This document shows positions 1 to 64,000 of a stretch of DNA of 64,000 nt, one piece after another. Under the pieces are notes generated by a model that ran no database searches, was not told where the DNA came from, and saw only the letters and a list, made by a program, of their open reading frames with translations. Numbering within the stretch: position 1 is the first letter of the stretch; each line of letters begins with the position of its first letter. Where the stretch lies: positions 620,001-684,000 of the forward strand of contig NW_027117346.1 in assembly GCF_038025025.1 (NCBI RefSeq), given 5' to 3'. The DNA is from Phyllosticta citribraziliensis (lineage: Eukaryota). The position numbers and the translations under genes were made by a program.

Positions 1-1047
1 TTTGAAACCCCCCCTTCTCTCTTTGATACCCATCTATCGTCTGGAGTGCGCGCAAGAAAAACAAAAATCGATGCAAAGTCGATATGAACATGGAACGACC
101 ATGGCTTATCCATCGAGCCAGACCACAACAAACCTGGCATGTCCGAGGGCGGGAAGAAGAAAGAAAGTTGGACGTGCGATGAACGATAAGAGTTTGCTCT
201 CTCATGTCCGTTGTGTTGTGCATGGAAGGGAGCGAATCCCCCGTCAAAGTGCGCCGTGGATTCTTGTCCCTCCTGACTTCATGTCTTGACGGACGTGGCA
301 TCGGAAGTTCCATAGGGCACCGCTGCTGGGTGCAGGGGGCATTATGTTTGGATTGCGATCTCTGGGTTTTCCCTTCCTCCCCAAGGCGTTCAAAGGCTGG
401 CTGGCAGGCAGGCAGGAGCAGCGGCGGGCTGGGCTTGCCGGGATTTATTGGTCACGATCATGTCTGCTCTGTGTGGGGTGGGAGTGGTGCAAGGTAGCTT
501 GCTTGCTTGCTTGCTGCTCCGGCCCAGACGCGCGAGACTAAAAATGGGAGTAGGAATAGAGCGGAATACAAAAGCTTTGGTATGTTGGACATTTGCTCTT
601 GATCTCGCATCTTGCTTTGAATGTGAATGCTTGTGGTCTTCTATCGTGCGTCCGTGGGGTGTTAATTGGATGCTCCTAGTGTATATCTTAATCGTGAGTT
701 GAGCCACAATGTTCGATGAGCTCGTCATGACGGAGGCCCTCCTACTGTCAAGTGTCCTGCCGCCCTTTAAACCATGTATTTGTGGCCAATTCAGTCAGGT
801 AGATGCCTGCCAGCGTTCGGCTGACTGCCTCTAATGAGACTGGCACAGCAGCATGGCCATGGGCAGCAAGACCTCGCTCAGATCGTCCTCAAGCCAGTCT
901 ACGGCATCACATCGTGAAGCACACACCGCACATAGCAGCAGTAAATCTCCGTTGCTCCAAGTTCTCTCGTCTCCTTCCTCTCCTCCGCTGCCATAGCCAT
1001 GCTGGCCGTCAAGTCCTCTCCCCTGTCCCCTTCTCTCCCGACCCAAA

Positions 1048-1635
1048 TCATCCAAACAACTCGTTCCCATCGCCATGCACCAACCGCGCCAACGCCCCAT
1101 CCCACCCCCTAACAACCCACCTTGACCGCGCCGCCGCCTCCTCCTCGCCTCTCGCGCCCAGCGCTGCCATTCTCCCGCCGCTGCCGCCCGCCGTCTCGCC
1201 CACCCACGCGCCGCATGCGCCTACCACGGCCGCGCCGTCGGCTAGTGGGGCGCGGATGATGGTGTGCGTTATTATGTGGGTTGCTGTCGCGGGAGATGGG
1301 GCGGCGGAGGAGGAGGAGGAGGAAGAGGTGGAGGAGGTACAAGGCGCAGAGGCCCCGACGTACAGTATGTCGAGCGGGATGGCGGCGCCGTGGTGGCCGT
1401 GGTGCTGGCGCAGGGCGGCGGTGAGGGCTTGGCGGAGGGTTATGGGGTCGACGACGGCGGTGGAGGAGGTAGATGCGGACGCCGTTTGCGGCGCGTGGTA
1501 GGTCAGGTGGATGTAGAGGTGGGGTGAGGGCGTGTAGGTGTGTTGTGTCCGTGTTGTTGCTGTTGCTGTTGCCGGCGTGGTGGTGGTGGTGGTGGTTTTG
1601 GCGGGTGGTTGGGAGAGGGGGAGTGTGGAGGGCAT
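1048..1635 (-). CDS. POP8: Ribonuclease P/MRP subunit Pop8-like protein (195 aa, single exon)
   Basis: ATG at 1635 (MPSTL...) inside ORF 1048..1890. The pattern YIHLT...DPITLRQALTAALRQHHGHHGAAIPLDIL...IRAPLADGAAVVGACGAWVG...WVVRG...GDGNELFG resembles fungal Pop8-like proteins (from memory). Divergent from ESS2. Confidence 0.7.
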   Translation of the reverse strand: MPSTLPLSQPPAKTTTTTTTPATATATTRTQHTYTPSPHLYIHLTYHAPQTASASTSSTAVVDPITLRQALTAALRQHHGHHGAAIPLDILYVGASAPCTSSTSSSSSSSAAPSPATATHIITHTIIRAPLADGAAVVGACGAWVGETAGGSGGRMAALGARGEEEAAARSRWVVRGWDGALARLVHGDGNELFG

Positions 1636-2095
1636 TGTGCGTGCGGCGGAGACGTGGAGGCGCGTAGCTTGCTTGGAGAGAGGCTTTTGTTGTGAGGGTC
1701 GTCTCTCGTTCGATTGGATAGGTGGTTGAGTGGTTTTGGATGCTAGCTCATGTGCTCGAGGACTTTTGTGCGGCGACGGGTGGGCGTTTGCGCAGTTGGA
1801 TTCGAGGAAGAGGCCGAGCAGTGGTGGGGGCGTAGATTGGCAATCGTGATTTTGGTAAGAGTCGCCTGTATTGAATGTACCTGTCACCAATTGAGTTTGT
1901 TCCTTGGGAAAATATGCTCGGCGACGGGAGCTCGTAGGGCTGAGCCGCGGGTGGCGCAGCCATCAAGATGCGGCTCGCCCGCAGTTCTCGACGCCACACT
2001 AGTACATCACTCCAACTTCAGTTCACAACGAACCTACCTATCACCAACGCTTGAACGCGGGGCACCCTTGAACACTCCCGCCCCGTGCGACCATC

Positions 2096-3667
2096 ATGGC
2101 ATCCCACGACGCCCCGTCGAAGGCGCTCACCAAGCGCGACGCCGAAACCGCGCTGATGCCTCCCCCGCCGGTCCCCAAACGCATAAAGCGCCCTCCCAAG
2201 GTCCTGGACGAAGACACGTACACGACGGCGCTGGACCACATCATTGCGCGCGACTTTTTCCCGGGCCTGCTCGAGACGGAGGCGCAGCAGGAGTACATCG
2301 ATGCGCTCGACTCGCACAACGACGAGTGGATCGCCGAGGCCGGGAGGAAGTTGACCCAGGTCATGACGCCAGGCCCCGACGGACGGAGAATGTTCACGCC
2401 GAAGCGGGGCACGGGGTTTGCGACGCCCATGAGGGCGCCGGTAGCGGGGGACACGCCGAGGGACTGGGTGGGCGACACGCCAGGCAGCGTCAAGAGGAAA
2501 GAGCTGGACTTGGGCACGTCCAAGGACGACTTCGAGCTGGAGAAGATGAAGAAGATGGGTCTGGGCAATTTTCAGGCAAAGTACACGTCCGAGGATAACG
2601 AGAGCTTCAACAAGCTGCTGGACAAGCAGAATCAGAAGAGGGCGGACGCGTACGCATGGCTGTGGCACGGCAACAAGATTCCCTCGGGCGGTCAGATAGC
2701 GTATCGCGAGCGCGAGCAAAAGCTGCTCGAGGCATCCAAGGAGTCGCAGAGAATCAGGAACAACGACCGCGCGCTGGTCAAGAGGGACCCAGAGAAGGAG
2801 GCCGACGCCGACGCAAGAAGAGCCATGCCCGAGCACAAGGCGTCGGCGCCGCGCAACGCGCTCATGTTCGCCCCCGACTCCATCGAGGACACGCACACGA
2901 CCCGGACCCAGGACGCCGAGGCCAGCTCCAACATGCCGCCCAAGCAAGTGCTCTACAACAACACGCGGCTGCAACCGCCGGGCGAGCTCAACAACGCCAA
3001 CGCAGACGCCGTTCCCCCTTCGCCCTCGCTCTCCGCCGTCAACGACGCCATAGCCGGCCGCCCGCGCCCGTCCGCCTCCGAGGCTGCCTACGCGGGCAGC
3101 GAGACGCCGCGCGTCAACGGGTACGCCTTCGTCGACGCCGACGACCCGGAACCCGAGCCCGCCGTGCCCGCGGCCGACAAGTCGCTGCTCCAGAAGCTCG
3201 GCATCGCGGGCGACGCCGGTCCCCCGAACCCCTTCACCATCAAGCAGGCCAGCAAGCGCGAGGAGCTGCACCACCGCCTCGTCGACAAGACGCTCAAATC
3301 GAAAAGGGAGGCGAGCGGCGGCGGCAGCGGCAGCGGCAGCAGTGCCGCAGCAAACAACAGACTCGCCGCGCTGCGAGAGCCCGCCGGCGCAAACAAAACG
3401 CCCACGCCCAAATTCGCCAGCAGCCCGATTGTCGCGGGCAAGGCTCGCGGCGGTGGTGGTGGTGGTGGTGGTGGCGGTGGTGCCTTGACGCCAGCAGCGC
3501 AGCGGCTGTTCGACAAGGTCGGCGGCCACACGCCGAAGCGCGAGGAGGGCGCGTGGAGCAGCGCTTTCGGTGCCTCGAGCTCGACGCCCAGGGCGCTGGG
3601 AGGAGAGAGGGCGAACAGGGAGAGAGTGCGGTGGACGCCGACGCCCAAGGTCAGGAGGGCCCCTTGA
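2096..3667 (+). CDS. ESS2: Nuclear protein ES2/ESS2 (DGCR14, S. pombe Bis1) splicing-associated factor
   Basis: 523-aa intronless ORF with family motifs VLDEDTYTTALDHIIARDFFPGL, FQAKYTSEDNESF, RNALMFAPD, TPRVNGYAFV and LTPAAQRLF. Confidence 0.93.
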   Translation: MASHDAPSKALTKRDAETALMPPPPVPKRIKRPPKVLDEDTYTTALDHIIARDFFPGLLETEAQQEYIDALDSHNDEWIAEAGRKLTQVMTPGPDGRRMFTPKRGTGFATPMRAPVAGDTPRDWVGDTPGSVKRKELDLGTSKDDFELEKMKKMGLGNFQAKYTSEDNESFNKLLDKQNQKRADAYAWLWHGNKIPSGGQIAYREREQKLLEASKESQRIRNNDRALVKRDPEKEADADARRAMPEHKASAPRNALMFAPDSIEDTHTTRTQDAEASSNMPPKQVLYNNTRLQPPGELNNANADAVPPSPSLSAVNDAIAGRPRPSASEAAYAGSETPRVNGYAFVDADDPEPEPAVPAADKSLLQKLGIAGDAGPPNPFTIKQASKREELHHRLVDKTLKSKREASGGGSGSGSSAAANNRLAALREPAGANKTPTPKFASSPIVAGKARGGGGGGGGGGGALTPAAQRLFDKVGGHTPKREEGAWSSAFGASSSTPRALGGERANRERVRWTPTPKVRRAP

Positions 3668-4827
3668 GGTGTGTTTTGCGGTGGGCGGATGTTCTTTTTA
3701 CATGTAGGGATGGGCTTGTGGACTGTGATACCCCCTTTTTTCTTTTTGCCACGTGAATATTATTTGCAGTTTAAAAAAGATGTTACCACCTTCGACTTGT
3801 GTTGTGCTCGATGTGCTTGTGCCTCCACGACCGAGCCGTTCTCATTCACCAATCGCTCATTGATTCTACCTTTTCCCCCTGACTGATGGGTCGATGACGG
3901 CCACCGAGGGGAAAGCAGAGGAGGCGCAAATCTTGAAGAAAACGTTCACACCAACCACCACCTCCAACAGAGCAGCAACACCGTGCATGTTCACAAGCAG
4001 ATACGCAAGGAGGACTTCAATTCCAAAATCCATGTAATCATCAATTCATATCCGATCCCGTGGCTCATTCCTCATTTCATGCAGCGAGCACAGTCGCCAA
4101 TCGTCAGCCGCGTCAGAAAGCGTTTCGTCTCGTGTCGACCGTCAATCCGTTCGTCCATCCGTCCGACCTTCTACTCCTGCACGGCCCAAAAATAGGGAGC
4201 CTTTTTGAAAGGAAACCCACGTACAAGACTCACCCATAAAACCATATCCGCTCCCCATCCACCCTGTCGAATAATCATAAGCAAGAGAAAGGAAGAGACC
4301 ACCTGGGCGGCGACACAGGCCGCCCAACCGCAGACGGCAGCAGCGACGCCAGCCAGCGACCAATCAATCTAACGCCGGGTGCGCCATTTCCCCTGACCTT
4401 TTCCTATTTCCAGCGCTTTCCCCCGAGCACCGTTGCTTCAAAAGAGGGTATACTGCGAATGGCTGGACGGGGCAGACTGCTGCCTCCCTACCGGGCGTTC
4501 CAATCCAGGAACTCCATCTGATCTGACCGGGGACCAACTCCGTGAAAGCAAATGATCACCTGACGCCGGACTGGTAGAACGCGAGCAAGGGCAAGGGCAA
4601 GAGTAAGAGCAGGGCAAGAAAGGGCAAAGCTGGGAATGATTCAAGGAAGCCCAACGAAGCTCTTAGCTAAAAGCAAAAATATTAGTGTGAAGTATGCTTG
4701 GAGTAGCTGGAGGTCGCTGTCTCCGAGGTTCTGTGAGGTGCCAAGATAGGGGTTAGGCCGTAATTAGAGGTCGGCTGTGCGCCTTGAGAGACGTCGAATC
4801 CGGGTTGAGCGACAACGACAGAACCTC

Positions 4828-7800
4828 TCAAAGCTGTGGCCGGTACTGTCCCTGGACCGCGGATGGAGGCTGGGCTGGCAACATGCGAGGCGCTCCCGGC
4901 GCGGGCCCTTGCTCCATAGGCGTATACCGTCTCTCCCAGTCCGGAGGAACATAATGGGCGGGATTAAAGCGTTTAGCCATCGAAGTCATGAACGTCTGCA
5001 GCCAAAGGATCTCGTCTTGAGTCCCATGGATCAAAACTTCTTGCTGTTGCGCCCGTTCTATAATTTTTGGGACGAGCGTGTTGTGGGCATTTTCCATAAA
5101 GGAGATTTTGACGTTGAGGTCAGGAATTTGAGTGTCGTGTAGACGGACGAAGCGTGACAGGGAGTTGATGTCACGTCGTCCGCTCTTGATGATATCAAGA
5201 TCCTGTAGATTCTTGACGTCTTGCTGCAGCCCTGTCCACAAGCCGACCAGTTTCCTTTTCAAGTGTCTCCCATCTTCTTTAGCTTGGGCCTCGAGCACCT
5301 TGACATGCTCTTCGAATTTCCGTATCTCGTTAGATATCATCTCTAAAACGGCGTCCTGCGAAAGTTGGGGTGGCGCGGTGCTGACTGCATTTCGAGGGAT
5401 GTTGTCGACCTGAGACCGCACTTGTTCCAACTCCTGACCTATGTTTTCGACCTGGGCTCGAAGTTGCTTGACCTCGCGATCCAGCTGCTCTGATTCTTGA
5501 GTGCGAGCTGGTAGAGCTTCCACGCGCTCGCTAAGCTGATCAAACTTTCGGCTCAGCTCTTGAAACTGACCGGGCAGAAGGTGGGACTTCTCGTTCAGAG
5601 CGGCAATCTGGTTCTCGAGCTTGTTCTGCTCGTCCCACAGGTCACCTTCTCGGTCATTTTCCTCGTCTTTGTCTTCTAATTCTTTCACTCGGTCATCCAA
5701 GCCGTCGTTTTTAGCTTCCTGTCTTTTCAAGCCTTCTTCGTACTTGTCTTCGAATTTTTTCACTCGATCATCCAGGCCATCCGTTCTAGCTTCTAGTCTC
5801 TTCTGGCGTTCTTCGAATGTCCTTTGATCGATTCTGATGGTGGCTAGTGGCGAAGTCTGGCCATCATCGGACCGACCTTCGCCCCTGCCGTTGCGCTTGA
5901 TAAGCGTGCATATGGTGTCGTACAAAGGCATTCGGTAGAAATCGTCTTCGCGGTGGTCGATGTTACGACGAATCCATACGATGGCCCCGCTGAATTGGTC
6001 TGCCTCCTCCTTTAAACGTGTAACATCTTCCTGCCCGGCTTCAAAATTTGTCTCGAGCTCGTGCAAACGGCGTGCATCACTGGACGCGACCTTCTGTACA
6101 GCTTCAATTTTCGCCTCGAGCTCGTGCACACGGCGTGCATCACTGGACGCGACCTCCTGTACAGCTTCAACGTTCGCTTCGAGCTTTCGTACCCGTGCAG
6201 GTAGATCTTGACTGACATTCTGTAGCCTGCCAATGTCTTCTGTGTGAAGCCGAGACTGTGATTTGAGCGTCCGCACATCTGCACGTACGTCCAAGTCCAA
6301 AGTGCTTTTCTTCAAGTCCCGGAAATCCACTGCCAAAGACTCGGTCTGTGCCTTGAGTGTCTCGATATCTGATTGAGGGCCACTGTTGAAGGTGACCTCT
6401 TCTTTCAACTTCTTGAAGTCTTCCGCCAGAGCTTCAGTTTGTGACTTGGAAGATGAGTGTGCTTGTTCCAGCTTCTGTATGCTGTCTCTCCAGGCCTCGG
6501 ATTTGGCGTTCAATTGCTCCAACTGAGATTGTGAGCCGTTGCCAGAAGTGGTCAGCTTCTCAATTCCTTCCTCGAAACCCTGCGACTTTGACTTGAGAAT
6601 TTCGAGCTCGGATCGCAAATCGTCGGTAGCAGAAGCTTCCTCTAGCTTGGCATGGCCTTCCTCGAGAGCTTTGGTCTTTGATTGAAGCTGCTCCAGATCC
6701 GAGCGCAAGTCATTTGCAGACCCTGCTTCTTGCGACTTCTGGATAGCATCCGCTAGGGACTTGCTTTTCGCGTCAAGTCTCGACAGTCCCGGCCGGAGGT
6801 CCTTGTCCACCTTTCCCTCTAGGGTTTTGATTCTGTCCTCGTGTTTCTGAACTCGATTCTGAAGGTCAGGTGATGGACTGCGCCTTGAGGTGTTGGCTTC
6901 TTCTAGGGTCTTGAGCCGGTTGTCGTGCTCCGCAAGCGATTTACACCATCTCTTTACCGCACCTTCGCTAAGACCAGCTTTTCGCAATTCCCAAGACTCG
7001 TCCTGAACCCTGTCCAAGCTGGCGAGCTGTTTTTGCATCTGCTTACTTGTTGTTTCTCGCTCACCAGCTAGTTTTTTGTCCATGACAGAGGTCATTTCAG
7101 CCTGGTGGCTGGCACGTTCATCGGCCAATTTTTGGTCAACGACGGGGGTCATTTCGGCTTTGAGAGTATCCTTGTAACCTGTCATTCGTGCATCCACCTT
7201 TTGCTCAACCATCTGCAACAATTCGTCTTTCAAGTCCGGTTTTGGACGCTCGTCAGCTAGCTTCTTGTCGATGTCAGAGCTCATCTCGATTCTGAGGCTA
7301 GCTTTGTATCCTGTCATTCTTGCATCGAGTTTTGAGTCGATCATTTGCGACACTTCGCTCAGATCCAAGTCGGCTGCTCCAATGGGTTTTATGTTTGACG
7401 GCTGAGGGAGTTGTTGCCAAATTCTGTCAAACGCGTCGATCAGCTGCCCTTGCAGCTGTTGCTCGTCATCAATCAGCTGGTGCAGCTTGTCTTGTTGCTT
7501 TTTGAGCTCAGCATCATAATGATCCCGTTTCGTCAAAGCTTCGTCCGCTTGGGCCTGCCAGGTAGCCGTTATGCGAACTTCCAGGCTCCTTTGACAGGTA
7601 TCATACTCATCCTGGGCTAATCTTCGGGCCATGGATAGCGAGTTCATTTCGAACAATGTGTCGGCGATTTGATGCTTTAGTTCTTTTTGCCGGTCTGATA
7701 TGCCAGGGTCGAAGTAGGATGTTTTCCCAGTGTTGGATGGAGACATGGCAACGGGAGTGGTTGATGGGGCAGCATTACCAAACTGTGCAGTTGGCATGGG

Positions 7801-8336
7801 GGCGTATGGAATGCTGGGCCTGGTTGGTTTTGCCGGTATTTGATGTTTTGACGCTTCCGTTGGGGAGTGCGTCCTGGGACTTTGATTTGAGTCTGGCAGC
7901 GGCCGCCGGCGCGGATCCTGTGATGGTTCCGATTGACGGCGCCTCGGGTCTGATGGCCGCCTTGGATCCATTGTCGTTTCTACCGGAGAAGGAGGCTTTG
8001 AAGAAGACGCTGGCCTGGGGCCTCCTGCTCCAGAAGGGGCCTAAATGATGTGTCAGAGACGATTTCATGGGCGCCAGCGGTTGAAGCATGTGAAAACGGA
8101 TGTTTGGGTGAGATGTGCCGGATTGACCAAGTGAGGCGGGAACAAGCAATCTTGGCCTCAAGAGCTGGTTTCATGGGACGAAACTGAGAGAGCTTAGGTC
8201 TCACCTGGTCTGCTTGGTATTTGGTAGGGTCGTCAACCTTGGGTTTCTTGGCAGGCGGCAGGACGTCTCCGCTGTCAGGTGACCGTCGCAACCTCTTGAC
8301 ACCCTCGTTCTTGCTTGGCCTCAAAGGATTCACCAT
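4828..8336 (-). CDS. Large orphan coiled-coil protein (~1114 aa, 2 exons)
   Basis: Exon 1 8336-8205 (MVNPLRPSK...YQADQ, NLS-like PPAKKPK). Phase-0 intron 8204-8041 (GTGAGA...CTGAC...TTTAG). Exon 2 from 8040 reads in frame into the 1047-aa ORF, which has extensive heptad periodicity. No catalytic motif seen. Confidence 0.75.
6053..6200 (-). repeat. 63-bp tandem duplication inside the coiled-coil CDS (21 aa, 3 heptads)
   Basis: ctcgagctcgtgca(a/c)acggcgtgcatcactggacgcgacct(t/c)ctgtacagcttcaa occurs twice in tandem plus a partial third copy; protein EAVQEVASSDARRVHELEAKI-EAVQKVASSDARRLHELE. Confidence 0.9.
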
Positions 8337-9013
8337 GTCAAAAGACTGAGCTGGTCAAGAGAGAGAGCGGGATGCAGAGGTTGGGTGGTTGGTGTAAAGC
8401 CGGAGCGATGAGTGCCGTGCATGGGACGCCGCGACGCGTCGGATCCGTTTGACGTGGCGCGGAACAGAACCACGGTCCCGGATGTCGGGAATGGAGGGAA
8501 GGATCGAGTGTGAGTGCAGGCTTTTGTATGAAGAGGAAGGACTAGCGGGTGAAGAGTTGTCGAGGAGCAAGAGCATACATTATCAGAGACGTGCGTGCAG
8601 TGGAGGGCGTTGGGTTTTGTCACACGAAGAAGCAATCGGCGCCGGGCGTTTGTAGAAGTTGCGAGAGGCACATATGCAGTGCAGGTTAGATACCTGTACT
8701 TTACCTCTTCTCTTGTAAAATGCAGTGGAGTCTCGGACAGCAGCCTTCACCTGCGCATGGCCGTGGATGGCTTCGCTTCAGCCGTTGGTCGTAACACGTC
8801 GGACACTGCAGCCAGGGCAGCCACCTGCAGGGCCAGAGGCACGTAGTCTCGTGTGCTCCCGTCAGGTCAGGCTTGTCCGTCGGGTATCCGTCCCCCGCCT
8901 CCAGTCGCGTCCCGTCGGCTATTCTTCGTGTCAAGACTGGACGCCGATGCGCTCGGGCCGTTTCCGCGCGTGTTGGTTCCGTTAGGTTGCCTTACCTAAC
9001 AACCGCAAGGTAG

Positions 9014-10667
<1,654 letters not shown>

Positions 10668-11317
10668 ACAGCATCGACCGACAAGCCAACGGGCGCAGAA
10701 GCAGGGCGTCACAATCGCCGCGCTTTACAAAATCACCAACACCGAGAGGAGTGACCGGCCAACAAGTTCCCCGCGATTACTTCTTCTTTTCGCAGCTGCT
10801 GAACATCCCAAGGCACGGCCATGCGCACCCACGACATCTTTGGCGCGGTGGTTGCTTGCTTGGGCCCTCTCCATTTTCTCCCCCCTTCTTCGACTGGCGG
10901 ACTGCTTGAAAAAAGCGGTGCGGGTACTGGCGTCTGGTGCACAATGCGGGTTTCTCAATCACTGAATGGACGGGCGGACGGTGGGACCGGACACGGACGA
11001 CACGGGGTGCCAGGAGTTGGTATGCAAAAAAAGAGTAGGACGAGATGGAAAGACTGCAAGAGTGCGCGAGAGAGACGTGGTGGACGAGTAATACTGCGAT
11101 GGTACGTTCTGCGCCTTGCGGCGGAATTGGGCGGGGGGGGGGGGGGGGGGGCAAATCGTGGGTTGCGCAGTCTTTCCGTGTTTGAGTAGAGAGGAAGGAA
11201 GAATGAATGTTGAATGAATTTGACTTTGTATCTTTTCTACACAAATTACAACTGTTGTGATGTGCTACTGACTTTCGGCGTTGCTTTTCCCTCTCACTTT
11301 ACTCTGCTATGTCCTCT

Positions 11318-12807
11318 TCATGTTCCTTCTTTTCCTACTGCCTGCTCCGCTGTGGCGGCGCCCTCCTCTCCAGATTCGGTGGCCTGGCCTCCCTCCTTGA
11401 CCACACAACTGACCAAGCCCTTCCCCTGAATCGCAAACTCCATGCCTTTACCTTCGCTCGGCGGCGCCCATGCTGCCCACACAACCTTCATCCAGCGGCG
11501 CCAGCGCCTCACCTCGTGTCCATTGCCCCGCCAGTCTTCGCGCCCGTCTGCTGCCGTCGACACCCATCCCCCTGCCGCGCCTCCGTACACGGGCTGCTTA
11601 AGCAACGCGATGCGAGCCGCAATCTGATTACTCCAGACGAGACCGAGCGAAGGCGTTTTGAGAGCGTACGACGGTGCGCGCGTGTCGCCCCAGCCGGTAA
11701 ACCAGCGCTGCTGGTGGTCGAGCGTCAACGGGTCAGGCGTGAGCGTCAGCGCTTCATTCGGAGTTGCGGCAGGGTGGACGAGGGGCGGAGGCGGCGGCGT
11801 CTCGGTGCGCTGGCTGTTATTCCACGACGGGGTGCGCGAGGTCGGGGCGCTGGCAGACGAGGCAGCGACGGCCGACGGCGGCGTGAAGCGGTCGGCTACC
11901 TGGTTTGCAGTGACGACAGCGACGTTGTGCGCCCGCGCGATTTTGCGCAGCAGCGAGCCCAGCTGCACGAGCTGCGCGGAACGCTGGGCCATGGCGAGGC
12001 CGCTGGCGCGCTGCTGGCCATGACTCGTGCCTTCCGGCCGCTCGAACTCGGCGCGGTAGTTTGCGGCGACCGAGTCGATGACGATGAGCCCGACGTTGTG
12101 GCGCGTGATGGCGATGGGCAGCTGGTAGCGCAGGATGTGGTCTTGGGATTCGAGGTCGGGCGTTTGGATGCTGAGGACGCGTTCGAGCGAGGGGCGAGCC
12201 GACTCGGAAAGGGAGGAGAGTAGGGGGTGCTCTCGGAGGAGTTGGTCTAGACGGTTTGTTGCGAGGGCGGCTTCGGTAGAGATGTATATGGCCGATTTGG
12301 ATAGGCCCCGAGGCGGTGCGAGTTGGACGGAGAGTAAGAGCGTCAGAAGAAATTGTGTCTTGCCGGCGCCGCTGTGAAACCAGGTCAGCGGTATGTTCGA
12401 CGGCTATGGTGTGCAAAGAATGCGCACCTTTCCCCAGTAATTTCTGCAAGGTATCCAGCTGGTATGCCTCCTCCGAGCTCACCATCAAGCCCCTCATCCA
12501 GAGTACTGATGGTCTGCCATCCTTCCTTCAAACCACTACTATGTGACACGTCGGTTTCGGCCGTAGGGCTGCTATCATGAGGCGTGGCGTCGTTCAAATG
12601 GAGCTGGGCGTGAAGGTCGTGCAGAATGGCATCAGCGAGGCGCTTGACCTCGGCGACGGGGACCTGGGCCCGCTTGGCGACGTCGAGGGCATCGAGGGTG
12701 AGGATGTCGCTGGTCGTGACCTTGTGGCGGTCGAGCGAGGGCAGCAGGTGGGCAAAGTCCTGGGAGAGGTGAGGACTGTCGGGGAGGACGTGCAAGAGGT
12801 CTGTCAT
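11318..12807 (-). CDS. RAD57: Rad51 paralogue Rad57 (XRCC3-like) DNA repair protein
   Basis: Exon 1 12807-12428, intron 12427-12372, exon 2 to the stop at 11318. The spliced product has GGGIPAGYLAEITGESGAGKTQ, YISTE, DLESQDHILRYQLP, IVIDSVAANYRAE, ANQVADRF and PSLGLVWSNQI. Confidence 0.93.
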
Positions 12808-13797
12808 CTGCTGTGGAGGGTCCAGACATGAGAGAGGTGACGTTGGCGAGCGGGCATGCAGAGCCCTGTCATTCGGCAGCTCCCTTCATCCGTGCTGCTG
12901 CACCCCAGCCGGACCAAGTCATCCGTCCCCACGCGGCTCCAGACGGAACATCATCCTGCTCCTGGAACTGCTCCGCTGCCACGCGCCATCTGCTTGTTCG
13001 CCCGTAAGCAGACCGTTCTGTACATGTCTCGTTAAATGTAAGCGTTGTGATCTCATGCCGTCAGTCGTCGAGTCGCTTTATTTCCTCGCTTTTGCGCGTT
13101 ATTTCACGAGTTGGCAGCATCATATCCGCACCGTCTTATTCGCCGACTACCCTTGTTACTATATCCCACCTTCTGGACTTCCTCTCGTCCGCTCAGCTTG
13201 TCAGAACCACGAACCCCTACCCACTCCCACCCCTCGGCGCTAGATCAAGCAGCTTTCTTCCACTCGGCCGGCGCTCGGACATCTCCTACTGGCTGTACCA
13301 CTCTCATACAGCCGCATCTCCAACTTTAATCCCTCTGTCCAACACGTGCGACAGAGCAGCTACCTGGCGCGCAACTGAGTTCAGCGTCAAGCGCGGAAGC
13401 GGGAGCGGAGCGGACAGAGCGCGGAGAAAAAGGTACCTGGTAAGTCAGTCTTGCGTCCGAAGAGGAACACTTCCGTGTGGCCGGATCGGCCCTAGAATGC
13501 GCGATGCTGTCACTCGGTTCTGGATGTGTGGAGATTCACATGGTATCCTCGGCGGGGTTGAAAGCTGCTGGCCTTGCGCATTCCCTTTCGTCCACCACTG
13601 CGCTTGTTTAATAACTAGCAGACCATCTCGACCCCTGACCCCTTCCTCTACTTCACTATTTTCATTTTGCTCTTGCTTCCATGCCACTGTACTACTTGCA
13701 AGACTGTCACTATTTCTACCGTACTGCGTTGCGGCTGCTCAACATTTCAACCATCATCTCACCTTTGCACGGTTGAACTCTTCTGACCCTTCTCAAA

Positions 13798-16700
13798 ATG
13801 CCAGCTCGAACCTTTACCGTTCCGACCTCTCTCAACGAATCGCTGGTCACCGGTTCCATCAAGATGTCCGCAACCAACGACCTTCCCCAAAGGTCCGCCG
13901 AGGCTGCTAGGAAAGCCTTGAATGACTTCTCAAAAGCCGACTCAAGTCCGCTCGCCGTGGCCAAGAATCCAAACTCCAAGCCTGGCATCACCTTTGCAGC
14001 TCAAGACAGTCTTCCCACGTTGCCCATTCCCGAGTTAGAGTCCACTTGCAACAAGTACCTCGCAGCGCTGGCGCCTCTCCAGTCGCACAAGGAGCAACGT
14101 GAGACGCGCGCTGGCGTACGGGAGTTTCTCAGAAACGATGGCCCCGAGCTTCAGGAGAAGTTGAAGAAATATGCCGCTGGCAAATCCAACTATATCGAGC
14201 AGTTTTGTAAGTTGGATGCTAGGAGTTGGTTTTAATTGAGACTGATTCTGGCAGGGTACGACTCTTACCTCAACTTCGACAACCCCGTCGTCTTGAACCT
14301 CAATCCATTCTTTCTCTTGGAGGATGACCCGACGCCGGCAAGAAACAATCAACTGACACGAGCGGCATCGCTGGTGATATCCGCATTGTCCTTTGTTCGT
14401 GCGGTGAGGAAAGAGGAGCTACCACCCGACACGGTTCGCGGCCAACCCCTATGCATGTACCAGTACTCCAGGCTCTTTGGCACCGCTCGGATTCCGACCG
14501 AAAATGGCTGCCAAATCGGTCAAGACTCAAACGCAAAGCACGTGGTCGTGCTCTGCCATGGTCAATTCTACTGGTTTGATGTCCTCGACGATAACTCAGA
14601 TCTGATCATGACCGAGAAGGACATTGCCTTGAACCTTGAGGTCATTGTGGAGGACGCCTCTCAAGTCCCCATCCGAGAGGCGGCCAAGGGTGCTCTCGGA
14701 GTCCTTACAACAGAGAACCGTAAAATATGGTCTGGCCTCAGAGAAGTGCTCCACAGGGAAGAAGGCTCAAACAACTCGGACTGCCTGAGCATCGTGGATT
14801 CGGCGCTGTTCATCCTATGCCTCGACTACACAGAGCCACATACTGGTGCCGACCTTTGCATGAACATGCTTTGTGGCACAAGCAAGGTCGAACTCGGCGT
14901 CCAAGTCGGAACGTGCACCAACCGGTGGTACGACAAGCTCCAAATCATCGTCTGCAAGAACGGCAGCGCAGGAATCAACTTTGAGCACACCGGCGTTGAT
15001 GGACACACTGTCCTTCGTTTTGCGAGCGACGTATACACCGACACAATTCTCAGGTTTGCTCGCACAATCAATGGCCAGGCACCTAGTCTGTGGGCGTCTA
15101 GCAGTCCTGATCCTTCCAAGCGCGACCCTTCGACTTTTGGAAATGTCAACACCACACCTCACAAACTCGAGTGGGACATGGTCCCGGAGTTGGGTACTGC
15201 CGTCCGCTTTGCAGAGACACGGCTTGCCGATTTGATCCAGCAGAATGAGTTCCAGACTCTTGAATTCATGCACTACGGCAAGAACTTCATGACGACCATG
15301 GGCTTCTCTCCGGACGCATATGTCCAAATGGCATTTCAGGCTGCATATTACGGCCTCTACGGACGCATGGAGTGCGGCTATGAGCCCGCAATGACCAAAA
15401 TGTACTTCCACGGACGGACGGAGGCGATCAGACCGGTGACTCCAGAGTCTGTCGACTTTGTGCAAACATTCTGGGGCGACAACCCTGCCGCCCAAAAGGT
15501 CGAAGCCCTCAGGAAAGCATGCGAGAAACATGTTGCAGTTACCAAGGAGTGCGCCAAAGCTCAAGGCCAGGACAGGCACCTCTATGCGCTCTACTGCATA
15601 TGGCAGAGGCAGATTGACGAAGAGGGTGCGCAAAGCGATGGCGCTAGCGTGTCAGACAGCGTCTCCAGCCCAGTCGGATCTGACCAAATGTATGGAAGCC
15701 CTGGAAACTACTCGATGATCAGCGAGGATGCTTCAATCTCGACTAGTCCTCCAGCCCAATCGACGCAACAGCCCATGCCCGCCATCTTTGCCGACGCTGG
15801 CTGGGATCGTCTGAACAACACCATCCTCTCCACTTCCAACTGTGGTAACCCTTCCCTCCGTCAATTCGGCTTCGGTCCCACCAGCGGCGAAGGCTTTGGC
15901 ATAGGCTACATAATCAAGGATGGCTCAATCTCCATATGCGCTTCCTCAAAGCACAGACAAACCGCCCGCTTCATCGACGCCATCGAGGCATACTTCCTAG
16001 AAATGCGGAAGCTCCTTCGCCAAACGCGGCGTCGCGGAACCAGCGCAAACAAGGGCGCTTCGCGAGTTCGAGAAGTCGAGGAGCAGCCGGAGAAGCCACA
16101 TTACGCGCGGGTCAAGTCGCGTGGACGGGCAATCTTGTCGGATGTTGCTTCCAAGGGCAGCCTCACACCAGCGACACTAACAGAGAGCATTGTTGGCGAG
16201 TCAGACGATGAGGGTCTTGGTGGATGTGCGTCTCCTTCCCTTCTTCCCCATCCTTCTTCCCTGTCCGCCTTTATCATCCCGAGCCGTGGTTTCGTTCAAA
16301 AGTCTCACGATACCATCTTGGTTGATGGCCTGCCTACGCCCCCAAGATCGCCTCTTAGCACAGTGAAGCAAGATTGAAGTGTCTCCAGACATACAGTTGG
16401 CACAAGCCGACTGATTGTCAGTCGCTGAGAAACTTCATCTTCACCCTTCCCTTGGCTGATCTTGCGCTTGTCTCTTTCTTTGAATTTTTTCTTCACAACA
16501 CAGCGAGCGATACCCACAAACTACAAACGTAGAACGATAGATGAAACCATTTTTCCTTCAACACTCTCAGTATTCTGGGCGTGGGCGCGCGTTCTCCAGC
16601 TACTTTGGTCTAGGCAGGCCACTCCACAAGACATCTAGAGACTTGCTTCGTCGGGCTGCTCCACTAGCGATCTATACTTTACCACGCCATTGCCTCCATC

Positions 16701-16879
16701 TACAAAGCTCTATACGCTGACGGTGAATTTCTCTCGCAGACGGTTTCTTCGACTCTGGCATGCTACAGGCAGCGCTCAAAGCAAAACAGGATCAGGACGC
16801 TGCACTGCAGTCGAATGAGAACAAGAAGGAGGCTTCCCGGAGGAATGTTGGACGGAGGCTTAAGTTGGCGGAATATTGA
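13798..16879 (+). CDS. facC: Carnitine O-acetyltransferase, FacC/Yat1 type
   Basis: Exons 13798-14206, 14255-16225, 16740-16879. Motifs LPTLPIPELESTC, YIEQFWYDSYL, NRWYDK, FEHTGVDG (catalytic His), YEPAMTKMYFHGRTEAIR, LSTSNCG, FGFGPT; spliced C-terminus GGYGFFDSG...RRLKLAEY. Confidence 0.93.
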
Positions 16880-17402
16880 TCGGGTTGGCCGATGGCTCCT
16901 GTACATGACTTGTCGACTTTTGTACATGATTCTTGTTACGATATATTCAATAAAGCGATTGATGGAAGTGAAGGATATGAGCCTTGACGCTGGAAGGTTG
17001 TTTATCTTTGGCCCGCATATGCTGAAGTTCTACACGATGGACATTCAAAACACCACGAGGCTACAGATCGAGGAATTTATTAAGAAAATTGATAGAAAAT
17101 ACCAACTCAACGCTTCTCGCTTCTTGCCAATCTGGAAGTGAGCGAGGTTTGGTGGGTAGAGAGCATAACCTAGACTAGTCCTGTTTGGTACTAGTGTGGT
17201 CTTGTCTTGGCGGATCTACGCAAGTGCCATTGCCTAGAGCTCCAACACCACGCATGCTGAAGCTCATCCAACAACACCCAAGCTCATTCTCCCCTCCTCT
17301 TCCCCAGCTCCAGTCTCTTCCCCAAAGTTCCGACCCGGATCCAGCTCCAGCGCGAGCCACACTTGTCACTCTCCCAACCTCGTCACTCACAACGCCTTCA
17401 AG

Positions 17403-18380
17403 ATGTTCATTGCGCGCTCAGAATATGGTAGGCTAGACAGCTCATGTCGAAGCTCGAGGGCCCCTGCTAACAGACTTGCCTTTTCTCAGATCGGGGTATC
17501 AAGTATGGAGCCATAACACCCTCGCCGAAACGACGCCACTGCTGACAAAAGGCCAGCACCTTTTCCCCCGAAGGCCGCCTCTTCCAAGTCGAATACTCGC
17601 TCGAAGCCATCAAGCTCGGGTCGACGGCAATAGGCGTTCGTCCCCCCACCGTCTGGCAATCGAAAGCACACCATCTGACACAGGCACGGCACAACAGGTA
17701 TCAACGGGCGACGGCGTGATCCTAGGCGTGGAGAAGCGCGTCACCAGCACGCTGCTCGAGACGTCGTCCGTGGAGAAGATTGTCGAGATTGACCGCCACA
17801 TTGGCTGCGCCATGTCCGGCCTGCAGGCCGATGCGCGTAGCATGATTGAGCACGCCCGCGTCGAGTGCCAGAACCACGCCTTCCACTACGCCGAGCCACT
17901 GCGCGTTGAGAGCACCACCCAGGCCATTTGCGACTTGGCGCTGCGTTTCGGCGAGGGCGCCGATGGTGAGGAGAGCATCATGAGCCGGCCGTTTGGTGTC
18001 GCGCTGCTGATTGCGGGCTACGACGAGGACGGCCCCAGCCTGTAAGTCGGGCCGCAAGTACCATGGACATGGCTTCTTTTGAGGCTGACGCTCGCACGCA
18101 CAGGTACCATGCAGAGCCCTCGGGCACTTTCTACAGATACGACGCCAAGGCCATAGGATCGGGCTCGGAGGGAGCGCAGGCGGAGCTCCAGAACGAGTTC
18201 CACAAGTCGCTGACGCTGCCAGAGGCCGAGGTGTTGACGCTGAAGACGCTGAAGCAGGTCATGGAGGAGAAGCTAGACTCCAAGAACGTGCAGCTCGCCA
18301 GCGTGACCAAGGAGAAGGGCTTCAGGATCTACACTGACGAGGAGATGGCTGAGGTTGTTGGCCGGTTACCCACCAACTGA
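17403..18380 (+). CDS. PUP2: 20S proteasome subunit alpha-5
   Basis: Spliced N-terminus [39 protein letters not shown] uses a 13-nt micro-exon at 17490-17502. Later motifs [25 protein letters not shown] and LKQVMEEKL. Four GT-AG introns. Confidence 0.97.
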
Positions 18381-18809
18381 GCTAGACGGGCGAGAGTCAC
18401 CATGAACCAAGGAATGGCTGTAGCATAACGGCGCAAATAATGAATCTAGCTTCATAGACGGGATGCAGAACTGGTCAATAAGTGACGATGTCTTGCTATC
18501 AGAGCCTGCCAGCCAATGCCATTTGTATAATCTAGGAAGTCTGTAAGAGTGAAGAATGCCGCAAAGTCTATTCTCAGCCTCTGACCAGTGTATGGTACAA
18601 CCCGACGCTCTATTTAATCTACAGTCGTCTTGTGAAGAAATCTGGCTTCCTCTCTCTCGACGCTAGCCTAGCACCAGACGCAGCAGATGTCTTCTTCCCC
18701 CGTTCATCCAAACGTCCATCCCCCTGTCAACACTCCCACCTCACGCACGAACGAGCCAGTCGACCAGCCTCACCATGCAGCCGGCGCCCACAAAAATGTC
18801 GCGAATCGC

Positions 18810-19447
18810 TTAGAAGGGGTTGTCCTCAGGAGGAATCTCCTTGACAAAGTAGTCGCCGAGGACGGGGACCTTGACCATGATGTCGTCGCGCACGCGGGGC
18901 ACCTCGGCGAAGAAGAAGAGGGCGAAGATGCCGGCGACGGCGCCGTAGCCGGCGGCCATGACGCCATACCGCTTGAAGGCGACGGCGTCCCAGCCCATGA
19001 TGTGCGGGCGGGGCTTGTATCTACGTAGGAGAGGGTTGGTCAGCTTGTGGTTTGGTTATTTGGAAGGGTCTCCGTCGATGGTGGAGTGGAAGGCGGTGTT
19101 TGGGCAAGAATGGGGGCCGGGAAAGATTAGGATTCGACGTACTGAGGGCCGAACGGCGACTTGTAGGAGCGGTACGCGGGACCGAAGGGAAGAGGCTGCC
19201 GGGGACGATGTTAGCGCGTCATGTTCTGCTTCTTTGTAGCTCTGCGAAGGAGTCGCAGGTCTCCGGAGGCCATGGGCAGCTCTTTGTCATTCCTCAAGAT
19301 AGCCAATCGCCATGCCATCGATTCCGTCTCCATCTATCCATGTACGGCGGCGGTGGTGGTGGACGACGAGCTGGCTGGTTGGCTGGCTGGCTGACTTGCA
19401 GGAGGAAGAAGAACGACGGAGACGAGGGACCCGGGACGACGCACCAT
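18810..19447 (-). CDS. QCR10: Cytochrome bc1 complex subunit 10
   Basis: Exon 1 coding part is only ATG (19447-19445), intron 19444-19196, exon 2 19195-19143, intron 19142-19021, exon 3 19020-18810. Product MPLPFGPAYRSYKSPFGPQYKPRPH...GIFALFFFAEVPRVRDDIMVKVPVLGDYFVKEIPPEDNPF, with the typical C-terminal PEDNPF. Confidence 0.9.
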
Positions 19448-19801
19448 CTTGAATCGCAGGAGGAGCCGAGGAGGACGAATTGACTGGGTGACGCGAAGGA
19501 GCGTGAGCCGTGTGGGCTGTCGATGTGGGTGTGCGCGGCGGCGACGAGGTGCTGCTGGTGTTTCGTTTCGTTTCTGGTGATGTTGAAGATGCTCTCTCTC
19601 AGGTCTCTCTCGCTCCTCCGCCGGGCCTGGCGCGGCCGAGCGCCGGAGCGGAATCTCCCGGCCAATCAGCGGCCCGAAGTTACAACCGACTGAACGCCCT
19701 CTATTTCTTCGCTGCAATTTTCCACTGCCAAACTTACACTTCCATCTTCCTTCTCTTCAACACAAGGAAATCCGAAGCACTTCCAATCCTCCCTCGTCAC
19801 A

Positions 19802-20346
19802 ATGGCGCGCTCTCTGCAGCGGTGAGCAGACCTGGCAACTTGGGTAGCTTTGCCCGCCTGCGCTGTCGAGTTGTCACGCTATTGTCCGCTGAGAAGCGGA
19901 CATGCTCAAGCGCTGGGATGAGCGATTGGGAGCAAAGGCAGGCTTTGCATTTGCAGAAGATGTCTCGATGCCTCCTTGACTGGACGGTCATTGAGACGTC
20001 TCCTGCTGGCATCACAAGGTAAGATTCCACCTACTCCCACACCTCCTCTCCCCTTGCCCCCGACCTCTTGTGATGATACACTACTCAGCTCACTCCGAGT
20101 CAATCTGTGCGGATAAAACCAAACCTAATCCAATTGTTCCTTCTGAAAGAGCGTCTTGATATACACGTCATTGCCTCCGGCTCATACAAGACCACCTTGC
20201 TAATATGTGGCTTCAGTATTAGAACACGTCGACGACACAACGGCAGCGCCCCGTCAAGTTTTTTCATCAGTTTACGGCATCAGCGTTGGGCAACCTGTCT
20301 TATGACAACAGAGCGTGCCAGTCATGGGACTCGGTTCGGCCAATGA
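19802..20346 (+). other. Spliced snoRNA host transcript (probably non-coding; an 85-codon spliced ORF is possible)
   Basis: Two canonical-looking introns: 19822-19910 (GTGAGC...GCTGAG...AAG) and 20019-20216 (GTAAGA...GCTAAT...CAG). The second contains a C/D snoRNA. Divergent from QCR10. Transcript ends are unknown. Confidence 0.6.
20065..20151 (+). ncRNA. Intronic box C/D snoRNA with snR41/U62-type and snR71/U29-type guides
   Basis: Terminal stem CTCTT (20065-69)/AAGAG (20147-51), box C GTGATGA (20070-76), box D CTGA (20143-46). The D guide TCCAATTGTTCCT is complementary to 18S AGGAACAAUUGGA. Putative D' box CCGA (20095-98) is preceded by ACTCAGCTCAC, complementary to 25S GUGAGCUGGGU with one G-U pair. 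rRNA sequences are from memory. Confidence 0.88.
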
Positions 20347-21487
20347 CATTTGTCCCACTACAGTACTACAAAATCCAAAACCAGTTGCTTGTACTTGACC
20401 GCGCCGTACGTACGAATTGCCTGTGAAGAAGTCGGTGGCGCTGTCAGTTTGACACGGACACATTCATGCGCACCCAAGCCACGAGCAGCAACATGTGGTC
20501 TAGCGGATCGCATGAAGAAGTCGACCGTCTCGTGATCCGACGCGGCGCAGACTGCCTAGACGATGGTGGCTTGTCCCCTGCTTGGAGATGGCTCGGCCTG
20601 CTCGTCATCATGCGTATCAGATCCGAAGAGGGCGTAGGGCCGATGGGTCGACAGCTGTAGGACGTTGATGGCCGCTTGGCGTGCTGCCATCAGGCACTGA
20701 CGCGGTTGGCATGGCTCAGCGATGCGATGCGATGCGATCGGACTGCCGCGACGCCGAAGAATTGAATGGAAAGCTATCCTGGTGGACAATAGCCGCCGGC
20801 AAGCCTCGGCCTCGGGCGTGGTGCAGAGCAGGCGCAGGCGCAGAAATGTCTAGAGTGTGCGACCTCAGCTGATTCCACCATCTCACATCGAATCCTGGCG
20901 GACAAGGAGCCAATGACGGGCGGCACAAGTAAGCCGGCCCTTTTTCGTGGCCCTGCGACGTCAGCACCGCACCGCACCTCAGCATCCCCAGGCCCAGCAC
21001 AATACGGCCTCCGCTGCAACAGCCCACTCACCTTTCCAGCTCCATCTCCAGTCCCCGCAAATCGCGCACCCATATCGATCCCATTCCCCGGGCCATCCGC
21101 TATACCCGTAGCTGCGCGCTCAACACCACTGCTGCTCGGACAGCGACAAGACAGTCCTGCTTTATCCGCACAAACCGAAACCCCGACTTCTACCGACCCT
21201 CTCCGGCTCCGATCCTCGTCGCCCCTTCACCTCAAATACAGTACGACCCATGACTCGATCCTAACGGCCATCGTCGACCGCACCCCAGTGACGCAAAAGA
21301 GGCCGAGTTACCGCCTTAATCCACGCCAGCCCTGCCCTCCTTCAGCTACTTGACACTCTCGTCGCACAACCTCTTCAGCTCAGCACCGTCTCCCGCCTCA
21401 TTGCTGCTATTTTAGCGCCCTCCTGCCGGCCACTACGCCGGACATTTTTCTCCTTTCTCGTCATACACATCAACAACAACCTCCGCC

Positions 21488-22075
21488 ATGACGACAAATC
21501 GCCCGTTTCTCTCCAACTTCCTAGCCGCCTTCCGCGCGCAGTCGACCTTTCAACATCCCGTATCGCCCACTCCCTCACAAAGCGGCAGCAAGCCTCACCA
21601 GTCGTACTCGACGGCGACCTCTCCTGCGCCCGCAAACAACCCGTCCACTCACCACCAAGACGCCCGACCGACAGCAACCTCCAAGACGTCGACCACCGCC
21701 GCCGTCCGCGAAGCGACGACGACATCGCACAGCCAAACGCCCTTCCAACCGACCCACCGCCCCCACGCCTCGTACTGGGACAAGACTCCGGGCTCGCCCA
21801 ACGGGCCCACTTCGCCTTCCTCATCACCTGGCTTCCCCATCCCCGGCGCCTCGTCCAGGCACCGCCGCGGCTCCGACAGCTCCTCGGACGGCGGCTTCCG
21901 GGAAAGGACGGGCAGCAGCGGCGGCGCCGGTGCGAGCGGCGCCGGCAGCAGCGCCATGGAGAAGTGGTTCATCGGCGGCCGCACGGCCGACGGCGACGAG
22001 CGGTTCTACAAGCTGGGCATGGTGCGGCGGATCAGGAGCAGCGATCGACTGAGTCTGGACCGCCTCAGCTTGTGA
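21488..22075 (+). CDS. Small, mostly disordered hypothetical protein (195 aa)
   Basis: Good Kozak context (GCCATG) and C-rich codon usage. Ordered-looking ends (RPFLSNFLAAFRA; EKWFIGGRTADGDERFYKLGMVRR...SLDRLSL) flank a Ser/Thr/Pro linker. It recalls a Pezizomycotina conserved hypothetical family; function unknown. Confidence 0.8.
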   Translation: MTTNRPFLSNFLAAFRAQSTFQHPVSPTPSQSGSKPHQSYSTATSPAPANNPSTHHQDARPTATSKTSTTAAVREATTTSHSQTPFQPTHRPHASYWDKTPGSPNGPTSPSSSPGFPIPGASSRHRRGSDSSSDGGFRERTGSSGGAGASGAGSSAMEKWFIGGRTADGDERFYKLGMVRRIRSSDRLSLDRLSL

Positions 22076-23814
22076 GGCGGACTGACTCCCCGAACGACCT
22101 TTCGCGAGAGAAGAAATCATCTTCGGGAAAGAGTCCTATCCAAAAGTGCTTTTTTGCCCCCACTTGATGACGAGGGGCGGATTTGGAATGTGTAGCGCCC
22201 ACATATGCTACCATTCACCTTTTCTTCTTCCGGCTCTTTGCGGCTGCGGCATTTACACGGCGTTTTGCGGACGGATGTGGGAAACGGCGCTGGACGGACG
22301 GGTACAATTGTCAACGGGACTGGCTTGCACGACATCACCAACAACAACAACAACGGCGACGACGGCGGGCACGACACGTCAGTCACAGCAGCCACGCAGG
22401 CAACCAGGCAGGCAAGCAGGGAAGAAAGAAAGCCTCAAGACCATACATATACCACTTCTCACTCCACACCACCACACTCCCCCTGCTTTATCGTGTGTTT
22501 TGAGGAGCCAACTTTGGAATCATACAACGGTCTTTGCCCTCTCAGATTCAAGCAAGAATGGTCTGGCGTTACTTTTTGGGAACGGTCTGGGCGACTATGC
22601 GGGCGGGCGGGCGGCGCAATCAATGGGTCTTGCAGATTCTCTCCCAAATACCATACATACAGAAGAGGTCGTTGTTATCTCAATCTCTCAGCTCTCAGCT
22701 CTGCGCTGCAATCGAACTTGTGCGTTGCGTGTCTCATGTTCTCATGTCTCTGCTTGTATCCTCACTCGCATGACCGGAGGTACTAGCTTGATACCCTCAC
22801 CCTCCAACAAGCCCTTCTGTCTTCCCCATCCCACACCCCTCCCTTCCCCTCCCCTCACCTTATCCACCGCCAACAGCCAAGCGACGTCTTGGCGTGGGGC
22901 ACACCAGCCAGGCATGTACGTATGCAGCAGCGGCGGGGGAGGGGCAACAGCAGCACAGCACCCCAGCCGCCAAACTGACTCAATCACACAACACGCAAAC
23001 AAGCTTATCGAAGGAAACCCAGCGCTCTGGCTGACCAGTAACTACATCCGCAAAACCAACAAACGTGTCAGCAAGCCTGCCCCATCACCAATTCGATTCC
23101 ACCCTTTCGGGTTCCGATCGTTTTGGGAGCTGATGCGGCGGGTGGGCGGGCGGGCGGGCGATCCTTGGCGTGGCGAGGTGAGGCGAGATCCGGGGCCCGC
23201 CGGAGAAAGGGACGACAGGGCGGATGAATGGATGGATGGGCTGATGGGTTGGTGGGTTGATGGGTTGATGGCTTTGAGGTGAGGAGAGGAGGGAGGGCTG
23301 GACTAAGGCAAAGCACAGGACAAGACGGCGGCGGGACAGCAAGCTGCTTGTAGTGGTGTCTTGGATCACCAATCGGCGGAATCAATCGACGGAAGGAGAA
23401 ACGGCAGTGCGGGAAAAGAGAGTGAGCTTGGAGGACGCATCGATTGAATATGGTCTGCGGCATGGACGGAGACCCGAGACGTGAGAACATGAGGACTCGA
23501 CATGTTGGTGATAAGAAAAAGGACGCATCGCCAGTTGATGCAAAAAGCAAGGCAGGCAGTCAATCCAGCCATTCGAACTGCACTGAAGCCGCTCGAGTTG
23601 CATCCGAGCGCCTATGTACATATATGCGCTTCCAAAGGAGAAGTTTCGCAAAAACGCCCAGCCGGAGAAACAGGAAAACACCAATCATGCAAGTAAGATC
23701 CGGCGGCGGGAGAAATTGAGAACTTAGGAAGTGAATCAGTTCCCTTCTCTGCTCCCTCTGCCCGTCGTGACAATTGTTCGACCCCCATTTCATCCCTTTC
23801 CACCCCATCTCTGC

Positions 23815-26800
23815 CTACACCGCTTGCACCTTTCTGTAACTCGGAGGCCTCAACGTGCGGCCCAGCAGCTTGCCCGCATACGGCGGGACCAGAGCGATCG
23901 CCAGGACTACGAGCGCGCGCCACAAATACCCAACGCTGACCATGTACTTGAGATCGAAGTAGTCGCCCAAGAAGGGCACGCTGCCAATATAAATCGCAGC
24001 GGTACCAAGAATGGAGAAAATCATGACCGGATGCCACGTGGTGATTTCGGCGGCAACCATGGCGAGTTCGTTGAGGACGAGCACCGTAAACGACACTGCG
24101 ACCATTTTGGAAAAGTCGTCGAGGCCGACGAGAATCTGCGAGAGGCCCTGGATCATCGAGCCCTGGTAGATGGACACGAGCACCCAGATGAAGAAGGTGC
24201 GGTACGACAGCGAGCGGCCCGTCGTCAGCTCCTTGTAGAGCTCCGGGTACAAATTTGCCAGCGACTCGTCGACGTCGCGGTCGAGCACCAGGCTGAAGAC
24301 GGGCATCATCGTGTACAGCGTTGCGTAGCCGACGAGCAACCAGTCGCGGTAGAGCGCTATCGGCTCGAATTTGCTCGCGATGCTGTATATGGTTTGGCAG
24401 ACGGAGATGATCAGGCCGCGGTGGATGACGAATTGTGCCAGTTTGGCAGACCGCTTGTAGCTGTTGCGGCCGTGCCACACCAGGAGCTTGGTCAGATAGC
24501 AGAATTGCTCAATCGAAAAGTCGGCGGCGAGCGAGGCCTGTCGTCCTTCTTTGCCCACGATTCCCACACCCACGTCGGCTGCCTGGATCATGGAGACGTC
24601 GTTGCCACCGTCACCGATGCAGCAGATGCGCTTTTTGGTATAGGACCGGATCAGTTTGGCAACGTCGGCCTTTTGCGTTGGCGAGCAACGACAAGCCACG
24701 ACTGTGGGAAGATTGACTGCAATGGAAATAAAGGCCTGGCGATAGTGAGTGAGCATGAGGGCAAGAGACTCGCCGTCGATCAAGAGGCAGGCATCTGGCT
24801 TGCCGCGGAGAAAGTCGAGCGAGTCGTTGGCGAGATCTTTCCGTTTGACTGCCCAGTTGTTAGTGATCCCGTCTCTCTTCAATATTAGATAGACCTACGC
24901 TTCGCAATGGTGTGCACATATTGACCCCGAGCAACAAGCTTTGAGCTGACCGCAACACAGCGAGCCGTCTCAACTTTGTCTCCTGTCAACATCCAAATCT
25001 TGACGCCAGCATTTCGAAGCAACTCGAGCGAGGGCTTCACGTCACGCTGAAGCTTGTCCTCGACACCAGTGACGCCAAGCAGCTCCAAGTCGTGCTCGAG
25101 GAAGTTCTTGACGACGTTTGCCATTGATCCGTCACGTCCATGGAGGGAGACTGATGCTTCATGAAACCGCTGGGTGAAGTCGCTGTACTGTTGCGGGGAG
25201 AGCTTCTTGCGGCCGACTACCAAAGTGCGAAGGCCCTCTCTTGCCATGTTGGCAGTCTCCTCGTCCAACCAGTCATTGGCAGCAACAATTGAAGTCATCA
25301 CAGTATCGGCTCCTTTCTGATAGAACCAAATCTCCCCATTGTCGACAGGATTGCTGTCGCTGCCCTGGAAGAATTTGACGACGATACCCATGCGCTTGCC
25401 CTCGGACGTGAATGGGAAGATGTTGAGAATCTGCACACGTACAACCGTCTTACCAGAATCGACGGACTGGAGGGTAATGCTATGGCGATCGCGCTGTAGA
25501 AGCCGTAGGCCAATTAGTTCAGTCCACCTGACTATGGCAATTTCGTCAGGAGACGAGGCCTGGTAGGTGGTGACCACTTCGTCATTCACCTCTTCTGTGG
25601 TCGGCGTGACGTTGTGACAAAGTGCGAGAGCCAAGACGACGTCTCGCACGCGGAATCCAATCTCTCTGCGCGTTCTTGTCGCTGTGGTAGCTGGCGCGGT
25701 GTACGCAGAAGGCGTTACGAGTGTAGACCCCTCTGATCCTTCTGCGGGAGATGAAAATGCCTGGTTGACATAGGTCGAGACTTCGTCCATAGCCTCGTTG
25801 GCGTAAGACACTGTGCCAACGTGAATCTTCTTCATCTCCATCTCTTTGGAATGTTAGCTCATGATGTTGGGTTTGGTCAGGTGCACCTACCATTCTGCGT
25901 CAGGGTTCCCGTCTTGTCGCTGAGCAGATACTCAATACGCCCAAGATCTTCCGGTATGGTGCTTGTCCGCACCACGGTTCCTGGGATATCCTGATCTCTT
26001 TCTATGAACCACGCATACACCGATTTACCCATGTCGAGGTTGACACGAAGGGATATTGGCACAATGGTCGAGAACAAAATGAGAAAGCGCATGACCGACA
26101 CGTACCAGGGTCTGCCTTTGTGCGAATCAAACCCCTCGAAGGCGACCAGAACAAATGATAGGGCAAGGGTAAGGAAGCAGAGAATTTTGGTCAAAGAGTT
26201 GATCTCGACCTCCAAGAGGCCGGTTTTAGACCTGGATGGCGACGTGGACATGGCCGCACGGGTTTGTGGGCCGGTATATATGACGACACCGAGGACAGTC
26301 GAACTAGAAGCCAGGACCGTGTTTGCCCAAGCTGTGTTGTCGATATTCAGAGGCGCAGATTTTGTCTCTTCGGATGTGGAGGGTCCGTCGTCATGAGGAT
26401 CATAGCCGCGTCTCGGCTTTGGCAACAGTTCAACAGTTCCGACAAAATCATTGACTTTCTTGTCGGGCTTTCCGGCAGTCACTCGAAGTCGAGTAAACTC
26501 AGACATATCCAAAGCCTGTGTCAGGGGCGACGCGAGACGGAGCTTCCAATCCGTCTCGCCGTCAAGCTGGTCAGTTCGAATGAAGGCCTCGCCAGAAGAG
26601 TCGTTGCTAGATGCTGGCTTGTCCTTGTGCGCAGCCATAGCTTCGTGATCACGGCCATCCGTTGACTCCGTCTCGATCAGATTCTCCTGCTGATTTGATG
26701 GAAGCTCTGGGGCGTCATGCTCCTTGACGGCCTTGTCACTGACGTAAGTGGACAGGATGACCACATCAGCAGGTATTCTCTGGTCCTTGCTCAGTTTCAA

Positions 26801-27829
26801 CACATCCCCAACTTTTAAATCCTTTGACGGCTTCACTGCCTCAGAAACAGAAGCTGTTGGCCTATCGGGACCATCCATGTTTTCCTCTTCCTCCTCAATA
26901 TCGGAGATTCGGCGGCTGCCACTTGGTCTTGTGCTTCTTCTTCTTCCCTTTCTGAGCAATCCTGAGCGTTGACTGGTTTCTCTTGAAGAGCCGGACCCAG
27001 CGCTCGGGTCATCGAACCGCAGAACTGTGTAGCTTTCCGAGTTGGCCTCGGCATCCCGGCGCCGCCGATGGATATCATCAATCGCCTCTTTTCCCAACGT
27101 GATGCTCATAACAAACGCCAAAGGTGCAACGTAAGTGGACAGGTAGCCGATCCGCAGTGCTGGTATGACTTGAGAAAGAGCAACGAGCAAAAAGTACAGG
27201 TTCATAAAGTAGGAGAATTCGTTGTACAGAGTCCGAGGCAAAAAGCTCCAGGGGGTATATTTGGCATTGGAAACGCTATTCGCAGGAAATCGTGAGGATT
27301 GGGGCTGACCAACAGCTATTGTTCGATTAGAGGCAGGATCATGGTCGTCTGTCTCGGCGGGTTCGGCCGGCTCCTCGGGAGGTGTCAGAGGTCTTTCGCC
27401 GGATATGAAGCTTGGAAGTCTGATATGTGAGCCTAGTCGAGCCATCCGGCTTTGCGGTTTTGCTCTCCTGTTGCCAGAGCCGTTTGGTAGCAAGGGTGCG
27501 TCATCGTCGCCAACCGTGCCAAAACTACCAACACTGCCCGAGGCTGAGTGGCGCTTGTGGTCTTCCTCGTCGTTCACCAGACCACGCAAGGACTCAGCAT
27601 CCGGGTCCTTGCTGCGCGAGCTTGCCTGGCCTCGCAAACGACCTATACGCAGATTTCGCAGAGGTATACGCGCTCCCAGCTCGTGAAGCGGTCGGCGCTC
27701 GTCGCGGGAGCCGCGCGTCGGCGGAGACTGTGAGGATTCTATGGGGTCCAGAAGTTCGAGGTCAGAATCGCTGTCATCGACGGGTGAGTCCGGAGCATGC
27801 GGCCGGTGATATTCGTGCGAGGAGGGCAT
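23815..27829 (-). CDS. NEO1: P4-type ATPase phospholipid flippase Neo1 (ATP9 class)
   Basis: Exons 27829-25891, 25843-24899, 24848-23815. Motifs IRTDQLDGETDWKLR, PISLRVNLD, DKTGTLTQN (phospho-Asp), ASSPDE, LTGDK, GDGGNDVSMIQ, PPSYRKV. Confidence 0.97.
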
Positions 27830-28432
27830 GTTGCTGCATCTGGCGGTGGGAGGGAGCGCGGCGGGTGGTCGGACGGCGGCAGGCAGAAGCGGTGAAAGCG
27901 AGAGTCGAAGGGCGAGAGAGGGAATATTTCAGCGCAGAGGGATCCGTTGGTGGAGCGCGGCCGCGTCAAAGGTGCACGTCAAGAGGATGTCGGCGGAGGA
28001 CAAGGGACAGATGGTGCCTCTAGCTGGTGACGGCCAAGGAGGCGGAGGTAGCTGCGGCTAACACCGACCACGTACCGTACCTCACCTTACTACTTGGCCT
28101 TACCGATCTTTGAACCTCGACATTGCACCATGTGCGCTCCCTTCTCGGGCTCTTTCGTCGCCTCGGCTTCCTCCAACTTGTGTTGAACTTGCTGAGCGTC
28201 ATTGTCCGACCTCCCTGCGCGTCGCTCGCCCTCCCGCGCTCGACTTTCGCCTCTTCTCGTACTCGTAGAATCGCCAGGTCGGTGCTTCCGCCCCAACAGC
28301 TCCTCGCCGTCGAACAAGGCTCCGTGCATCCTCGGCCGCCGGTCCGCGTCTCCGCTCTACACTGGACTTTGTCACTGACGAGCTGTAGAGCTATCGCATG
28401 TAGCATTTCCGCGCGCTACAAAATAATTCCTC

Positions 28433-31400
28433 ATGATGGACGCATTCCGACCATCTGGCGACGATCAGAGCCAAAGCGCATCCTGGCACCCGGCTCTGCG
28501 CCCTGATAGCGAGGGCGCCCCTGCGCCTCTCTCCACCTCCCATGTTTCTTCCACCGACTCTCCCATGGACGCGACCAAGGACGGCATGGACTCGAGTACA
28601 ATCGTGGACGACGAGGCGGTTGAGACAGCTCCCCGAACCTCGGAGGATTGCCACCCGTTAAACGACGGTCCCCGGTTTCACATTGAAGAAGATGACGACT
28701 TTTTTGCCCAGAGAAATCATGCCGAAGTGGAACAATTGGTAGCAGAGAGGTTGGATGCAACAACGCCAGTACCAGAGGGCGCTGCTACTCCTCTGGCCCA
28801 GCCGCTAGACCCAACAGACCAGCACCTTACGCATCCGACTCAACAATTTGCCAGTCTGTCTGCCGACGAGTCTAACCTCTCCATGGCCTTGGAACAAGCG
28901 TCGTCGGCCCAGGACGAGCCTGCTGGTATAGATTCGACGCCAGTTGTTGCCCAGGACTCCCAACCTACTCCTGAAATCGAGCACGAGCAGCCAGACATCG
29001 AAACGATAAACACGGAGGCACTGCATCAGACGAACCCTGACGTGGAGGCGACGGAGGATCAAGCACAAGACCAGCACTACGAGCATCAGGGTGAAACCAC
29101 AAAGCTTGAGGAAGCTGTTCAAGAAAGCGCTGCTGCGCCCTTAGCCTCCACGCCCGAGGCTGGCGCGCTGAATTGGGGGGATACCGACGCCGAGTCCAAT
29201 CTGGGGGCTAGTCACAACAACCACATTGCGGACGCTCAGCCCGAGATAGTTGAGAACATGCAAGCGGAGGCCTCCCAGAACGGCTCGGCCGAAGGCAAGC
29301 CGGAGGCAGGGCTAGGTTCGTTTGACGGAGTCGCGGGCCAATTAACAGCTGGGAGCGGAGAGAAAACCCCGAGCGTAAACGGCGCGGCCGAACTGGACTG
29401 GGCAACAACTGGCGATGAAGGGTTCGACATTGGACTATCTCAACGTGCCAGCCCTGATCAGGCCAAAGATGGGCCAACGCTGCCGCAGGAGTCTGTTCTG
29501 GAAGCGCTTAATGCAGACTGGAGCAGTGTCGGGGATGAGAGCTTTCCCGTTGGAGCACAGAAAATTACATCACCTCCAGCGCAGGAATCGAGCGAGGCTA
29601 TTCCGCTGCTTGGTGAGGCTTCGGGGCCAGCGATTTCTTCCCCCGAACCGGCTTTGGACTGGGGAAATGCTGGCGAAGAAGACTTCAGCTCTGTGCTACA
29701 AGCCGAATCCCAAGGGGGCACTGGTGGACACCATGAGGAGACCGAAGTCCCAAGACCGATTGAGGAATCCAGTCAGAGTCAGCTTCACTGGGGAAATGCC
29801 CTTGACGCGGATTTCGATATTGGCACAAACAACACCGATGCGCCAGATGCGCTAGCATCACAGAAGGCTGCTCCCGAAGCAGCGCAAACTCTGGATTGGG
29901 GAAAAATAGATGGTGACGATTTCGGTTTTGACGGAGCGGATGCTTCTGCACAAGACAACCAGGGACATAATGCAGGTAATGACGAACCATCAGCAAGCAA
30001 AGAAACGGAACAGAAACCAAAAGCAGAGAAGGACCTCAGCGACTTGTGGGCTGAAGCACTTGCCGATGACGATCTGGAGGGCACCAGCGCGACAGATCCC
30101 TCAGCTTTCTTCTTGGACGACGACGAAGGCTTTTTGGACGATGCTGTTCCACAACCTGAAAGCGGGACTATTCAAAATGGAAGCATGTCTGGTGTCGCAG
30201 GAGCAGCAACCAAGTGCTCGCCATCGCTACCTCCCCAGCCGGTTACGAATCCCTATGCCCCCGCGGCCTCAAGCTACACAAGCGTGTCTCAACCTTCAGT
30301 TACCGTGCCACAAGCAACACCATATGGGTCTTATCAAAATCAACCCAATCCTGCTCCACAACGGCCTCAGATGCCCAGCTCAGCCCAGAGTTTTGCAGAC
30401 AAATCCAAGGGGGGCTACTCCTCTCCGTACGATCTCCCCGAAGACCTTGCAAAGACAGCAGCACCAAGAAAACGCGTAGTTTACGCCCCATCAGCACCTG
30501 CTGGACAACCGAAAGTTCCACCGCCAAGATCGTCAAGCGTCTACTCAAACACATCATCCTCGGGCCCACAGCCCCCTCCCTCAAATATGACCACGGCAAG
30601 CGCCTCGCCCCCGCTCTCTGGCCAGTCGCCACAGACGTCTACATTTCCTGGCGCAAGCCAAGCTGTTCCACGCCCATCTCTCAGCACCAAGCCAAGTACT
30701 GGTGACTTTTTTGAGGAATTGCCGGCAGTTTCGAAGCCGCGCCCGTCTGGGAGATATACTCCCCAGGTTGTCACACCTACACCTCCCCCTCCATCGTTTC
30801 CACCGGCTCCTCCTACTCGCCAGACTTCCCAGACCTATGCTCCTCCAGTCTCTAATCCCCAACAACTGCAGAGACAGGTATCGGCGACGTCTCAGACCTT
30901 CACGCCTCCCCCACCCAGCCAATTTCAAAGACCGCCGTCTAAACAGTACGCGCCTCCTGCTGCTGCAACTCAATTGCAACCTCCTGAGCGTCTTAATCCC
31001 TTTCCTGATCTTGGGGAATCTTCCCAAAAGCCCCTTCCAGCAGCACCTCAAGTTCCAGTTGCTGCAAGCCGCTACTCGCCAACGCCACCGGTCGCTTCAG
31101 CCCCGGCGAGCAACCGTTACTCACCTGCTCCAGCAGCGGCTGCACCACCATCTAAATACTCTCCGGTGTCCACCTCAGCACCTACCTCAGCACCCTCGGC
31201 CGCTCCAAACCGCTACAGCGCCGAGCCCGCTGGGCCACCCAAGGCTGCGGCGCTCCCATTTGCACCAAGAACCTCCAGTCCCCTGGCTTATCACAGCATG
31301 CCTCACTTGGAGCAGAGCCAGAGACCGCTATCGTCAGGAAGCCGTAGTGGGTCGATCGGCACGCCTCTGGAAGACCAGTTAGGTGGACTTTCAAGGCTTA

Positions 31401-34400
31401 GTCTCGAGCAGGTACGAGAAGTTCCTGAACAAGAGCGAAGATCGGGGACTCCACCTCACTTTGTGGCTTCTCCGGTGGTTTCGCCGCCCAAACATACCAG
31501 CAGCAACTATGCCCCACAACAGCCTCCTGTCATGTCTCCAGGCCAAGTTGCCAGCATGCCGCCTGTTCGTCGGGCGCATTCTCAATCACCGGGTGCGACG
31601 ATGAAGGGGCCTAAGCTTCAGACTGCTCAGATTGAGCGACCGGCCTCAACCAATGGCTTAGCGTCGCCAATCACGTCTACACCGAACTATGTTGCGGCAA
31701 CGCCGAGTTACACAGCACCTAGCGCCGTCAACACATCAAAAACAGCAGCACAACAGCGCCGTCGGCGGACATTCTCTCGAGATCTGAGCTACATCAAGCC
31801 GATCGATCAGACAGCCGAGGACCAGTTGGAGAGATGGAAGGGTGCTCCCATTTTCAAGTGGGGACTTGGTGGCACTGTTCTAACGAGCTTCCCGAAGGCC
31901 ATCCCTCGATACGGAACCGGTGGTACAATGCCAATGGTCAAGTGCACTGCAGGAGAGATCCGCGTCCAGAAGGCCAGCGATATGTGCCCTCTCTGGGACC
32001 CGATTGCCAAATTCCCCGGTCCCCTTAAAGCCAAGGGCAAGAAAAAGGAAATTGTCAATTGGCTCAAGCAGGGAATCGAGACCATGGATAAGGACTACAA
32101 AAGCAAGCTCTTCAACGGGGAGTTGCCATCAGATGTCAGAGTCAGATTGGAGGAAAAGATCTTGCTCTGGAGAATCCTTGAGATATTTGTCGAGCATGAC
32201 GGTCACCTTGAGGGTTCCGATGCGGTGACTCAAGCGGTTCGAAAGGTCCTTTCTTCTGAAGCCCAAGAGGCTGAACCTGAGCTGTCAAGTCCAGTGGATC
32301 TTATGGGCTCAGCCGCAAAGACAGGCTCCGCGGTTGCCGGTGAACCTATTGATCCCCAATCCATCACCATCATTCGCAACCATCTTTACAAAGGCGATCG
32401 CGAAAAAGCTGCTTGGGATGCCGCCGATAAGCGCCTCTGGGGGCATGCGATGCTGATTGCTTCAACATTGAACAAGGACATTTGGAAGCAGGTGGTTCAA
32501 GAGTTTGTGCGCCAGGAAGTACGGCAAGTGGCAGGCAACAATCTGTCTCTTGCAGCCGTGTATGAAATTTTCGCGGGCAACTGGGAAGAAAGCATCGATG
32601 AACTCGTGCCAGCTTCCGCAAGAGCAGGCTTTCAAATGGTTAGCAAAACCGACCGATCTGGAGCGAACACAAATGTCCTTGACGGACTCGACAAATGGCG
32701 AGAGACTCTTCTTCTGGTTGTCGGCAACCGAAGTGATGGAGACACTCAAGCCCTGCTGGCACTTGGCAAGCTGCTAGCTGGATATGGCAGAGTGGAAGCT
32801 GCCCACATTTGCTACCTCTTTGCTAGATCGTCTCTGATCTTGGGAGGAGCGGATGACGCGAGCGCACACGTGGTGCTGCTCGGCGCAGACCACATCAACC
32901 AGCGCTTCGAGTTGGGACGCGACATAGAGCCAATTCTCTTGACCGAGATCTTCGAGTTTGCCGTCACTCTTTCTGCTCCAGCAGCACCTCCGGCCATCCC
33001 GCACCTCCAAGCCTTCAAGTTGATTCATGCTCTCGCTTTGGCTGAGTATGGGCACAAGTATGAAGCCCAGGCTTACTGCGAGGCGATTTCTGCCTCTATG
33101 AAAGCAACGACCCGGATTTCTCCCTACTACAATGTTGCTCTCATCTCAGAGCTTGAGGATCTGATAAAGCGCTTGTCCGAAGCTCCAAAGGACGGGTCTT
33201 CCTCTTGGATTTCCAAGCCATCCATGGGCAAAGTAACAGGAAGCTTGTTCTCGAGCTTCAATCGGTTTGTTGCCGGGGAGGACGATGCGGAGTCCAACGG
33301 GTCGGGGCCCGACGCCAGCCCGTTTGCTAAGGTTGCTGGAGATACCCCATCAGTCAGCAGGTCCCCGTCCGTGGCTGATGTGTACGGCTCCCTGCCCGCT
33401 GGAGGGTCATCGCTTGCACCATCCAATACCGTCGCAGGGTCGAGATATGCTCCGTCAACGAGTCCCTATGCACCTCGGGGTTCTTCTGAGGAGTCGCGTT
33501 CCCGATATGCCCCGTCCCAGTCTCCATATGCGCCAACCAGGCAGTCTACAGAATCCGAGAGGAGACTGGAGATGCCCATGGACGCACTGTTTACCCACCA
33601 AGAGACACCTCCATCTTCCTACAACCCATCGACCATGCACTATCAACCGCAAGCGCCAAAGCAACAAATGCCCTATGCACCCAGTGCGGCAGCTCCCTCC
33701 CAAACTTCTCCAAATCCTCTTGGGAGCCCCTACACACCAACCACGGCTCCTGCCTTCGCTGGATACCAGCCTTTAGCCACTGGGCCGAGTGAGGAGAATC
33801 TTTCCACAAGCAACGGCCATCCCACGAGTGGTGGAGACTTTGGTCCACCACTCACGTCGAGCCAGCCCCAAGCAAATCCTTACGAGCCGCCTGCAACCTC
33901 ATATGAGCCCCCCGCGACTTCCTACGAGCCACCCACTAGTTCTTACGAACCGCCTTCGTATCAGCCGTACGAGCCTGACCCTGAGCCGGAGGAAGACAAT
34001 CAGCCAAAGAAAAAGTCGTTTATGGATGACGACGACGACGAGCTCGAGCGTCGAGCCGCCGCTCTCAAGGCGCAGCAGAAGGCAGAAGCGGATAGACAAG
34101 CCGACGAGGCTTTCCGAAAAGCCGCTGAAGCTGATGGTAAGTATCTGAATTCATGATCCTTGGTGTATTAGTTTGAAGAATACCGCTGACACTTGGATCA
34201 CAGCTCAAAAAGGCCCTTCGTCAAAGAAGTCAAGTTCCTGGCTTGGTGGGTGGTTTAGCAAGAAAGCCGACGATTCTCCAAAGCCGATTCGCGCCAAACT
34301 AGGCGAGGAGAATTCTTTCTACTACGACACGGATCTCAAGAAATGGGTCAACAAAAAGGGCAACCCAGCAGATCAAGCTGCCAAACCTGCCGGCACACCT

Positions 34401-34817
34401 CCGCCTCCGCGTGCCGGGCCACCTGGCGCTGGTCTGCGCAGTGCAGCGAGCGCCATGAACCTCGGTGGCGGACCGCCAAAGGGCGCACCAACGCCGCCAC
34501 TGCCCGCGATGGGTGGCTCTGCGTCCACAGGAGCTTCACCCAATCCTGGACTCGGGCAACGCAGTACCAGCATGCCACCGCCTATGGGTGTGCCTTCAAA
34601 TGCTGGGTCGCGTACTGGTAGCCCTGCACCGCCTGTTCCAGGTGTTGCGCCCAGCGCATCGGGCACGCCCAGCCTTGGAGGGCCCCCAAGTCGCCCGCCG
34701 ACCAGCATGTCGAATGCTAGTAGCATCGATGACTTGCTGGGGGTTCCAGCGCCTAGAAAGGGCGCCGCCAGGAAAAAGGGCAAAGCTGGCAGATATGTCG
34801 ATGTGATGGCTAAATGA
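28433..34817 (+). CDS. SEC16: COPII coat assembly protein Sec16
   Basis: 1907-aa ORF, intron 34137-34203, last exon to 34817. Central conserved domain ([46 protein letters not shown]) and C-terminal [24 protein letters not shown]...SIDDLL...RYVDVM. Confidence 0.96.
33878..33976 (+). repeat. Degenerate 21-bp repeat encoding YEPP motifs in Sec16
   Basis: Protein [33 protein letters not shown]. Confidence 0.8.
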
Positions 34818-35577
34818 GGAGGGTAGGTCAAGGTTTTTGGCTTCGCAGTTGGTTCTTCTGGGTATGATGAGACGATGATAAGATGGACCAAGTGCCGACT
34901 GGGCACTTCGCCTTGGAATCTCTGTATAAATAATGCATGTCTCCTTTTGTTGAATAGATAGTTGATTCTTTCGAGCGTTTTCCTGCCGAGCCATTTCCAT
35001 GGTTTCGAGACGCGCACCAAGAGCAGGCTTACTGCAGGATACCTATTGATGTGGGTAGGGAACAGCAAACATGCCTTGATGGCTGCATCTTTTCGCACGG
35101 TACAAATCTCATGCATGGAAAGAACGGTTCGAGGTCGCCGCTCATGCCGCCTCTTCAAGACCAAAAAGCTTAGCAAAAGCTTGGCCAAGCCATATTGAAG
35201 ACACCGATCGATCGAGCGTCGATGCTTGGAACCAGCTCTCCTGCGCCGTTTTGTTTTTCAAACATTGCTTTTCTTTGGTCTCTTTCGGGCTGGACAAATG
35301 ACCAGGCGCCGAACCGTGTCGTGAAGACAACCTGGAGACTTTTTCTTGCGAACGCTCAGCCGTTGTGAAGACCCCGGGCCGCTCCCTCGTACTATTCTCA
35401 AAGCAGCTTCCTATTCAAGTCGTAGCGCCATCTGGCGAGCCGGACCGGTTCCTGGAAAAGTGGCTCCCCCCGTCTTCTTATCGCGGCTTTGTGCCACTCC
35501 AGATGCACCTTGCCTGTCCTGCGCCATCGGCAACTGCCTTTCTATCCGTACCTGATCTGCCCTGCTGTGCCCTGGCA

Positions 35578-35583
35578 TATAAA
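35578..35583 (+). promoter_or_regulatory. Putative TATA box of the carboxypeptidase gene
   Basis: TATAAA about 70 bp upstream of the ATG at 35651, in otherwise GC-rich sequence. Confidence 0.4.
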
Positions 35584-35650
35584 TCGTCATGTCCGGCCGC
35601 ATTCCTGGCTACGCGTCGCCTTGTCCTTGTCATTGTCCCCGATCGCCGCC

Positions 35651-37645
35651 ATGCCGTCTCTCGCCATGATCAAGGCCGCCTTGACCGCCTCGGCATTGCT
35701 GTCGCCTGCGATTGCGCAGTTCGTCTCGCCTCCAAAGAACCTCACCCTGAAGCAAGGAGCGGCCGGCATCAATGTGCGCTACAAGGAGGTGCCAACCGGC
35801 ATCTGCGAGCTCGACCCCAACGTCAAGAGCTTCTCGGGCTACGCAGACGTGGCAGAGGACCAGCACATCTTCTGGTCAGCCTCCAATTCCATGTGTATAC
35901 GACCAAGCTAACCGGGTACCAGGTGGTTCTTCGAGGCGCGCAATCAAGATCCGACTACTGCTCCGCTGACCGTCTGGATCAACGGCGGCCCTGGCTCATC
36001 GTCCATGATTGGTCTTTTCCAAGAAAATGGTCCTTGCGGTATTGATGAGGATGGCAGTCCATACAGCAACCCGTTCTCATGGAACAACGTTTCAAACATG
36101 GTGAGTGACCACGAGTCGGGTTTGAGCCGCATGTCGAGCCGTCCCGCATCGCTGCGGAGCTTAATATTAACCTTAAATACTAACTCGGGTGGTGTTTCAG
36201 CTGTACATTGATCAACCAACTCAAGTCGGCTTTTCGTATTCCGTCCCCTTGCCAGGATATTACTCCAGTCAGGGCGATTTGATTCTGCTGCCAAATAACA
36301 CGTGCCCTGAGTATGCTTCCGAGTGTGGTACCTACTCGAACCCGGATCCCACATTGACGGCCAATGCCACGGATGCTGCGGCGCCGAATTTCTGGAAGAC
36401 TCTGCAGGTATGACATACCAAGTTCTTGATTTCCGAAATGGAATCAACCTGCGCTGGCGACGGTCGGTGCTAACATTACCAAGGGCTTCATGGGAGCTTT
36501 CCCGCAGTACTCAAGGAATGGGTTCCACTTTACCACGGAGAGCTACGGCGGTCACTACGGACCTGTCTTCAACAGTAAGTTGACGGAAGTATGTCGCGGA
36601 AATCTAGTAGACTAACGCTCGTGCAGACTACATTATTGAGCAAAACGCCAAGAACATCACCGATGCCCTACAAATCCAGCTGGAAAGCGTCCTGATTGGC
36701 AACGGATGGTTTGACCCATTGATCCAGTATCAGGCCTACTACAACTTTTCCATCTTTCCTGGCAACACTTACGATTTCAAGCCTTTCAACGACAGCATCT
36801 CCGAAATGTGGTATAATAACCTCTACGGCCCGGGTAACTGCGTCGATAGAATCACCGAATGCTACAGCCAGGGCCTGAATGAGATTTGTAGCCTCGCGGA
36901 CAGCTTCTGTGCCACCGAAGTTGAGTATCTGTACGACATCTACAGCGGACGCGACGAATATGACTTCCGCGAGCTGACCCCGGACCCCTTCCCGTACTCC
37001 TTCTACGTCGACTACCTGAACACGCCCAAGGTACAGGAAGCGATTGGCGCGTACCAAAACTTCAGCGAGTCCAGCGACGCAGTCAGCAACGCCTTCAGCA
37101 CAACGGGCGACGACGGACGCCGCATGAACTCGATCCAAGACGTGCGCAACCTGCTCGACGCGGGCGTCCAGGTCATGATGTACTTTGGCGACGCCGACTA
37201 CAACTGCAACTGGCTCGGCGGCCAAGTGTGCGCCGACGAAATCGCCGCCGCGGGCTACAGCACCGCCGGCTTCACCGACCTCGTCACCTCGGACAACGTG
37301 ACGCACGGCCAGGTCCGCCAGGCCGGCCTGTACTCCTTCGTCCGCATCTACGAGTCCGGCCACGAGGTCCCGTTCTACCAGCCGCTCGCCTCGCTGGCGC
37401 TGCTCGAGCGCGCCCTCGCTGGAAAGGACATTGCTACCGGCGCCACGGACGTCACTGCCGAGTATCTGACGGAGGGACCGCTGACGAGCGATTATCGTGA
37501 GGGCAATGCTACTGTGCAGATGCAGGTGTTGCCGTCGAATGCGACGTACAACACTACGACGAATGCACCAAACCCTACGACACGCAGGGAGAGGCAGAAG
37601 GTGCTTAAGCGCGACGCGAGGAGGTTGTTTAAGCCGAGTTTGTAA
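35651..37645 (+). CDS. Secreted serine carboxypeptidase (family S10, carboxypeptidase S1-like)
   Basis: Signal peptide [23 protein letters not shown]. Motifs [44 protein letters not shown], catalytic [28 protein letters not shown] and [10 protein letters not shown]. Several short introns between 35.87 and 36.63 kb. Confidence 0.95.
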
Positions 37646-38122
37646 GAACCATTGCTAGACGTTTGGGTTTGGTGTGTCTTTGGAGTTGGAATTAATCATT
37701 TTTCCTCCGGACGCGACGCGTGCATGCATGGCAGACGAGTCTCTGCAATCCACTTTCAAAACGTGACAAGCCTTCGGCATTTTTTGAACAACAGTCAAAA
37801 AGTGAATTTACTCGTGCCTCAAAGTCCTGTCCATTCGCCCATTGCTTGATGCGTTGTGTAGTGTTGACGAAATCAGGAGGGCTGGCATGATGGACAACAG
37901 AAGGGTATCGTAGTCTGTGTGGCATGTGGAACGAATTGTAAGCTTCCCCAGAACATGCACGCAGCATTGATAAGATTCGTAGTATCTTCTCTAGGACTTT
38001 TTCAACAGACTGCCGCAGCATCAACGACGAGTATATGAGAACCGCGAACCCGATCATTACACCACCCTCTTGATCAAATCATGCTCGAAGACCAGAAAAG
38101 GCCCTCATCTCTCCTCTCCTTT

Positions 38123-39432
38123 TCACCTTCCCTTCTTCGCAGATTTTCCCTGCGCCCCACTGCCGCCGCCCGCTTGCACCTTGGCATTGCCTTTCTCCTT
38201 CTCCTTTCCGTCATCGACAGCCCCACACAGTACGACCTCATCCCTAGCCCACACCAACGCGACGACCGCGGCCGCCGGCCCACCCACAACAGTCCACAGC
38301 AAGCTCCTCCCCAAAAGTCCCGCAAAGAAGCTTCCCTTCTCGCGCGTGTCCCCGCGATACACGGTGCCCGCCCACACCAGCGCCGCCGCACAGCTGACCG
38401 CCTCATCCCACTGCAAGAAGCGCAGGATGCCCTCGTTCAGCGGTAGCGCGACGCCCGGCGCCGTCGGGCGGGGCAGGAAGACGCTCAACGGCTCGAACGC
38501 GTCGACGATGTGCGGCGCAAACGCCGACGGGGCGAGCAGAGTGCCGAAGGACAGGGTGAAGGCTGACACGTGCGACGTCACGGCCAGTGTGAGCGCGAAG
38601 ACGTGAAGACGGGTCAGCGCAGCGTAGGTCTTGCCCGGCGCGCTGAGGCGCTCGGTGGTTGCGCGCGTCGCGAACAGCGGGCGTAGCGCGTACCACGCGA
38701 GCGAGATCCACAGTGGGAACGGCTGCCACAGCGCGATGGCAATCTGGTGGAAGTCGTGCGAGACGACGTCTGGTGCGGGGAGTGCCATGGCCATTGAGGG
38801 GACTGTTAGACCGAGGAAGACGGCAGGTGGGAGGGCGGCGATGGAGGGCGTCGGGAGCGACAAGGCAACGGGGAGTGCGGACGTGGGGCGTTGGCGTTTG
38901 GTGAGCAAGTACAGCATGCCCCAGATGGGGATTGTGACTGCTAGGGAGATGTTTTGGAACAGGAGGCCGAAGATGGTTGTGCTGTGTAGAACAACGTCAG
39001 TGTGAACCATGTCCAAAGAAACAACGGCACCTCAAGCGCAGCCGCGAATTTGGGGAGACTTGATATTCCGTACAACGTAATGAGTCGTCCCTGATTTCCA
39101 GTCCTCATGGCCTCCAGGACCATGACAGCCCAGAACGCCCCCGTTTGTCCCACAAAATGTATGCCTTGCAGGAAGAGACGCGGGCTGCTGCCGCTCGTAA
39201 TGGGCCAGAAGAATATTTGCAGGAACACCAACTGCTGGTCGATGGGCCCAATTCCCGTGTAGTACTTTTTCAACGGCACGTCTGCGCCCGGTACGTTGGG
39301 GTCGCCTCGCATAACATGCGCTGTTATGTTGGGCATCAGGCCGTTGTTGAAGGAGCAGACGAAGACGCCGTAGATGGCGGCGGCGACGAGGCCGGGCAGG
39401 AGAACTGTCGTGGAGAGCGTCAGGTTTGGCAT
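38123..39432 (-). CDS. Multi-pass membrane protein, CtvD/AurD/AtmA-like (putative epoxide hydrolase/cyclase family)
   Basis: ATG 39432, intron 39073-38982. Motifs YTGIGPIDQQLVFLQIFFWP, VLEAMRTGN, IALWQPFPLW, FLQWD and GGPAAAVVALVWARD recall this family; several transmembrane segments. Confidence 0.7.
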
Positions 39433-40227
39433 TTTGGACAAGTTCCTCCTGGGGGTTCAATGGCTGAGGAAGGAAGAGGGTCGATTGAAAAGTAGCTGGA
39501 CAAGTTCATGGCGCCGAATTCCACCTTGGCGTCGCTTGCGATGAGCGGGCAGGGTCGGATGAGTTCATGCGGGGTTCGGATGTGTCTCCGTTGTCGCCAA
39601 ATGGTGTTGCTGGCTTCCTTGTGAAGATTTTTGGCGGCAGCCAAAGAGGGGACGGTAGGTGTGCGCTGGCTGGTGCCTGGTTCGGCGTGGTAGGGCTGCC
39701 GAGGCGCGTTGTTACGGCCGCATGTGGTTTCGGGCGTGTCGGGGTGGTGTTGAGTGGAGGTCAAGGCGAAGCTTCCTTGGGAGCTTGGGGGTTGTGGCGG
39801 GGGCTTGGTTTGTGCTACCAGCACTGGTTGGTGAGCCTAATGCCACCTCCCACCATGAAAACAAACAAGACTCGTATGTTTCTTCATCTTCGTTTGTTTT
39901 CGAGATGAAATCCCGGCTTCTTTTCCCCTCTTCCTGACCCCGAAAGAGTGGATCCCCCATCGCTGATCTCTTTGCAGGGTAGTACTTGTTCCAAGCAAAC
40001 GGGAAACCAGGATCGAAGAAATTCAAAACTCACTGCAGAAAAGACCGGACTCATGGCAAAGAACAATTGATGATTTTGCAGATGGTTCATTGACAGCTTC
40101 ATGACCTCGACGCTTGAACATCTCCCCGTCTTTAGTTCCCACTAGTGAACTTCCCCCTTTGCTCACGCGAAGTTGACATTGTCAACACACAACATTCAAC
40201 AACACATTTGCGACATATTGGATCAAC

Positions 40228-41228
40228 ATGTTTCCCATCGCCACAATCATTTCTCTAGTTGCCATTTGCTCCTCTGCAAATGGCTTCTTTTCTTCGCCAC
40301 TGGCGTGCAAACCACAGTCTCAACCGAATCCAATCGCAAAGACGTATCCGAAAGAAGTAACTGGTACCTTCAATGGAACACTCGCCGTAGTCCCAATTCC
40401 TCTTTCGAAGGCCCAGGAGATCATTGGACACGAGTACAGAATCTTGACAGACGCATATCAGAAGTTCCTGCCCACATTCCCGAAAGATATGTATCCTGCC
40501 ATCGTTCAAGCCGTACAGGACCACGACGTTCAATCCTTTGGAATCAAGATACCAGACTTTACGGTGAGCATCAACTTCGGGAGGACCCATATTGTTCCGC
40601 AAAAGAAGAGCAGACTGACATCGACCAGCGAATCAGCATCGAATACCCCTTCGTCGACCTTCTCAACGACGGCTACACCTCCTTCCGCTACGTCCCTGTC
40701 CAAGCCATGGTATCTACAAACATCGTGTCCATCCTCGGCTCGGCCGCCTATGGAACGTACGTGGTGCCCTCGACATTCACACCAACCTGCGATCCATACG
40801 ACTTTGCCCCTGACGCTCCCGCCGACACCACCTTCCTTGACGCCCACGTCGGATTTGACAAATTCAATGGCCAGCCACCCTCCATCGCAACGCTCTTTCA
40901 CGCTATAGACCATGACGACCACGGTGATGGTGACCACAGTGGTCCCGCTCTTGGCCCGTATTCGATGCAATTTTACATAAATGCTACTAATCAGCCGACG
41001 TACGCTAATCCGTCCCGCGGCTGCGACAACATGATTCGGTTCTTCAATACGTCGATTACGGCGCCACCGTACCAGCCGGTGGGCGTCAAGGGTCATGTCA
41101 AGGTCAGCGACCCTTTCTTCCCTGGCGGCCAGGAGTGGCATGATGTTTGGGGCCTTCGCCTTGACACAGCCTTCATTGAGCACAACTTTATCAAATGCGA
41201 GAAGCTGAAGGGGTACTCTGTTTCCTGA
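40228..41228 (+). CDS. Secreted hypothetical protein (~310 aa)
   Basis: Signal peptide MFPIATIISLVAICSSANG. Intron 40564-40628 joins ...KIPDFT to RISIEYPFVDLLNDGYTSFRY. Four Cys in the predicted mature region. No function recognised. Confidence 0.8.
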
Positions 41229-41536
41229 GATGAATTTTGGATGCGCCAGTTGCCGAGCTTTTGTGCGGGAGCTTGGAATGAGAGGCTGTCTCTTTGGATA
41301 TTGTATGTATGTGTAGAATCCATCAACCATCGAAGCAGGGGGGCAATTCGCATGATCCCTTACCAAAAGCCGCTCTCTTACCAAACAATGTCGATTCAAC
41401 CGCGCTGACCAAAATACCCTGAGCTCCCTGCGTACGCACGGGACCACTTTTCGCCCTTCTCGCTACCAAGAATCCAGCACCACCCTGAAGCCAAAAAGAA
41501 GAAGAGCCCGCAAGCAAAAAGTTAACAGTGCGCGAG

Positions 41537-41629
41537 TAGGTTGGCCAGGACTTGAACCTGGGACTTGCCACGGAAGAGTTTAGGTAAACCCGCGACACAT
41601 GTTTTCCTCTATAGACACACCTTCAACCC
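41537..41629 (-). ncRNA. Degenerate tRNA-like element (pseudo-tRNA, tRNA-derived Pol III RNA or SINE head)
   Basis: Minus strand: perfect T-arm CCAGG-TTCAAGT-CCTGG (B box), acceptor GGGTTGA/CCAACCT+A (one mismatch, one G-U), D stem GTGT/ACAT, extended anticodon-position hairpin, and a T5 run about 17 nt downstream (plus-strand A5 at 41516-41520). No canonical U33/anticodon loop. Confidence 0.55.
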
Positions 41630-42311
41630 TTGGGTTATGGGCACGCGCTGTATACTGAAGTACCGGCGGAACTTGTTTATTTAGTGATTTTCCTTTTTGC
41701 GTTGGATGCGCAAGATTTCTGAAGCGGAGCTCTTTGCTGGAGTCGAAATGCAAGTCGAAGGTAATTTTTGTGGAAGCCTTTTTTCAACTCCGTCTGGACT
41801 GAAGCGTGAATTCGAATTTTCGGCTCTCACTGCGACGTGTAGGTCTAGGCCATCGAATGACGCCTGACGCACGATCAGATCATGAGCACGTGGAGACCTT
41901 CATACACTGGTCCCTGAGGAGCCGTGAGTTGAAAGACAAAGCCGCTGAGCTCACATCTCAGCAGCAAGATCGCACAGCAAGCTTCTGGCTCCCGAAAAGC
42001 CTCTTCGGACAAACGCGATTCCAGTGGGAAACCTTGCGGCGCAGGTTCGCTGAGTTTCTAATTGAAGCCGCCCTGTTGAGACTAACAAAGTCAAAACGTT
42101 TGATGGCACAATCATTGATCGAAGGAACATAAGTGTTGTCAGGGTCTCCAGCCTTCAACAACTGTCAGGGTTTCAACGACCAGCGATCTTCGGGTCTATG
42201 CCTGTCTTGCGGCCTTTTCTCGGGATTCTTCCTTGCTTAACCGACCAACCACCTGGTCCCGACCTGCGACCCGGCCGACACCACACCTTCGCAACCTCAC
42301 TCATTCTTCCG

Positions 42312-42899
42312 CTATCTCTGCGCCTCAAGGCCTCATTACTCCGAAGTCCTTGGCAAGAACCTGTCTCACGACCCTCTGTCGCCTGATAACCGCTCCGGAA
42401 GCCATCTTATCTCGCCACAGCTTCTAGAAGCGACGGCTTTTCTAGCGCGAATTTGTTGCCGTTGCACGCTGGCGGTCTTGGCCACCAATATACGACTGCG
42501 ACCTTCCTCTTGGAGAATCTTGACTCGCAGATGGAAGGCACTTCTTGGGTAGTACCAGGCTGGGCAAGACAACACGTGAATGCTGATGGCGCAAAAGTCA
42601 GGCCAAAGGATGCCAGGAGCAGCTTTTATACCCCGCATCATTGGATCAGCGCGGCCTGCAACCAGGTTCATCGCATGCACCTCTTCGGCCCATCAGCGGT
42701 CGCTGCAGGCAATCGTCGCCCGTTGTAGGGCACTAGCTGTATTCAAAGTTGCAAATCTTCCTTCCTTGAGCGACTACATGCATGCCCTTACATTTAAGCT
42801 TACTTGGCTCCCGGCCAGCCAACGGCCTCCCGTCAATGCCTTGGCTGATACGACAGCGGCTTGCAGACCCGTACTGATAATGCGGTGAGATGGCTATCT
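42312..42899. promoter_or_regulatory. Cluster of HGATAR sites upstream of PTR2 (possible AreA/Nit2 nitrogen control)
   Basis: CTATCT 42312, TGATAA 42384, TTATCT 42407, TGATAA 42875 and CTATCT 42894, all within 800 bp of the ATG. Confidence 0.4.
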
Positions 42900-43099
42900 T
42901 TTGTGCCTGGATGCAATGTCTAGGTGCAACGCGCTATTATCCTTCAGTACTTAGTCGTGATGATACAGCCGTCCAGTGATTGGTGCTTTCCTCAAGAGGC
43001 GAAAAGGGATGCAGATTAAATGCGGAAGACTTCCTTTCCTCCCAGCCTCGTGCTGCCTCGACCCTGTCTTGTTGTCCACCACCCAATTGACCTCCAAAC

Positions 43100-45194
43100 A
43101 TGGCAACCGGTGACCATGGCGCTACTGAGGCAGTGATGTGCGTTTCTTCAAAATCAATTGAAGTCGCATGCAAGGCTGACGAATTTTTAGGTTGGAAGAG
43201 TCCGTCAAAGCAGAAGCAAAGCAGCAGGGCCACGCTAATGACGACCATTCGCCGCCGAGCCAGTCCCTGGTCCATGAAAAGACAAACAACGTGGAAGCCG
43301 ACGAAAAGGCGCCGTCCATTACTCCGGATGGAGAAGAGCCCTCGGATGACGACAAACGACATTTGCGCAAAGTTGGAGAAAGTCTACCCGTCTCCGCCTT
43401 CCTGATTGCATTTGTCGAGCTTTGCGAAAGGTTCACCTACTACGGAATGGGTGGCTTGTTCCAAAATTACATTCAACGGCCATTTGACGGCAGTCAAGGC
43501 CGTGGTGCACTTGGTAAGAATCCTTTCTACGGTCTCCAGAGCGTTGCACTCACTGTACGAAAGGAATGGGCCACCAGGGAGCAACTGGTCTAAACTTGTT
43601 CTTCCAATTATGGGCCTATGTCTCGCCAATTATCGGAGCCATCATCGCAGACCAATATCTGGGAAAATATGTTACCATTGTAGTCTTCTGCGTCGTATAC
43701 ATCGTTGGACTTTTTATCCTTTTACTCACTTCTTTGCCTGTGTCATTGGCTCACGGGGCTGGTTTGGTAAGATTCTCCACTTGGAAACCAAGAGACATTA
43801 CTGATATAATCCAGGGAGGCTTCATCACAGCTGCCATTGTTATTGGACTTGGCACTGGAGGAATCAAGTCAAACATTGCACCCCTGATCGCCGACCAGTA
43901 CAAGAGACGAAAGATGGAAGTGAAGACGCTTCCAACCGGCGAGCGCATCATCATCGATCCCAGCGTCACCATCCAGCGTATTTACATGGTAAGCACTGCG
44001 GGATGACTCTGCCATCTCTCAATGGGCAGCAGTATTTCCATGTTACCTCTGCTGACCCTGCGGAAAGATCTTTTACCTATGCATCAACTGCGGCAGCTTG
44101 GCACTGCTTGCGACACCGTACATGGAGCGCGATGTCGGCTACTGGTCAGCATATCTCCTTTGTTTGCTCGTATTTTTCTGCGGCCTCGCCGTCCTCCTCC
44201 TCGGGAAGAAATACTATATTGTTAGACCTCCGGAAGGATCAGTCATCACCAACGCCTTCAGAGCCATTTGGATCATGATCAAGCGCCGGAGCCTGGATGC
44301 ACCAAAACCTTCGTACCAAGCGCGGCTCGGGAATTCGCAGGTCATGAAATGGGATGACAAATTTATCGACGAGCTCAAGAGAGCATTGATAGCCTGCAAA
44401 GTCTTTTGCTTCTACCCCGTGTACTGGGTGGTGTACAGTCAATTTTCAAACAATTTTGTCTCGCAAGGTATGTTCCACATGCGTGCAAATGTCCTTGGCT
44501 CTGCAAGAACAATCCCAATGTTTACTGACAGCTCTTTAGCCGGCGACATGCGAGGCCACGGCATTCCCAACGACCTCATGCAGAACTTCGACCCGATTGC
44601 AATCATTGTCTTTGTTCCGATCCTCGACCGCTTGGTGTACCCCTTGATGCGCAAGATGCACATCCGCTTCCCGCCTATCAACCGCATCACGCTTGGATTT
44701 TGGGTCGGCTCTCTCGCCATGGCGTATGCAGCAATTGTGCAGCATCTCATCTACTCTTCAGGGCCATGTAAGACATCCACTTCCATCGACTCTGAGTTCC
44801 AACTGACACGGACAAAAAAGGCTACAAGGACCCTCTCTGCCCGGCCTCCGAAGACTCCTCCGGCACAGCTCAGGGCAATCACATCCACATCGCCGTGCAA
44901 ACACCCGCCTACATGCTCATCGGTATCAGCGAGATCTTTGCCAGCGTGACGGGCCTCGAGTATGCCTACACCAAGGCGCCGCCGTCGATGAAGTCGTTTG
45001 TGCAGAGCATGTACCTGCTGACCAACGCGTTTGGCTCGGCCATTGGCATGGCGCTGGTGTCGGTTTCGGTCGACCCCAAGATCCTGTGGATGTTTGTTGG
45101 TCTGAGCTGCGCGAGCTTCATTGCGGGGTGCTTGTTTTGGCTCTGCTTTCATCATTTGAATGATGCAGAGGACGAATTGAATGCGCTGTCATGA
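43100..45194 (+). CDS. PTR2: POT/PTR family di/tripeptide transporter
   Basis: Multi-exon gene. Motifs ELCERFTYYG (ExxERFxYYG), GAIIADQYLGKY, GTGGIKSNIAPLIADQY, INCGS, GLEYAYTKAPPSMKS. Confidence 0.95.
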
Positions 45195-45651
45195 GGCTGT
45201 GGCCGGGGTCCATGGAAGGTGTGGGCGAGTTGATTGGGACAGTATAGGTCGGTCTTCGATTGAGTGAGAGATACCTTTCATAGGGCAAATGCTTTGGGCC
45301 GCATCAGAAGAGTCAGAGCTGCTCGGCTGGGAGGGAGCAGCATGCAGTGTTTTGATTGTGTGGGAGGGGAGTGAAATCAACCAGAGGAAAAGATACGCTT
45401 AGTCGCTTGCTCGACCCAACGTCTCAAGACTGCAATTGACTTTAACACCATGAAGTGTTAACTTGCCGTGCACGGCGACTTTCCGACCGCACCGTCACGC
45501 GGACTCAACTTAGTAGCACCTACGCACCGCCAAACGACTGTACTTTTCATTCTCTGCCACACTTTTCATTCTCTGCCACCGACAACCCATCCACCCAGAC
45601 TTCCTCTTACAACCGCATCCCTCGACCGTGTCACTCCCGTCATCAAGAACC

Positions 45652-46710
45652 ATGACGCGCAAGCGTAAACACGCGCAGTCGAGCCTCGTCGGCATTGAAC
45701 CTCTCGCTGCGGATGAAGCAACCCAAACTCTCGGTGTTGACGACAAAGACGACATTCCGAAACGACGCCGCCTGACCGCTGGTACTCACAAGAAAGCTCC
45801 TAATGACGACCTCGCAAAAGCCACCAGAGCTCTCCGAAGATTCCACTTCGATGACCCACGCGACAAACTCCCACTGGGCGAATTCCCTCGCGAAATCGTA
45901 CGCCAAATTGGTGATCATCTACCCGTCGATTCATTGCTCTCACTTGCGGCCACTTGCAAGAACCTCAAGCGCCTTCTCCGTCCAGTCACAAAGCACCTGG
46001 AAGTCGATCGCACCTCTCGCCAGACCTTCGCAAGATTTCTCGAACGCGATGCGATTTCGCGGACCGCCGCACGTGAGCGAGCCAGCGTCCACGACTACAT
46101 GAGAGCTTGCTCAGCTTGTATGAAGCTACACCACGTCGTCGATTTTTCTGCAACTCAGCTTCTTCAGTCACCTAAGACCAGAAAGTGCCGGGGCCAGGAG
46201 GCCGTTCTTCGCCTGTGTGAGCACATGACTGTGTCATGGGAGTTCTTGAGAAAGAGCGAGATGGATTGGTCCCAAATTTGTCACGACTTCGGCTGCATGC
46301 TCCGCTGCAAAAAGGAACGCCCTGGCATCATGACTTCGCCATCTCAGACTCACGACATTGCCGTCGTTGCGCGTTTTACGCTTTCAACCTTTAAAAGAGG
46401 AGCTACGGTGTACGAAAAAGACATCAGGGCTTCTCTGGGACGCCTCGGCTTTCGGATCTGCCCCCATACAGTTACGAACTCCAATCAATTTGCCGATCTT
46501 GAGGGATTGGAAGTGAATCACAAGCCCGAGGAATATCGCATCTTGGGTGCATTCGAAAAATGCCCCGATTCAAGTTGCTCGACTAGATTTCGCGTCGATG
46601 CGCATCCCAGGTTATTCTCGACCTCCATTGAGCTTGTCATCGAGAGGATAGTCGGGGCCTTAGTATATGCCGACGACACAGATTGGCTGGTTCAGTGTGG
46701 AGCCAATTGA
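45652..46710 (+). CDS. F-box-like + Cys/His-rich domain protein, paralogue 1 (352 aa)
   Basis: Intronless. F-box-like LGEFPREIVRQIGDHLPVDSLLSLAATCKNLKRLL; then RACSACMKLH...FSATQL...RKCRG, CEH, CHDFGC, CPHTVT, CPDSSC and DTDWLVQC. Basic N-terminus (RKRKH, PKRRRL). Confidence 0.85.
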   Translation: MTRKRKHAQSSLVGIEPLAADEATQTLGVDDKDDIPKRRRLTAGTHKKAPNDDLAKATRALRRFHFDDPRDKLPLGEFPREIVRQIGDHLPVDSLLSLAATCKNLKRLLRPVTKHLEVDRTSRQTFARFLERDAISRTAARERASVHDYMRACSACMKLHHVVDFSATQLLQSPKTRKCRGQEAVLRLCEHMTVSWEFLRKSEMDWSQICHDFGCMLRCKKERPGIMTSPSQTHDIAVVARFTLSTFKRGATVYEKDIRASLGRLGFRICPHTVTNSNQFADLEGLEVNHKPEEYRILGAFEKCPDSSCSTRFRVDAHPRLFSTSIELVIERIVGALVYADDTDWLVQCGAN

Positions 46711-47819
46711 ATACAGAGGCCCATATCAACGCCAAAGGGAAGGAGAAGTACAAAGCATTGGGGGATCAGATCAGACCATGGACTGCGAGGCTGTGACCTC
46801 AGATGGCGAACACCGGCTGAGGGAGGAAATCTCGGGTCGCTACACCAGGCTAGGAAGTAGAACAAAACAACAGTGAAATCGGAGCATCGTGGAAATTAAG
46901 CAAATGATGTTTTTAGTACTGCTGCATACTCAGAGTTCTTGCAATACTGCACTTTGCGGATGGCGTTGGGAGAGAATAGAGGCTCTTGGACATCACGAGC
47001 GTCAGCTCGACGATAGGATGAAGACACCCAATTTGAATGTCTCCAGGACACTCACGAGGAGGAAGGCTGTTGGGCAATGTAGAGTAGAAGCGTTGTACGA
47101 GAAAGACGTTCGAAACCACTGAAAGTGTTCCTGGCTTGCGGAGACAACGATGGCGTTGCCAGGTACCTATATAAACTGCAACCGCGACATCATTCGTATC
47201 AGCCGGTTAGCGCAATGGAATAGGACTCCGTCTCAACACTGTTGTCACCGACACCTTAAAGTGTAAAACCTGAGGGTGTGTGAGCGTAGGGTTTACGCGA
47301 TGCGGGAAGCAATTCCCCAAGCAGCCCAGACTTGAGTTCGACTCCCTCTTGGGGAGGAATGAAAGAAGGGTAAGCGCGTTTCTTTTTGATCTTTTGCGGT
47401 GTCGAGCGAGGCCTTAGGCTTTTGTTTTTTGTGGCTGTTGTTTGGATAAGGAGCGTTCGTTCACCACTGCGGCTGCGCTTGTTGTTGTGGAGCTGTCGTC
47501 CGCTACCTGAGTTGCGCTCAGGGAGCATTCATCCACCGTTACAGCTGCGCTTAGAGAAGCAGTGAAGCGGTGAGACTTGCGCAGACTTGAATCGTGAGCA
47601 TCTTGACATTGGTGTCGTTGGGTACATGTACTGAATGCTCCCAAACTCGGCAACACCCCGTCGAGCACCTGCCTCGTCGTGCCTGCCCGGCGTCCGCCAG
47701 CGCGCACCATCTACCCTCCCGTCTCCCTCTTCAACCTCTCCCACACCACTCAACTCACCAACCTTCCTCCACGACAACCTTGATCTACGCCGCCCCGAGA
47801 GCCGTAGCGCTCAACCTCA

Positions 47820-48836
47820 ATGTCTTCAGCGAAGCGGCCGCGTCTCTCCCAGTCGCAGCCGGCTGACGACGCTGCAAAGCCCCACTCGGATCAGCCGCTC
47901 AGTTCCAACCACCGCCATGACACCTTCCGGCTTGGAGAACTGCCCCCCGAGCTCGTGTTTCGGGTCAACGACTACCTTCCCACCGCGTCCTCACTTTCAC
48001 TCGCGGCAACATGCAAAGGTCTGAGGCAACTCCTCGACTCCAAGACTAAGCAGGCGCTGCGCGAGTTTGAAGTCTTCCGCAAGTCCCTCAAGTCCCGTCA
48101 GGACCGGAAAGCGTTGCTCACTCCGCGCAACGAGTTTCTGGGTTTTCTCCGACGTGATGCTCTTTCGAGGGCCGCCAGCTTCGAACGAGGCCGCGAAAAC
48201 GAAGCTCTACGAGTCTGCTCGTTCTGCGCGAGACTCCATTCCAGAAGTGCATTTTGTGCCGGGCAACTGATGCAACCACCGGAGACACGGAAATGTCGGG
48301 GAGTTGAAGAAGGCGCCTTCCGGATGTGCCAGCACGTCGGTTTTGAGTGGAACTCCCTAAGGACCACTCCAAGCTTTACACGTTTCGACTGTCAAAAGTG
48401 CGATAGGCGTACTTACAGTTTCCACGAGCGGGCCAACGTCCCTCTCTGGAACCAAGAGCCTTATGTCCACTTTCAGCTGAGGACTTATCGGCGTATCCTA
48501 AGCTATGAACCGGGGACAGAAGTTTACGGAAAGGACATCAGAAGTCGGCTGGGAGAATTGTGCCTGAACTTGTGCCCCCACACGGTGACAAGCTCGAAGC
48601 ACTTTGCTTGCATTCAAAATATGGAGTTCGTACGGGACGTGAGAGAGGCCACCTGCGTCGGACAAGAGCTTTGCATCTATCCGGGCTGCAAGACGACTTT
48701 TTACTTGTCTTGGCACACTCCTTGGACCATTGTTGGTTCCAGGCGTGGGACCATCTCCATTGTCACCGAACGAAATTTAGGACGTTTGGAGGATGCCACC
48801 GACCCAGACTGGCTAATTCAATGCGGCCTCCTTTGA
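47820..48836 (+). CDS. F-box-like + Cys/His-rich domain protein, paralogue 2 (338 aa)
   Basis: Intronless. LGELPPELVFRVNDYLPTASSLSLAATCKGLRQLL; RVCSFCARLH...QL...RKCRG, CQH, CQKC, CPHTVT, CIYPGC, RNLGRLEDATDPDWLIQC. NLS-like AKRPRL. Confidence 0.85.
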   Translation: MSSAKRPRLSQSQPADDAAKPHSDQPLSSNHRHDTFRLGELPPELVFRVNDYLPTASSLSLAATCKGLRQLLDSKTKQALREFEVFRKSLKSRQDRKALLTPRNEFLGFLRRDALSRAASFERGRENEALRVCSFCARLHSRSAFCAGQLMQPPETRKCRGVEEGAFRMCQHVGFEWNSLRTTPSFTRFDCQKCDRRTYSFHERANVPLWNQEPYVHFQLRTYRRILSYEPGTEVYGKDIRSRLGELCLNLCPHTVTSSKHFACIQNMEFVRDVREATCVGQELCIYPGCKTTFYLSWHTPWTIVGSRRGTISIVTERNLGRLEDATDPDWLIQCGLL

Positions 48837-51800
48837 TTACAGGTACTCAAAGCGGCCAACACGAGGACCCGAAGGGCTGCGCAAAGTCGGAAGAGGCCAG
48901 AGAACAGCGACTCGAGGATTGGCCATTTGCAAAGATCGCGGGAGGTGGAATTTCTGCATGAGATTGCCCCATCAACAGAACGACACTGAATTTGAAAAAT
49001 GGAGGACACAATGGCACAGCGCCAGCATGGTTCAGCGCCAGCATGGTTCGAGAGCGCTGAAACTTACACAAACTTGGCCAACCTCACAAAAGCCTTCGAC
49101 TTGTCGCAACACAAGGAACATTCATACACGTCCGCCAGTCTGTCACCTTTGCTCCGGCACTCAATACTCGGTTACAACGGACGAGAATCTAGCTGGGAGA
49201 CGGCGGCAGCGTCATTTCTTATCGCCGGATGGATATTTGGGAAGTATGGGAAATAAAAGCTAGCGGATGACGGACAACGGACTATTTGCACGGGGAAGAA
49301 GAGAGATTCATTGATCATGGGTGGACTGGACTTGCAGCGGGAGGTAATTCAGAGACAGGGCTGGGAGCCATTTTGCTGGGACGACAAAATGCTACTTTGT
49401 CGAGCGGGCCATAAAAGATCGTGGTCATCTATCTGACACTGTTAACAAATTCAATCTCATCATTTTCCCATGTATTGTGTATGCGGCCTTGGTAGTCTTG
49501 GTCGGAATTGTGAGCCTACTTGTGAGCCAACCATTGACATGCCTGACAAGCTCAGAGTCAAACTCTATGCCAGGTTTTCAAGAGTTTCCACGGGAGGAGG
49601 CCATCCCTCCGTTCACAGTAGCAAGCAGCACTCAATCCAAACCTACCTTCCAGGCGGCTCAACCAAGCAATACCAAGCAAGTGCAAGCCCACCGTACCGT
49701 CGGCGTACTTCGAAGAGCCACCGCCCACCCTCCATTTCAGCCCTACACCACGGCCGAACCAACAAGGCAAGAGGGACAGGCCCCACGTGCGGACCGCCCT
49801 CCTGCCACCGCGACCAAGGGAACCCCCGCCAAAGGGGACCCCCCGACCCTTGGGCTCGGATTCGTTCCGATGGGAAACCAACCAAGTCATTGTTCACGTC
49901 AGACCCTCCGGCCGGGGCGTCCTCAGCGCGCGGCCGCGTTGGGACACCGTGGCCAGCCAGCCAGCCGGCCAGCGAGTGAACAGAGGAGAGAGCAGACAGA
50001 GCGCATGATGCGGGCGGGCGAGGGAGCGTGCGAGGGCGGCGGCGGGCGGCGGCGACTCGAGTCGAGTAGGTAATCGGCCTCGGCCTCTGCAGACGCGGGC
50101 GGGCTCTTGGCTGACGCCATGGCCAACTGACGAGCGAAGAAAAAAAAAAAAAAAAGCGAAAGAACCCAACTTCGGATTTTTGGATTGGAGCCCATGAGGC
50201 GTGAGGGGGAAGGTCATAGCGAACGGGGCGGGATTGATGATGAATGAGAAGTGGTGGTGCGCGCGGCGGGCTGCTCCCAGGGCAGGCCTGTGTTGTTGGG
50301 AGGGCGCGCCCTACCTGACGGACGACGGACCTTAGGTGGCTGCCTGCCTGCCTGCCTGCCTGGGACGGGCCGGCGCTGGCTGGGTGTGTTGCGTGGGTGT
50401 GGCGTCACACTTTACTTTTTTTGTTGGTGCTGTGGTGCCTCTGCAGTTTTCTCCGTTCGGAGGGTGATGCACTGAAGGCACGGAGAGTCTTGGCCCGGTC
50501 CGCTGATGTGTACTGTTAAGTAATATCCGTCCTGTGGCGATTCATGGAATGGGTTCAGCGTGTGGTGTCAACGAGTAGAGGCCCTTCTTGGCTCGGTAGT
50601 GGTTCGGGACTTGATTGATTCATGGCAGTGGTTTGCTTCGATTAAGCTTTTGTCGTGCGCGTCGTCGTAAGGGGAAAGGTTTGCGACGGTTGACGGACGG
50701 AGAGAGGGAGGGAGGGCGGGCGAGAAAGAACGAGGAGAGAGATGGGGAGAAGGAGACGTTGGATTCAGCGTCAGCGCCTGCTCTTCTGCCCTCAAACTGA
50801 CCTGCTTAATGTGATACTAGTTTGCATCTACAGTCAGGTTCCTTCATGCAGCAGAGAGGCGCCCAGATGCTCTTGGCAGCCATCCTTACCATAAACATGT
50901 CAGTACCGTCGGAACGGAGGATACGCGCGTTCCCGCTATCTTGATCTTACCTGATGGTTTCGCGCAAATCACGTCGGCACAGGTGTCCGCATCAACTTGT
51001 GCCAAGAGAAAGCCCCCTCGCGCAATCCCACTCTGTGCCGTCCTGAGCAACTCGTGATGCGTCGCCTTTGCTCGGTAGCCCGAGCCACATAGACCGCCTT
51101 GCCCAAAATAGAAGCAGGTTCGCTGCTTTCGGGCCGTTTTCCCATGCCCTCGAGGATGACGTGCCTGTTGTCGTAGTGTTTCGCCGACCGGAGCCTGGCC
51201 GATCCCGGTCGAGGGTGAACATGGGCACGAGCCAGGGCGACGCGAAAAGAGCAAGTGTGGTGCAAACGGCGGACACACGAGGAAGCCGGATTGGCCTCCC
51301 TGTTTCAAGGTTTGCGGTCGCTGCGTGCTTAGTAACGGGCGTGGGTGGGGACTGAGAAAAAAAAAAGGGGAGGGGGGGCGAGAGGGAAGCGAGGTGGGAG
51401 GCGAGGTGGTCAGCAACACCACGGTTTGCACTCGACGATGTGGGAGAACAAAGTTACTACAACAGGCAATTTTCTGGGCTCCAGAGATTCGCTGGCCCTG
51501 TCGAATCCCCCAGATCTGTCGTCCTGCCGACGAAACAAGCTCTACCAAGCTTTTCTGCGCGGGTGTGGAGGAGGCTGTGTAGCTAGCCGAGCAGCGGGAA
51601 GGCTGTGTAAACGTCTGTTCACCAGGGGACTCCGCAGCAAGGCGCAGGGCAGTGAGGCTGTGCCTGCCTGGGAATTGAGGCTCAGCCTGCGCTTGGACGC
51701 TGAGCCTCAACTCCAACGTCAACTGTTGCCAGAAACCATCAAGAATCAACTGAAGGTGACCACAAACTGTCTCCGGATGCCGCACACAACGGGTCGGTGA

Positions 51801-53081
51801 TTTCGGCCGCGTGACGAGGTCTGCGGCCTGTCGGACCGTCTTGCCGTTTCTCAGAGGCACTGGCCGGCTGCCCTCCCCGCCAAAACGCCGCCGATTGTCT
51901 CGTCAACAGCTGATGCGCTTACGACGGGCTGCTGGCATTGCCAACACCTTTTCCGCGCCTGGCGACATGACCCGGACTCCAATGGCTCGACTGGCTCCGA
52001 CCTGTCCGCCTGTCGTCGTCACCGGGTAGCCTTTGGCCACCCTACCACAAGGCATTCCTTTGCTTCCGGCTTCCGGTCCGCGACTATTCCTGCACCGTGG
52101 TGTCCCAGGAGATGAAAGATAGAGAGACAGACCCACTTCCTGACTGGCACCGCTGATTTGAGTCGCTTTGATTTGTCCACGCGGCTATCTGGACTCCACC
52201 TCGACGTAGGCGATGTTGCAAGTAGCGAATGAGATGTCGTACTCTCAGGTCGGCCAAGAGATTGCCAAGAGGACTTGAGGGTGTTTAAAAGGTCAACACG
52301 GCAGTATTAAAGCAAAGAGGAGTGGAATGTCGTTGTGAAGGGTAATTTTCTGGTTTCTATTCTTCTTCTACGCAGACCGGAGAACACTAGTGCAAAGAGA
52401 CCGAAAAATGGAGCCAGCAAAGGCATTTTCGCATCCTAAGATCTTTGAATTCTTTTAGTCACCGAATGCGCTCGCTGAGTCCGGGCTCCGCGGAGCGTGC
52501 CCCGAGCTGGATCAGATCACGGGCAGTTGAAAGGCGGTCTTGCGTTTCCATCTTTCAGGCTTCTTTCGAATAGATTGCTAATTCTGTCATCCAGACACCA
52601 GCATTTCCACATGTCTGTCGCCGGGTAATGTGCCCTATTGAGAGGGGGCACCGGGCTGGTTCATCTCCATCCGAGTCGAGAAGTTGTGACCGATGTGATC
52701 CTTCGAAGGCGTTATCGGAAAATCTCTCGCTTCGACTCTCCGGACCAGACTCCAGAGATCCAGAATCCGTTGAGTCGACGATAAGGCTTCTTTCTTCTCT
52801 GCAGTACGACTGTTTCCACGACCATTGGTCAGGCATATTTCCTGAAGACTCATTTGTCATATGACTGTGATATTCATCATGATGCAAATCCAAGCCGGAA
52901 CCGACGTTGTCAGAATTCTTTCGCTGTCATTGTCCACGTTGCTATCGGCCCCGAGGCCAGGAAATTGGTGAAAAGAGGGGACAGGGTATGTCTCCGCACG
53001 GATAGTTCCCAGCGGTGAGCCTCCGACCGCCGATTGTGAGGGTTAGGGCTCGTCTTTTCCACGAGGACCCAGCGCAATTGA

Positions 53082-54821
53082 TCAGGCAAGCTGCAGGTCC
53101 ATGCCCATGGCCATCATTATGGCACGACGACATTCGGTCGAAGTGTCCCCTGTCAGGTCTCTGTGCTCCCAAATCTTTTGAATGACCTCGGCCATTTGGT
53201 TGAGGACCCCAACACCAAGCCTCACGCCCTTGGTAAAGAGGAACAACGCACGCCTCCGTAATTCCTCGCCTTCTGCTTCGCAAGCCGTTATCCAGATTGG
53301 CCAAGACACACCACACGTTTGCAGCTTCTCTTCAATGGCATACACGGCCTCCAAATGTTGTGCTGATGCAAGAACCCAATGCTGGACTTCAGAAGCTGGT
53401 AATTTTCTGAACTCTCGGTTGAGATTGATGTGACAGGCGTAATAGAAGGACATGCTGTGGTGCGTGAGCAGCAGTTTCTCCATGCCCTGCCAGGCTTGGA
53501 TACCAGCAACCTCATCTTTGGCGCATTCGATCATGGCCTCGACCTCTTGCAATTCGTGTTCCGTTGTTGGGGTTTCGCGATCCCGCAGAATGTGCATCAT
53601 CCGCAGGGACTCGAAGAGCGCTCTGGGAACACCGAACATTGCGTCCATTCGATAGTCGATCTCCGCCGGGAGTGGTGAGCCACAGTCGAGCAGATTGATG
53701 TGCGAGTCGTGGTTCGCGTCGATGAGGCGTCTCGAGTCCTGAGAGAAGTTGAGCAACTCGACGCAGCGGAACATTTGGTAGAGGATGGCAGCCGAGCCAG
53801 AGCTTCCCCAGCCCGGGCCTTGAGCGCGCAGCCAGCTGCGAGCGCCATGCATATGGACTCGCCAGTCTGTGGGGTGACCAACTATCCAGCCAATGGCGCC
53901 TAATAAGAGTATTGTTGCAAAGACTGACTCCGAGTCCAACCGAATATCTTGCAGGCTCTGCCTGAGGTTCCCGAGACACTTGCCGTAGTGCCTGACGGCT
54001 AAGCGCGAATAATTATCTATGAGAGACTGTTCTGAGGCCTGCTCAGCAACATGGTAGGCCGATATGGCATATATTCCATGCAGAAGGGCCGCGTGGCCAG
54101 GCCGGCTGGTGAGCACCTCGCCGGGCTGCAGGACAAGCGGAATGCAAACATTCTGAAAGGGGTTGTCGGTCGATGTGATCGGGACAAGCATCCTGGCCAG
54201 ATTGGAAGTGTAGTGGTGGAACAAGGAGCGTTCGGACTCGTTGGCGAAGAGCATTGCTGGGTTGATCTCCATCGGGAGACTGGGAGCGTATTCGTATCGA
54301 CGAGGGTCGTAAGCGCCAACGTTGAAGTAAAAGCTTGAGTCTTCGATGGGGGGAGGACCATGGCGGTGAACATGTCGGAAAGGGAATTGAGCGGTCGTTG
54401 AGAGGACAGAAAGGTCGAGGGCTGTCGGTTGATGGTCGTAGTCGGAGCGGACCAGCATCTGGATATCGTCGTCCTCGTGGGTCGATCCAGGGACGGAGAA
54501 GACGCCAAAGGGACCAATGATGGACTCGCAGGGCGATTCGAGGGTCTCGAGCCTTGCCAGAGCGTCGTCGAGAAAGTCGTCTGGGTATATTGGGTTCTGA
54601 CGGTCGGCCTCGCTGATTAAGCGCCGAGTGGGATAGGCAACATTGGGAAGGGTGTCGTTGGCATCGAGCCATACAAGGCGCAGGCCATAGCCTTTGCACT
54701 CACGGCCGCTTTTGGAGCACCTCTCGCAGGTGGGTTTGGCGAGGTCGCACTTGACACCGCGCTCTCGACATGTCCAGCAGCCGTTGAAGGTCTTTGTGCG
54801 TTTCTTGTGGGTGCGCACCAT
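53082..54821 (-). CDS. Zn(II)2Cys6 transcription factor, Arg81/ArgRII-like cluster with fungal-specific TF C-terminal domain
   Basis: ATG at 54821. KTFNGCWTCRERGVKCDLAKPTCERCSKSGRECKGY is a six-Cys cluster. The C-terminal region (LFHHY...DNPF...ALLHGIYAISAYH...WRVHMHGA...WPIWITACEA) fits Fungal_trans_2-type domains. Intronless. Confidence 0.92.
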   Translation of the reverse strand: MVRTHKKRTKTFNGCWTCRERGVKCDLAKPTCERCSKSGRECKGYGLRLVWLDANDTLPNVAYPTRRLISEADRQNPIYPDDFLDDALARLETLESPCESIIGPFGVFSVPGSTHEDDDIQMLVRSDYDHQPTALDLSVLSTTAQFPFRHVHRHGPPPIEDSSFYFNVGAYDPRRYEYAPSLPMEINPAMLFANESERSLFHHYTSNLARMLVPITSTDNPFQNVCIPLVLQPGEVLTSRPGHAALLHGIYAISAYHVAEQASEQSLIDNYSRLAVRHYGKCLGNLRQSLQDIRLDSESVFATILLLGAIGWIVGHPTDWRVHMHGARSWLRAQGPGWGSSGSAAILYQMFRCVELLNFSQDSRRLIDANHDSHINLLDCGSPLPAEIDYRMDAMFGVPRALFESLRMMHILRDRETPTTEHELQEVEAMIECAKDEVAGIQAWQGMEKLLLTHHSMSFYYACHINLNREFRKLPASEVQHWVLASAQHLEAVYAIEEKLQTCGVSWPIWITACEAEGEELRRRALFLFTKGVRLGVGVLNQMAEVIQKIWEHRDLTGDTSTECRRAIMMAMGMDLQLA

Positions 54822-57800
54822 GGTCCAGCCAGGCGATGTCAGCGGCACGGGGGGAGGAGGAGGGGCGGGGAAGCGGAATCGAGGTGGAAACGAACGGTAG
54901 GGCTGCTAGGGCTGGCATGGCTGTCATCCATGACGGGTCTGGAGTGATAATGTAGTCGTGGAGTTGCAGTAGTTGCGTTGCCGTGATTAATGTCCAGTCC
55001 AGCGGGTGGGCCGGCGAACGGGAAGAGCGGCAGCACACTCAAGACGGGCACTGCGCTGCCCGCCAGGGAGCGCCCAAGGGCATCCAACACCATCAAACGG
55101 CTTCGACGCTCAACGGACGTCCACTTGGCTTGCCGCCGGCCACAAAACCTTTCACCCCTCTATCAAATCGGTACCAAAATAGAAGGGCCCCGACGTTTCT
55201 CCCACCACCGTCCCCCCCACCTCACCGCAATCCGCTGCCTCGACGCTTTCGGATCCAACAAGCCGGACCACGGGGCCTTCAGAGCCTCTTTCTTGCAGCG
55301 CGGTTCGGTCCGCCGGCCTGGTTGGCAGCATGGCTACTGTACCTTTGTCGGCGTTGCCGTAACACGAGCCAACCCCGTCTCTGCCTCACAAGGAACACTC
55401 CCTGCCTCCTGCTTGCTTGATCGCGGAAGATGCCAAAGCCCTAAGGCTTGCCACCGCTTCTAGAAGCATATCAAATCGAGACCCAAAACTATGTCAACCG
55501 ACATGACGCACCTGCCAGAGGCTTCTCGTGCGCCCAGAAAGCCCTCCCAAGTTTTGTCCTGACTCCCCAGCTGGCCGGTTGCAATCCAGCCAAGGCGGTC
55601 ACCCCGAGCTCTCCACGTCACCGCGCAGTTGATCCTCCGCATCAGCCGCCCCTCTTTGCCCTGGAAGTCTCAATGTAGGTACAAGCTCAACAAGCGGATT
55701 CCACGCCATTGAAAGCTTGACGGGCCCGGCTTGCGGTCTCTGGGTTTGACTGACTCAAACGACGCCAAAAGACTGGCAATCTTTTCCCTAATCTCTGGCA
55801 ATCGGCCTCTGGAAAACCTCACCACGACAGCACTTGTGACGACTCCCCGCTCCACTCGTTCGATGAGTACTTGGTCGGTTCCACACTGCCCAGAGACGTG
55901 TTTCTAAATGGATTCTTGGCCGCATCCCCGTATGCAACCAAGAGCGATGAGATGTACCAGTGAGGATGGAAATTTGTCGGGGCACGGACGGCTTGGGGCT
56001 TATGGTGGCCATCGCATGCTGAGTGTGATGAGGGCGCCAAAGACCAGGCTGAAGTCGCAAGCCCCGGTGGAGTCAGTCAAAGTCCCTGCGCCGCCGGGGC
56101 TGGGTGCTTCATCACCAGCCACCCACTCTGCCAAAAGGCGAGATCCTTGGCACCCCCGTCGGCCTTACTGTCGTCGTTGATCTCCAGGTCCGTGATCCTT
56201 GGCGTGTTGATGTACCCGTCCTGACCAGGTTCACAATTTGCTTGGCAGTGACCGGAAAGGGCTGACTGCCCTCGGGTGGAGTAGGAAGCCCCCGCTGTCC
56301 GCATTATATCCGTGCGTGAAGGTCCACCTAGTGTACCCGATGGCCATTATCGACCACTGACTGCGTATGCATGGCCATTCCAAAGAACGTGACCAGCTCT
56401 GCTGCCAAGATTACTATCAGAAGCCACCGGGGTTCGCGGAAGAAGACAGCAGTATTCCCGTCGTCCCTTGTTTGGACCCGTCCTATTGACGTGCAGCATG
56501 GGCCACAAGCAAAGAGCCGCTTGGAAACGCAAGGCCAAATCAGCGCTCTTGTGTTAGGCGAGGACACTCACTTCTAGTGGGCTGGCATTCTTCTCATTGG
56601 TCCAATTCACTCAAACCGGCGGCATTGAAGCGCGAATCAGTCTGGTGGGCCACAGGAAGACCACAGGATTTTGTTTTCCTCGTTACAAGGCCGAATCGTT
56701 CCGCCGGAGACGGTCCCACATTCTTTGGAACGGTCACTGCATCTAGAACGGAGAGCGTTCCTCCGAAGTGTGGGTTTGAGCAAGATCTGGAGGTACCCAA
56801 GTGTTGACTGAGCTGTCATGGCGCAACGCGTACTAGAAAAAATCGCCACAGTGGCCCAAACTTCGAACCAATGGACAGTCGAGAACCGTTTATTCCACCT
56901 TTAAGGCACAGGAGCTTTCTCCTTCTGCGAATCGCTGAAAGAGACAAGAGATCCCTGTCTTTCTCGAAGTTAAACGGCACCATTGGCCAACTTACTCGCC
57001 AAGTGACAGTAAGCATGAAAGCATGGAATCAAAGCTTCACGCAGACACTCGTGACCTCCTTCTTGCCAAGGTAACTCCTTACTCAAACGGTCAAGTACTT
57101 CCTCCACATTCTTGGGGGAAAAGCCCCATGAAGCGGTTACAAGATGCTCTGGGAAGGCTTGTGGCTGGACAAGCGGAGCAAGGCGCATGTTAGAGGCTGT
57201 ACAGCGACTGTTGCGCAAGTGGCATGGCGGCTGCGCCCTGGCGGCTGCAAGTTCCGGCGTGATCAAAGGCCTGGCTGTGCACGAGATGAATCCACGCTCC
57301 ATGCCTGCCGACTTTGAATGACCGTCAACGTGGCACAGTCGACAGCAAGGACTTTTAGCTGTGGAGCGCGGGCAGTTGGCTTTTGCAATACGAAGCCCTG
57401 TACAGAATCTGCCGTACTCCGATGTGTATCTTTCGGCCGAGCAAAGTCCAACTCAAGGGTTGCGATGTGTTGCTTGGATCGGACTTGCTTGAGCAAGCAC
57501 GGCCCCTTCGCTGCCCCCTCGGTCAAGTCACAGGGTGGTACGCATGGCGCGACTGACGAACCAAAGACTTGTTGACGGTCAGTCTGCCTGTTGATTGAAG
57601 TCACAGATCCGACGGCACCATCCAAGATCCAGCTTTCCGAGAACAGCCATCATGGAGCCATCTTGGCCGCTCAGGTTTTGCTTTCGTCCAAGTAAGTGTT
57701 GTCTGGAAGCAGGGACTGACGCAGTCCGCTCATCGCGACAGACAGGTGGCATTCCTCGAACCCTACCGTTCCTCCCTCGTGGCAAACTTCAACGACGCGC

Positions 57801-58880
57801 GGCCAGCAATCACAAGCAGAAGATAATCAGCTTCTACGATTTGATCTTCACGAGGGACAGAACATCAAGTGGTGACTGAAGGGCATGGCACGGACGAACC
57901 CCACCGGTAGCCAACTCCAAAGTTGTCCCCTGAACCGACTATCTCCGAGAGCTATACATAGCATGGCACGCTCCAAGTCCCCTCCACGTCGGCGGAACGG
58001 CCAACGGCAAGCACTGATGCTCGAGGGAGTTGGTCAAAGCCGGAGAACAAGGCGAACCGTACGCTGTCGTGCTCGGGCAGAGGCGGCTAAGCGCTCGTGG
58101 TCAGCGGAATCGGACGCTACCAGGACTTCAAGTCGAACTTCAGAAATAGAGATCACCCACGCCATCACCAATGGCTCGCACTGTGTCGCCATGCTGTAAG
58201 CCTCCACTTGTTCTTACCCTATACACGCTCAACCAAGGCTTAGCTGACTCGTGGAAACACCAGGACCACTTGGATCCCGAGGCTCTTTCGAACTTGAGAA
58301 TCCGTATGGAGTCTCCGCAGATCTACTTTTCCATCCCCTGATCGCTCGCCCCTGGCTCTTTGGCTACCAGCGCGCGTTTGAGCCCAACAACGACACCGAG
58401 TCAGACGCGAAACAAAACCTCGCCGTTTCAGCCCCGATGACACTTTGGGTTCGTGTCAGAAATGGCTGGCAAGATGGGAACTCTGGACAAGTTCGCCAAA
58501 GAAGAACGAGGGCAAGTTCACGGGCGAGGCATCTCTTCCGAGCAGCCAAGGCGCAATGCCAGAGCGGAGAAGGAAGTGACAAATTCGAGACAAGATGGCT
58601 TGCTTGGTCAGTGGAAGAGCCAAGGTGCCTCATTGCCTTTTCCGGCAGAGGAGCAGCGAGAATCAAAGGCAACATCAGACGAAGGTCGCAAGCAGTACGT
58701 GCAATTCACTACACCAAGAGTACAATGAACTTCCGGATGTATTTGTCAAGTCTACCATGCTGAAGAGATTGTTCCAGACAATGAACATTGTATGCAAGCG
58801 TTTTGGGCTGAGAAAGACTAAATTGGGCCAATCTGCTGGTTTCGTACTGTTGATGAATGACCGGAATGTCCCATGTGCGC

Positions 58881-60332
58881 CTACCATCCACTGCGCACGA
58901 CACCAAACTTTTCTTCGTCGTAGTATTCCTCCTCGAAGTCTTCCTCCTCGTAGTACTCCTCCTCGGTGTACTCCTCCTCGGTGTACTCCTCCTCGATGTT
59001 TCCCTCCTCGAGTTTTCCCTCATCGCCGGATTCGTCGTCGCTGGATTCGTCGTCGCTGGACTCGTCGTCGCTGGATTCGTCGTCGCTGGACTCGTCGTCG
59101 CTGTACTCGTCGTCGCTGTATTCGATCTCGTCGTCGGACCATACGCCCTTGTTGTTTATCACGTCAAGGGATCCCTCTGGCCACCATCCTTCGCGGTACA
59201 GTCTCTCGCGCCACGATTCCTCGCGTTCAATTGGGGCGTCCTCGGTCTGAATTAGCCATTCTGGCTCGTCCGGTGCCTCCATGACACCCAGATCGCGAGT
59301 GATTCCGAGACTGATGATGCCCTCAGTGACGTCGATGAAGAGTTTGGTATTGCATCCTGGTTGCGTGCAATATGCAGTGGTTTTTTTCGGAAGGATGGCC
59401 TGGAGCTCGTCGGAGATCTCTTTGCCTCCTTTTTCGTCCGCAAATTTGAACTTGAGACTGCTGACATTCGGGAATGTGTCCTTGGTCGTGACCGTGTGGG
59501 GGCAGACTTGTCGCTGCCATTGTCCGAGTCTATCCGCAACGAGCTTGCCTTCGGTGACCCAGCCTGGATAGATTTTCGCGAGGAGCCGATATTTGGTGAT
59601 TTGGACGGTCTTGCTTTCGTCGATTGCGCTGCCGGTGTTGGGAGGACATGGGTCCTTCTGACGCGTCCTCCTGAACCTGAAAAGCTTGCCTTCACTGCCT
59701 TCGTCCGAGCATTTCTGGCAGTGAAAACGGTCGTTCGTGACCCCGTCGTCGTCGCCTTGCAGATTGTCGGAGGGAGGGATTCGAGCCACGGCGTCCCAAG
59801 TGTAGGTCGTGTGTTCGCAGGGCTTAAATATTCTTGCTCTTCCTCGACATTTCCGCAGCTTTGGTGGGTTCAGGAGCTGTGTGCTGGTGAAATATCTAAT
59901 ATGGTGTAGCCTACTGCAGGCCCCGCAAGCTCTAAGTGGATCGTCGAGTCCGCTGGTTCTTTCATGCTTGATGCAGACGGCCAGCTTATCGCGGTCTTGC
60001 AAATGACGAAACTTCGAACGAGAGGCCTCGTCTGCCTTTTTGGTGATGGGAAAGAGAATGCCCTGGAAGTCCCGGCATGTCGCTGAGAGGGACAGGGTGG
60101 ATTCCGTGGGCATGTTCTTTCCGACCCGGTAAAAAAGCTCCGCTGGAAGATCACCTAGTCGAAACTTTTTGCCATCATTCCGAAGATGCAACTTTTGAAG
60201 TCTCTTCGTGACCTCGGTGATCTGGTCAACTGTTTCGTCAAGCTTCGATTTCAAGAACTCTTTCGTCATGTCGGCGGGCATTTTGTTGGTGTTGCAAGGG
60301 TGAGGTGACTCGTGGAATCCCGTGGCAACCAT
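58881..60332 (-). CDS. F-box-like + Cys/His-rich domain protein, paralogue 3, with acidic repeat tail
   Basis: First ATG at 60332 (alternative 60281). LGDLPAELFYRVGKNMPTESTLSLSATCRDFQGIL; RACGACSRLH...FTSTQL...RKCRG, CEH, CQKC, CPHTVT, CTQPGC, RDLGVMEAPDEPEWLIQ; Asp/Glu-rich C-terminus. Confidence 0.85.
   Translation of the reverse strand: MVATGFHESPHPCNTNKMPADMTKEFLKSKLDETVDQITEVTKRLQKLHLRNDGKKFRLGDLPAELFYRVGKNMPTESTLSLSATCRDFQGILFPITKKADEASRSKFRHLQDRDKLAVCIKHERTSGLDDPLRACGACSRLHHIRYFTSTQLLNPPKLRKCRGRARIFKPCEHTTYTWDAVARIPPSDNLQGDDDGVTNDRFHCQKCSDEGSEGKLFRFRRTRQKDPCPPNTGSAIDESKTVQITKYRLLAKIYPGWVTEGKLVADRLGQWQRQVCPHTVTTKDTFPNVSSLKFKFADEKGGKEISDELQAILPKKTTAYCTQPGCNTKLFIDVTEGIISLGITRDLGVMEAPDEPEWLIQTEDAPIEREESWRERLYREGWWPEGSLDVINNKGVWSDDEIEYSDDEYSDDESSDDESSDDESSDDESSDDESGDEGKLEEGNIEEEYTEEEYTEEEYYEEEDFEEEYYDEEKFGVVRSGW
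58911..59137 (-). repeat. 15-bp tandem repeats encoding SDDE(S/Y) and EEEY(T/Y)
   Basis: Plus-strand units ctggaYtcgtcgtcg and tcctcctcggtgtac; SDDE occurs seven times in the protein. Confidence 0.9.
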
Positions 60333-61601
60333 TTTGTGTGGTAGGCTTGACCGAACTTTCCGGAAAGGGAGTGAGATCAAGATTCCCAGGTGAGAAACAG
60401 GAGGCCTGGATTCTCGTCAGCCTTCAATCGACTTGATAAAGAGGGGACCTTGTAGATGTAGTTCTTTGAGCAAGAGACAGACAATGATCATACCTTTGAG
60501 TTGTTGGAATACGTGGAGTGTTCGTTTGAGACCAAAAGTGTCTTTTGTTCAAGTTGAGGTGGGTACCAGATTGAGATGCGCTGAGGTGAAGAGCGGACAG
60601 AAGCGGGAGCGGAGGAGCGTAGAGCTTTATACCCGAGCTGCTTTGCCAGATCAATTCACAGTCAGCGGATCTTTACATTGGTACAGGGACATTTGATGCC
60701 TGGTACAGGGTGTGAAGACCCTTTGCCATTATTTTTGGTTGGCTGCATTGCAACCAGGGAAAAGGGGCGACAGATTACGTTGTTGTCGTTGAGTTGCCGC
60801 AACCATGGATTGCAATCGGTCGCATTGCGCACCACTTGACCAGGGGATTGCGTTGCGTGTTCTTGAGCAGCACAACCGTGGTTTGCACATGCGCTCATGG
60901 CTTGCTATGATCTGATGATTGTCGTCCGCACGTTGTCCAGGGAGTGGTCGACTGAACCTACTAGTCACAACCCGAAGTTGGGATGTCGTTGAGAGTTGTA
61001 CTGTACATTTTCTGCGCCATCACACTTTTATTCAAGTATACCATTTCTCTGAGCCGTCGGCCCAACTGCGTAAATCAAAAGCCTTAAGGTGTGATACGTC
61101 AGAGATGGATTCGGAAACATCGTCTTGTGTCCTCAACAAAAATTTTGAATATAAGAGGAGGAGGAGCAAAGCAATAAGTAGATGACTTAGGAGTGGACTA
61201 GGCGTGAAAAACTGCTTTTAAGCAATCAGCACAACTCGGCAACGTAAACCTCTATTAGAGGTATGTGATTAGTTGATTGCCCAAACCAGCAGGTGCCGGA
61301 TCGATTGAATTGCGCTGCGTTGAGCGACTCGATTGCGCAACTTGCGCAACGGGTTGAGTTGTTGACCGCACTGATACTCAGGGGCAACCACCAAGTAGTG
61401 GGAGGAAGACGAAAATCAGACAGCAAGATAGATCAACTCGAGCCTCCGTCGAAGCTTGTGGTTGAATGATGTCAATCGACAAATCGCCGTCTTTGTTGCG
61501 TTCTCAAGCGCAAAGTGCAACCATCCGTTCTCAGCAGAATGCTCCCGAGATCCCCTGCTTTCGGCTCCGCTCTCGGCTCCCCTGGTTTTCAGAAGTCAGG
61601 A

Positions 61602-62801
61602 TCAGTCGTCAAAGTCGTGAATATTAAGCGGCCGACTCGTCGAGGCTGAGCGTGGAGGTTCAACGTGATTGATCCACTTTGGGTCGCTAGGATCTTCGAG
61701 TGGACCAAGGTCGCGTTTGGTATGGATGTCAAGCCTCAAGTTTCGAGTATTCCGATATAAATACCGCACAATCCAAACGCGAGTTCCACATTCCGGCTCT
61801 GTGCAGCCTCCCCTGAAGCAGCTGGTGATCGGTTCATCTTGCCTTGCAAAATCGAACTTCAGGGCTACCAGCGCGTCGTGTACTCTGGGGAGTGCTCTGG
61901 CGACGGTGCTGTGAGGACAAATTTTGTCACTTAATCCTTTTTTTAGCAGCTCTTGGAAAACATTGCTGCTCGACTCCTTCCGAATCCTGAGTCTTACTGA
62001 ACCAATCAGAGATTCCATCATAAAAGTCTTGTTGGGTTGGTTCCCTGGTGGACTTTGCGTGAGGGAAACCATTGCGTGTGCCTGACAATGTTGTTGGCAG
62101 GAGTAAAAGTTTTCGAAGGGCTTGTTCTTTCGGCATAGGTATCTGGGATCCAAAGTTTCCTTCAGGTAGTTCCACGAAAGGCCTGTGTGATTGCAGATGT
62201 GTGTGAGTCCATTCTGGCCTCGACACTTACGCAACTTGACCGGATAATGAAGCTGGATAATCGAGAAATGGTCCTTTGTATGCAACTTGTGGCAACCCGC
62301 ACATGCCCGCGTTTCGGGGTCCTCGTTGTGTAACTCGCTCTTGTAAGCCCTGGAAAATGCATCCCGATTTAGGTATCCGGTGAAATCTTTCTGGGTAATA
62401 TAATCTTCAGGCGCAACATGGGGAATGATTGCCCGGAGTTCCTTGCAAGTTGCTGCCAAAGAAAGGGATGAGCCATGCGGCAAATATCGGTTTATGTTGA
62501 GAACCAATTCTGGTGATAAGTTCCCCAAGTGAAATCTGTCCCGAGGATCGTCGATCTTGAATTGCTCCAATCGCCTGACCATTTCATCGATTTCTTCTTC
62601 AAAATGGGTGTCCGGAAGTGGGTCCAAATCCATGTATGTGGGAACACCAGTCAAGTCAAATTCCCCAAATTCTCTCAACAGAATTTTCGAGTTGGCTGGC
62701 AGAGCTTGTGGAGACATAGTGGTGCTCTTGTCGTTGGTGGGCTCCATATTGCAGTTAGATGCTGGGTAGAAGTAGGGGCGAACTCGGGAGGCTTTAGGCA
62801 T
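61602..62801 (-). CDS. F-box-like + Cys/His-rich domain protein, paralogue 4
   Basis: First in-frame ATG at 62801 (start uncertain). DDPRDRFHLGNLSPELVLNINRYLPHGSSLSLAATCKELRAII; RACAGCHKLH...FSIIQL...RKCRG, CNH, CQQHC, CPHS, CTEPEC, RDLGPLEDPSDPKW. Confidence 0.85.
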   Translation of the reverse strand: MPKASRVRPYFYPASNCNMEPTNDKSTTMSPQALPANSKILLREFGEFDLTGVPTYMDLDPLPDTHFEEEIDEMVRRLEQFKIDDPRDRFHLGNLSPELVLNINRYLPHGSSLSLAATCKELRAIIPHVAPEDYITQKDFTGYLNRDAFSRAYKSELHNEDPETRACAGCHKLHTKDHFSIIQLHYPVKLRKCRGQNGLTHICNHTGLSWNYLKETLDPRYLCRKNKPFENFYSCQQHCQAHAMVSLTQSPPGNQPNKTFMMESLIGSVRLRIRKESSSNVFQELLKKGLSDKICPHSTVARALPRVHDALVALKFDFARQDEPITSCFRGGCTEPECGTRVWIVRYLYRNTRNLRLDIHTKRDLGPLEDPSDPKWINHVEPPRSASTSRPLNIHDFDD

Positions 62802-64000
62802 TGTGGAGACAGGCCTGAGGGCAGAAGTCGTTTTCAGTTCGGCGATGGATATACTTTGAATTTGACCTCTCTCATTCAAGTGTTGGGGTTGACCGGGTTC
62901 CTAAACTAGCGCGTCCGGCGTTGGTCGGGGGGAGTCGTTATGTGGCCGTGAACCAGGCATGATTTGGAGCGTCATTGTTGAGCCAGGAAACAGCCAAAAA
63001 GCTTTGTCAGAGCCTGTTAAACCAATTCATGACCAGGGAGGATGGCACTCTCCATGATCAATCACCTAATTGATGATGAAAAAGGTGAAAATGCGCGAGC
63101 ACGCGAGTAAAGGAAAAGCGCAAACGGCATGGCTTCATAACGGCAAGATGCGCAGACGGAAGCATATCAGAATCGTAGATCTAGAGAGATGTAAAAGGAT
63201 GGACACAAGGGGTAGTCGAGTGGTAGCGCGTCCCACAACTTGGCACTCGCTTACTATACCCGTTTGGTCAGGGCAAGCAACGGAACCACGGAAGCTGCGC
63301 GCGTCGTGACGCGACACCGCGATTCAACAACAGAACGTCATCTGTCGCCTCCCACCGTCTTTCGCACCCTAAAAATCGTCCATCGGCCGTCTTCCAAAAA
63401 CGCAAGCTTGCAACACTGCAGTGTTCAGTACCGGGCTCGCAGCTCTCCCTCACGAATCGAGTATCACCGCCCAACCGACGCGCTACGACTTCTTGGGCTT
63501 CCGGGGCGTCCGGCTCCCCTTGGCAGACTCATTTCTTGATCATCACTTGATTTGCAACGGTTTTGACAGGATCAAACTATCCGAACCACAGGCATGGTGG
63601 GGTGCGTAGCATGCGCTGCTCGATCGCCGGAGGCTTGCCGTCTGAAGACACTGTCTAAAGTGTTATGTTCACTACATTTCCCGTCAGATCATCCTGAAGC
63701 ACATGTTGCACTATTGGAAGAATTTGAAGTGCAGCTCATCCAGCTAATGTCCAAATGCGGAACCGCGTCCTCTAGTCGTCAGTCAGATCAGGTTGGAAAG
63801 CCTTCATCTGAACATCTGAAGTCGCGCTCTCGAACTAGCATCCCAGGTCCACGACGAATGTGCATGAAAACCAGCGAAAGCACGAAAGACAATGCAAATT
63901 TAGTGGCCTACCAGCACTGAAAGCCTCGACTCGCTGCGCACGCCACAACCCTACGCCAGGCGCAACTTACCAACTTGGAGCCTTGCTGGCATGGATGGGT

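What the first reader, a model, noticed from the sequence alone, without database searches (positions are those of the whole stretch)
45652..62801. Local array of four highly diverged F-box/zinc-finger paralogues bracketing a Zn2Cys6 regulator
Seen in sequence: four intronless ORFs (45652+, 47820+, 60332-, 62801-) share one architecture. It runs (F/L)xLG(E/D/N)(L/F)xxE(L/I)...LSL(A/S)ATC, then RD, RxCxxCxxLH-x4-F-x3-QL-x6-RKCRG, CxH...W, a C-x2-4-C pair, CPH, C-x4-C, and R-x-(L/V)G-x8-W. The sequence between motifs is strongly diverged. The genes form two tandem pairs pointing toward each other, with a Zn2Cys6 gene and long empty spacers between them. Established: F-box motifs recruit substrates to SCF (Skp1-Cul1) ligases, and expanded, fast-evolving F-box families in nematodes and plants are linked to pathogen or non-self recognition. 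Inference: this may be an uncharacterised diversified ubiquitin-adaptor system (antiviral/anti-selfish-element defence, allorecognition or antidote function), possibly co-regulated by the central TF.
Basis: partly seen in the sequence, partly recalled or inferred. Interest (0 to 1): 0.8.

Follow-up and report, generated by a model that had tools for sequence, protein, structure and literature searches.

The report
Fungal F-box zinc-domain gene cluster
Four neighbouring genes in a citrus-associated fungus encode probable ubiquitin-ligase adaptors with an unnamed cysteine-rich recognition domain that is widespread in filamentous fungi; in one gene this domain has changed drastically between close species, but what the proteins recognise is unknown.

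Summary
Four intronless paralogues (28-39% identical to the first) join an N-terminal F-box to a ~230-residue domain with 11 near-invariant Cys/His. That domain folds confidently in AlphaFold2 (pLDDT 91), and I could not assign it to any Pfam model or solved fold. It is not local: a domain-only profile finds 1,270 clusters at 50% identity, 69 of 132 top hits carry an F-box, and this genome has 12 loci, three damaged. The cluster is old in Phyllosticta and partly reshuffled. Gene 2 keeps 89% identity to its positional orthologue in a sister species over its first 75 residues but only 47% over the domain, whereas genes 3 and 4 keep 93%. Within species, copies are almost all 97-100% identical. 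The central transcription factor is absent from between the four genes in 6 of 6 P. capitalensis assemblies (accession order), and the promoters share no motif. The spacers are transcribed, not empty. Best reading: SCF substrate receptors of a large undescribed ascomycete family evolving by birth and death. Skp1 binding, zinc binding, targets and any defence role are inferred, not shown.

The parts
45652..46710 (+). Gene 1 (P0001, 352 aa): F-box at aa 77-110 plus Cys/His-rich C-terminal domain
   Evidence: PF00646 21.7 bits, over cut-off 20.5; orthologue P0006/P0312 in the P. citricarpa group, 51% identical; RNA contigs in X1, X2, X3
47168..47387 (+). Pol III-type element between genes 1 and 2: TATA (47168), A-box-like (47208), B-box-like (47334), T-run (47379); five copies in the genome; identity unknown
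   Evidence: no Rfam match, no ARAGORN call
47820..48836 (+). Gene 2 (P0002, 338 aa): F-box aa 36-74 (47925-48041), C-terminal domain aa 108-338 (48141-48833); the domain is strongly diverged from the positional orthologue
   Evidence: (PF12937 E 1.1e-4, under cut-off)
53082..54821 (-). Zn2Cys6 + Fungal_trans_2 transcription factor (P0005, 579 aa), with a long transcribed, spliced 3' region reaching about 48.7 kb; probably not part of the system
   Evidence: 97% and 90% identical to P. citrichinensis and P. citricarpa
57400..58800 (+). Spliced + strand transcript convergent on gene 3 (introns after 57691, 58195, 58694); approximate ends; ORFs of at most 160 codons in the spliced forms; possibly non-coding
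   Evidence: poly(A)-like loose end at 58735 in run X3
58881..60332 (-). Gene 3 (P0003, 483 aa): F-box-like motif (no Pfam match), C-terminal domain, acidic tail from a 15-bp repeat (58915-59139) that varies in length
   Evidence: (30-base gaps in X1 and X2); 91% identical to P. citrichinensis P0011
61602..62801 (-). Gene 4 (P0004, 399 aa): F-box aa 94-126 plus C-terminal domain
   Evidence: (E 0.028); 89% identical to P. citrichinensis P0315

Best explanation
The four genes encode substrate receptors for SCF (Skp1-Cul1-F-box) ubiquitin ligases and belong to a large, unnamed family of filamentous ascomycetes. The F-box docks on the genome's Skp1 (inferred from family membership; about 0.85). 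The C-terminal domain is a scaffold whose 11 near-invariant Cys/His most likely bind about three zinc ions: C133/C136/H140/C159, C170/H172/C191 plus a nearby Cys, and C252/H254/C285/C290 in gene 2 numbering (pairing inferred from spacing only). The scaffold holds a five-stranded beta-sheet whose sequence is free to vary and which probably grips the substrate (inferred). Each paralogue would send a different protein or protein set to the proteasome. The cluster arose by tandem duplication early in Phyllosticta and has evolved by birth and death, with some members frozen (genes 3, 4) and one position (gene 2) whose recognition module has been rapidly remodelled or swapped. The TF is a neighbour, not a component. 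The targets are most likely specialised and dispensable; a biotic-conflict target is a live but minority possibility.
For: F-box: Pfam hits in 3 of 4 window proteins. 69 of 132 homologues retrieved with a profile lacking F-box positions have an F-box at E<=0.01. The family profile hits 18 PDB sequences, all F-box proteins, best FBXO31 E 2e-6. Model residues about 32-95 align to solved F-boxes, e.g. 5ibk_E Z 4.5, rmsd 2.5, 48 aligned (low Z, tied with unrelated helical rows). One Skp1 locus was found in the genome. Domain: each of the 11 Cys/His is kept in 89-100% of filled rows of 154 aligned; AlphaFold2 pLDDT 91, pTM 0.85. Divergence pattern: across orthologue and paralogue pairs the F-box and first finger are 38-90% identical and the middle 17-36%, except genes 3 and 4 against P. 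citrichinensis (85-96% throughout). Gene 2 contrast: domain 90/193 identical against 420/452 for genes 3+4, Fisher p 3e-37, while the first 75 residues do not differ (p 0.69). Birth and death: 12 loci in the genome, two split across frames and one lacking the CPH motif; gene order and content differ among species by accession order. The same domain pattern is reported for nematode F-box genes (PMC12062965, passages seen).
Against: Only gene 1 passes a Pfam F-box cut-off and gene 3 has no Pfam match. In A. nidulans 28 predicted F-box proteins were not found with SkpA or CulA (PMC9744329, section 7), so the motif does not guarantee SCF assembly. Zinc binding and the substrate surface rest on conservation alone; I could not inspect model coordinates. 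No dN/dS could be computed, so relaxed constraint, positive selection and module exchange are not separated. Relative-rate tests give no consistent acceleration on the gene 2 branch (1 of 8 tests below p 0.05). The TF does sit among the genes in P. citrichinensis and the P. citricarpa group.
Confidence: 0.7

Rival explanations
1. Conflict receptors: the family is a fungal counterpart of nematode fast-evolving F-box genes, degrading viral, transposon, selfish-toxin or non-self proteins, with the sheet changing in an arms race.
For: Gene 2 domain 47% against 89% in its N-terminal 75 residues between sister species whose TF is 97% identical. Orthologues in the P. citricarpa group are 42-51% identical where the TF is 90%. 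Tandem arrays and decayed copies. Precedent: F-box antidotes (PMC12680543, abstract) and a hybrid-lethal F-box gene (PMC11573670, abstract).
Against: Genes 3 and 4 are 92-96% identical to P. citrichinensis in the sheet and C-terminal part. Within-species copies are 97-100% identical in 14 of 16 comparisons (13 in P. capitalensis, one each in three other species); the other two are 93% and involve models of different length. No toxin-like, HET or NLR gene was recognised among the ORFs of 40-64 kb or the right flank (by reading, flanks not scanned with Pfam). [quoted passage not shown]
Confidence: 0.25
2. Genomic drift: weakly constrained duplicates in which only the F-box and metal ligands are kept, and the gene 2 contrast reflects unequal crossing-over or gene conversion between old paralogues, not selection on a target.
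For: Gene 2 and its positional orthologue are about as far apart in the middle (21/72) as gene 2 and a more distant species' copy (21/78), as a module exchange would give. Broken copies exist. Drift is proposed for lineage-specific plant F-box genes (PMC3030570, abstract).
Against: The ORFs are intact over long divergence, genes 3 and 4 are conserved at 89-91%, and RNA contigs cover genes 1, 3 and 4 in two organisms. The last 18 residues of gene 2 return to 15/18 identity, and identity falls gradually rather than at one breakpoint.
Confidence: 0.3
3. RNA-silencing link: the first finger is a relative of the Stc1 tandem zinc finger, so these proteins would couple SCF to Argonaute or silencing complexes.
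For: Stc1 is the commonest non-F-box Pfam family among members (4 of 132, best E 0.049). The genome's two Stc1-domain genes rank 2nd and 3rd of 2,629 frames with the domain profile (E 0.31, 0.63). hhalign aligns 27 columns, CxxC..FS..Q (E 0.011; TF control E 0.43). Stc1 bridges RITS and CLRC (PMC8490990, passages).
Against: hhalign probability is only 3.7%. Only one finger with a His in place of a Cys is shared. None of the 12 loci lies near the Piwi-domain genes on C1, C15 and C19, and the stretches fetched around those genes gave no convincing match to the domain profile.
Confidence: 0.07
4. TF-centred regulon: the Zn2Cys6 factor controls the four flanking genes as one unit.
For: The TF lies between family members in the window, in P. 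citrichinensis (accessions ...516, TF ...517...518...519) and in the P. citricarpa group (...842, TF ...844...846...847).
Against: Four consecutive accessions with no gene between them in 6 of 6 P. capitalensis assemblies. No 7-mer or 8-mer is shared by all four 700-bp upstream regions (random controls 1.7 and 0.2), and no CGG-pair spacing is common to all four. The other eight loci are unlinked to the TF.
Confidence: 0.12

Closest known systems
SCF F-box substrate receptors, FBXO ('other domain') class, e.g. FBXO31 (PDB 5vzt), FBXW7/Cdc4, Skp2; A. nidulans Fbx1-74 (PMC9744329)
   Same: [quoted passage not shown]
   Different: The C-terminal domain is not WD40, LRR or any Pfam domain found; it has 11 invariant Cys/His and a variable beta-sheet. 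Whether any A. nidulans Fbx belongs to this family was not tested.
Caenorhabditis F-box A (FTH) families and KSS antidotes / Cni-neib-1 (PMC12062965, PMC12680543, PMC11573670)
   Same: Multi-copy, clustered, conserved F-box with a fast-changing substrate domain; broken copies.
   Different: Unrelated substrate domain; about 12 copies per genome, against e.g. 33 recent paralogues of Cni-neib-1 in one species; paralogues are old, not recent; positive selection and targets not shown here.
Stc1 zinc-finger domain (Pfam PF12898, PDB 2luy)
   Same: Faint CxxC-x8-FS-x2-Q likeness in the first finger.
   Different: Single finger with His as third ligand, no tandem repeat, hhalign probability 3.7%; fused to an F-box and a beta-sheet domain.

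Membership tests
F-box proteins (PF00646/PF12937) | F-box motif near the N-terminus | tested here: met
   Gene 1 over the Pfam cut-off; genes 2 and 4 below it; gene 3 no Pfam match but aligns in register. Family profile hits only F-box proteins in the PDB, 18 of 18.
F-box proteins (PF00646/PF12937) | Three-helix F-box fold | tested here: inconclusive
   Model has helices 37-40, 43-51, 55-62 and aligns to several solved F-boxes, but at Z 3.7-4.9, tied with unrelated helical proteins.
SCF substrate receptors | Binds Skp1 and assembles with Cul1 | not tested
One Skp1 locus found in the genome.
SCF substrate receptors | Recruits a substrate for ubiquitylation | not testable with these tools
   Needs pull-downs and degradation assays.
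FBXW / FBXL classes | WD40 or LRR substrate domain | tested here: not met
   No WD40 or LRR Pfam match in the 4 window proteins or 132 homologues; predicted secondary structure is a zinc-finger-like part plus one sheet.
Stc1 domain (PF12898) | Tandem C4 zinc fingers scoring over the Pfam cut-off | tested here: not met
   No window protein matches; 4 of 132 members match weakly, best E 0.049; own-genome PF12898 search does not return these loci.
Any solved fold for the C-terminal domain | Significant structural match | tested here: inconclusive
   Searches; see Tried and rejected.
Conflict-type F-box families (nematode FBXA, KSS) | Positive selection in the substrate domain with purifying selection in the F-box | tested here: inconclusive
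   Protein-level contrast is strong for gene 2 and absent for genes 3 and 4; no coding DNA of relatives, so no dN/dS.
Fungal het / allorecognition loci | Highly divergent alleles within a species | tested here: not met
   14 of 16 within-species protein comparisons are 97-100% identical, the other two 93% with models of different length. Small sample, mostly one species; orthologues of gene 2 within this species were not sampled.

The most novel reading that the evidence does not exclude
The family is an undescribed, ascomycete-wide repertoire of zinc-scaffolded recognition modules that plug into SCF and act as intracellular immune or antidote receptors, with the beta-sheet playing the part of a variable binding surface and being remodelled or swapped between paralogues (gene 2). 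It would be a ubiquitin-based arm of fungal immunity alongside NLR/HET cell death and RNA silencing.
Probability: 0.2. Interest if true: 0.8.

Novelty: new variant of a known kind. Interest (0 to 1): 0.47.

Why it matters
Most F-box proteins of filamentous fungi have no assigned substrate domain. This defines one: a confidently folding, apparently unnamed domain present in more than a thousand divergent clusters, with a ready profile and a predicted variable surface. Gene 2 and its P. citrichinensis counterpart form a natural pair (same F-box, different sheet) that makes the question directly testable: do fungi use fast-evolving SCF receptors against viruses or selfish elements, as nematodes do? 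If the targets are ordinary host proteins, the gain is a new domain family and corrected gene models.

Tried and rejected
Fold of the C-terminal domain: no match. VIA-align against 48,161 chains gave best Z 4.3 (8d33_B, rmsd 4.6, 122 aligned) and none at Z>=5. Foldseek gave none at E<=0.001 in PDB or BFVD (whole protein). Sequence-profile search of the PDB gave best E 0.82. This does not prove a new fold.

Skp1 complex prediction: tool not available, no result. Loci around relatives: the alignment had no stretch conserved enough for the metagenome scan, so gene neighbourhoods outside Phyllosticta are untested. The last word-index search with the wide alignment returned only 7 proteins and no new species names, so range beyond Dothideomycetes is not established: all named hits looked up were Dothideomycetes, and the Atlas says only 'Ascomycota'.

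Expression of gene 2: no listed contig piece covers it in any of the 4 runs (94 pieces not shown; X1 shows some depth), and relative X3 has no cover at 80% likeness; this is neither absence nor silence. Run X5 covers the TF but none of the four genes. Cover of gene 1 in X1 is on a contig continuous with the upstream transporter mRNA, and cover of gene 3 is on contigs joined to + strand exons, so strand and level cannot be read.

RIP or foreign origin: dinucleotide indices and GC3 of the four genes are like the rest of the window. Recent duplication: no long DNA repeats between the genes. Identity with the Argonaute-adjacent F-box array noted earlier in this genome: not found.

Pol III-type element: no Rfam, no ARAGORN, fold z -0.49, 6 of 52 predicted pairs with a two-sided change in 5 copies, 0 metagenome matches.

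Literature: nine searches showed no description of this domain or cluster in the listings; subscription papers are not covered, and the supplements of PMC9744329 (domain figure, orthologue table) were not opened and could hold a member. Earlier scan notes: no match by sequence or by the first word search.
Full report
Observation. The window is fungal. Identity to gene 1 is 39, 29 and 28%, and all listed motifs align; the last is G-x9-W, not x8. Proteins annotated as Phyllosticta citribraziliensis match loci of this genome exactly, so that is the likely species; that it is a citrus endophyte is recalled, not from a call.

The F-box is real but weak. Gene 1 passes the Pfam cut-off, genes 2 and 4 score below it, and gene 3 has no match. 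Family-level evidence is stronger. A profile built from the region after the F-box (A2, 247 positions) retrieved 1,270 clusters at 50% identity with E<=0.001, 430 at 1e-10. Of the 146 new proteins listed I scanned the first 132; 69 have an F-box at E<=0.01, and no other Pfam family recurs at that level apart from further F-box models. A profile of 74 members, chosen largely among those with an F-box hit, matches 18 PDB sequences, all F-box proteins. In A. nidulans 46 of 74 F-box proteins were found with SkpA or CulA (PMC9744329, passages and section 7 read), so the motif makes SCF assembly likely, not certain.

The C-terminal domain. In 154 aligned rows, C133, C136, H140, C159, C170, H172, C191, C252, H254, C285 and C290 (gene 2 numbering) are kept in 89-100% of filled rows, with F145, R157 and W331. 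AlphaFold2 gives pLDDT 86.5 for the whole protein and 91.2 for the domain alone: a long helix, a small finger region, and a sheet of five long strands with one packing helix. About three zinc sites is my inference from spacing. The strands coincide with the least conserved stretches among 14 Phyllosticta members. I could not assign the domain to a known family or fold (details under Tried and rejected). The Atlas returns only ascomycete clusters named 'hypothetical' or 'F-box domain-containing'. A faint likeness of the first finger to Stc1 exists (4 of 132 members, best E 0.049; hhalign probability 3.7%) but is not enough for membership.

Not a local system. The genome holds 12 loci: four here, one each on C2, C5, C11 and C18, and four on C7, three of them in tandem (a lower bound). 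Two are split across reading frames (third C7 gene; C11, whose P. citrichinensis counterpart is continuous) and the C2 copy lacks the CPH motif; assembly error is not excluded. Named relatives come from Phyllosticta, Aplosporella, Saccharata, Parastagonospora and Lophium (30 look-ups in all, 9 of them clusters with no organism named).

History of the cluster. The four genes group with other Phyllosticta proteins (quick tree of 45 rows, SH-aLRT 99; careful tree of 21 rows, 94/96). Gene 1 pairs with a P. citricarpa-group gene, genes 2, 3 and 4 with P. citrichinensis genes (99-100 bootstrap), and gene 3 also with the P. citricarpa group. Gene order is read from consecutive accession numbers, an inference. 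P. citrichinensis: gene 2, TF, gene 3, gene 4. P. citricarpa group: gene-2-like, gene 1, TF, gene 3, with one unidentified number on each side of the TF. P. capitalensis: four family members in a row with nothing between, in 6 of 6 assemblies, not one-to-one with the window's four. So the array is old, partly reshuffled, and can exist without a central TF. Where the P. capitalensis TF lies is unknown. The four upstream regions share no 7- or 8-mer (crude control from random window stretches: 1.7 and 0.2).

Rates. Against P. citrichinensis the TF is 97% identical, gene 3 91%, gene 4 89%, gene 2 59%. For gene 2 the first 75 residues, including the unstructured start, are 67/75 identical, like genes 3 and 4 (p 0.69), but the domain is 90/193 against 420/452 (p 3e-37) and the middle 21/72 against 177/191. 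Both branches are long, and only 1 of 8 relative-rate tests is below p 0.05, so this fits either selection in both lineages or exchange of an old module. Against the P. citricarpa group the three available pairs are 42-51% identical where the TF is 90%. Within species, 14 of 16 comparisons are 97-100% and two are 93% with models of different length, unlike allorecognition genes (that these carry divergent alleles is from abstracts listed), though sampling is thin. No dN/dS was possible.

Expression. Three of the four runs laid show exact GT..AG splice joints, so they are RNA. Genes 1, 3 and 4 are covered by contigs in run X1 (same organism) and run X3 (a relative, 89-93% identical there against 97% over the TF region). 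Contigs over gene 4 end at 61164 and 61166 in two studies, a weak hint of a transcript end. Contigs cannot give strand or level. The spacers carry the TF's long spliced 3' region and a spliced + strand transcript converging on gene 3 without a convincing ORF.

Mechanism. Most likely each protein docks on Skp1 through its F-box and presents a zinc-braced, variable sheet to a substrate that is then ubiquitylated (shown: architecture, conservation pattern, predicted fold; inferred: zinc, Skp1 binding, substrate surface; unknown: substrates). The conserved-F-box, variable-domain pattern is the one reported for nematode F-box A genes (PMC12062965, passages), some of which act as antidotes or cause hybrid lethality (PMC12680543, PMC11573670, abstracts). 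Drift is the standing alternative for such families (PMC3030570, abstract and headings). I put a conflict role at about 0.25. PMC8490990 was read in passages for Stc1; PMC7648066 and PMC3571971 mention F-box only in their reference lists.

Verdict. A real feature and a new variant of a known kind: F-box receptors with an apparently undescribed, widespread Cys/His-rich domain. Nine literature searches showed no description of it, within the library's limits. Interest 0.47.

Noticed in passing
window 47168-47387 (+); copies at G000 C8:1271193, C5:1025453, C3:65506, C7:94821: Five-copy ~220-bp element with upstream TATA, tRNA-type A- and B-boxes about 125 bases apart and a T-run end, 71-83% identical between copies; no Rfam or ARAGORN call; matched by contigs of all four RNA runs. 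Possibly an unannotated Pol III RNA family or a tRNA-derived SINE.
   Followed up: partly
window about 57400-58800 (+): Spliced transcript with three GT..AG introns, seen in runs X1, X2 and (in part) X3, converging on gene 3; one form continues into the gene 3 region; longest ORF 160 codons.
   Followed up: partly
window 48669-53081 (-): One contig of run X1 spans 48669-54860: the TF may have a 3' region of over 4 kb with an intron at 50884-50949; 51.5-53 kb is conserved in two relatives despite having no long ORF.
   Followed up: no
window 55500-60500: Run X2 differs from the window at about 1% or more of sites here but is identical over the listed transporter, gene 1 and TF pieces: a polymorphic block that includes gene 3.
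   Followed up: no
window 61885-62230 (-): Two public models of gene 4 (P0009, P0010) stop just after the first finger, apparently through a predicted intron starting at the conserved RKC codons; such models will hide family members from protein searches.
   Followed up: partly
G000 C1:252447 and C1:318500 (L054, L055): Two Stc1-domain genes over the Pfam cut-off, 66 kb apart, 53% identical over the domain.
   Followed up: no
G000 C15, C19, C10, C11, C12: Other groups of neighbouring F-box genes; those on C15 and C19 lie within about 30 kb of Piwi-domain genes and do not match this domain profile.
   Followed up: partly
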